In this document: piece after piece, positions 1-64,000 of the stretch
Position numbering within the stretch: the first letter of the stretch is position 1
Layout: each line of letters starts with the position of its first letter
NCBI GenBank assembly: GCA_964016885.1
Contig: OZ024753.1
Location: 25,916,001 to 25,980,000, forward strand
Direction of reading: 5' to 3'
Origin: Eledone cirrhosa
Lineage: Eukaryota
DNA length: 64,000 nucleotides
Notes under the pieces: generated by a model
What the model was told of the DNA's origin: nothing
Database searches by the model: none
Seen by the model: only the letters and a program-made list of their open reading frames with translations
Translations under genes and position numbers: made by a program

Positions 1-1005
1 TTAATAAGCACCCTTGTTCGGTACAGTGGATGTGACCCTTCCATACTTGCCCAGCCACCGTGTGTGTGTTTGCGTATTGGTGGGTCTATCCCAACGTGTA
101 TTGTATGGATTTGTACCTTTGTATGCTCATGAGTTGTGATGTAATACATCTATGTAGAGTGTGTACTGCGTTATAAGATGCACAATTGATTAGATTTAAC
201 CTGCCCCTCGCATTCTATCTTATTTTAGTTTATTTAAATTACCTTTGACTCGTGGTGAACCAATGGGCCTGTGCCCATATGGGACGGAGAGTTGGCCAGT
301 CACTGTGAGCTGACCTGTGCCATCTCGCCGTGGGCGGTAGATATGGAGTACATGTATGTGTTACCCTCCTATTCTGCGGCTCACAGTCTACACGCTGACT
401 TTGGGGTGTTTTTGCCCGGTGTATTTTTGGCATAGTTGGTCTTCCATAGATTGACGCTCTGTGTTATTCTCCCAAGAATAATGTTTTGGCCCCGATAGCC
501 TTCCGTATTTATTAACGGTTTGTTTATAATTGAATCTGGTGACTACACGTGGGAATACGCATCTCCTCATAAGGTTGTATTTTGAATATTCTGTATATAT
601 GTGTACGTATACTGTCTCTGCATATACATGTCTGTGTGTATGTGTGTATGTATAAGTATACATATACTGTCTCTGGACTAACCCTAATGTTGAGTATATT
701 CTTGTGGTGCCGGATTGTTGCTCAATGTTATGATTTTGTGGTTATCGGCTTTGGAAGCTATTTGTTATGCACTGTTGTTGAGTTTTCTTATCTTATATTA
801 TATTAAATGGTATGCATAATAACCTGCTTCACCTGACTGTGTTTTACCACCTGCACTTGCCTGCTTCTGCTCACTAATATGCGCCTCAGTTATTTGCCTC
901 TTGATGTTCGTGCTGCGGTATATGAATTTGCCTCAAACCTTCCCAGCATTTGCTCCTGCTTGTGATATGGATACACCTTGTTAACCAGTTAATTCTTGCC
1001 TGAGT

Positions 1006-1140
1006 GCTCAACTCTATGAATGCACATCTGTGTATTGAACTTTGTAGTGTGAACTTTTTCGGATTGCCCAACCGCTCAACTCTATGAATGTACACCTGTG
1101 GATTGAACTTTGGAGTGTGAACTTTTGGGACTGTCCAACC
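1006..1140. repeat. Tandem duplication of a ~67-bp unit
   Basis: ctcaactctatgaatgYacaYctgtgKattgaactttgKagtgtgaactttt...ccaacc occurs twice in tandem. Confidence 0.8.
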
Positions 1141-2337
1141 TGGGATGTTTCCATTGCATTGTAATGGTCAACTCAATCTAGTGCGGACATAGCATCTGTT
1201 CATAAAAAATCTCATTCGAACACTCTATTGTTGAACTGTGGCTAACTGCAACACCTAAGGCGTTCGTGTCCTGATATATTCCATATATCACCATGAGTCA
1301 ACACTAGTGTCACCTTAGGATTTCTATATTAATATTATTATTACATGCCCTAATAATTACCATCTTGATTACCCTTATTACACCTTTTTACCCCCAGTTA
1401 CATCTTTATAAATATGCATTACTTGGACTGATATGTGTATATATACATATATATATCCTTATATATACGTCTCTTTTATATATATTTTTTATATATATTT
1501 TTGTATATATATTTTTGTGTATTTTATATGTTGTACGTATATCACTTGTTGAACATAGCTTGATAGCTTATGCATTTGCCAGTCTTATCTTTACCCACAC
1601 CTTCCTTTATGGTGTATATTTTACTCCATTTTTTTTGGTGTATTGTTTTATTTATCTTCTGGTGTATATTTTACTCTACTTTATATTATTTTATTTTATT
1701 TTATTTTATTTTATTATTTTTTATTTTTTATCTTTTATCTATTTTTTATCTATTTCTTATCTATTTTTTATCTATTTTTTATCTATATTTTAATCTATTT
1801 TTTAATCTATTTTTTTATCTATTTTTTATCTACCTCTTATCTATTTTTTCTCTATCTCTATCTCTTAACTTGTGCCCATCCGTCTATGATATGTTACTTG
1901 TATGAGTGTATATTGTATGTGTTGCATATGGGTGCTTGTGGTAGGTGCATGCGGGTGCTCATGCTTATGCATATACTTGTATGTAGCTGTATGTTAACGG
2001 AACCCTGCCCAACTGTGAGTGATAACATTTCTTATTTTTTATTTTTTATTTTTTATTTTTTATTTTTCATTTTTATTTTTATTTTTATTTTTATATTTAT
2101 TTTTATTTTTATTTATTTTTATTTTTGTTTTTATTTTTTTATTTTTATTTTTATTTTTATTGTATTTTTATTTTTATTTTTATTTTTAATATTTTTTTAT
2201 TTTTATGTTTATTTTTATTTTACTCTTTTCTTATTTTACTCTTTTTACTTTACTCTTTAAACTCCTCCCAACTTATGGTATCCCCGCATATATTCTTCTG
2301 TTTTGGCTTTGTCAATGCTTGTATACTATGTATTTAC

Positions 2338-2397
2338 TCTTTATAGTCTGAAGAGTCCCACTTCTAGTGTGGACGAAACACTGTTAGCAATTAAAGA
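2338..2397 (+). ncRNA. Minimal type-I hammerhead ribozyme motif
   Basis: CTGAAGA (2348-54), stem II GTCC-CAC ttcta GTG-t-GGAC, GAAA (2375-78), stem III ACA-c-TGT with GUU triplet. Stem I is imperfect (TCTTTA/TAAAGA). Confidence 0.75.
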
Positions 2398-2429
2398 TAT
2401 ACCTATGTTCTAAGCGCTCTTTGTTGTTA

Positions 2430-7044
<4,615 letters not shown>

Positions 7045-7652
7045 GTCAGGTCACCAGTTGTGCTACTGGTAACATGTATCCCAGTACAACCTGTCCCATG
7101 GTCGGGTCGTTGGCGACTAAACTGCAACCCCACCAAGGTTTCCTGGTGAGGAGGGTGACTTTGGACATCCTGCAGGACTAAAAACAAAACCTGTCAAAGG
7201 GCAAAGGAGCTCTTAAGAGTCAATGGCCATCCAAAATCACCGGGAGGGATGACCCCTTAGCCTTTGTCAAGGCAGAATTCTAGGAGAAGGAAAACTCTGA
7301 TATAACACCTGCAACCCTGATGGTATCCAATGATGTTGACTTGTTCTTCTTTTTGGTAAATATCATCTTGGTTAAGAGAGTGGGACTTGGCTTTGTGCAG
7401 TGCCTTTGCTCACTATAAAAGCTTCACGGCACAGGCATTGCTTTGTATCTGGAGATCTCTCTGCACTTGTCGTCACATGGTACCATGGGCCCAGCACTAT
7501 GCGTCAGTAATTGTCACAAGTGTAGTGTTTGTACCAGAGTTTTCAAGTCGCTGGCTGGACTAAAAAGTCACACTCGTTCAGCGCATCGGTAGGGGTTCTC
7601 CTACATGGATATAAAGTAGTGGCCGTACTCGAAAACGAGTTGGCAGCCACCA
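7045..7652 (+). mobile_element. Non-autonomous RTE-LINE derivative (5'UTR-like part fused to ORF C-terminus/3'UTR), copy 1
   Basis: 7515-7592 translates to HKCSVCTRVFKSLAGLKSHTRSAHR* (C2H2 finger, as at RTE ORF C-termini). It ends in the hairpin-bearing tail gtactcgaaaacgagttggcagccacca+(TA)n. A second, 5'-truncated copy lies at 45904-46312. The RTE assignment is from recollection of family features. Confidence 0.65.
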
Positions 7653-7668
7653 TATATATATATATGTA

Positions 7669-8328
7669 AACTATAGTAGGTAAAGTCAATTTTTTAAAAT
7701 TTATTTTGAAACTTTTCATTATTTACTAACCTTGTTTATATTTGTTCTGGCTCGTTAATTTATTAACCCGCCATTGAACCACACTGGCACTTGGTTGGAC
7801 AATACATGCGTACCTTGGCGCCTTGTGCGTGAAGGACGTATTTCATATTACTACTACCTCCACAACGTTGAGAACAAACCGGGTCATTCCGACTGCTGCT
7901 GGCAACAGCGGTGGCTAGTTTGACCTACCTCCTTTTGCCTCTATCTTTGCTACGGCCCTTGATAAACCTGTTCTACACCATCCACTCTCATCCCAGGAAC
8001 AGTTTTTGATAGCGCTAGTTTGTGATTTAAATTCAGGAATTTTATATTCTTTGAATGAAAAGAACCTTCTGACGAGAATCTCTCTTTGCAACGAAGGCCG
8101 TATGGTCTCCGTTTTATTTTTGGGATTCGAAACCGATCGGTAAAGGTAACTATAGTAGGTAAAGTCAATTTTTTAAAATTTATTTGAAACTTTTCATTAT
8201 TTACTAAACCTTGTTTATATTTGTTCTGGCTCGTTAATTTATTAACCCGCCATTGAACCACACTGGCACTTGGTTGGACAATACATGCGTACCTTGGCGC
8301 CTTGTGCGTGAAGGGACGTATTTCATAT
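7669..8328 (+). mobile_element. ~660-bp non-coding element with ~180-bp direct terminal repeats and a hammerhead ribozyme (retrozyme-like / non-autonomous PLE derivative)
   Basis: 7669-7848 and 8148-8328 are near-identical direct repeats (period 479 bp). A hammerhead lies immediately upstream of the second repeat. (TA)n flanks both sides, and there is no credible ORF. Confidence 0.75.
8064..8147 (+). ncRNA. Type-I hammerhead ribozyme with extended stem II
   Basis: ACCTT-CTGACGA-GAATCTC..(39 nt)..GGGATTC-GAAA-CCGATCGG-TA^AAGGT. Stem I ACCTT/AAGGT, stem II GAATCTC/GGGATTC, palindromic stem III ACCGATCGGT, GUA triplet. Confidence 0.88.
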
Positions 8329-8357
8329 ATATATATGTATGTATATATGTATATATG

Positions 8358-8390
<33 letters not shown>

Positions 8391-8573
8391 GTATATATGT
8401 ATATATGTATATATATATATATGTATATATATATATGTATATATATGTATATATATATATATATATATATAATATGTATATATATATATGTATATATATG
8501 TATATATATATATGTATATATATGTATATATATATATGTATATATATTGTATATATATATATGTATATATATG

Positions 8574-8604
<31 letters not shown>

Positions 8605-8617
8605 GTATATATATGTT

Positions 8618-8648
<31 letters not shown>

Positions 8649-8809
8649 GTATATATATATAGGCATATATATATATATGTATATATAGGTATATATATGT
8701 ATATATATGTATATATATATGTATATATATGTATATATATATATGTATATATATATATGTATAATATATATGTATATATATATATGTATATATATATATG
8801 TATATATAT
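8329..8809. repeat. (TA)n/(TATG) microsatellite
   Basis: Directly visible. Confidence 0.97.
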
Positions 8810-8811
8810 GG

Positions 8812-10058
8812 AAAGTTATATTAAAATGTTGGGTTACAACTAGTAAATATTTATAACTGATATAAAAGCACTCAACAAGTATTTGGAGTATATTTACGAT
8901 ATTAAATAAATGGAAACTATATTTATAAAACCATATTTATTTCATTATATATATTTCAGGGATATCATATTAACAATATGTTATGCCTTCTTCAGACAAA
9001 ATACAATATAGACAGTTTTATAGATAAATAGATTTGACATACCGTTCAACATCGACTTGTATTTGAAAAAGTTGATTGGCAGTGAAAAATTGTAAACAGA
9101 AAGAAAGAAAGAAAGAAAGAAGGAAAGAAAGAAAGAAGGAAAGAAAGAAAGAAAACGAAGAAAAAGAAGAAAAAGAAGAAATGCATGCAACAAAATAGAG
9201 AGATGGAAAGATAGATAAAGAGAAGAACTTCATGTAAAGAAACAGAGAGAGAGATATATAGAGAGAGGAGATAGATAGAGATAGATATATATAGAGAAAA
9301 GTAGGTAGTTGAACGACGTATCAATGATACATTTATTTATTTATTTATTTAGCTCTAGTATTAATGTAAGGGAGATATATGTGGTTAGGAAAGAAACCAG
9401 CCGTTATATAGAGAGAAAAATGAAAAGTAACCAGACATAGGCGAGGCAGAGTTTAAAAACCCTATGTTTTAATGTAGAAATATTAGTTCGTATAAAAACC
9501 AGGCACTATAATGTAAATATCAGTATTCCTGAATGAGACACGTATCTATAATGTGTGAAAAGTAATGATCTTATGTCTAGTTTTAAAAATTCATATGTTT
9601 ATATGATAACTACAAACATCGATGTGAATTTACGTGATCAACTCCGCAAACCCCTATTTCACACGGAGAACATTCTCATTGTGCTATAAAAATTTAAGTA
9701 TACATATATGTGTATATATACACACATATATATAGAGTCTATATTAATTTTAACAATACTATTCTTGTCTTTACTCTACATGATTATCTATCAAGCAGAA
9801 ATAGAGAACAGATTTCAATATATTAATAAAAATATCAGAAACAAAAAATAATAATAATAATAAACAAATAAATAGAAAACTAAAAAATATTACATATTAA
9901 AAATGAAAATATTAAAAATATTAAAAAAATATTAAAAAATATTAAAAAATATTAAAAAATATTAAAAAATAATAAAAATAAAAACATAATATGCCACGCA
10001 AATCGACCACAAAGATCAACCCTTCAAAATTAATTGACAATATATTGCCAAGTTCATT
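8812..10058 (-). mobile_element. 3' remnant of a Penelope-like element related to the one at 38341-41622; runs into the assembly gap
   Basis: The reverse complement of ~8893-9035 aligns with 41478-41622 (…atgaaataaatatggttttataaatatagtttccattt…aatatcgta), including the hammerhead. Confidence 0.7.
8939..9002 (-). ncRNA. Type-I hammerhead ribozyme motif
   Basis: Minus strand reads ATTTTGT-CTGAAGA-AGGcATAACATATT gtt AATATGATATcCCT-GAAA-TATATA-TA^ATGAAAT. Confidence 0.8.
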
Positions 10059-10258
10059 NNNNNNNNNNNNNNNNNNNNNNNNNNNNNNNNNNNNNNNNNN
10101 NNNNNNNNNNNNNNNNNNNNNNNNNNNNNNNNNNNNNNNNNNNNNNNNNNNNNNNNNNNNNNNNNNNNNNNNNNNNNNNNNNNNNNNNNNNNNNNNNNNN
10201 NNNNNNNNNNNNNNNNNNNNNNNNNNNNNNNNNNNNNNNNNNNNNNNNNNNNNNNNNN
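10059..10258. other. Assembly gap (200 N)
   Basis: Run of n characters. Confidence 1.
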
Positions 10259-10338
10259 TATATATATAATATATATATAATATATATGATATATATATAT
10301 ATAATAATATATATATATAATATATATATATATATATA

Positions 10339-10420
<82 letters not shown>

Positions 10421-10656
10421 ATAATATATATATATATAATATATATATATAATTTATATATATATATAATATATATATATATATATAATTTATATATATA
10501 TATATGATATATATATATATATATATAATATATATATATGATATATATATATATAATATATATATATGATATATATATATATATAATATATATATATAAT
10601 ATATATATATATATATAATATATATATATAATATATATATGATATATATATATAAT

Positions 10657-10691
<35 letters not shown>

Positions 10692-10702
10692 GATATATAT
10701 AT

Positions 10703-10755
<53 letters not shown>

Positions 10756-10844
10756 TATATGATATATATATATATATATAATATATATATATATAATATA
10801 TATATATGATATATATATATATATATAATATATATATATATAAT

Positions 10845-10876
<32 letters not shown>

Positions 10877-10878
10877 AT

Positions 10879-10909
<31 letters not shown>

Positions 10910-10923
10910 GATATATATATAAT

Positions 10924-10960
<37 letters not shown>

Positions 10961-11192
10961 GATATATATATAAATATATAATATATATATGATATATATA
11001 TAATATATATATATGATATATATAATATATATATGATATATATATATGATATATATATAATATATATAATATATATATAATATATATATGATATATATAT
11101 ATAATATATATATGATATATATAATATATATATGATATATATATATGATATATATAATATATATAATATATATATAATATATATATGATATA

Positions 11193-11223
<31 letters not shown>

Positions 11224-11264
11224 GATATATATGATAATATATATAATATATATATATATATATG

Positions 11265-11318
<54 letters not shown>

Positions 11319-11489
11319 ATATATATAATATATATATATATATGATATATATAATATATATATATATGATATATATAATATATATATATATGATATATAT
11401 AATATATATATATATATATGATATATATAATATATATATATATATAATATATATATATATATGATATATATATAATATATATATATATA

Positions 11490-11527
<38 letters not shown>

Positions 11528-11823
11528 TATATATATGATATATATATAATATATATATATATATGATATATATATATATAATATATATATATGATATATA
11601 TATATATGATATATATATGATATATATATATATGATATATATATATGATATATATATATATGATATATATATATATGATATATATATATATATATGATAT
11701 ATATATATATGATATATATATATATGATATATATATATATATATGATATATATATATATATGATATATATATATATGATATATATATATATAATATATAT
11801 ATGATATATATATATTATATATA

Positions 11824-11861
<38 letters not shown>

Positions 11862-12398
11862 TATATAATATATATATGATATATATATTATATATATAAT
11901 ATATATACATATATATAATATATATAATATATAATATATAATATATATATATATATATATAATATATATAATATATAATATATATATAATATATATATAT
12001 GATATATAATATATATATAATATATATATATATGATATATAATATATATGATATATAATATATATTATATATAATATATATGATATATTATATGATATAT
12101 AATATATATGATATATATGATATATATAATATATATATATATAAATATAATATATATAAAATATATATATATAAATATAATATATATAAAATATATATAT
12201 ATATATAATATATAATATATATAATATATATATAATATATATAATATATATATAATATATATAATATATAATATATATAATATATATATAATATATATAA
12301 TATATATAAATATAATATATATATAATATTATATATGATATATAATGTATATATATATATATATATACATGATATGATATATATATATGATATATATA
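10259..12398. repeat. ~2.1-kb (TA)n microsatellite with TAA/TGA interruptions
   Basis: Directly visible. Its interruptions differ from those of the TATG-type tract at 2434-7044. Confidence 0.97.
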
Positions 12399-12506
12399 CC
12401 GCGATAAATTAACGGAGGCATAGGCCCTCGCTATTCCCTGTAAATAGTGTGCTCAAAGGAGAAGAAATCCTGAACTCTTTAAAATACAATAGTTTGAAAA
12501 GGTAAC

Positions 12507-12821
12507 ACACCAGAGAGAGATATACAGCGCGCTATCAATAAAACAGGGAAAAAACCACCAGTGTATGGAATCTATAACCTATGAAAGGCAGACTATAGAC
12601 ACGATAATTACAAATATAAATTAAAGCGTAAATAAATACCTCTATAACTATATAACACACGTACAAATCCAAAGAGATGTTTCGCCAGTAATTTGTTGAC
12701 AGAGGTATTTATTTACGCTTTAATTTTTTAATTATCCTGTCTATAGTCTGCCTTTATAGATTCCATACACTGGTTTTTTCCCTGTTTTATTGATAGCGCA
12801 CTGTATATCTCTCTCTGGTGT
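12507..12821. repeat. Inverted repeat (arms ~12507-12643 and ~12701-12821)
   Basis: acaccagagagagatatacag…aaataaatacctct versus agaggtatttattt…ctgtatatctctctctggtgt, with small indels. Confidence 0.85.
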
Positions 12822-12899
12822 ATCTATACCGATGCTAATCGTATTATCACAAACTAGCAGAAAAAGCACCGTTAGGGTGCTTTTCCGTTAGTTTGTGTA

Positions 12900-12983
12900 T
12901 ATTGTCAATTACGATTTCATTTGATGTATCATATCTACATGTATGTAGATATGATACATCAAATGAAATCGTAATTGACAATA
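12900..12983. repeat. Perfect palindrome, 41-bp arms, 2-nt centre
   Basis: tattgtcaattacgatttcatttgatgtatcatatctacat-gt-atgtagatatgatacatcaaatgaaatcgtaattgacaata. Confidence 0.95.
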
Positions 12984-13990
12984 AGCACAAAAAATGAAGA
13001 GAGACTGTGTTACACTGTCTTCTGTAATCAGTAAATTAATCTATGATGCATTTAAAAAAGACGATATTATATATAAACTGTATATATAATAAACTAAAAA
13101 GTTATGAAAACGAAAAAGGAGAAAATTAGCGACGGAAATATTAACCTTATGTGCGGATGCAAATATACGAACGTTTATATAAGCGATGTGATAAGTGTTA
13201 TAATATAACCGACGCTAACAAGAAGTGTTGACATTTGAAAATTTAAAAGAAGTGAATCTTAAAATAAGCAATACTTTATATATGAGAATATTAATATTTA
13301 ATCAAGAGCTACGAAATTTAGAACACGGATTATGTAATATTCATTCATTATTTATTCAAATTAATCTAACTTATTTTACTAACGGGATAAAAAAATATAT
13401 TGAGGACACAATCCCGCACTCCTCCCTTTATTATATTATGATTTCCTTTCCTTCAATCCATTATGGCGTCGTCGTAGCTGATAGCGAGCCTTCGACATTT
13501 TCAACTTACTGAAAGTCAATCAAACTCTAGGTGGGAACAGAGCCGATGTCTTTTAGAAAGAAATATGGTGAAAGGGGAAATGATGGCGATGGAGGAAGGA
13601 GGAGAGGTGAAAGAAGGGTGGGGAAAGACGAGGTGGGTGAAGCTATGGTGGGGGAAGATGAGATGTGTGAGGCTAGGGTGAAGGAAGATGAGGTGTGTGC
13701 AAATATTTAGAATCATTAGAGTCGCTTATATGGACACCACTACATAATTTGTATTGGTTATATCGATCAGTAAATGAGAATAAGGTCGACCCTCGACAGG
13801 AGCTGAAAGACATCGGTCAATATAAGAAAGGGAAGTATTACACTATTAACATGTAAACTATTGAACTGACAGAAGTGATAGAATAATAATTTATTTCATA
13901 GTATTTATCCTTCGACATATTTAATTCGTTTACGTCCTTCCCTTAAAAATGAATAAAATAAATTCTATATATTAGCTGGCGTCCATTACT

Positions 13991-14058
13991 CAAATTTCTG
14001 GACTCAGGTTCCATAAGATATACACAAATTTCTGGACTCAGGTTCCGTAAGATATACT
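13991..14058. repeat. Tandem duplication, 34-bp unit
   Basis: caaatttctggactcaggttccRtaagatatac occurs twice. Confidence 0.85.
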
Positions 14059-14719
14059 CTTTCCAGACCACAAAGAAAGAGAAAACAATTAAATCGGTGG
14101 AGAAATAAGTATGTTCGAGATGTTTCTATTTACTGACGCTCCCCATCAACATAAAAGTTGTAATTAATTTTCTTTTAACATATATAACAATTTTTTGCAT
14201 TTTTGGATTGAACCAAAATAATTTATAAGCACGTATTTGTGAATTTCTATCTGTTTTTTTTTGGGTTTTTTTCGCATAGTTAGCAAGTTTCTTATTTTAT
14301 ATTTTGCCTAAAGAAATTCACAAGACCAAACTGCATTAAAGAGTTTTCAATAGAGATAAATAAAAAAATTCCTGATGAAATAATTATTTTCCTATAATAT
14401 TAATTTATATTTTGTCTATTTATGTATTTTTAAGATTTCCTAACTTTCGATGAGAATAGAAGCTAGACAAATCAATACATTTTTAGACCTAGCGCTTGAG
14501 GATGTTGATAGACTAAGTTCCATTCTACTGGTTCAGTGCATTTTCTAAATTACCTCGGGAAGTTAACACATGATAAAAACCGCATGGGTGTGTTTCACTG
14601 CTGTAATCAACAAAACTGAATACCTCAATATATTTAGTAAGGTGCTCTACCATCGTGGTTATCCCTACAGCCTTTATATAAATTAGAGTGGTTCGTGAAA
14701 ACATCAGTCTTTGCCATTA

Positions 14720-14900
14720 TGGCAGAATCGGTGGAGCGTTGGACACCATGCTTTGAATCATAGAGTTATGGCCCTTTACGTTGTGAGTTGAAATCCCGCC
14801 GAGGTTAACTTTGCCTTTCATCCTTGCTGGGTTGATAAAATAAAGTACCAGTAATGTACTGAGTAATTGCTGGCCTTGTACCAAAAACAGAAACAATTAT
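14720..14900 (+). mobile_element. tRNA-derived SINE (family A)
   Basis: A-box-like tggcagaatcgg, degenerate B box gagttgaaatccc, body gaggttaactttgcctttcatcc…gataaaataaagtaccag. Homologous to 60955-61138. Confidence 0.85.
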
Positions 14901-14932
14901 TATATAGTGTCAAGGGCGGCGAATTGGCAGCT

Positions 14933-17900
14933 TCGTTAGAACCTCATATAAAATGCTCTAATTTTCGTTAGAACCAAATATAGAAGGCTCCAATTCTCCG
15001 TTAGAATCTCATATAGAATGCTCTACTTCTTTAGAACTTCATATAGAATGCTCTAATTATCCGTTAGAACCTCATATGGAATGCTCTAATTCCCGTTAGA
15101 ACGAAATATAGAATACAATAAGTCTCCGATAGAACGACATATAGAATGCTATAATTCTCAATTAGAACCTGATATAGCATGCTCTAATTCTTCATTAGAA
15201 CGACATATAGAATGCTCTAATTCTTCGTTAGAACCTCATATAGAATGCTCTAATTCTCATTTGAACCTCATATCGAATGCACTAATTCTTCGTTAGAACC
15301 TCATATAGAATGCTCTAATTCTTCGTTAGAACCTCATATAGATTGCTCTAATTCTTCGTTAGAACCTCATATAGAATGCTCTAATTCTTCATTAGAACGA
15401 CATATAGAATGCTCTAATTCTTCGTTAGAACCTCATAGAGAATGTTCTAATTCTTCGTTAGAACCTCATAGAGAATGTTCTATTTCTTCGTTAGAACCTC
15501 ATATAGAATGCTCAAATTCTCCATTAGAACCTCATATAGAATGCTCTAATTTTCCTTTAGAACGACATATAGAATATTCTAATTCTCCGTTAGAACTTCA
15601 TATACAATGATCTAATTCTTCGTTAGAAACTCATATAGATAGCTCTAATTCTTCGTTACAACCTCGTATAGAATGTCCTAATTCTTCGTTACAACCTCCT
15701 ATAGAATGCCCTAATTCTTCGTTACAACCTCATATAGAATGAGCTAATTCTTCGTCAGAACGACATATAGAATGCTCTAATTCTCCGTTAGAACCTCATA
15801 TAGAATGCTCTTATTATTCAATAGAACCTAATATAGAATGCTCTAATTCTTCGTTGGAACCTCATATAGAATGTTTTAATTCTTCGTTAGAACCTCATAT
15901 AGGATGCTCTAATTCTCCGTTAGAACCTCATATAGAATGCTCTAATTCTTCGTTGGAACCTCATATAGAATGCTCTTATTCTTCCTTAGAACCTCATATA
16001 GAATGCTCTAATTCTTCCTTAGAACCTCATATAGAATGCTCTAATTCTTGCTTAGAACCTCATATAGAATGCTCTAATTCTCCGTTACAACCTCATATAG
16101 ACGCAATAATTCTTCGCTAGAACGACATATAGAATGCTCTAATTCTTTGTTAGAACCTCATATAGAATGCTCTAATTCTTCGTTAGAACCTCATATAGAA
16201 TATTCTAATTCTTCGTTAGAACCTCATATAGAATGCGCTAATTCTTCGTTAGAACGACATATAGAATGCTCTAATTCTGCGATAGAACCTCATATAGAAT
16301 GCTCTAATTGTTCGTTACAACCTCATATAGAATGCTCTAATTCTTCGTTACAACCTCATATAGAATGCTCTAATTCTTCATTAGAACGACATATACAATA
16401 TTCTAATTCTTCGTTAGAACGACATATAGAATGCTCTAATTCTCCGTTAGAACCTCATTTAGAATGCTCTAATTCTTCGTTAGAACGACCTATAGGATGC
16501 TCTTATTTTTCGTTAGTACGACCTATAGAATGCTCTAATTTTTCGTTAGAACCTCATATAGAATGCACTAATTCTTTGTTAGAACCTCATATAGAATGCA
16601 CTAATTCTTCGTTAGAACCTCATATAGAATGCACTAATTCTTTGTTAGAACCTCATATAGAACCCTCTAATTCTTCGTTAGAAATACATATAGAATGCTC
16701 TAACTCTCCGTTAGAACGACATATAGAATGCGCTTATTCTTCGTTAGAACATCACGTAGAATGCTCTAATTCTTCGTTAGAACGACATATAGAATGCTCT
16801 AATTCTTCGTTAGGACCTCATATAGGATGCTCTAATTCTTCATTAGAACGACATATAGAATGCTCTAATTCTTCGTTAGAACGACATATAGAATGCTCTA
16901 ATTCTTCGTTAGATCGACACATAGAATGCTCTAATTCTTCCTTAGGACCTCATATAGAATGCTCTAATTCTTCGTTAAAACCTCATATAGATTGCTCTAA
17001 TTCTTCGTTACAACCTCATATAGAATGCTCTAATTCTTCATTAGAATGACATATAGAATGCTCTAATTCTTCGTTAGAACCTCATAGAGAATGTTCTATT
17101 TCTTCAGTAGAACCTCATATAGAATGCTCAAATTCTCCATTAGAACCACATATAGAATGCTCTAATTCTCTGGTAGAACTTCATATACAATGATCTAATT
17201 CTTCGTTAGAACCTCATATAGAATGCCCTAACTCTTCGTTACAACCTCGTATAGAATGCTCTAATTCTTCGTTAAAACCTCATATACAATGCTCTAATTC
17301 TTCGTTAGAACGAGATATAGAATGCTCTAATTCTTCGTTAGAACGAGATATAGAATGCTCTAATTCTCCGTTAGAACCTCATATAGAATGCTCTAATTCT
17401 CCGTTAGAACCTCATATAGAATGCTCTAATTCTCCGTTAGAACCTCATATAGAACCAATAATTCTTCGTTAGAACGACATATAGACGACTCTAATTCTTC
17501 GTTAGTACCTCATATAGAATGCTCTAATTCTCCGTTAGAACCTCATATAGAATGCTCTAATTCTCCGTTAGAACCTCATATAGACCCAATAATTCTTCGT
17601 TAGAACGACATATAGACGACTCTAATTCTTCGTTGGAACCTCATATTGCATGCTCTAATTCTCCGTTAGAACCTCATATAAAATGCAATAATTCTTCGTT
17701 AGAACGACATATAGAATGCTCTAATTCTTCGTTAGAACCTCATATAGAATGCTCTAATTCTTCGTTAGAACCTCATATAGAATATTCTAATTCTTCGTTA
17801 GAACCTCATATAGAATGCTCTAATTCTACGATAGAACCTCATATAGAATGCTCTAATTGTACGTTACAACCTCATATAGAATGCACTAATTCTTCGTTAG

Positions 17901-20900
17901 AACCTCATATAGAATGCACTAATTCTTTGTTAGAACCTCTTATAGAACCCTATAATTCTCAGTTAGAACGACATATAGAATGCTCTAACTCTCCGTTAGA
18001 ACAACAAATAGAATGCGCTTATTCTTCGTTAGAACATCACGTAGAATGCTCTAATTCTTCGTTAGAACGACATATAGAATGCTTTAACACTCCGTTAGAA
18101 CGACATATAGAATGAACTTATTCTTCGTTAGAACATCACGTAGAATGCTCTAATTCTTCGTTAAACCTCATATAGATTGCTCTAATTTTACGTTAGAACC
18201 TCATATAGAATGCTCTAATTCTTCATTAGAACGACATATAGAATGCTCTAATTCTTCGTTAGAACCTCATAGAAAATGTTCCAATTCTTCGTTAGAACCT
18301 CATAGAGAATGTTCTATTTCTTCATTAGAACCTCATATAGAATGCTCAAATTCTCCATTAGAACCTCATATAGAATGCTCTAATTCTCCGTTAGAACGAC
18401 ATATAGAATATTCTAATTCTCCGTTAGAACTTCATATACGATGATCTAATTCTTCGTTAGAACCTCATATAGAATGCCCTAACTCTTCGTTACAACCTCG
18501 TATAGAATGCCCTAATTCTTCGTTAGAACCTCATATAGAATGCTCTAATTCTTCGTTAGAACCTAATATAGAATGCTCTAATTCTTCGTTAGAACGACAT
18601 ATAAAATGCCCTAATTCTTCGTTAGAACGACATATAGAATGCCCTAATTCTTCGTTAAAACCTCATATAGAATGCCCTAATTCTTCGTTAGAAACTCATA
18701 TAGAATCCTCTAATTCTTCGTTAGAACCTCATATAGAATGCTCTAATTCTCCATTAGAACCTGATATAGAATGCAATAATTCTTCATTAGAACGACATAT
18801 AGGATGCTCTACGTCTTCGTTAGAACCTCATATAGAATGCTCTAATTATTTGTTAGAACGACATATAGAATCTTCTAATTCTTCGTTAGAACCTCATATA
18901 GAATGCTCTAATTCTCCATTAGAACCTCATATAGAATGAGCTAATTCTTCGTCAGAATGACATATAGAATGCACTAATTCTCCGTTAGAACCTCATATAG
19001 AATGCTCTTATTATTCATTAGAACCTTATATAGAATGCTCTAATTCTTCGTTAGAACCTCATATAAAATGCAATAATTCTTCGTTAGAACGACATATAGA
19101 ATGCTCTAATTCTTCGTTAGAACCTCATATAGAATGCTCTAATTCTTCGTTAGAACCTCATATAGAATATTCTAATTCTTCGTTAGAACATTATATAGAA
19201 TATTCTAATTCTTCGTTAGAACATTATATAGAATATTCTAATTCTTAGTTAGAACCTCATATAGAATGCGCTAATTCTTCGTTAGAACGACATATAGAAT
19301 GCTCTAATTCTACGATAGAACCTCATATAGAATGCTCTAATTCTTCGTTACAACCTCATATAGAATGCTCTAATTCTTCGTTACAACCTCATATAGAATG
19401 CTCTAATTCCTCATTAGAACGACATATACAATGTTCTAATTCTTCATTAGAACGACATATAGAACGCTCTAATTCTCCGTTAGAACCTCAGTTAGAATGC
19501 TCTAATTCTTCGTTAGAATGACCTATAGAATGCTCTTATTTTTCGTTAGTACGACCTATAGAATGCTCTAATTTTTCGTTAGAACCTCATATAGAATGCA
19601 CTAATTCTTTGTTAGAACCTCATATAGAATGCACTAATTCTTCGTTAGAACCTCATATAGAATGCACTAATTCTTTGTTAGAACCTCATATAGAACCCTC
19701 TAATTCTTCGTTAGAACGACATATAGAATGCTCTAACTCTCCGTTAGAACGACATATAGAATGATCTTATTCTTCGTTAGAACATCACGTAGAATGCTCT
19801 AATTCTTCGTTAAACCTCATATAGATTGCTCTAATTTTACGTTAGAACCTCATATAGAATGCTCTAATTCTTCATTAGAACGACATATAGAATGCTCTAA
19901 TTCTTCGTTAGAACCTCATAGAGAATGTTCCAATTCTTCGTTAGAACCTCATAGAGAATGTTCTATTTCTTCATTAGAACCTCATATAGAATGCTCAAAT
20001 TCTCCATTAGAACCTCATATAGAATGCTCTAATTCTCCGTTAGAACGACATATAGAATATTCTAATTCTCCGTTAGAACTTCATATACGATGATCTAATT
20101 CTCCGTTAGAACCTCATATAGAATGCTCTAATTCTACGATAGAACCTCATATAGAATGCTCTAATTGTTCGTTACAACCACATATAGAATGCTCTAATTC
20201 TTCGTTAGAACGACATAGAGAATGCTCTAATTCTTCGTTACAACCTCATATAGAATGCTCTAATTCTTTGTTAGAACGACATATAGAATCCTCTAATTCT
20301 TCGTTAGAACCTCATATAGAATGAGCTAATTCTTCGTCAGAACGACATATAGAATGCTCTAATTCTCCGTTAGAACCTCATATAGAATGCTCTTATTATT
20401 CAATAGAACCTAATATAGAATGCTCTAATTCTTCGTTGGAACCTCATATAGAATGTTTTAATTCTTCGTTAGAACCTCATATAGGATGCTCTAATTCTCC
20501 GTTAGAACCTCATATAGAATGCTCTAATTCTTCGTTGGAACCTCATATAGAATGCTCTAATTCTTCCTTAGAACCTCATATAGAATGCTCTAATTCTTCC
20601 TTAGAACCTCATATAGAATGCTCTAATTCTTGCTTAGAACCTCATATAGAATGCTCTAATTCTCCGTTACAACCTCATATAGACGCAATAATTCTTCGCT
20701 AGAACGACATATAGAATGCTCTAATTCTTTGTTAGAACCTCATATAGAATGCTCTAATTCTTCGTTAGAACCTCATATAGAATATTCTAATTCTTCGTTA
20801 GAACCTCATATAGAATGCGCTAATTCTTCGTTAGAACGACATATAGAATGCTCTAATTCTGCGATAGAACCTCATATAGAATGCTCTAATTGTTCGTTAC

Positions 20901-23900
20901 AACCTCATATAGAATGCTCTAATTCTTCGTTACAACCTCATATAGAATGCTCTAATTCTTCATTAGAACGACATATACAATATTCTAATTCTTCGTTAGA
21001 ACGACATATAGAATGCTCTAATTCTCAGTTAGAACCTCATTTAGAATGCTCTAATTCTTCGTTAGAACGACCTATAGGATGCTCTTATTTTTCGTTAGTA
21101 CGACCTATAGAATGCTCTAATTTTTCGTTAGAACCTCATATAGAATGCACTAATTCTTTGTTAGAACCTCATATAGAATGCACTAATTCTTCGTTAGAAC
21201 CTCATATAGAATGCACTAATTCTTTGTTAGAACCTCATATAGAACCCTCTAATTCTTCGTTAGAACGACATATAGAATGCTCTAACTCTCCGTTAGAACG
21301 ACATATAGAATGCGCTTATTCTTCGTTAGAACATCACGTAGAATGCTCTAATTCTTCGTTAGAACGACATATAGAATGCTCTAATTCTTCGTTAGGACCT
21401 CATATAGGATGCTCTAATTCTTCATTAGAACGACATATAGAATGCTCTAATTCTTCGTTAGAACGACATATAGAATGCTCTAATTCTTCGTTAGATCGAC
21501 ACATAGAATGCTCTAATTCTTCCTTAGGACCTCATATAGAATGCTCTAATTCTTCGTTAAAACCTCATATAGATTGCTCTAATTCTTCGTTACAACCTCA
21601 TATAGAATGCTCTAATTCTTCATTAGAATGACATATAGAATGCTCTAATTCTTCGTTAGAACCTCATAGAGAATGTTCTATTTCTTCAGTAGAACCTCAT
21701 ATAGAATGCTCAAATTCTCCATTAGAACCTCATATAGAATGCTCTAATTCTCCGGTAGAACTTCATATACAATGATCTAATTCTTCGTTAGAACCTCATA
21801 TAGAATGCCCTAACTCTTCGTTACAACCTCGTATAGAATGCTCTAATTCTTCGTTAAAACCTCATATACAATGCTCTAATTCTTCGTTAGAACGAGATAT
21901 AGAATGCTCTAATTCTTCGTTAGAACGAGATATAGAATGCTCTAATTCTCCGTTAGAACCACATATAGAATGCTGTAACTCTTCGTTAGATTCTCATAGA
22001 ATGCTCTAATTCTTCGTTAGAACGACATATAGAATGTTCTAATTCTTCGTTAGAAACTCATATAGAATGCTCTAATTCTCCGTTAGAACCTCATATAGAA
22101 TGCTCTAATTGTCCGTTAGAACCTCATATAGAATGCTCTAATTCTCCGTTAGAACCTCATATAGAACCAATAATTCTTCGTTAGAACGACATATAGACGA
22201 CTCTAATTCTTCGTTAGTACCTCATATAGAATGCTCTAATTCTCCGTTAGAACCTCATATAGAATGCTCTAATTCTCCGTTAGAACCTCATATAGACCCA
22301 ATAATTCTTCGTTAGAACGACATATAGACGACTCTAATTCTTCGTTGGAACCTCATATAGCATGCTCTAATTCTCCGTTAGAACCTCATATAAAATGCAA
22401 TAATTCTTCGTTAGAACGACATATAGAATGCCCTAATTCTTCGTTAGAACCTCATATAGAATGCCCTAATTCTTCGTTAGAACCTCATATAGAATATTCT
22501 AATTCTTCGTTAGAACCTCATATAGAATGCTCTAATTCTACGATAGAACCTCATATAGAATGCTCTAATTGTACGTTACAACCTCATATAGAATGCACTA
22601 ATTCTTTGTTAGAACCTCTTATAGAACCCTATAATTCTCAGTTAGAACGACATATAGAATGCTCTAACTCTCCGTTAGAACAACAAATAGAATGCGCTTA
22701 TTCTTCGTTAGAACATCACGTAGAATGCTCTAATTCTTCGTTAGAACGACATATAGAATGCTTTAACACTCCGTTAGAACGACATATAGAATGAACTTAT
22801 TCTTCGTTAGAACATCACGTAGAATGCTCTAATTCTTCGTTAAACCTCATATAGATTGCTCTAATTTTACGTTAGAACCTCATATAGAATACTCTAATTC
22901 TTCATTAGAACGACATATAGAATGCTCTAATTCTTCGTTAGAACCTCATAGAAAATGTTCCAATTCTTCGTTAGAACCTCATAGAGAATGTTCTATTTCT
23001 TCATTAGAACCTCATATAGAATGCTCAAATTCTCCATTAGAACCTCATATAGAATGCTCTAATTCTCCGTTAGAACGACATATAGAATATTCTAATTCTC
23101 CGTTAGAACTTCATATACGATGATCTAATTCTTCGTTAGAACCTCATATAGAATACCCTAACTCTTCGTTACAACCTCGTATAGAATGCCCTAATTCTTC
23201 GTTAGAACCTCATATAGAATGCTCTAATTCTTCGTTAGAACCTAATATAGAATGCTCTAATTCTTCGTTAGAACGACATATAAAATGCCCTAATTCTTCG
23301 TTAGAACGACATATAGAATGCCCTAATTCTTCGTTAAAACCTCATATAGAATGCTCTAATTCTTCGTTAGAACCTCATATAGAATATTCTAATTCTTCGT
23401 TAGAACATTATATAGAATATTCTAATTCTTCGTTAGAACATTATATAGAATATTCTAATTCTTCGTTAGAACCTCATATAGAATGCGCTAATTCTTCGTT
23501 AGAACGACATATAGAATGCTCTAATTCTACGATAGAACCTCATATAGAATGCTCTAATTCTTCGTTACAACCTCATATAGAATGCTCTAATTCTTCGTTA
23601 CAACCTCATATAGAATGCTCTAATTCCTCATTAGAACGACATATACAATGTTCTAATTCTTCATTAGAACGACATATAGAACGCTCTAATTCTCCGTTAG
23701 AACCTCATTTAGAATGCTCTAATTCTTCGTTAGAACGACCTATAGAATGCTCTTATTTTTCGTTAGTACGACCTATAGAATGCTCTAGTTTTTCGTTAGA
23801 ACCTCATATAGAATGCACTAATTCTTTGTTAGAACCTCATATAGAATGCACTAATTCTTCGTTAGAACCTCATATAGAATGCACTAATTCTTTGTTAGAA

Positions 23901-26900
23901 CCTCATATAGAACCCTCTAATTCTTCGTTAGAACGACATATAGAATGCTCTAACTCTCCGTTAGAACGACATATAGAATGCGCTTATTCTTCGTTAGAAC
24001 ATCACGTAGAATGCTCTAATTCTTCGTTAGAACGACATATAGAATGCTCTAATTCTTCGTTAGATCGACACATAGAATGCTCTAATTCTTCCTTAGAACC
24101 TCATATAGAATGCTCTAATTCTTCGTTACAACCTCATATAGAATGCTCTAATTCTTCGTTAGAACCTCATATAGATTGCTCTAATTCTTCGTTAGAACCT
24201 CATATAGAATGCTCTAATTCTTCATTAGAACGACATATAGAATGCTCTAATTCTTCGTTAGAACCTCATAGAGAATGTTCTAATTCTTAGTTAGAACCTC
24301 ATAGAGAATGTTCTATTTCTTCATTAGAACCTCATATAGAATGCTCAAATTCTCCATTAGAACCTCATATAGAATGCTCTAATTCTCCGTTAGAACTTCA
24401 TATACAATGATCTAATTCTTCGTTAGAACCTCATATAGAATGCCCTAACTCTTCGTTACAACCTCGTATAGAATGCCCTAATTCTTCATTAGAACATCAT
24501 ATAGAATGCTTTAATTCTTCGTTAGAACCTAATATAGAATGCTCTAATTCTTCGTTAGAACGACATATAGAATGCCCTAATTCTTCGTTAGAACCTCTTA
24601 TACAATGCTCTAATTCTTCGTTAGAACCTCATATAGAAAGATCTTATTCTTCGTTAGAACTTCATATACAATGCTCTAATTCTTCGATAGAACGACATAT
24701 AGAATGCTCTAATTCTTCGTTACAACCTCGTATAGAATGCCCTAATTCTTCGTTAGAACATCATATAGAATACTCTCATTCTTCGTTAGAACCTCATATA
24801 GAAAGCTCTAATTCTTCGTTAGAACGACATATAGAATGCCCTAATTCTTCGTTAGATCCTCATATAGAATGCCCTAATTCTTCGTTAGAACCTCATATAC
24901 AATGCTCTAATTCTTCGTTAGAACGAGATATAGAATACTCTAATTCTTCGTTAGAACGAGATATAGAATGCTCTAATTCTTCGTAAGAACCTCATATAGA
25001 ATGCCCTAATTCTCCGTTAGAACGACATATAGAATGTTCTAATTCTCCGTTAGAACCTCATATATAATGCTCTAATTGTTCGTAAGAACCTCATATAGAA
25101 TGCTCTAATTCTCCGTTAGAACGACATATAGAATGTTCTAATTCTCCGTTAGAACCTCATATATAATGCTCTAATTGTTCGTAAGAATCTCATATAGAAT
25201 GCTCTAATTCTTCGTTAGAACCTCATATAGAATCCTCTAATTCTCAGTTAGAACGACATATAGAATGCTATAATTCTCCGTTAGAAACTCCTATAGAATG
25301 CTCTAATTTTTCGTTAGAACGACATATAAAATGCTTTAATTCTTCGTTAGATCGACATATAGAATGCACTAATTCTTCTTTAGAACGACATATAAAATCC
25401 TCTAATTCTCCGTTAGAACCTCATATAGACCCAATAATTCTTCGTTAGAACGACATATAGACGGCTCTAATTCTTCGTTAGAACCTCATATAAAATGCAA
25501 TAATTCTTCGTTAGAACGACATATAGAATGCGCTAATTCTTCATTAGAACGACATATAGAATGCTCTAATTCTACGATAGAACCTCATATAGAATGCTCT
25601 AATTCTTCGTTACAACCTCATACAGAATGCTCTAATTTCTCATTAGAACGACATATACAATGTTCTAATTCTTCGTTAGAACGACATATAGAATGCTCTA
25701 ATTCTCCGTTAGAACCTCATTTAGAATTCTCTAATTCTTCGTTAGAACGACCTATATAATGCTCTTATTTTTCGTTAGTACGACCTATAGAATGCACTAA
25801 TTCTTTGTTAGAACCTCATATAGAATGCACTAATTCTTCGTTAGAACCTCATATAGAATGCACTAATTCTTTGTTAGAACCTCATATAGAACCCTCTAAT
25901 TCTTCGTTAGAACATCACGTTGAATGCTCTAATTCTCCGTTAGAACGACATATAGAATGTTCTAATTCTCCGTTAGAACCTCATATAGAATGCTCTATTT
26001 GTTCGTAAGAACATCATATAGAATGCTCTGATTCTCCGTTAGAAACTCATATAGAATGCGCTAATTCTTCTTTAGAACGACATATAAAATCCTTTAATTC
26101 TCAGTTAGAACGACATATAGAATGCTATAATTCTTCGTTAGAACCTCATATAAAATGCTTTAATTCTTCGTTAGATCGACATATAGTATGCGCTAATTCT
26201 TCGTTAGAACGACATATAGAATGCTCTAATTCTTCGATAGAACCTCACATAGAATGCTCTAATTCTTCGTTACAACCTCATATAGATTGCTCTAATTCTT
26301 CGTTAGAACCTCATATAGAAAGCTCTAATTCTTCGTTAGAACGACATACAGAATGGCCTAATTCTTCGTTAGAACGACATATAAAATCCTTTAATTCTCA
26401 GTTAGAACGACATATAGAATGCCCTAATTCTTCGTCATAACTTCATATAAAATGCTCTAATTCTTCGTTAGAACGAGATATAGAATGCTCTAATTCTTCG
26501 TTAGAACCTCATATAGAATGCTATAATTCTTCGTTACAACCTCGTATAGAATGCCCTAATTCTTCGTTAGAACATCATATAGAATGCTCTCATTCTTCGT
26601 TAGAACCTCATATAGAAAGCTCTAATTCTTCGTTAGAACGACATATAGAATGCCCTAATTCTTCGTTAGAACGACATATAGAATGCCCTAATTCTTCGTT
26701 AGCACGACATATAGAATGCCCTAATTCTTCGTTAGAACCTCATATACAATGCTCTAATTCTTCGTTAGAAGATCATATAGAATGCTCTAATTCTCCGTTA
26801 GAACCTCATATAGAATGCTCTAATTCTCCATTAGAACCTCATATAGAATGCAATAATTCTTCATTAGAACGACATATAGGATGCTCCACGTCATCGTTAG

Positions 26901-29900
26901 AACCTCATATAGCATGCTCTAATTCTTGGTTAGAACGACATATAGAATGCTCTAATTCTTTGTTAGAACCTCATATAGAATGCTCTAATTCTCCGTTAGA
27001 ACCACATATAGAATGCTGTAAGTCTTCGTTAAAATCTCATAGAATGCTCTAATTCTTTGTTAGAACGACATATAGAATGCTCTAATTCTTCGTTAGAACC
27101 TCATATAGAATGCTCTTATTATTCATTAGAACCTCATATAGAATGCTCGAATTCTTCGTTACAACCTCATATAGAATGCTCGAATTCTTCGTTACAACCT
27201 CATATAGAATGCTCTAATTCTTCGTTAGAACGACATATACAATGCTCTAATTCTTCGTTAGAACGACCGATAGAATGCTCTTATTTTTCGTTAGTACGAC
27301 CTATAGAATGCTCTAATTCTTCGTTAGAACCTCATATAGATTGCTCTAATTCTTCGTTAGAATCTCATATAGAATGCTCTAATTCTTCATTAGAACGACA
27401 TATAGAATGCTCTAATTCTTCGTTAGAACCTCATAGAGAATGTTCTAATTCTTAGTTAGAACCTCATAGACAATGTTCTATTTCTTCATTAGAACCTCAT
27501 ATAGAATGCTCAAATTCTCCATTAGAACCTCATATAGAATGCTCTAATTCTCCGTTAGAACGACATATAGAATATTCTAATTCTCCGTTAGAACCTCATA
27601 TACAATGATCTAATTCTTCGTTAGAACCTCATATAGAATGCCCTAACTCTTCGTTACAACCTCGTATAGAATGCCCTAATTCTTCATTAGAACATCATAT
27701 AGAATGCTCTAATTCTTCGTTAGAACCTAATATAGAATGCTCTAATTCTTCGTTAGAACGACATATAGAATGCCCTAATTCTTCGTTAGAACCTCTTATA
27801 CAATGCTCTAATTCTTCGTTAGAACCTCATATAGAAAGATCTTATTCTTCGTTAGAACTTCATATACAATGCTCTAATTCTTCGATAGAACGACATATAG
27901 AATGCTCTAATTCTTCGTTACAACCTCGTATAGAATGCCCTAATTCTTCGTTAGAACATCATATAGAATACTCTCATTCTTCGTTAGAACCTCATATAGA
28001 AAGCTCTAATTCTTCGTTAGAACGACATATAGAATGCCCTAATTCTTCGTTAGATCCTCATATAGAATGCCCTAATTCTTCGTTAGAACCTAATATACAA
28101 TGCTCTAATTCTTCGTTAGAACGAGATATAGAATGCTCTAATTCTTCGTTAGAACGAGATATAGAATGCTCTAATTGTTCGTAAGAACCTCATATAGAAT
28201 GCTCTAATTCTCCGTTAGAACGACATATAGAATGTTCTAATTCTCCGTTAGAACCTCATATATAATGCTCTAATTGTTCGTAAGAATCTCATATAGAATG
28301 CTCTAATTCTTCGTTAGAACCTCATATAGAATCCTCTAATTCTCAGTTAGAACGACATATAGAATGCTATAATTCTCCGTTAGAAACTCATATAGAATGC
28401 TCTAATTTTTCGTTAGAACGACATATAAAATGCTTTAATTCTTCGTTAGATCGACATATAGAATGCACTAATTCTTCTTTAGAACGACATATAAAATCCT
28501 CTAATTCTCCGTTAGAACCTCATATAGACCCAATAATTCTTCGTTAGAACGACATATAGACGGCTCTAATTCTTCGTTAGAACCTCATATAAAATGCAAT
28601 AATTCTTCGTTAGAACGACATATAGAATGCGCTAATTCTTCATTAGAACGACATATAGAATGCTCTAATTCTACGATAGAACCTCATATAGAATGCTCTA
28701 ATTCTTCGTTACAACCTCATACAGAATGCTCTAATTTCTCATTAGAACGACATATACAATGTTCTAATTCTTCGTTAGAACGACATATAGAATGCTCTAA
28801 TTCTCCGTTAGAACCTCATTTAGAATTCTCTAATTCTTCGTTAGAACGACCTATAGAATGCTCTTATTTTTCGTTAGTACGACCTATAGAATGCACTAAT
28901 TCTTTGTTAGAACCTCATATAGAATGCACTAATTCTTCGTTAGAACCTCATATAGAATGCACTAATTCTTTGTTAGAACCTCATATAGAACCCTCTAATT
29001 CTTCGTTAGAACGACATATAGAATGCTCTAACTCGCCGTTAGAACGACATATAGAATGCACTTATTCTTCGTTAGAACATCACGTAGAATGCTCTAATTC
29101 TCCGTTAGAACGACATATAGAATGTTCTAATTCTCCGTTAGAACCTCATATAGAATGCTCTATTTGTTCGTAAGAACATCATATAGAATGCTCTGATTCT
29201 CCGTTAGAAACTCATATAGAATGCGCTAATTCTTCTTTAGAACGACATATAAAATCCTTTAATTCTCAGTTAGAACGACATATAGAATGCTATAATTCTT
29301 CGTTAGAACCTCATATAAAATGCTTTAATTCTTCGTTAGATCGACATATAGTATGCGCTAATTCTTCGTTAGAACGACATATAGAATGCTCTAATTCTTC
29401 GATAGAACCTCACATAGAATGCTCTAATTCTTCGTTACAAACTCATATAGAATGCTTTAATTCTTCGTTAGAACCTCATATAGATTGCTCTAATTCTTCG
29501 TTAGAACCTCATATAGAAAGCTCTAATTCTTCGTTAGAACGACATACAGAATGCCCTAATTCTTCGTTAGAACCTCATATAGAATGGCCTAATTCTTCGT
29601 TAGAACGACATATAGAATGCCCTAATTCTTCGTCATAACCTCATATAAAATGCTCTAATTCTTCGTTAGAACGAGATATAGAATGCTCTAATTCTTCGTT
29701 AGAACGAGATATAGAATGCTCTAATTCTCCGTTAGAACCTCATATAGAATGCTATAATTCTTCGTTACAACCTCGTATAGAAAGCTCTAATTCTCCGTTA
29801 GAACATCATATAGAATGCTCTCATTCTTCGTTAGAACCTCATATAGAAAGCTCTAATTCTTCGTTAGAACGACATATAGAATGCCGTAATTCTTCGTTAG

Positions 29901-31210
29901 CACGACATATAGAATGCCCTAATTCTTCGTTAGAACCTCATATACAATGCTCTAATTCTTCGTTAGAACATCATATAGAATGCTCTAATTCTCCGTTAGA
30001 ACCTCATATAGAATGCTCTAATTCTCCATTAGAACCTCATATAGAATGCAATAATTCTTCATTAGAACGACATATAGGATGCTCTACGTCATCGTTAGAA
30101 CCTCATATAGCATGCTCTAATTCTTGGTTAGAACGACATATATAATGCTCTAATTCTTTGTTAGAACCTCATATAGAATGCTCTAATTCTCCGTTAGAAC
30201 CACATATAGAATGCTGTAAGTCTTCGTTAAAATCTCATAGAATGCTCTAATTCTTTGTTAGAACGACATATAGAATGCTCTAATTCTTCGTTAGAACCTC
30301 ATATAGAATGCTCTTATTATTCATTAGAACCTCATATAGAATGCTCGAATTCTTCGTTACAACCTCATATAGAATGCTCGAATTCTTCGTTACAACCTCA
30401 TATAGAATGCTCTAATTCTTCGTTAGAACGACATATACAATGCTCTAATTCTTCGTTAGAACGACCGATAGAATGCTCTTATTTTTCGTTAGTACGACCT
30501 ATAGAATGCTCTAATTTTTCGTTAGAACCTCATATAGAATGCACTAATTCTTTGTTAGAACCTCATATAGAATGCACTAATTCTTCGTTAGAACCTCATA
30601 TAGAATGCACTAATTCTTTGTTAGAACCTCATATAGAACCCTCTAATTCTTCGTTAGAACGACATATAGAATGCTCTAATTCTTCGTTAGAACCTCATAT
30701 AGAATGCTCTTATTATTCATTAGAACCTCATATAGAATGCTCGAATTCTTCGTTACAACCTCATATAGAATGCTCGAATTCTTCGTTACAACCTCATATA
30801 GAATGCTCTAATTCTTCGTTAGAACGACATATACAATGCTCTAATTCTTCGTTAGAACGACCGATAGAATGCTCTTATTTTTCGTTAGTACGACCTATAG
30901 AATGCTCTAATTTTTCGTTAGAACCTCATATAGAATGCACTAATTCTTTGTTAGAACCTCATATAGAATGCACTAATTCTTCGTTAGAACCTCATATAGA
31001 ATGCACTAATTCTTTGTTAGAACCTCATATAGAACCCTCTAATTCTTCGTTAGAACGACATATAGAATGCTCTAACTCTCCGTTAGAACGACATATAGAA
31101 TGCGCTTATTCTTCGTTAGAACCTCACGTAAAATGCTCTAATTCTTCGTTAGAACGACACATAGAATGCTCTAATTCTTCCTTAGAACCTCATATAGAAT
31201 GCTCTAATTC
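14933..31210. repeat. 33-bp satellite array (~490 monomers, consensus TCGTTAGAACCTCATATAGAATGCTCTAATTCT) with higher-order duplications
   Basis: Directly visible. Near-identical variant strings recur at offsets 4582 (15854/20436, 16147/20729), 3099 (25805/28904), 3198 (27057/30255) and 396 bp. Confidence 0.98.
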
Positions 31211-31486
31211 CTTCACCTTGTCCAGGTCGATAAAGTACCATTCTGCGTTTGAGGGTGAAATATTACTCTATCTCTCCCCCTCTATATCTATCGCCCTCAA
31301 TATCTATCTATCTCTCCCCCTCAATATCTATCTCTCCCCCTCTCTGAAATAACAGTCTACGTTCAAACCTAGAGAGGGATGCGCTCCACCAAGTTCAAAA
31401 TGCCGAAGACACGCTGAATTGCCTTCCGAATTTATCAAGAGCTACCGGACCTTAGATAGAGGGTGCATCAGCAACAAGAAAACTTA

Positions 31487-31678
31487 CGAGAGCCGGCTTA
31501 TAAGTTCATAGGCTGGCTATGAATGAGTGGTGCTTGAGCTGTGAAATCTTGCAGAAATAATTTTCAATTGTTGATAACTACATTGTTTCTTTCCAGGAAC
31601 TATGTTGAAAAATATACCTCATTTGGTCATTCCATGAGAGTATCCTGGTCAGTCTATGAACTTTTCAGCCGACACTTG
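31487..31678. mobile_element. Mariner/Tc1-type MITE
   Basis: TA|cgagagccggcttataagttcataggctgg … tcagtctatgaacttttcagccgacacttg. The TIRs are ~28 bp and degenerate. A homologous copy lies at 61572-61757. Confidence 0.75.
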
Positions 31679-32258
31679 CACTAATGAACGCAGTTCCTTT
31701 GTTTGATCTGGCGATCGGTTTCTTATTTCTATTTTGATGTATAAAATTTATATATTTTAGTTTACGTTCTATAATGAGATAGACAACAGAGTTTCCTGAA
31801 AATGTAGGAGTTAGAATTGTTAATGAGTTTTCATATAATTTATATTTGTGACTAGAACAGATAGAAATTTCAATGGATGTAGGAAGAGTGAGGCCCATGA
31901 AAATTTCACCTTTAATAAATAATCGCCGCATTGATTATGTTAATTACTTTTTATGATAATGAATTAAACAAAGTATTGCGGTTATTGGAAAATGAAGATT
32001 TAAAACAGAAATAAATTTAAGTAAAAATAGTTGAGGACTACATTAATAGAATAATCTGTTCCTAGGTTACTTTGGTGTGTTTACCCTCTGACTACCAGAC
32101 AATAACCCTGGCTACTGTCTGACTACCACAATTACAATGGACGCCGTCTTCTGTCATCGACTCACAGAAGAAATGACGAAGGCATGGAAAAGCGATTGTC
32201 AACATGATTATGTAACGTCAATGTTATTTCCTTTAAAAAGATAACCAAATATATCTAG

Positions 32259-32347
32259 TAAAGGCAAAGTTGACCTTCGTGGGACTTGAACTCAATGAGT
32301 AGAGAGCTGAAACAAATCATTCTATCCGACGTTCTGACTGCCAATTA
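32259..32347 (-). mobile_element. Degenerate SINE family A fragment
   Basis: aaaggcaaagttgacc…ttgaactca…ctgccaatt. Confidence 0.6.
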
Positions 32348-32816
32348 GCGGCCCTATGTCATTTGAATATAGCCTTTATGTTCTGAGTTTAAACTTGACC
32401 AGAATTTCACCAAAATGAATTAGAAAGACGTCCACACATTTAACACTGTAGGTTGATACACTGGACAACGCACAAGGCAAGAAATCGATAGTGCTGCTCA
32501 TTCATTTATCGATAGCACTGAAATTCGATATAAGGAAATATTTCGTTATTTTTGGCACTAGAGCATAAAGAGATAATTATTAATATAATGAGAATATTTT
32601 ATGGGTTTCTGCCAATTCCTGAAATTAATATACGGGGAATTTAATGAGAATCGAATAGTTTAAAAAATAAAATTTTCGGAAATATTTTATAAATATATTA
32701 AAAAGACAAAATCTAGGAATCCAATTATGTAAGCCATAAACAATGAGGGAAACATGGCTGATAAATTGTGAGGTTGTTACCAATAAATAATCATTTGACT
32801 AATTGACACAGACTAA

Positions 32817-33095
32817 AGTGTTTGTGGTGTGTCTGTGTGTTAGTGTGTGTCAGTGTTCCTGTGTGTTAATGTTAGTGTGTGTGTGTAAGTGTGTAAGTGT
32901 GTGTGTATGTGTGTGTGTGTGAGTGTGTGTCTGTGTGTGTGTATGTATGTGTCTGTGTGTCTGTGTCTGAGGCTGTGAGTGTTTGTGTGTCAGTGTCTGT
33001 CTGAGTATGTTTGTGTGTGTGTGTGTGTTTGTGTGTTTGTGTGTGTGTGTACGCGCGAACACACGTACACACGTACACACACACACACACACACA
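32817..33095. repeat. Degenerate (GT)n tract abutting a (CA)n tract
   Basis: Directly visible, with the strand switch around gtacgcgcgaacacacgtac. Confidence 0.9.
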
Positions 33096-33260
33096 CCACT
33101 TCAAACCCCCCACCCCACCCCCGCCCTCCACCCTTTCACCAGTGGTTTCATTTTAATTTTTATTCCTTCTAAAAAAAAAAATGTCCCCACCCCCCCTTTT
33201 TAATGTCTTTCCACCACTCCCCCTCACACCCTCGGAACTCTTTTCCTGCCCACTTTTCTC

Positions 33261-33288
33261 CTGATGAAGGGCTTATGCCCGAAACGTC
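33261..33288 (+). ncRNA. Minimal hammerhead core in a solo PLE pseudo-LTR remnant (~33100-33385); stem I 3' strand not found
   Basis: CTGATGA-a-GGGC ttat GCCC-GAAA-CGTC, with palindromic ACGT stem III. Confidence 0.75.
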
Positions 33289-33610
33289 GTCCCCACACCC
33301 CACTCAAGCGTGACACTGATATTAACATTTTGTACTGCCTCCTCACTTCCACGTTGTTTTTTTTGTTTACTGTCTCAACTATAATATATATATATATAAA
33401 TGGAAAAAATGAAACGAAATGTCATTTCTCACTCTTAGTACGGTTGTTACTTAAATATAAGTTTGTATACGTACATACATATATGTATACAGACGTACAG
33501 TAGTATGTATATATATACATACATGCATACATATATATATGTACGTATGGATTTACCGAACATTTATTACAATGCTAGGTTAGAATCACTCACTTGACAC
33601 TGTATATGTA

Positions 33611-33721
33611 TAATAATTGTTTCTACTTTTGGCACAAGGCCAGCAATTATCCCAGTGCATTACTGGTACTTTATTTTATCGACCCCGTAAGGATGAAAGG
33701 CAATCTTTACCTCGGCGGGAT
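33611..33721 (-). mobile_element. 5'-truncated SINE family A
   Basis: Reverse complement of the 3' part of 60955-61138. Confidence 0.85.
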
Positions 33722-33752
33722 GTATATTAACGTTATATATGTGGTTTTTGTA

Positions 33753-33795
<43 letters not shown>

Positions 33796-33926
33796 GTGAG
33801 GTTCTTTTTACAAAATGAAAAATAACCGAGGTGTCCTACACGAGTGAAAGTATAAAGAAAAAGAGATGAAATCGAAAATGCAACTGAAGTCTTATTTTTT
33901 TTTTAAATATATATATTTATTTGGTT

Positions 33927-33964
33927 CCTTTACCGGTTTCGCAGTTCTTCTGCTTTTCAAAAGG
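33927..33964 (-). ncRNA. Minimal hammerhead, U3-A8 variant (3' pseudo-LTR copy)
   Basis: CCTT-TTGAAAA-GCAG aagaa CTGC-GAAA-CCGG-TA^AAGG. Confidence 0.8.
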
Positions 33965-34980
33965 TGAGTTGAGATGGAGGGTCTGTGGTTTTTCTCACAT
34001 CTGGTTGGTCTCTGAATGTTACTTGTTTTATATGGAAAAAGTGGCTCGAAATTCCAGGTTTTTCGAGAAGTAATTTGATTGGTTTGTCAATAATTATAAT
34101 AAATTTCGCGCCAGTTCGCGTTACAATATTTCTTCAAATAAGAGGGGAGGTGTCACAGGTTGTTTTTTCATATATGAGTGTTTGAATTTCTTTTTACTTG
34201 AAAAAAGGAGGCTCACGAAGGCTTTTTTGGGGTTGGTTATAAATGAAATTTGGCTGTCACGTGAACAAGTTTTTATTACATTTTTGCGCCCTTATTTGGA
34301 AAACTATTCTGTAGTCTTTATAGTGAATGTTATGACAATGGAGAGATAGTGGTCAAGAGAAAAGGGATTGGGAGAAATGTTCTGGTTCAGTGAATATGGC
34401 CAGCTCGCCGGGGTGTCAGAGTTCAGATTTTCTATTGAGACTGAAGATATGTATGTTTATTTGTGTGCTTGTGTGCGTGTATGTGTGTGTGTGTATCTGT
34501 GTATTGGAAGATGATTCTATTAGTAGAGATGGGGGAGGGAGTTGTGTGTGTGTGTATATGGGTGTTATGTGTGTGTGTGCGAGTATGTTAAGATGGAGAG
34601 AATATATATTTTGTGTGTGTGTATATATATATGTGTGTAGGAAAGTGGTTCTATTAGTAGAAATGGGGAGGGAGTTGTAGGTGTGGGGGTTGTTATGTGT
34701 GTGTATGGGTGTTATGTGTGTGGGAGTATGGTTAGCATGTTAAGATGAAGAGAATATATATATATATATTGTGTGTGTGTGTATGTGTGTGTGTAGGAAA
34801 GTGATTCCTTTAGTAGGAATATTTTTGAATGAACATATTTTCCTTACTTTTTCGTGTTTGCTGTTGTATTGCCAGTGCAAACGTATGTTAAGGTTTATTT
34901 AGTTCAGGTTTTTATTTTCTAAAGTAGAAGGTGTTATGTGTGTGTGTGTATGTCATATTGTGGTGTTGACATAATGTATA

Positions 34981-37249
34981 TTAAACCTTATTTAATGTTG
35001 GTCTATATTTTTGAATAAACATATTTTCCTTATTTATTCGCATTTGTTCTGTTGTATTGTTAGCGCAAAGGTAAAATGGGAAGACTTGGAATTTGGGTGT
35101 CTTATTACTTGCGCAAATGTCTAGATATGCACTTAGTGGTATCTGTCTCGTGGTTGGATCTCGTAATTGTTGGCGATGAACTGTCATTCTGTTTCTGAGT
35201 GTGAGTTTAGTTTGTCCTATATAATCTTCATTGCATCCTTTACATTTAATGGCATAAATTAGATTTTTTGATGAGCAAGTGAAGTGATTTTTTTACAGTA
35301 AAATTTTGTCCTGATTTAAATGTATACGTGTTGCCTTCAATGAGGTGAGTGCAGGTTCCACAATTAGAGCGACCACATTTTTTGATACTTGGTTGTGGGT
35401 TTGTGGTAGGTAATTTGGCATTGGTGAGTAATGTTTTCAGTGATTTTGGTTGTCTTTTGCTTTTGATTATTTTGTGTGTTTCAAGGGCTTTTTTCATTCT
35501 TGGGTTTTGTTTTAGTATGGGATGTTATTGTGAATAGTGTTGTAAGCTTCCGCATTTCTTGGGTTGTGTGTTGAGATATATGATAGAATATTGGACGTAC
35601 CTTGAATTTGTTTCTGTTTCCGTAATTCATCAATGCCTATTGCTTTAGCCCTTTCTATTCCATTATTTATTAGTAATAGTGGGTACTCTCTCTCAAGTAG
35701 AATTTCCTTTAATTCTTGAAGTCTTATTTCGCGTTTCATAATTGGAGACAATGGTGCAAATTCTTCTTGCTGGGTTAAAAGGAATGTTCGTCTTCGTGTG
35801 CTTTGGATGGTTGGAGGTGAATAGCAGATATTGTTTGGAATCTGTTGGTTTGTAGTGTATGTCAGTTTCGATATTTGTGTCTTTTTTTGTGATTAAGATG
35901 TCCAGAAATGGGAGTTGATCTTGGCTGTATTCTATTGTGAATTGGATGTGGTTATTGATGCCGTTTATTAAGTTTTTGAAATCCTTCAGTTGGTCGAGTG
36001 TGTAGGACCAAAGAATGAGGCAATCGTCCAAGTAGCGTTTCCAATTCTCTGATAAATATTTGTGGAAGTTCAATCCGTATTTTGATTTGGACTGTTCATA
36101 TATCTGGACTTCTAAGTAAGCCATGACTAAGTTAGCATAAGTTGGAGCGGCTTTTGTGCCCATCGCAGTCCCCGATATTTGCTTGTAAGTATTGCCATCG
36201 AAATCAAAAAAGTTGTTCTGTAGGATGAATTTTAATCCCTCGGTGATGAAGCTTTTTTCTATTCTGTCAGGTATCTCATTGGGATATTTCTCTAGCCAGA
36301 ATCCTATTGCTTCTAGTCCGTATTGGTGTGGGATCGTTGTGTAGAGATTCACTACATCGAAAGACACAATAATAGTGTCGTTGTTGACATGTTTGGGGAG
36401 GTGGTTTAAGAGGTCCAGATCGTCTCTTACAAGGCTTGGTATGTGTTTCAGTATTGGTTTCAGTAGTATGTCTATAAAGTTGCTCAATCTGTGTGTTTCA
36501 CATTGTGGGCCCGCTACAGTTGGTCTTAATTTAAGGTCTGTGGGGTATTGTGTGTTCACGCAGGCTGAGGTGGATTGTTTACAGGCATCGTTGATTATTT
36601 TACATTTGTGGATCTTCGGAAGTCCGTAAAGGTTGCTGGTTTTGTATTCAAAATTTGTTAAATAATCGCGTTCCTTTTTAGTTAGGTCTTCCTGGTATCG
36701 ATAAATCAGTGTGTTTAATTTGGTCATTATTTTTGATTGCTGGTAGTTTTTTACTCTTTCATAGTAATTAGCATTTTGTAAGAGAGAGAACATAGAATTT
36801 TTATATTTTTCAGCCTCCATAATGACAACAGTACTTCCCTTGTCCGCTTCCTTAATTACAATGTCCGGATTGTTTTTTAGTTCATGGATAATCTCCCATT
36901 CCCTTCGACTTGTGTTGGGTTTGGGTTTAGGTTGCGGTAGTTCATGGTATGGGAAGGTAGCTATGTGGTCACAAAATTTGTCCAGAACTCTGTTTCTACC
37001 TTTTGTTGGGTTGTAGCTGCTTTTATTCCGTACAATTGATTCGTCGTTATTCTCCTTGTCAAAGAATTCCTCTGTGAGACGTAATTTTCTACAGAAGTGT
37101 GAGATATCGTCATTTATCTCGTTGGGGTTAGGGTATTGTGGTGTTGGTGTGAATTTCAGACCTTTGGAGAGAATTTTTACTTGTTGGGCTGAGAGGTTTG
37201 TATTTGAAATATTAATTATTTTCGGTTTTTCAAAATCGGTTTGTGCCAC
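34981..37249 (-). pseudogene. Frameshifted PLE reverse transcriptase + C-terminal GIY-YIG endonuclease
   Basis: Motifs LSKGLKFTP, IKEADKGSTVVIM, YGLPKIHK, LRPTVAG, SFDVVNLYT, QISGTAMGTKAAPTYAN, RYLDD, LPFLD, YKPTD; a Zn-knuckle CGRSNCGTC linker; DYIGQT…RMTVHR. Split over 4 frames. Confidence 0.93.
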
Positions 37250-37449
37250 CGGGTGTCGTGAGTCCCGTAGCCTTGGTCTAAAAAATGATTTTTCTGGAAT
37301 GTTTTTTCATTGGTATTATTATATCTAATGGTATTTCCCCTGTTGTTGTGTGGTCTTGTATAGAAGTTTCGGACGTATTGAGGTTCGGTTTGTTGATAGT
37401 CCGGGTTGTAGATTTGGTTCCTTTGTGTGGGTTGGGATCTATGGTTTTG

Positions 37450-38090
37450 GAACAGGCTCTGTGTGGGCAGGGGTCTACGGTTTTGGAATAGGTTTTAGGG
37501 TTTTTTTGTAGAGTAGGGTTTTTTTGTAGAGTAGGCCTTCAGAGTGCTTTGAGATTTCTGTGTCCATCTGTTGGTCGAGTGACTTGAATTTTTCTTCGTT
37601 GGAGTTGGCTCTTAATCGCAACAGTTCTATTTCTGTTTTAAATTTTTCCAATGCCATCTTTTCCCTAAGTCTTTGTTGGTTTTCTGGTTCATTCGGGATG
37701 GGTTTTATTTGGAGTTTTTGGGGGAGGATGATTGGGGTAGAGTTTAGCCACTTTTCATATATGTCTGCCTTACCATTATTTTTTAAGAGATTCCAAAGGG
37801 CGAATTTGCGGGCTGTGAGCTTTTGAGTCTATATGTTGATTAGGGTGTTTTTCACTGAGTGGACATCTGGTGGATTGGGTTCTAACGGTTGTTCAAGCTT
37901 TTGGAGCATTGCTGTTTCAATGGTTTCGATTAACTTAGTTAATACTGGAGTAATATTCGTCTCTTGGGTATTTTCTGTTTCTTCGTGGGGTCCTTTTTTA
38001 TAGATGTGTATTTGGTCCACTTTGTTGGTCAAAATTGAGAGTTTAGAGGAAATCTCTTTGAGTTCATTTAAGATGTCCTGGTTCAGTGAG
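37450..38090 (-). pseudogene. Interrupted upstream helical coding region (N-terminal extension or extra ORF) of the PLE
   Basis: ORFs 37829-38113 and 37475-37657 are in frame across one stop: …HSVKNTLINI*TQKLTARKFALWNLL…PIILPQKLQIKPIPNEPENQQRLREKMALEKFKTEIELLRLR…. Confidence 0.6.
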
Positions 38091-38164
38091 TTTCCATATA
38101 AAACAAGTAACATTCAGAGACCAACCAGATGTGAGAAAAACCACAGACCCTCCATCTCAACTCA

Positions 38165-38202
38165 CCTTTTGAAAAGCAGAAGAACTGCGAAACCGGTAAA
38201 GG
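38165..38202 (+). ncRNA. Minimal hammerhead, U3-A8 variant (inverted 5' pseudo-LTR copy)
   Basis: Same sequence as 33927-33964 on the opposite strand. Confidence 0.8.
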
Positions 38203-38271
38203 AACCAAATAAATATATATATTTTTTTTAAAAATAAGACTTCAGTTGCATTTTCGATTTCATCTCTTTTT

Positions 38272-38332
<61 letters not shown>

Positions 38333-38340
38333 TATATACA

Positions 38341-39995
38341 CAAAAGGAACTTCGAAACAGATTTACCAGTCAGATTAATTGCACCATCTAAATCTGACCT
38401 GGGCAGACTTAGCAAAAATATTCTAGACAGAATAATACCACAAATTAAGAATTTATCTTATTTAAAATTATGGAAAGGAACTAGTGAAGTTATCGATTGG
38501 TTTAAAGAAATTAAATATAATTATAATAATAAGTTTATTCAGTTTGATATTGCTAACTATTACTCATCTATCACTCCTTATTTACTGAATAAAGCACTAA
38601 CTTACGCATTTAAACATACAGACTTAACTAGCAATGAAATGCACATTATATTATCGGCACGGAAAACGTTAATAGAATTTAATAACCAACTCTGGACTAG
38701 AGCAGATAGAAATAATAACTTCGATATAACTATGGGATCATCCGATTCCGCCCAGGTAACGGATCTTGTGGGCCTCTTTATAAATAATTCTCTACATAGG
38801 AAAATACCTGAGATAACCGGAGGTTTATATCGTGACGATATGCTTTTACTTATAGAAAATAATAACTGTGAACTAAATAGAAATAGAAAACAAATTATAC
38901 AATTTTTTAATTACCTTAATCTAAAAGTTGAAATAGAGAATAACCATAAAATAGTTAACTTTCTAGATGTAACACTAAATCTTAACACATGTCTTCATTA
39001 TCCATTTCACAAACTAATGAGAACTTAAACTATGTCAATTTTAACTCTAATCGCCCCAGATCCGTTAAAAATACTATAGTGAACTCTGTACAGGAACGAA
39101 TTTCGAGAATTTCAGCTAATAAGAATATATTTGATGAAAAAGCGCATTATTACAACGAAGCATTAGATAGAGCTGGGTATAGAAATAAAATTAAATACAT
39201 TGATAATAATAATAGTATAACAACTAACCATAATCGTAACAATTTTAACTATTGTAACAATTTTAACAACTATAATAGAAAACCTTACATTAATTCCGAA
39301 AGCGGAAAAAGGAATAGAACTAGGAACATATTATGGTTCGCTCCTCCTTTCTCATTAAATATTAAAACCCCTATTGCTAAACTATTTTTTAAAGCTCTTG
39401 ACAAATGCTTCCCTAAAACACATAGGTATTACTCAATTTTTAATAGACATACTATAAAATTAACTTATTCTTCCATCAAAAATTTAGCGCAAAATATTAA
39501 TAGAATTAATAATAGAAATTTAAAACCTAACCAAAATACCAATAATAACCCAAGCAATATCCAATTTGATAAATGTAACTGTAGAAATAAATCTAACTGT
39601 CCGTTAATAACAATTGCTTAGCTAAAAATATAGTATATAATTGTAATGTAAAAACTAATTTAAATTCATTTAACTATGTGTGATCCACTTCCACAGAGTT
39701 TAAATCCCGCTTCAATAATCATAAAAATTCTTTTACAGATCCAAACAAAAAATCTTCAACTTCTCTATCTAGCCTATTATGGGACCTCAAACTAAAGAAC
39801 GTTGAATATTCGTTGATTTGGAATATTATTTCAAAAGCTACTCCTTTTAACTCCTCTTCAGAAAATTGTGATCTTTGTATACAGGAAATATTCTTTATAT
39901 TAAAGACCAAAAATTCCCTGAATTTAAGGAATAATTTATTCAGTTGCTGTAGACATAGATTAAACTCAACGTTTAAATATAAATTTAAAATATAA
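38341..39995 (+). pseudogene. Frameshifted PLE RT + GIY-YIG endonuclease
   Basis: RLIAPSKSDLG, FIQFDIANYYSSI, FDITMGSSDSAQVTDLVGL, GLYRDD, VNFLDV, ILWFAPPFS, IFNRHTIKLTYS, CNCRNKSNCPL, CDLCIQE, CCRH. Confidence 0.92.
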
Positions 39996-41517
39996 TATAT
40001 AAATAATTAATTAATTCTATTAATATATTGATCCTGTCGATAAATCATTAGATTCCTTCATCTTTTTTTGACTGATTATACACTCAAGTAAAAATAACTT
40101 TTGACTGATTATACACTCAAGTAAAAATAACTTTCCTTCCTAAATATAAATAAATATAATAAACTATTCTAGAGAGATATACTGAGGGCTCTTGAAAGGA
40201 GAAAATATTTCTTATATTTTTTATTGTTTGATAGTTTCTCCTATTTTCGAAAGTTTATCCTTTCAAAGTTTCTGTTTATTTCTCTTATGAATATAAAATT
40301 AAGGTAAATATACGTAGAACATTTCTATACTAAATCTATTAAACATACTATTATTTTGAAATTATAACTTGAAATATTCTATAATATTTTAAAGTTATAT
40401 TATTTTGAAAGTTATATTGCTTATAATTATATTTCCAAATCGTAATATAATTCTTTTGTATTTTATGTACTTCAATTATACTTCTCTCTCTATATGTGTG
40501 TATGTATATATATGTGTGTATTTACATACATGTACATATGTTTTATGCGTGTATGTCTATCTGTATGTATATATATATATACGGGATGCGTATCTACCTA
40601 TTTGTGTGGGTACATATATGTATGTATATGTGGGAATTGTGTATGCACATGTGCGTGTATATCCATACAATTCGATTGCACTTATGTATAGTGATTATCC
40701 CAAGATTCCTGACAAATAGACATATAATAACAGCCATAAATACATAACAGGTAATCTTATAAAACTTATATAAAAAATTTGTTTAATAACATAAAGTATG
40801 TATAACATAAAATTTCCTTTAATATCTTAACAATTGTAATATTGATATAACTATATAACAGAATTTTCCTTCTCTGATTTTATAAGATTCATATATCTTA
40901 AATTAAAGAATCCTTTATATTTTGTATGTATATATTATATACGTAGTTAGATATGTATATATATTTTTATAAATGTGTATATATATTTATATGTATGTAT
41001 TTTTGCGTATGTATACGTGTTATATAATATTTAGATCTTTAACAATATAATAATATATAGATTTCTTAATATATAGATCCCAGTTTTTAATATATTGATC
41101 TCAATATTTAACTGATTAACTAAACATCTAATCATATTTAAACAATGGTTAAATTTCTCATATTATATATGTATATTCCATTCATGATTATTGACGTTTC
41201 TAATTTTATTTATTCATTTCATCTCAATTGTTAAGTTAACTCAACAAGATATGACTTAGAGTTTTTCGTTCTCTCTCCTTTTCTCTGTCTCCTCTCTCTC
41301 TCTCTCTATCTTTCTCTCTCTGTTGTTCTGCTCTTTCTCGCTCTTTCATTCTCTATCTTTCTCTGTCTCCGTAACCTAACGGCTTATTTTAAAAATATCC
41401 AATACTAACTTACCTAAAATGTAAAGCTACAACTCCACTATCCGGGAGCTTCCAACAGTAATGGTTGCATTCTTTAAGGGTATGTCAATATTTATTTATA
41501 AAACTGTTCTATATTAT

Positions 41518-41580
41518 ATTTTATCTGATGAAAGCACACCATAATTTAACTTGGTGTCCTTGAAATATGTATAATGAAAT
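41518..41580 (+). ncRNA. Type-I hammerhead ribozyme motif
   Basis: ATTTTAT-CTGATGA-AAGcACACCA taatttaact TGGTGTcCTT-GAAA-TATGTA-TA^ATGAAAT. Confidence 0.85.
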
Positions 41581-41620
41581 AAATATGGTTTTATAAATAT
41601 AGTTTCCATTTATTAATATC

Positions 41621-41684
<64 letters not shown>

Positions 41685-41728
41685 AAGTTAAATAAAAGTC
41701 AAATGATTAAAATTTAGCTTCGTTTATT

Positions 41729-41783
41729 ACTGCTATATATATTTCAGTGACAGCCATCTTTGGCTGTGACCTCTTCAGGCAGT
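41729..41783 (-). ncRNA. Type-I hammerhead ribozyme motif
   Basis: Minus strand reads ACTGC-CTGAAGA-GGtcACAGCCA aaga TGGCTGTcaCT-GAAA-TATATA-TA^GCAGT. Confidence 0.88.
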
Positions 41784-42992
41784 TTGAATTAGTATGGTAT
41801 AGACAAGTACATATGTTGTTTAGGTGTATGATATTGTTAATACTCTGATATGCCCAGTTCCTTGTTGGGTTGTTAATTCACTGGGGAACTGGAGTCATAT
41901 GAATTCAAACAAACGAATTTCAGTGTCACAGGTCCCCTTCTCCTCTCATTGGTCAGTTATTAGAACATTCCTCATTCTAAGTGTTGTTATTGTTGGAGTT
42001 AGCTTAAAAATTGATAAAATGGTAGAAGGGACAAGGTGTTAAAGGATCAAAATAACAAAATAACAAAAAAAGTATCAAACTTCCCATTGTTCAGTTCTGA
42101 GAGCATTCCTCAGTCAGAAGTCTATAGGATTCTTTCTGGGGTGAGGCTCCCTGTAGTGTTTTTGCCTGCTATTGTTCAGTACATTTGACCTCCACCATTA
42201 TTTTGGTACTGTTGTTGTTGTAGTGGTCAGCTCATATCTTGCTGCTGCTAACAATTTAGAAGTATCCAGTTTGTGTTTTTTCTTCATCCCTCCCGCCACC
42301 ATCGTAGTGGTGGTGGTGGGGGCGGGGGTTCTTTCATGTATATGAAGAAATATATGGCAATAAATGAAGAAAACAGAAAATAAATAAATAATATAATAAA
42401 GTAATTAATATAATTTGTGTAATTTGAAAATAAATAAATAAATAGAGAATAAAGAATAAAGAGTAAATGAGAGATTGGTGAAAAAGTAATGAAAAAGTAT
42501 ATGGAGAGGTGAGAAATAATGTAGGATAAAGTGTGTGTGTGTGTGTGTGCTATAACCAATCTCAAGGTCAGAATATGTTGGATAGATTGGTATGAGACAA
42601 GATGTTAAGATGAGATATTCAATGTGTTTGTGTTATAATCTATCTCAACTTAAAATAAATATAAGGTGATACAGTGAAGAGGGCAGAAAACAAAAAAACA
42701 AATTAATAAAGAGAAATCAAGATTTAAGATTGGAACTTGAAAGTCAGAAATCTGGTAAATTAAAAGTGTTTGTGTTATAGATGTTGGCCAAATTATTATG
42801 GCTGTGTCCGATTCTATCTCTAGGCTATCATGGTGTCTGCTCTGCCTGGGTTGTTCCCTGTGGCTTGAGGGGAGTTCACAACCTAGGGTGTTGTTATTGC
42901 CCGTATAGCTTGAGGGAGGTCTGGCCGAGAGGTGTTTTCATGTTCTGTAGAAGTTCCTATAGCTTGAGGGGAGTTCACATCTTCTTGTGTTG

Positions 42993-45679
42993 CTACTGTC
43001 CATATATCTTGAGAAAGGTCCCGGCTCTAAGGTGTCTGCATGTCCCGAAGAAGTCGGTTCTGAGGTTTATCAGGCCGCTTCCACCTCTTAGTATCTCGAG
43101 GGTCTCGTTCAGGCATAGTTTGCATATGCAAGATCCCCCTTTATCGGGTGGTACTTTCCTGATTATGTACCAGGCCAGAGAGTATGGGGTCCTGTCCAGC
43201 TTAAGCTTCCAGATCAGGTCGGAGAGAGCTGTGCTTTTCCTTTTGGCCTCCTTCTTGAATGAATGGCGATGGTTGTACCAGCGGTCCTTAAAGCTCGTTG
43301 ATGTGGCTCCTATGTAGAGGTGTTCCGAGTTGGGGGTTTTAACCCTACAACCGTACACTAGGTTCTTCTTGAGACATTCATTACCAAGGGGGCATGATTC
43401 GGGGTTTCTGCAGTTGCAGAGGGTGGTCGACCTCTGCGTGCCTATATTAGGGTTCTCATTATGTGTTACATGTTGGTCTTCCCCCATGCTCGGTGGGGGA
43501 TCCTTGGGTCTGTTTGTGTTTCTTGGGTCGGCTCTGGGTCCCCCCTTCCCTCCTTTCACATGGTTCTGCTGAGTGTTTGTATTGCCATCTTCTGGTTGTG
43601 TGTGGTTTTTAAGCCTACTTCTGTTGATGCTAGCTATGTGTTGGGCCAAATTTCTCGTGGTGGAATACGAAAGCTTCACAGTGTGTCTGTTGAAGATCCT
43701 GTGGTATCTGTGGTCCCTCGGGAAGCATTTGTCAAGTGCTCCAAAGAATAATCGGGCCAAGCTTTTCTTTAGGGCCGCTGAGTAGGGTGGGTTGTACCAC
43801 GTGATTTGTCGGTGTCTTCTCCTATATGTGTGGGTTGGGGGCTTCGTGATTTGTTGGAGATTTGTTGGGTTGCTGGTGGTTTCCGCACTGTTGCTTCCCT
43901 TTTGGGCTGTATACTTTTTGTTATCTTCGCGGCCCGGATTTGTGGGGTGGTTGTTGTCCGCCCCGGGAGATCCATCGTGGGGTGGTCGCCCGTTTCTCCC
44001 CCCCCCCCCCCCCCACGTGTCCTGCGGTTGGGGTTGTCCGTCCTGGGGTAGTTAGCGTCACGCCTGAGACTGCTACTCATATTGTGCTCCATCTCGTGGT
44101 CAAGCGCACTAGTCCCCACCGCCCGTGTGGTGGTGTCTGGTACATGGTGCCTATCTGATTCTGCTCTACCTGTATTGTTAGGGTTCGCCCTCCTCCCTCT
44201 GGCAACGCGGTTGTGGGTGTCTGTTGGGCTATCCACCTCCCGGCTTTTCGGACTATATGTTATATTTTGTCCATGTGCCGCCTTCTTTAGAGCTGCGTTG
44301 TAATATTCCGCGTGGTTGTTGAATATTTCCTTACTTGCGGACAGGCTGGAGATCCTGTCCGAGACACTCTTCACCACTGCCTTGGTTATGGATCTAGGGT
44401 GGTTTGATTTGGCGTTAACATATACGAGTTTCTCGTTGGGCTTGTGGTAGGGGTAGTATTGCTCGGTGTTCAGGTTTAGGGTGGTGTCTAGGAAGTTAAC
44501 TACCTTCCTATTTGGGTCTATTTCTATGCTGAGCCCCTGGTTCTTAAAGTAATGGCGAATACGCCTCCTCATACCCTCCAACATATTGGTGCTGTGGTCA
44601 TGTACTGTGAATAGAGCATCGTCACGATATAATCCGCCGCCCAGGCAGGGGATTTCATCTTTTATCTGCTTCAGCAGGTAGAGCCCAACCAGGTCCGTTA
44701 CCTGCGCTGAGTCGCTGGAGCCCATCGTGATGTCAAAGTTATTTGGCCAATCACTCCTGGTCCAAAGGTCTCCATCGAAGCAGATTAAGGTCTTTCTTGC
44801 GGCGTGGATGATGCTCACCTCTTCTCGGGTTAGGTCCGTATTGGACATCGCTAAAAATAGGGCCTTATTAAGTACTATGGGTGAGATTGAGGAGTAGTAG
44901 CTTGCGATGTCCAGTTGTATAAAGCTGGTCCTACTTTTCTCATGCAGTATTTTGAACCATTCTATTACTTCTCTCGTGCATGACCATTGCTGTAATTTGG
45001 TTTTCTTCCGAAGCTTGGGCAAAATCCTATCCAGTATTCTTTTACTGACGATCCCTAGGTCAGATCTGGAGGGGCTATTAGTCTGACAGGGAGGTCGGAC
45101 TCAAAGTTTGACTTGTGGTCTTTAAGGGTAATCCGCGGCTCCCTTGGTTGGTATGGGGCCGTCCTGTCCTCTATGCCGATTCTGGATATAATCCTGTAAG
45201 CTGTGGCATTGATCTCATCCAGGGTAAATCCAGGTGTTTTTTTGTAGCACTTCCTCAGTTCCCTGAGGATTAGCTTATTGTACAGTTCAGTGTTCATGTT
45301 GTAGAGGTTATTTGTTTTGTCAGCATGGACAAGTATTCCAGTTCTCCCTTTAAGTACTGTAATCCGGTTTCTCAGGTGTCTGAGGTACTCCTGACTGCTG
45401 GTTGGGTTTCCGGAGAATTTGAGGTTGGATATGATGTTAATCATCTCGTTTTCAAACTCCTCCATTAGTCTGTTGTGGGGGGGGATTCCTCTTTGATCGA
45501 AAAAGGTACTCCATGTTTTCTGTGTTGGTAGTTTTCTGCGTTCCTCTTTCGAAGTGGAACGCCTTCCATCTCATCCTACGGATGAGGGAGTCCGTACTCT
45601 TGATGAGATCACTGGTGTATTCTCGTTTATCAGGTAGGGGGATGTCCTTCAGTGACGCTAAGGTTGCCAGTTTATCCAT
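42993..45679 (-). pseudogene. Frameshifted PLE RT + GIY-YIG endonuclease
   Basis: SLKDIPLP, RRMRWKAFHF, ADKTNNLY, ITLKDHK, LDIASYYSSI, DITMGSSD, GLYRDD, VNFLD, CNCRNPESCPL, LVYG…YIG, RWYNH, CKLCLNE, CRH. Four ORF pieces. Confidence 0.93.
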
Positions 45680-45903
45680 AGTGACTTAGGTCCGCTACTG
45701 TTTGAAGCGCTCAACCCGTGTGGGAGCTAGATAGATTTTGAGTTTATGTTGGTTGTATACCAACACCTCAGTATGCAGGCTGGAGCACTCGACGAAGTGC
45801 GCAGGTTGGTTTGGTTACTCCGGAGTAGTGTAAAATAAAGTTAAATAAAAGTCAAATGATTAAAATTTAGCTTCGTTTATTACTGCTATATATATATATA
45901 TAT

Positions 45904-46312
45904 CCGGGAGAGATGACCCCTTAGCCTTTGTCAAGGCAGAATTCTAGGAGAAGGAAAACTCTGATATAACACCTGCAACCCTGATCGTATCCAATGATAT
46001 TGACTTGTTCTTTTTGGTAAATATCATCTTGGTTAAGAGAGTGGAACTGGCCTTGTGCAGTGCCTTTGCTCACTATAAAAGCTTCACGGCACAGGCATTG
46101 TTTTATATCTGGAGATATCTCTGCACTTGTCGTCACATGGTGCCATGGGCCCAGCACTATGTGTCAATAATTGTCACAAGTGTAGTGTTTGTACCAGAGT
46201 TTTGAAGTCGCTGGCTGGACTAAAAAGTCACACTCGTTCAGCGCATCGGTAGAGGTTTTCCTACATGGATGTAAAGTAGTGGCCGTACTCGAAAACGAGT
46301 TGGCAGCCACCA
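45904..46312 (+). mobile_element. Non-autonomous RTE derivative, copy 2 (5'-truncated)
   Basis: Closely matches 7240-7652 and lies in (TA)n. Confidence 0.7.
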
Positions 46313-46368
46313 TATATATATATATATATATATATATAAAGATCCGAAGGCATGGTATAAATTTCCAA

Positions 46369-46458
46369 TCATTTTAATCACGACACACGTTTCAATAAGA
46401 GATAGATCGATCGTGTGGGCATGATCGATTATCACTGATCTCATCAGGTGAATAATGA
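46369..46458 (-). ncRNA. Type-I hammerhead motif in a PLE 3' remnant whose end abuts (TA)n at ~46338
   Basis: Minus strand reads TCAC-CTGATGA-GATcAGtGATAATCGATC…GATCGATcTATCtCTtATT-GAAA-CGTGT-GTC^GTGA. Confidence 0.78.
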
Positions 46459-47096
46459 ATTGTCTTCAAATCTTTGATATGAGGGTGAAAATTTAATGAT
46501 GTTCACTCACTAGAGTTTTGTCCCCCATATGAAGATTCAGCAGCGAAAACACGCCAGCTGCTACCGTATTCAGTCAGGGTCATAAAACTATCAAGTCTCT
46601 CTCTCTCTCAATAGCTGTAAAAACGCTGGACAGGTCTAATCTTAGCATCAAATTTGTAGAATTTCGGTCGGTCACAATTAGTGTGAGTGAGTACACACTC
46701 ACACACACCGACGCGAGGTCAGAGAAAAAATATATATACCAACATAGTATGCACCGACATCATCGACCCACAGGCAGTTATAAGAGTATATGTATTGTAA
46801 TGTCTACGCCATTTTCATTATTTATTTATTTATTTATTCTTGTCTCTGTTTGCGCATGCGTTTGTGTGTGTGTTTTCTGTTTGGTGTGTGTTCGTGTCTG
46901 AGTGTGTGTTTTTTTTCTATCGTTGCTCACTACTGTGTGTTTATGTGTGGTTGTTATTGTACCTGTGTATATTTATCTTAGGTCAGTATTTGTGTATGGT
47001 TGTTGTTGTTATTCCATTCATATAAATCTGTAAACTCATATTTATATTTATTTACATTACTTTTATAAATATACACATTTTATGTTTTTATGTATA

Positions 47097-47490
47097 CAAA
47101 CATTACGTCTATATGTCTCCACACATCACTTCTATATGTCTACACACATCACTTCTATATGTCTACACACATCACGTCTATATGTATACACACATCACGT
47201 CTATATGTATACACACATCACGTCTATATGTATACACACATCATGTCTATATGTATACACACATCACTTCTATATGTCTACACACAATAGCTCTATATGT
47301 ATACACACATCACGTCTATATGTATACAAACATCACGTCTATATGTATACAAACATCACGTCTATATGTATACACACCACGTATATATGTCTACACACCA
47401 CGTATATATGTCTACACACAATAGCTCCATATGTATACACACATCAGGTCGATATATCTACACACACCACGTCTCTATATCCACATTACG
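47097..47490. repeat. 23-bp minisatellite (acacacatcacgtctatatgtat)
   Basis: About 17 degenerate tandem copies. Confidence 0.9.
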
Positions 47491-47804
47491 TGTATCTCTG
47501 TACAGACAATATATATTTATTACGCCCTTACGCCTCTGTCATAATATATTTCCACATTTAACTTGAAGCGATATAAAACAGATGTTCAACTTTTAATTCT
47601 CACTTTGTTTTCATTCTCTGCTGCACTACAGGAAAGTAATTCAATAAGTTTGCATAATATCAATTAGTGTGTGATTATAGCACTCTCATATTCACAGATA
47701 CATTCACATATACGTACGCACATATATAGAGAAACACGCACACGTATACACACACACATATACATATATATATATATTTATATATATATATATATATACT
47801 CAGA

Positions 47805-47850
<46 letters not shown>

Positions 47851-48334
47851 GATATATACATACACCTACATACATATACCCACATACATATACACAGTGT
47901 ATGTATTATATCTGAATTAGTAATATTTCGTCTGGTGAGATTTCCGATTAAGAAGTCATGATGAGTCACATGTATATTTATATGTGAACCTATGTAGGTT
48001 CAGCCACCGCCTTCTCCTTAAGTATATAGCAGTCCACTAATACATGTAGCAATCCACTGCCACATGTAGGAGTCCACTGCTACGTGTGGCAGCCCATTGC
48101 TACTTGTCTGCTGTTCTTTTAACATCCTTCCATTCTTTTCTGTCACTTTTTTCATTCTTGAACAAATTGGTCTTTTGCCTAAGACCACATTGAAACCTTG
48201 GGGAGACCCGGGGCATTTCAGGTTTAGCGGGTCCTTCATATAACACACACACACATATACACACATGCGCACGCGCAAAAGTAGAGAGAGAGAGAGTAAC
48301 ATGGTTGGCTGTACAATAAGGGGCTTTATTTCAG

Positions 48335-48443
48335 GTATTGACAATTGTTTCATTGATCAGGTGACTAGAGATCGCTAATCCCTCGAAGTTGAGTCACTCG
48401 ATCACCATTACATTATTTACCTCTGACCAACTCATCAGAAAAC
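48335..48443 (-). ncRNA. Hammerhead motif with long stem II insertion (left arm)
   Basis: CTGATGA-GTTGGTCAG…CTGATCAAT-GAAA-CAATT-GTC^AATAC. Confidence 0.8.
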
Positions 48444-48670
48444 TAAAATATAAAACTAATTCGCTCAAGGCAAGTTATATATGGAGGTATAGCGTATAAT
48501 CAAAACAATAACATCAATAATAAAATATATATGATAAATAGGTAGAGAAGTTAGCTTTTACTTTTTACATCTGTAACTTCTCTACCTATTTATCATATAT
48601 ATTTTTGATGTTATTCTTTTGATTATACGCTATTTCTCTGTATATATCTTGCCTTGAGCGAATTATTTTT

Positions 48671-48781
48671 GTATTCTAATGAGTTGGTCAGAGGTTTATA
48701 ATGTAATGGAGATCGAGTGGCACAACTTCGAGCGATTAGCGACCTCTAGACTCACCTGATCAATGAAACAATTGTCAATAC
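48671..48781 (+). ncRNA. Hammerhead motif with G5A core mutation (right arm)
   Basis: GTATT-CTAATGA-GTTGGTCAG…CTGATCAAT-GAAA-CAATT-GTC^AATAC, with palindromic stem III ACAATTGT. Confidence 0.75.
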
Positions 48782-49693
48782 CTGAAATAAAGTCCCTTGT
48801 TGTACAGCCAACCATGTTATATATCTATGTATATACTACTAAAACTCTGATCATGCGTGCTTGCTTGCTTGTCTGTTATGTAATACAGCCAAAAGGGCGC
48901 ATAATGGGTAAATACTTTCAAAGCATGTTGCCTCTGAAATGGGAATACAAATTGAATAAAACAAGTTTCGCGAAAATCTGACCCCGGGTTCCCGAGATTC
49001 GCGGGTTTTGGGGTACCTTCGTAAATAGCCACAACGGTGCATACTGGGAAAATACCTCGAAATTAACATAATCCGCAAAACTTCGTAAATAGCCAAAACA
49101 TTGCATAATGAGAAAATACTCTGAATAAAACAAGGTTGGCGTAAATCGCACATGGACAATATTTTCAATTTTCCAAAAATAGCAAGGAATTCATTTAAAT
49201 TCAATTTATCTTATTTTATAATGAATATCGAAAGAAATAATCCGTTTGTTTTTTTGGTTGTCCATTCTGTAAGTAAGAGAGACAGAGAGGGGGTGAGAGA
49301 GAGAAAGAGAGAGAGGGGTGAGAGAGAGAAAGAGAGAGAGTGAGGGGATGAGAGAGACAGGGGGGATGACAGATAGGGAAAGAGACAGCGTCCTTAACTT
49401 TTATTTATTTTAACTCTCCTCCTATCCATAACGTTATTTCTTTCTCTCTCTTTCACAATTATACTGCCACCGTGTGTATCTGTATGTGTGCCAGTGCATG
49501 TGTTTACGTACTTAGAGACATGTGTGTGTGTATGTGTGTGTAACAGTAGTTAAGTTAGAGACATATATATATATATAATTTATTACATTTTCCCACTTTC
49601 ACATAGATAGGATATAAGTAAAATGTTCTATCGGGTTAATCACTACCTTGATTACATCTTAACCATTTAACATCTCAGGGTATGTCATGTATC

Positions 49694-49756
49694 ATTATAT
49701 TTTGTCTGATGAGGACGTACTGTTGTACATCCGAAATATGTATAATAAAATGTAAT
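49694..49756 (+). ncRNA. Type-I hammerhead motif in a solo PLE pseudo-LTR (~49578-49800) nested in the Helitron
   Basis: ATTATATTTTGT-CTGATGA-GGAcGTAC tgtt GTACaTCC-GAAA-TATGTA-TA^ATAAAATGTAAT, with a 12-bp stem I. Confidence 0.88.
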
Positions 49757-49798
49757 TGATCAAAAGAACATCTATTTTATTAATACTTATATTTTAAT

Positions 49799-49805
<7 letters not shown>

Positions 49806-49859
<54 letters not shown>

Positions 49860-49951
49860 TGTATGTATGTATGTATGTATGTATGTATGTATGTATGTAT
49901 GTATGTATGTATGTATGTATGTATGTATGTATGTATGTATGTATGTATGTA

Positions 49952-50000
<49 letters not shown>
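49806..50000. repeat. Compound (TA)n-(TATG)n-(TG)n microsatellite
   Basis: Directly visible. Confidence 0.97.
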
Positions 50001-50002
<2 letters not shown>

Positions 50003-50724
50003 GATACCTTCGTAAATAGCCAAAACGGTGCATAATGGAAAAATAGCCCTGTAAATGATATAACCTTGAAATGGGGATAAAACAGGTTTGACGTAAATCG
50101 ACATAAAAATATTTCTCGAATGATGAAAATAGTTTAATAATTATTAAAAAAAAAAACTTTCACTGATTTCTCAGTGAATATGATTTCAAAACTACAAGTT
50201 GTTTGTACTTCAAGCTTTCTTTAAACAGACGATATTTTAATAATCAGAAAAGCATTAAGTGAATATCACAGAAAAATACCAGTTGGTGTTAAACAGTAGG
50301 TGTTTATATTTTTTCTTTTGTTAAAAAGAATATTTCAATTATTTAGAAATATTTTAAAGTGAATTTGATTTCACAAATAGCTTTATTTACATAGACAATA
50401 TCTTCATTTTTTTAAAATTATTTTCAAGTAAATACAAGGGAAAACATATTTCTTGGCATATTTAAAAAATATTCTTAAGTGAAAATGACTTAAAAAATAC
50501 AAATTATTTGTACACTGAGTATATATATTTCAGCTTTCTTTAAACAGAATATTTTAATTATTAATAAGTATTTTTTAAGTGAATATGATTTGAAAAATAC
50601 GAGTTGTTTAAACAGACAATATTTTCATTATTTAAAAATATTTCTAAATGATGATTTTAAAAAAATATTTGTTGAGGTAATAGGAATTTTTTCTAAGATG
50701 AATACGATTTTCTATTCTTAAATA

Positions 50725-53700
50725 ATGCCTCAACGAGGAAGAAAGAAAACATCTGGTTGGTCTATCGATAATGGAAAGAAAGCACGGCTAAGGAGAGCCG
50801 AAGAAGGTGAGCAAGATAGTGGTCAACGCTAACAAGATCGGGACAGGCATGCGAATAGAAGGATCGATGAGACTGATAAAGCAAGGGCTGCGCGTCTAGC
50901 GGAACAAAGGGAAAGAGACAGAAGCAGGAGAGATCATGAATCGGATGGTCGGAGAGTTGCGCGTCTGGCGGAACAGAGGGAAAGAGAGAAGCAGGAGAGA
51001 TCATGAATCGGATGGTCGGAGAGTTGAGCGTCTGGCGGAACAGAGGGAAAGAGAAAGAAGAAGGAGAGATCATGAATTGGATGGTCGGAGAGCTGAGCGT
51101 CTGGCGGAACAGAAGGAAAGAGAAAGAAGAAGGAGAGATCATGAATTGGATGGTCGGAGAGCTGAGCGTCTGGCGGAACAGAGGGAAAGAGACAGAAGCA
51201 GGAGAGATAAGGAATCGGACGCTCGGAGAACTGAACATCTTTGCCAACAAACCATTAGGGATAGAGCAAGACAGTTCAACGATGTGATCTCTCTGCTGAT
51301 GTTGGACAGATGAATAAGATCCGTGTCTGTTGTCATGCAATGCTTTTTCATGGTGAAACTGCTAACTTTTGCTGTATGAATGGAAAAGTCAGGTTGGGGA
51401 ATCTGCAGCCTTTACCAAAGGAACTTCAGTTTATTTAGTACTGATCAACCTAGGGCAAACGAGTTCAGGAATAACCTAGGGCAAACGAGTTAAGGAAGAA
51501 CCTCAGACAATACAACTGCCTGTTCCAAATGACCTCTTTTGGGGCGGAAGGATTTCGTTCCTCAAGGAATGGATGGAATCCTTCTATCGTTATTCATGGT
51601 CAAATTCACCATTACATCGGTTCCTTAACCCCTAATCCCAACGAACAACCCCAATTTCTTCAAATTTACTACTTGGATCCCCAGGATAGTGTTGATTTAA
51701 GGATCAGGATACTCCATAACGATGGCATTCAGCGCGACATAGTTGAATTATTGGAAATAATACTCAGACAATATAACCCTTACGTTGCTTCATTTCGAAT
51801 AGAAAAAGAACAAATTAAAAATATTCCCGAAGCTTCGATTATTATTGATCCTGATAGGAGACCAGCAATGGAACATGAGAGAAGATTCAATGCACAAACT
51901 GCAAACAAAGTTGCCGTTATTATACACCGAATTTCAAGCAAAAGCACGGAACATTGTGTTGAAAGAAAAAGGCGGACAATTGCAAATAATCTCAGTCCCA
52001 TTGGTCCTATGACAGTTTGCAGTATGTTCTATTTTTTTCCTTTTGGCGATGACGGATGACATCATGAATTGTTAATGAGCAACAACAAGAAGTTAACGCC
52101 AATGCGCTACTATGCCTATCGAATAATGAACCATGAGAATGAATTCAACCAACTTCTCAGAGGCGGTCGTTTATTTCAGCAATATTTGGTTGACATGGCT
52201 GCGAAGATTGAAGGAGATAGACTGCAATACATCCGAATGAATCAAACATCATTGCGATCTACAACATACAAGGGCCTTACTGACGCATTGAATGATGATG
52301 ACGATTTGCGCAATATTGGCAGGCGAATCATACTCTCTTCCACATTTGTCGGTGGACCGAGATATATGATGGAGCGATGCCAGGATGCCATGATGTACAT
52401 ACGGAAGTACGGCAATCCTTCGCTCTTCATCACAATGACATGCAATCCAAACTGGCCTAAAATCCGGCAAAACCTATTCCTGAATCAGAAGCCACATGAT
52501 AGGCCAGATTTAATTGCCAGAGTATTTGACCTGAAGCGGAAACTGTTAAGAAAGTATCTTACTGGAGTAGATGGCCTATTTGGCAAGTGCATTGCTTACG
52601 TGCTGACAGTCGAGTATCAAAAGCGAGGTCTTCCTCATGTGCACTGTTTGCTACGGCTCAATGAAGCCTCCAAGCCCAGACCGCAGGAATACGATAAATT
52701 TGTTCAAGCCGAAATACCAGATCCAAACAAAGATTCAGAGGGTCATGTATTGGTGCTGAAGCACATGATCCACCGTCCGAATTGCTCTAACACTTCGCTG
52801 TGTTGGAAAGATGGAACGTGCAGTACGCGGTACCCTAAGCCTTTCAATGAATATACATTGTGTGGAGAGGACTCTTATCCTGTGTACAGAAGACGGTCTC
52901 CAGGAATGGGAGGATTTGAGGGACACCAAAAAGGAAGGGGAAGCCGAAATATAACTTCGGAATGGGTGGTTCCTTACAATATGAAATTATTAAAACTGTT
53001 CAACTGCCACCTAAACGTAGAGATGTGCTCTTCCGTGAAATCGATCAAATACGTTATCAAATATACCATGAAGGGCAGTGATCAGGCAATGTTTGGAGCG
53101 AACAGGGAAGATGAGATAATACAGTATTTAACAGGAAGATATATCGGTACTTCAGAAGCTGTTGCCTTGGTACTTGGATTTCCAATTCATGAGAGAGAAC
53201 AGGCCGTAGTTCGCCTTCAAGTTCATCCACCTGAGGAAAATCAAATCTTCTTTCGGGTCAATGCTGCTGTTAAAGTAAACAATAACATGGCTAAGACGAC
53301 TCTGACTGAGTTCATGGATCTTTGCGATCGCGATCCGTTTGCAAAAACATTGTATTATGCCAATGTGCCAAAGTTTTACACTTGGAGTAATAAGAGATGG
53401 GAAAGGAGAAAGGTGGGAAAAACAGTTGAGCAGTATCCAGGGATTTTTGAGGCGAACGTTTTGGGACGAGTATACAGTTTCTCCACGAAGTGGTGACCTG
53501 TATTATTTAAGACTCCTTCTGCATCACGTCAAAGGGCCAGTATCCTTCAACTCTTTGAAAATGTGTGATGGAGAACTCCTGCCATTATTCAAAGACGTCT
53601 GCAGAGAGAAAGGTTTGCTTCAATCGGATGATCATTGGCAACAGACTCTGGAAGATGCTGAGCGAACAAGGCTTCCCAAAGCCATGAGAGATCTATTCAT

Positions 53701-55378
53701 CGTGCTCCTCACAAATACGGAAATTGACAATTCCAGTGCTTTATGGGTTCGATTTAAGCATTCGCTGTCTGAGGATTACCTTCAAATAGAAAAAAGGGCT
53801 ACCAGAAACTCTAACCTTTTGATTAGCGAGAGACATTATGATCAATGTCTTCTGTATTTTGAAGACAAACTTAACAACCTCTGCAAAAGTCTTAGTGACT
53901 TCAACTTGCCAAGGCCAAATAATATTGTTGCTAATCAGGATATTGGTAATTTGGAGTCATTGCATGAATTGCATTACACCAGAGAAGAGCAGCGACAATT
54001 TGTAGGAGAGACGGAGCCTCTATTGAATAGTGAACAAAAACACGTGTATGACTTCGTTTGTAATAGTTTAGAGACGAACACATCTGTATTGATTTTCATT
54101 GACGCTCCAGGTGGAACAGGAAAGACATTCCTGATTAACTTAATTCTTTCAAAAGTCAGGGGAAACGGCGACGTGGCTATTGCTGTTGCGTCATCTGGCA
54201 TTGCCGCAACACTTATGCCTGGTGGAAGAACAGCGCATTCTAGGTTCAAAATACCGATAGTAGTGAAATAAAATGGTCTGTGCAACATTGATAAAAACTC
54301 AAAGACGGCAAACCTCTTCCAGCATACTAGACTGATTGTTTGGGATGAGTGTCCTACGATTCGGAGGGAAAGCTTCGAAGCTGTTGACCTCACTCTGCGT
54401 GACATATGCGACAACAATGAGGCATTCGGTGGAATTTTGGCAATTTGCTGTGGCAATTTCCGTCAGCTTCTTCCGGTAGTGAAAAGGGGAAATGAAAATG
54501 AAGCGGACGTGGAAAACGCCTGCATTAAAAAATCCTGCTTATGGCGAAGCTTCAAAAGATTTCAGTTGAAGACAAACATGCGATTGGGTGGGGGAGCAGG
54601 AGACTATTCACAGTTCCTATTGGATATTGGAGAAGATAAGATAAAGAAAAATGAAAATGAGGAAATTATTTTGCCAAAAGAAATGGTTCCCCAAGCAACA
54701 ACTATGGAAGAATGTATTGATTTCATCGACCCCTCATTCGACAATCCAGCTCAAGTGTTTCGAACAATTGCATCTTAGACCCTCTCAATAAAATGATGAG
54801 AAGCATCAATTCCACCTGTATCAGACTCTTCTCTGCAACCATAAAAGAGTACCGATCCTATAATTCTGTGATGATGGTGCCAATGCCACTCATTTCCCGA
54901 CTGAATTCCTTGATTCGGTTGAACTATCATGACAGCCACCACATAACCTGGAATTGAAAAAAGGATCGCCAATAATTCTTATGAGAAACTTGAATCCTCC
55001 AAGGCTTTGTAATGGAACGCGCATGATCGTGGAAGAACTGCACCACAATCGCATAGTAGCAAGAATCAACACTGCTGCTTTCAGAAATGAGATCGTTATG
55101 ATACCTAGAATAAGAATTAATCTATCCGAAGGTGAGGATATCTTTTGCAGCGAAGCCAATTCCAAGTTCAATCGTGCTTTGCTATGACTATTCATAAAGC
55201 ACAAGGACAAACTATGGAAAACGTCTTGGTTTATCTGGAATGACCTGTAATTCCAACACGATCAACTGTATGTAGCTCTTAGCCGCGGTAAACGAAAAGA
55301 AAATGTCAGTGTTTCTGAAGGATACCCAGTCAACTAAGAATGTTGTCATCAAAAGCATTCTTTTGAACAAACTATAAC
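50725..55378 (+). pseudogene. Helitron RepHel (HUH Rep + Pif1-family helicase), multiple frameshifts/stops
   Basis: Rep motifs FITMTCNPNW, VEYQKRGLPHVHCLL, KYVIKYTMKG; helicase motifs [53 protein letters not shown]. No endonuclease domain is visible. Confidence 0.95.
50887..51240 (+). repeat. 66-bp coding tandem repeat in the RepHel N-terminus
   Basis: About 5 copies encoding RLAEQRERDRSRRDHESDGRRAE-like 22-mers. Confidence 0.9.
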
Positions 55379-55957
55379 AGCGTAAATATGAGAAAATGTT
55401 GATTCCGACGTCAGAAAATGAAAGGAAAAGGAAAAACTAAGACAAGTAAGAATAATTTCTTTCAAAGTTTTGTAAATAAAACCAGCTTTTCATTAACATT
55501 GCAACTTTTTAAGCAGAAAAATCTTTCAGAACAAGCAGTCAAGCATCCATAGAGATATAGAAAAAAGAATTTTGAAGTGGAATGATTGGATAGCTATTAG
55601 TGAAAAATGATTTGATATTTTCTTTGTGAAAATACTTGTGAATAATACAGTGAAAAGACAAGTTTCGCGTAAATCGGACCACGGGTTCCCAGATACGCAG
55701 GTTTTTTCGGGTACCTTTATAAATAGCCAAATCAGCGCATAATGGGAAGATTCTTTGAAAGTAAGGTACTATTGAAATGTGAATACAAACTCAGATAGTG
55801 GTTGTGTGAGAGAGAGAGGGGGAGAGAGCTGGTGGTGTTGTTGAATGAAATTATGACAGGTGACTTCAAAGAATTGAATACAGCATTACTGTATCTAGCT
55901 GGAATTTGGTGACTGAATATTAAGTTATATGTATCTTATAACTTGCGTTAGGACAGG

Positions 55958-56097
<140 letters not shown>

Positions 56098-56295
56098 CCA
56101 GTGTATACAGGCCACAGACACCCACACACACACAAACATATATATATATACACGTACATATACACACACACATACACGTATATATATATATTGGCTTTCC
56201 AATGTCATTTTACATTATATACAATTTGTGTATATTTTAATTATTTAAAAATTATTTTTAAGTGAACATGACCCAACGGGTCATGGGTGGTCTAG

Positions 56296-56792
56296 TATAT
56301 TACTAAAAGTCTGTGATTAATTGCTTGCTTGCTTGTCTGTAATGTATTACAGCCAAAAGGGTGCATAATGGGAAAATACTTTGCGAGGAAGTTACCCCTG
56401 AAATGGGAATACAAATAGAATTAAACAAGTTTCGCGTAAATCGGACCACTGGTACCCGAGATATGGGGTTTTTCCGGGTGTCTTCTTAAATAGAGAGAGA
56501 GGGGAAGAGATAGTGGTTGTGAGAAAGTATACTGAAAGAAAGACATAGAGAGAGGGAGATGAGACAGAGAAGGATAATGGAAGAGAGAGGTGGTAGTGTG
56601 TGTGTGGTGTGTGGTGTGTAGTGTGTGTGTGACCAGTGCATGTAGTCACAGACATATATATATATACACACACACATTTATATATATGAGCCTTCCAGTT
56701 TCATTTCACCATATTTACATGTCTGTGTGTATTTTAATAATCTAAAAATTATTTTTAAGTGAACGTGACCCAACGGGTCACGGGTGATCTAG
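56296..56792 (+). mobile_element. ~500-bp non-autonomous Helitron in tandem with the large one
   Basis: The 5' part matches 48830-49020 (actaaaa…gcttgcttgcttgtctgt…cagccaaaagggYgcataatggg). The 3' end is hairpin CGTGACCC-aac-GGGTCACG plus CTAG|T (56789-93). Confidence 0.88.
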
Positions 56793-57087
56793 TATATATA
56801 TAAAAGCAGTAATAGAGATAAGGAACCATGTTCGGAGGGGGTACCCTTTTTAGATGAGGGGGCGGGTCCAGGTCATTCGCCTCCACCGCCCCCGATAAAT
56901 CCTACTCTGCTTCTTTTCATCACATTCATGTATTCTTCAATGTCGTACCTCCTTCTTATGTCTGACCCTTCTCATTCCTTGTCGCAGAAGCCCTCCTTTC
57001 CACTCATCTACCTTCATCTCTTCTGGTTAAATGTCCTCCCAAACCTCACTCTACTTATTTCCTGAAGTCTGGTGGACAGGAAGAGTT

Positions 57088-57255
57088 TGTAGAGCGTCAG
57101 ACAAATACTAAAAACTATTTCTTTGTGTTCTGAGTTCAAATCCCGTCCAGATCAACTTTTCATCCTTCTTTTCATCCTTTTCATCCTTCTGCTGTCGCTA
57201 AAATGGAATACTACTAAATTACAGGCTTCCATCACAATAAAATGCTGGCTTTCTG
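57088..57255 (+). mobile_element. Degenerate SINE family A
   Basis: B box gagttcaaatccc, then ttttcatcc repeats and tgctggc…aaaatcagaaac. Confidence 0.6.
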
Positions 57256-58913
57256 CTAAAATCAGAAACTTATTTTCTGAAATAGGTCGTGACTGTGTTA
57301 AAGGAGCAGCATTTCTTTATGACTTTCTAGGTTCAAATCCCGCCTTTCATCCTTCGTAGATTAATAAATAATGTAGTAGTCTAGTACTGGAATCATGCTC
57401 ACTCACTCACATACACACTCTCTCTCTATCTATCTATCTATTAAAACACACTCTCTCCCTCTCACACACGACATCTCTCTCCTCACATATGTATGTTCCG
57501 ATGATCTGGAGAGGGCTGACTTCTTCCATTAAGTACTGGAGTCGATCTAAAAGATATTTACCCCCTTCTCCTTATTTCCTGAAGTATATATCTAACTCAT
57601 GTCTTCCTTCTTCACACCAAGTTTTATCTTTCCACCTCATATTCAACTTTTCTACTTCTATTTCCTATAGAATTGTTCTAATTCTTTCTCATCTTCTCAT
57701 CCTCCATCTTTCACTCCAGTAAGCTACAGCTACTCTTCCTAACACATTAGGTAAGCACCTTATCTTTCCATGTTAAATGCTAGTTGTCTTTTATTGCCAA
57801 ATATATTACTGTATTAGAATGTTTTTTCGCTCTAACATGGCTGGATATGTATATATGCATTCGTGAGTTTTATATCGAATATCAATAATAGTAATCGATT
57901 CATTTGCAAACAGCCTCCTTACAATATGTTTTTTGGACGACCTTCATCATCAATTTGTTCTAGAACTTTTGCTTGATATAAAACTCGCGTGTTTTGTATT
58001 GTCCATGTCATCAATCTGGTTTAGTGAAATGCAGTTATTTACTTCCTCTATCGTTATCTGTTCTTGTGTGTTGCAGTTTATCATATAGCAAGTCTTTACC
58101 CTTGTGCGTATTAAAGTCCATGTTTTTACTTCCACTATATATATAGTATATTTGTTAGCTGTTCTCCTCATTGGTCAGTATATAGTGATTTCTCTGCCAT
58201 CTGAAAACCATAGATTTAGAAAGATAATGCAAAGAAATAACAAACCCTCTGATGACAACAGCAGACGTTACCCACCTCCATCTTCCCCGACAAACAAGAA
58301 ACATACAAATAGATGAATCATAGCTAGATAGAAAAATAAATCAGTTATACAACAAAATAAAATAGCTGAAGAGATGAGAAGTGAAGTCTATTTAGGCGGA
58401 ATTAGGAAACAAAGATGAGAGCAATATCGGAGAAAATAAAATGGTAAAGATTCTGAAGATGGGGAAAATCCCAAAAGAAATTTTAAAAAATGAAAGAATA
58501 AAAAAAGAACCAATATATGAAGAATAATTTATTTTTTATTTAAGGCAGGAAATAAGGAGATAATAGAGGTGGAGGAGTGGTGTAGTTCGAAAGTAATCAG
58601 ATCCTAAAGGAAAGACCATTCATCCATGAGGAATTATCACCGATTATTTAGAAGTAAATAGAAAAATTATTGAAAAAATATTTTAAGAAATAAACTCCAT
58701 GAAAACAATAAGGGGACAACTGATAGATTAACAACAGGGCACCAGTAATAATTGAGCAAGACACTTTATTTCTCGTTGCTCATAAAAGGGACCGACACAT
58801 ATGTTCTCGACGTCAGATTATCTTCAAGGAAATCAACTGATGTAAAACTCAAATTAGGTCCAACAAGACATTAACAAAGTCTTCATGAAAACGTCTTTGA
58901 TTCTATAAACAGT

Positions 58914-59200
58914 GGTGTAGGCACGTGGTCTAGTGATAAGGATGTTGGACTTAGATCATAGCTTCGTGGGTTCGAATCCTCGACTGAGTTGTGTGTTGAA
59001 TTCTTGAGCAAATCACTTCACTCCACGTTGCTCCAATGGACTCAGCTGAAAAGGAGTACTAGCAATATCTGGGGAGTTTAACCCTGCGATGGACTGGTTC
59101 TCTGTCCAGTGGGGAAGTCTTGTACTCTGTCACTTCAAGCCATGGAAACCGGGATAAGCACCAGACTAATAACACTCTGGGCTTGAGACAGACTTTAGAC
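58914..59200 (+). mobile_element. tRNA-derived SINE (family B)
   Basis: A box tggtctagtga, B box ggttcgaatcc, central cttgagcaaatcacttcactcc…cctgcgatggactgg…tccag…gaaaccgggataagc. This resembles conserved metazoan SINE central domains from memory; the domain name is not assigned. Confidence 0.75.
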
Positions 59201-60227
59201 TTTTTTGTCTAAACAGTAGACACATAACAACCATTAAATGGACATAAATGGAGCAAGACTCACAATTATGAATGTTATGTAAAGCAATAATTATTTTAGC
59301 AATAAAATATAGATGTACATAGGGCAGTGTTATTTGAAATCATAAGTGTGGCTTAAAATGATTAAAAGACGAAAATTTAGAGGTGAGAAGAGTTCAAATA
59401 ATGTTTTTAACGTGTTGCAATGTACGAAAAATAATTTCCTAAAATGTCAAATTAATGTTAGTGTAAACATACATGTAGATAGCAGAAAGTTTATATGGTA
59501 TATGAGAGAAAACTATTAAGAGTGAAATTTTATAAAATACATTAATAGGAACGTTTTTATGACATGTTATAGAATTATATAAAATAACATAGTGGTGTTT
59601 AGCGGTAACGTAGGTGTTTAAATAAAACTGACTCTTCTGCCATCAATTTCTAGATCATAGCAGTTGGTTTTTACTAAAAGTGTTAATTTATTTCCAGACC
59701 TTCCAAGTATGTTTTATTGTTATTAGTTAAAGAATGTGATAAATACACATGAGAAGTAGTAGTACAGGTATTTCATGAAATGGTTTAGTCGTATCAACTT
59801 GAAATAGATTTAAGTACAGTCCGGGTTACAATAAATTACAATGTAAACCCAGCCACCTCAAGAAGAGGAAATAGAAGTAGTTAGATTAAAAGGTCGCTTT
59901 GTATGAAACAATTGTACAGAAAAAGGAAAGGGGAAGAGAAAATTGAATGATTCTGTCGATATTGTTGTCACTTTTTCTATTTTGTCTCTCCTACAACATT
60001 ATCAGTAAACCAAACATTGCTGTGTTAAACATATTCCTCTTAAGAAATTACCATGACTTGAAAATACGAGGGTCGAAAATGGAGTGACCAAATGGGGTTT
60101 ATTTTCCAACAATGCAGTTACTAATAATTGATGCATGCAAGATTTCACAGCCCTAGCATCATTCCTTCATAATCAGCCTATGAACATTTTAGCCGTCACT
60201 CGTACATAATTTCTATCGTCAATAAGG

Positions 60228-60393
60228 ATTTCTTGTATAGGCACAATTTGGAGGGAGGGGAAAGTCCATTAAATCGACCCCAGTACGTTACTGGTACTTT
60301 ATTTTATCGACCCCGTAAGGATGAAAGGCAAAGTTAACCTCGGCGGGATTTGAACTCAGAATGTGCGTCCGACCCTCTACCGATACTACCAAT
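60228..60393 (-). mobile_element. SINE family A (internally deleted)
   Basis: ctggtactttattttatcgaccccgtaaggatgaaaggcaaagttaacctcggcgggatttgaactcaga. Confidence 0.85.
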
Positions 60394-60409
60394 ACACCGT
60401 CAATAATAA

Positions 60410-60594
60410 TAATTGTTTCTACTTTAGGCACAAGGCCAGCAAATACCCAGTACATTACTGGTACTTTATTTTATCGACCCCGTAAGGATGAAAGGCAAAG
60501 TCAACCTCGGCGGGATTTGAACTCAGATCGTAAAGGGACGTAACTATGCTGGAAAGCATGGCGTCCGACCCTCTACCGATACTGCCAATCCACC
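60410..60594 (-). mobile_element. SINE family A, near full length
   Basis: Reverse complement of 60958-61141 with about 5 differences. Confidence 0.92.
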
Positions 60595-60791
60595 AATAAT
60601 ACCAAAATATTATATAGTTTTGTTTTTTTTCTTATTCATTTGAAACGAAACAAATTGTAAATTTTTACCTTCTAATGTTATCGCCTCATCTTTGAACAAC
60701 TGTAGTTAAAAGACCTGTTTTACTAAGCAGGTACCCACCATTAACGAGTGGCAATTATCAGTTTCTATGAACACAAAAACCATATCATCCG

Positions 60792-60848
<57 letters not shown>

Positions 60849-60954
60849 TGTTATATTTAAGGATGGTCATTCTGCCCAAATTGCCAATAGAAAGAAACAC
60901 ACACACCATATAATTTTCAGTTCATCGTTATTGATCATTATTTGATTGTCAAAG

Positions 60955-61138
60955 GGCGGTGGATTGGCAGTATCGGTAGAGAGTCGGACACCATGCTTTC
61001 CAGCATAGTTACGTCCCTTTACGATCTGAGTTCAAATCCCGCCGAGGTTGACTTTGCCTTTCATCCTTACGGGGTCGATAAAATAAAGTACCAGTAATGC
61101 ACTGGGCAATTGCTGGCCTTGTGCCTAAAGTAGAAACA
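60955..61138 (+). mobile_element. SINE family A, full length with 18-bp target-site duplication
   Basis: A box tggcagtatcgg, B box gagttcaaatccc. TSD attatttgattgtcaaag at 60937-54 and 61139-56. Confidence 0.95.
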
Positions 61139-61571
61139 ATTATTTGATTGTCAAAGTTCTTTCGTCACACATTCTGTGAACTCCTCAGTGATTATTTGTT
61201 TTGTGCCTCCTCTTTTTTTCTGGTCTTAAACTTCTACTCCACATTATTTTCAGTTGCGATGTTAGTGTTTCGTGTTTGCGCATGCGAATCTGTGTGTGTT
61301 TTTGTGTTTGTCATGTCTACGTGTGTTTTATGTGTGTGCGGGTTTGTATCGTTTTCTGTTTGTGTCTCTAGTCTGTCTTCAGTCGGGCTGTTACTATTCC
61401 ACTCTTGTTCAGGCGGCCGTCACATTCCGTAGACTCCTGAGACTCCTGCCGCCGTAATTTGCTCCACAATATGTGAACATAAAAACAAGATTACTAGACG
61501 AATGTGTGAAACTATTTCTAACTTTAAATATTTCTCCCTCTTCTTGTCTAAATCTCGCGCTTTCCCGCATA

Positions 61572-61756
61572 CGAGGGTCAGCAGAAGTGTTCATAGACTA
61601 ACTATAAAGTAGTGATGCTAGAGCTGTGAAATATTGCATGAATTAATATCAACTCTTCTTATTAGTAAGTGCATTGTTTCTTTCCAGAAAATAAACCTCA
61701 TTTAGTCATTCCATGAGAGTATCTTGGTCAGTTTATGAACTTTTTAGCCGAAATTC

Positions 61757-61757
<1 letters not shown>
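61572..61757. mobile_element. Mariner/Tc1-type MITE
   Basis: TA|cgagggtcagcagaagtgttcatagact … ggtcagtttatgaactttttagccgaaattcg. Homologous to 31487-31678. Confidence 0.75.
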
Positions 61758-61800
<43 letters not shown>

Positions 61801-61832
61801 AAGGCTTCTACATATATATATATATATACACA

Positions 61833-61890
61833 CGAGGGTAGGATGAAAAGTTCATAGACTGGCTATGAAGGGTTGATGCTAGAGCTACAG
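61833..61890. mobile_element. Truncated left end of the same MITE
   Basis: cgagggtaggatgaaaagttcatagactggctatgaagggttgatgctagagct. Confidence 0.65.
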
Positions 61891-63436
61891 TTAGACCTCT
61901 CACCTGTTGTTACACGTGGTATGGCAATCTGCTTCAGATGTTTTGCATAAGTGAGTAATTCGTGTTTTCTTTTCTTTATTTTTTTGGTGTCGTTGGTTAA
62001 TTCTTTAAGATTTGTTTATTTAAAACATTCAAACAATAAATTGTGTGCTCGATACTAGTGATCAGGTAGAAAAGTAGCGGTGACTTACCTGGCAATGTAG
62101 CTACCAGGCTGAAACATTCATACAACCACCACTTAGAAAATACGCGCGTGCACACACATACACGTTTGAATTGTGTGTGTATTATGTATGTGTGTGTATG
62201 TGTGCAATAGACAACTGTCAAAATTGTTTATTGAAACATGTAGAAGTTTGTTTGACAAAATTTCAAACTCATATTTCAAAGGATGGCATCTTGGAAAAAA
62301 ATAACTAATTTTAATAAAATTCATCCATTTAATATTCCAAGTATCTTTACTTGAATACATAATTTTATACTCACTTAAAGTTAATGTATTAACATATGTG
62401 TATATATAGTGAGAGAAAGATGTGGAGAGAGAAAGACGAAAATAACATGTTCAGTGACAGAATACTATATTTTACTTAGTTACATTTTAATTTACTTTAT
62501 TTACTACTCGTGATGTTTGTTAAAATATTCTGTAATGTGTTGGTTTTGTACACTGTTGACGTTTCAAATTGATTTTTCTTTAATTTCGTTAGCGTGCTTC
62601 TTGGATTGACAGAAATGTGTGTAATATAGCCATATTGGTTATATTACATTTCTTCCTCTTTCCCAATAACACTGAATTCTTAATGTCACATTCCACCTAG
62701 CTGTAAAATAGTTATCAGGATATTACTTCCAAACCACGAGAAAATATCGAGACTGTCTACCGTTTACCTGTCAACTAGAAATAGCAGGCTAATTTCCCAC
62801 AAGTAATTCGCCGCAATCTTTAAAAGCTATAAAGCACACACTGGGCAATATGGACGCTGATATTGAAAGGATTGGTTTGCTATGTCTAGGGTTGCTAGGA
62901 TCATGTATCTGCTCGATAATCTCTCAGCTGGAGCTGATCAGTAGGATAAAAATAATATCTGACATGTTGGTCCCAAGACAAAATGGCAGATCATGATTTT
63001 TGTTTGCTTCAGCGATACTGAGCAACATCTGTGACAGAGAAATCTATAAGAAGCTCGAGTTCCAAAATCGATCCAAATAAAGCTGTAAGGTGCAGTATGA
63101 GATTAGAGGGGGGGTATATGATACAGTAAGCTGGGCAATAAGAGAGAGAGAGAGTAAGAGAAAACTGTCAATAGAAAGATATTAAGATACGTTCCTACAG
63201 TCTAATAACATAATAGATATGTTCAATATTATCGTCTGTCGTAATAAAAGATTGCTATTTATGTAAAGGATATTCACCTCAAACCCTAATAATATTTTAT
63301 TGTCAATTCAACTTCTATATTCGTGGAGACAATTCACTGTTGTATAAAGTAAAAATTGAAAAAACAACTGTTTAACTTTGGTATTTGGTTCAAAACATCT
63401 CGTGTAATATCCTCCTCCCCTAATATTCGATATATT

Positions 63437-63644
63437 TCAGTCGAAACTTTAGGCACAAAGCCAACAAATTTTGAGGTGGGTGGGTTGATTAAATCGATCC
63501 CAATGTATTACTGGTACTTTATTTTATTAACCCCGTAAGGATGAAAAGCAAAGCTAACCTCGGTGGAATTTGAACTCAGAATGTAAAGGGCCCGAACAAA
63601 TGCCACAAAGCCAGCGACCCAACGATTTTTCCAATCAACCGCCC
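63437..63644 (-). mobile_element. SINE family A
   Basis: ttaggcacaaagcc…ctggtactttatttt…ggatgaaaagcaaagctaacctcggtggaatttgaactcaga…ccaatcaaccgccc. Confidence 0.85.
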
Positions 63645-63986
63645 TATTTCAGTCGGAAATAATAAGGTCTTGTAAACGATGATTTTTTTTTTTCTCGTTT
63701 TTTCATTACATCTAACCCCTGAAAATTGTGACAGCAATGTATTATGTTAATTTGCACGACTTTATATTGCTTGCTTTGCTAAAACATTGTAATAACCGAC
63801 ATGCTAGAAATAAGCAATTCTCCTTCTGATTGTATCTCAATGTATATATGCATGTTACTTGCACAGCAATCCTAGCACAACTACAGCTGTTTAACTCTGA
63901 CAAAAACATGTTTTACCGCGTGACTAACTGATCAAATGAGGGAAGGAGAAAGATACTAAAAGAAACTCTTTAGCAATTTCGTAATA

Positions 63987-64000
63987 CGAGGGTCGGCTAA
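63987..64000. mobile_element. Start of another MITE TIR at the window edge
   Basis: TA|cgagggtcggctaa. Confidence 0.5.

What the first reader, a model, noticed from the sequence alone, without database searches (positions are those of the whole stretch)
41679..45886. 5' end of a full-length PLE coincides with its hammerhead cleavage site
Seen: the 3' hammerhead (minus strand) is predicted to cleave AUA^GCAGU between 41734 and 41733. The 55 nt downstream of the cut (41733-41679) are repeated at the element's 5' end (45886-45832), starting at that same G, next to (TA)n. Inference: the template RNA was produced by ribozyme self-cleavage of a tandem transcript (or was a circle read through slightly more than once). 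Caveat: stem III (TATATATA) cannot be distinguished from the flanking (TA)n, leaving up to 8 nt of ambiguity.
Basis: partly seen in the sequence, partly recalled or inferred. Interest (0 to 1): 0.75.

Follow-up and report, generated by a model that had tools for sequence, protein, structure and literature searches.

The report
Penelope ends skip the ribozyme cut
This jumping gene does start at the predicted cut site of its self-cutting RNA motif, but its sister copies in the same genome do not, so the match is likely chance; their ends instead suggest that short copies come from uncut RNA and full-length copies likely from an RNA circle.

Summary
The sequence facts hold: a minimal type I hammerhead, an exact 56-nt repeat starting at the predicted cut G, and 9 nt of (TA)n ambiguity. 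The element has the motifs of the Hydra clade of Penelope-like elements. The inference fails its own test. Of 60 body-containing arms, 2 start within 11 nt upstream of the cut (1.3 expected), 36 run further upstream and 22 start downstream. Genome-wide junction counts show no peak at the cut. The family has fixed 3' ends at about +56 and +156, one per arm in head-to-head twins. Short arms pile up at -167, a likely transcription start (36 of 67 stop there). Long copies (0 of 24) and their partner arms (0 of 27) read through it, and their two terminal repeats match and share private variants. Long copies therefore need a template that is read more than once and has no end at either site. A ribozyme-cut, re-ligated circle is likeliest; strand transfer is the main rival. 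No RNA data were available. Scan notes already reported 'stubs start at the transcript start' in other genomes.

The parts
41678..45886 (-). Penelope-like element with Hydra-clade motifs: one 4153-nt unit plus 56 nt of terminal redundancy, between two (TA)n tracts
   Evidence: about 60 body-containing relatives in G000
45831..45886 (-). 5' copy of the 56-nt repeat (+1..+56); the true 5' end lies anywhere from 45886 to 45895
   Evidence: (D15)
45887..45903 (.). 5' flanking (TA)n; its first 9 nt cannot be told from ribozyme stem III (microhomology)
45731..45830 (-). About 100-nt 'tail' between the two fixed 3' ends of the family (+56 and about +156), inferred reverse-transcription start sites
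   Evidence: of 97 first-pass arms, 49 end at +50..60 and 46 at +145..160
42993..45679 (-). Single ORF (RT, linker, C-terminal GIY-YIG endonuclease), broken here by three indels; intact 892-aa natural copy in L287
41894..41900 (-). Position -167 (41900, the A in TC|ATATGA): dominant 5' end of short arms, likely transcription start
   Evidence: (1205 exact junctions)
41729..41783 (-). Minimal type I hammerhead motif with palindromic stem III; predicted cut 41734/41733 (cleavage untested)
   Evidence: compared with PMC4209133
41678..41733 (-). 3' copy of the 56-nt repeat; ends at the +56 priming site
41622..41677 (.). 3' flanking (TA)n target tract

Best explanation
The window holds an ordinary slightly-more-than-one-unit insertion of a Penelope-like element with Hydra-clade motifs, whose 5' end likely fell on the ribozyme's TATATATA stem by random truncation and pairing with the (TA)n target; the family's ends suggest two kinds of RNA template, an uncut transcript for short copies and likely a ribozyme-cut, re-ligated circle for long ones. 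Steps: (1) SHOWN in DNA: insertions sit in (TA)n or (CT)n, and their 3' ends are fixed at about +56 or +156, one of each per head-to-head twin. INFERRED: both nicked target strands prime reverse transcription inside one RNA at these two sites. (2) SHOWN: short arms end sharply at -167. INFERRED: this is the capped transcription start and the RT runs off an RNA whose hammerhead had not cut. (3) SHOWN: long copies and their partner arms pass both -167 and the cut without a stop or scar, overshoot one unit by up to about 2 kb, and their two repeats match the same haplotype. INFERRED: the same template bases were read twice. (4) INFERRED, untested: a transcript carrying two hammerheads is cut at both, ligated (RtcB-type or by the ribozyme) into a 4153-nt circle, and copied round; the overshoot rebuilds the pseudo-LTR, and copies overshooting past -167 regain a promoter. 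The window copy overshot by only 56-65 nt and lacks that upstream promoter.
For: No excess at the cut: 2 of 60 arms, 1.3 expected. Cut window 137 matches, of which 15 of the first 30 are junctions by script and 68 of the first 100 by eye. Control window -50..-58: 152 matches, 28 of the first 30 junctions. Window just downstream of the cut: 98 matches. Spike at -166..-173: 36 of 67 first-pass arms reaching it stop there vs 0 of 24 second-pass arms, Fisher P=4e-7. Partner arms of second-pass copies 0 of 27 vs 16 of 24 arms in short twins, P=1e-7. +56/+156 pairing in 18 of 20 short twins and 19 of 19 complete copies with an adjacent partner. 5' and 3' repeats of one locus differ by 0.91% inside and 0.90% beyond -167, carry the same haplotype in several lineages, and share 21 of 78 private 3' variants. 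One locus has the same deletion at +6..+8 in both repeats (L350/L351). Cut junction intact in 33 of 36 second-pass arms that cross it. Both arms of one short twin share core-damaging hammerhead changes (L110/L111), so cleavage seems not needed for short copies. No complete copy is a full tandem dimer; the longest run upstream of the cut is 1903 nt. Literature: two internal start sites, ribozyme mutants still insert in vitro, no RNA-seq ends at the cut (PMC11167929); circle template proposed without data (PMC4209133).
Against: No RNA evidence of transcription start, cleavage or a circle. The cap-G sign at -167 is only suggestive: G:A 8:2 vs 11:15 in controls, P=0.065; by-eye 33:16 vs 11:15, P=0.049; G is also common at other junctions (67 of 223). 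Short arms may come from transcripts of solo stubs that lack a second repeat, so their stop at -167 does not by itself exclude efficient strand transfer in long transcripts. Six second-pass ends lie between +14 and -9 (a window chosen after seeing the data), and three loci have both arms starting at +1..+4, so a minor cut-template route is not excluded. Hammerhead core conservation within the family is not significant on its own (0 of 12 core vs 7 of 50 upstream sites polymorphic). The 100-arm sample is the first 100 exact matches on one contig, and exact-match patterns favour young copies. Collapsed tandem arrays in the assembly cannot be excluded.
Confidence: 0.5

Rival explanations
1. One reading: the RT copied a linear RNA whose upstream hammerhead had cut and ran off at the 5'-OH G. 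As a rule for the family this is refuted; it may still hold for this copy as a minor route.
For: The window copy and L283 start within 2-9 nt of the cut. Three loci have both twin arms starting at +1..+4. Six second-pass ends lie between +14 and -9.
Against: 34 of 35 complete copies start elsewhere. No peak against control windows. By eye, near-symmetric twin joins also occur in the control window. The 9-nt TA overlap makes this window an easy place to join to (TA)n.
Confidence: 0.15
2. Strand transfer without a circle: the RT starts at +56/+156 on the uncut transcript and jumps by homology from the 5' repeat to the 3' repeat of the same or a sister RNA, as LTR elements do. The ribozyme would then have another job or none.
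For: Also predicts matching repeats, scarless junctions and overshoot. Ribozyme mutants insert normally in vitro (PMC11167929). Naiad elements form pseudo-LTRs without canonical hammerheads (PMC8557442).
Against: Needs almost every jump at the cap to succeed without a scar (0 of 24 and 0 of 27 stops at -167; context intact in the second-pass copies shown). The equal 5'/3' divergence inside and beyond -167 argues against the version primed in the 3' repeat. It gives no reason why related families in this window keep the catalytic core with different stems.
Confidence: 0.25
3. Long copies come from read-through transcripts of tandem master loci or of copies with long pseudo-LTRs driven by outside promoters.
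For: Established for other PLEs that tandem organisation supplies the promoter (PMC2377424). Tandem arrays may be collapsed in an assembly.
Against: No full dimer among 60 arms. Several haplotypes each have matched repeats with shared private variants, which a linear donor would not keep homogenising. A mechanism to make the tandem is still needed.
Confidence: 0.1

Closest known systems
Hydra-clade Penelope-like elements (Craig et al. 2021, PMC8557442; section 11, passages and supplement parts 2 and 58 read)
   Same: C-terminal GIY-YIG, RWK, DKT, YRDD, CxCX5C linker, CxxC and CxH around the endonuclease E and N, (TA)n targets, 3' hammerhead, partial tandems, inverted 5' copies.
   Different: Longer (4.15-kb unit, 892 aa vs mostly under 3 kb), with low-complexity inserts; tail about 100 nt rather than 30-40; stem III lacks the AC..GT pair listed for Hydra hammerheads and is pure TA.
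PAc (Poseidon of Anolis carolinensis; Frangieh et al. 2024, PMC11167929; parts 1-2 of 4 read)
   Same: Two internal start sites that define the tail, AT-rich targets, both strands primed, uncut RNA as the main substrate.
   Different: That paper reports no strand difference in start site in vitro; here the two arms of one insertion use different sites in 37 of 39 twins. Different clade; the hammerhead here lies far from the start codon.
Minimal hammerheads of metazoan PLEs and the circle hypothesis (Cervera and De la Pena 2014, PMC4209133, part 2 of 4 read; non-LTR retrozymes, PMC7229834, passages read)
   Same: Type I minimal motif with palindromic helix III; circle template proposed to explain tandems; retrozyme monomers are ligated by RtcB in vitro.
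   Different: For autonomous PLEs the circle was a proposal; here junction statistics support a template without ends, still without RNA proof.
Penelope of Drosophila virilis (Schostak et al. 2008, PMC2377424, passages read)
   Same: Promoter and start lie in the pseudo-LTR; variably truncated upstream copy; inverted repeats.
   Different: [quoted passage not shown]

Membership tests
Penelope-like elements (EN+) | Single ORF with RT and GIY-YIG endonuclease | tested here: met
   892-aa ORF in L287. 43 homologues at E<=1e-10; one of four scanned hits Pfam RVT_1. The query itself had no significant Pfam or PDB hit. GIY-YIG read by eye against the published alignment.
Penelope-like elements (EN+) | Partial tandem (pseudo-LTR), inverted 5' copy, optional tail | tested here: met
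Hydra clade | RWK, DKT, CxCX5C linker, CxxC and CxH flanking E and N | tested here: met
   All read in the translation against the text; RT, thumb and linker stretches match the Hydra rows of the supplement by eye.
Hydra clade | (TA)n insertion preference and 3' hammerhead | tested here: met
Hydra clade | Groups with Hydra elements in an RT phylogeny | not tested
   No tree built; the reference proteins were seen only as text in a supplement.
Hydra clade | Generally under 3 kb | tested here: not met
   Unit is 4153 nt; the paper gives this as a tendency, not a definition.
Minimal type I hammerhead | CUGANGA / GAAA / UH core, stems I and II, palindromic stem III | tested here: met
   no Rfam match at gathering score
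Minimal type I hammerhead | Self-cleavage at the predicted site | not testable with these tools
   Needs a bench assay; no RNA run listed.
Retroelements whose 5' end is set by a ribozyme (R2/HDV-like type; recalled, mentioned) | Full-length copies begin at the cleavage site | tested here: not met
   1 of 35 complete copies
Retrozyme-type circular intermediates | Circular monomer RNA joined at the cut | not testable with these tools
   Only indirect DNA evidence.

The most novel reading that the evidence does not exclude
An autonomous Penelope-like element sorts its RNA into two fates. Uncut capped transcripts give thousands of short twin stubs. Hammerhead cleavage and ligation give a 4.15-kb circle, which two RTs primed at +56 and +156 on the two target strands copy for more than one lap, regenerating the pseudo-LTR promoter. 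The junction census would be genomic evidence for rolling-circle reverse transcription in a PLE and would give its hammerhead a function.
Probability: 0.45. Interest if true: 0.75.

Novelty: new member of a known kind. Interest (0 to 1): 0.45.

Why it matters
How Penelope-like elements rebuild their pseudo-LTR, and what their hammerheads do, are stated as open in the papers read. This young, high-copy family gives countable junctions that rule out the simple 'cut defines the 5' end' model and rule out copying of a linear, once-read transcript for long copies. It names exact positions (-167, the cut, +56, +156) and an intact natural ORF, so circle versus strand transfer becomes a direct experiment. 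The single-copy coincidence that was flagged is itself ordinary.

Tried and rejected
Rfam scan: no match at gathering score. Pfam on the window fragments and on L287, and a PDB sequence search: no significant hit. RNA runs: no RNA holder listed, so no reads were laid; this is no evidence either way. The protein atlas gave no result. One search was meant to count (TA)n-joined ends, but only 4 of its first 30 hits are junctions; the rest are stem III slippage or point changes. The first cap-G control was invalid because a subfamily has GG at that place; it was redone with a haplotype panel. A replicate on sister hammerhead families found by chance in the loci was too heterogeneous to map 5' ends; it showed only that 37 of 38 contexts extend at least 34 nt past the cut, the remaining row being the reference itself. 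A rise in truncation after one lap is weak (0.29% vs 0.13% per nt, P=0.036; body about 0.12% per nt) and is not used as main support. The bacterial promoter scan is not relevant to a eukaryote. Paper searches for junction mapping or circle evidence in PLEs and for the cap-G signature returned no paper showing it; the library lacks most subscription journals, and the cap-G idea is recalled, not from a call. The Terminon paper was not held. Supplements of PMC11167929, PMC4209133 and the bioRxiv preprint were not seen and may bear on junction mapping.

Full report
Coordinates. Positions are given relative to the predicted cut: +1 is the G after it (window 41733 and 45886), -1 the A before it. An 'arm' is one stretch of element sequence read from its 3' end upstream. 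'First pass' arms end within one unit; 'second pass' arms contain +160 onward and so lie at the 5' end of a body.

Observation. The minus strand carries a minimal type I hammerhead at 41783-41729 with a palindromic TA stem III and a predicted cut at 41734/41733. The 56 nt after the cut recur exactly at 45886-45831, and 9 further nt upstream also match because the flank is (TA)n. Rfam has no match at gathering score; the motif agrees with the minimal hammerheads described for PLEs (PMC4209133, part 2 of 4). The ORF at 45679-42993 has three indels against L287, a natural copy with an open 892-aa frame. That protein has 43 homologues, one of four scanned hitting RVT_1, and shows the RWK, DKT, CxCX5C, CxxC and CxH motifs given for the Hydra clade (PMC8557442 section 11; supplement alignment). 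No tree was built.

A DNA search with the 5' end scored 40 of 306 candidates and fetched 30; 27 of these 30 extend at least 18 nt upstream of the cut. A probe that crosses +160 gave 57 exact matches. I fetched the 56 outside the window (55 regions) plus 5 loci; two of those 5 lacked the anchor and dropped out, leaving 60 arms with the window. Their 5' ends run from +138 to -1903: 22 downstream of the cut, 2 at -2 and -9, 36 further upstream. At the local loss rate 1.3 are expected in 0..-11 (P=0.38). Among the 35 complete copies only the window copy starts there.

Genome-wide counts agree. The +1..+22 word occurs 5722 times. Sixty lack the A at -1; 26 of the first 30 are point changes and 4 are junctions in 3 loci. 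A pattern that catches arms ending at 0..-11 gave 137 matches: 15 of the first 30 are junctions by script, 68 of the first 100 by eye, with apparent ends spread over the whole window. A control at -50..-58 gave 152, 28 of the first 30 junctions. The window +5..+12 gave 98. The patterns differ slightly in width and stringency, so these are rough, but there is no peak at the cut. The cut is not a preferred 5' end.

What the family shows instead. In the first 100 exact matches on contig C1, 97 are first-pass arms; 49 end at +50..60 and 46 at +145..160, running into (TA)n or (CT)n. This matches the two internal start sites and tail reported for PAc (PMC11167929, parts 1-2 of 4). Head-to-head twins carry one end of each kind in 18 of 20 short twins and 19 of 19 complete copies with an adjacent partner, and twin arms share private changes (L104/105, L110/111; L336/337). 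I infer that both target strands prime on one RNA. The 56-nt repeat in the window is thus fixed by the +56 priming site at its 3' side.

The -167 spike. Of 67 first-pass arms reaching -166, 36 stop at -166..-173, and 1205 junctions sit exactly at the A of TC|ATATGA. A pyrimidine-A start resembles an initiator (recalled). An extra G before it would mark a copied cap (recalled; no paper found), and the data lean that way but weakly: 8:2 G:A vs 11:15 in controls (P=0.065), 33:16 by eye (P=0.049). These arms cross the cut on their way, so their template was uncut. A twin with a damaged core in both arms (L110/111) suggests cleavage is not needed for them. D. virilis Penelope also starts inside its pseudo-LTR (PMC2377424, passages).

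Long copies differ. None of 24 second-pass arms reaching -166 stops at -166..-173 (P=4e-7; 2 of 24 vs 42 of 67 for -166..-190), and none of 27 of their partner arms does (vs 16 of 24, P=1e-7). A linear transcript starting at -167 cannot give a repeat longer than 167 nt upstream of the cut. The 5' and 3' repeats of a locus carry the same haplotype across several lineages, 21 of 78 private 3' variants are shared with the 5' repeat (22 loci), and divergence is the same inside and beyond -167 (27/2955 vs 79/8785). The cut junction is intact in 33 of 36. No full dimer was seen. The same template bases were therefore likely read twice, on a molecule with no end at -167 or at the cut.

Mechanism. A hammerhead-cut, re-ligated monomer circle explains this with one step and gives the conserved ribozyme a role. 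It was proposed by Cervera and De la Pena, and retrozyme monomers are circularised by RtcB in vitro (PMC7229834, passages). Homologous strand transfer from the 5' to the 3' repeat gives nearly the same DNA product and cannot be excluded, the more so as Naiads build pseudo-LTRs without canonical hammerheads and PAc ribozyme mutants insert in vitro. Arkhipova et al. 2013 (PMC3846280, passages) proposed self-priming on an antisense template for head-to-head repeats; the complementary +56/+156 ends here fit two-strand target priming better, though I did not test their model directly. The 2026 preprint on retrozymes (part 1 of 5 and passages) did not address junctions in what I read.

Against my reading. 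There are no RNA data. Six second-pass ends between +14 and -9, and three twins with both arms at +1..+4, leave room for a minor route through a cut template, to which the window copy could belong (about 15-20%). Samples are exact-match based and the first-pass sample comes from one contig.

Earlier scan notes. None for relatives of this stretch. Word search found notes on other genomes that PLE stubs begin at the transcript start and that single ends near the cut prove little; these are unchecked AI notes, found after my counts were made. A search for the circle and twin-arm reading returned none.

Verdict. Observation confirmed, main interpretation not supported, bracketed circle alternative plausible. 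New member of a known clade. Interest 0.45, resting on the family-level junction evidence rather than on the flagged coincidence.

Noticed in passing
window 38342-41621 (+): A second, related PLE on the plus strand: ORF fragments 46-59% identical to the L287 protein at 38342-39974 and a hammerhead motif at 41525; it ends at the same (TA)n, tail to tail with the studied element.
   Followed up: partly
window 8995 (-), 49706 (+), 8069 (+): Further minimal hammerhead motifs of other families; 8995 is 86% identical to the 41525 region, and relatives of the 8995, 41525 and 49706 motifs turn up often in the fetched loci. The 8069 match is weak.
   Followed up: partly
window 42857-43054: Imperfect 99-nt direct repeat spanning the end of the ORF.
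   Followed up: no
window 9942-12452: The 836-aa 'ORF' is only a TA-rich low-complexity tract next to an N gap.
   Followed up: yes
window 46997-47521: Tandem array with a 23-nt period.
   Followed up: no
L036, L037, L041 and others, positions -13, -51, -52: An older subfamily has the canonical G10.1-C11.1 pair and a possible extension of stem I, where the young subfamily has G-U.
   Followed up: partly
L287:5608-8286: Natural copy with an open 892-aa frame, carrying two low-complexity inserts between thumb and endonuclease, as described for some rotifer PLEs.
   Followed up: partly
loci: Arms ending at about +158 often run into (CT)n rather than (TA)n, matching the RNA sequence at that start site; suggests microhomology at priming.
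   Followed up: no
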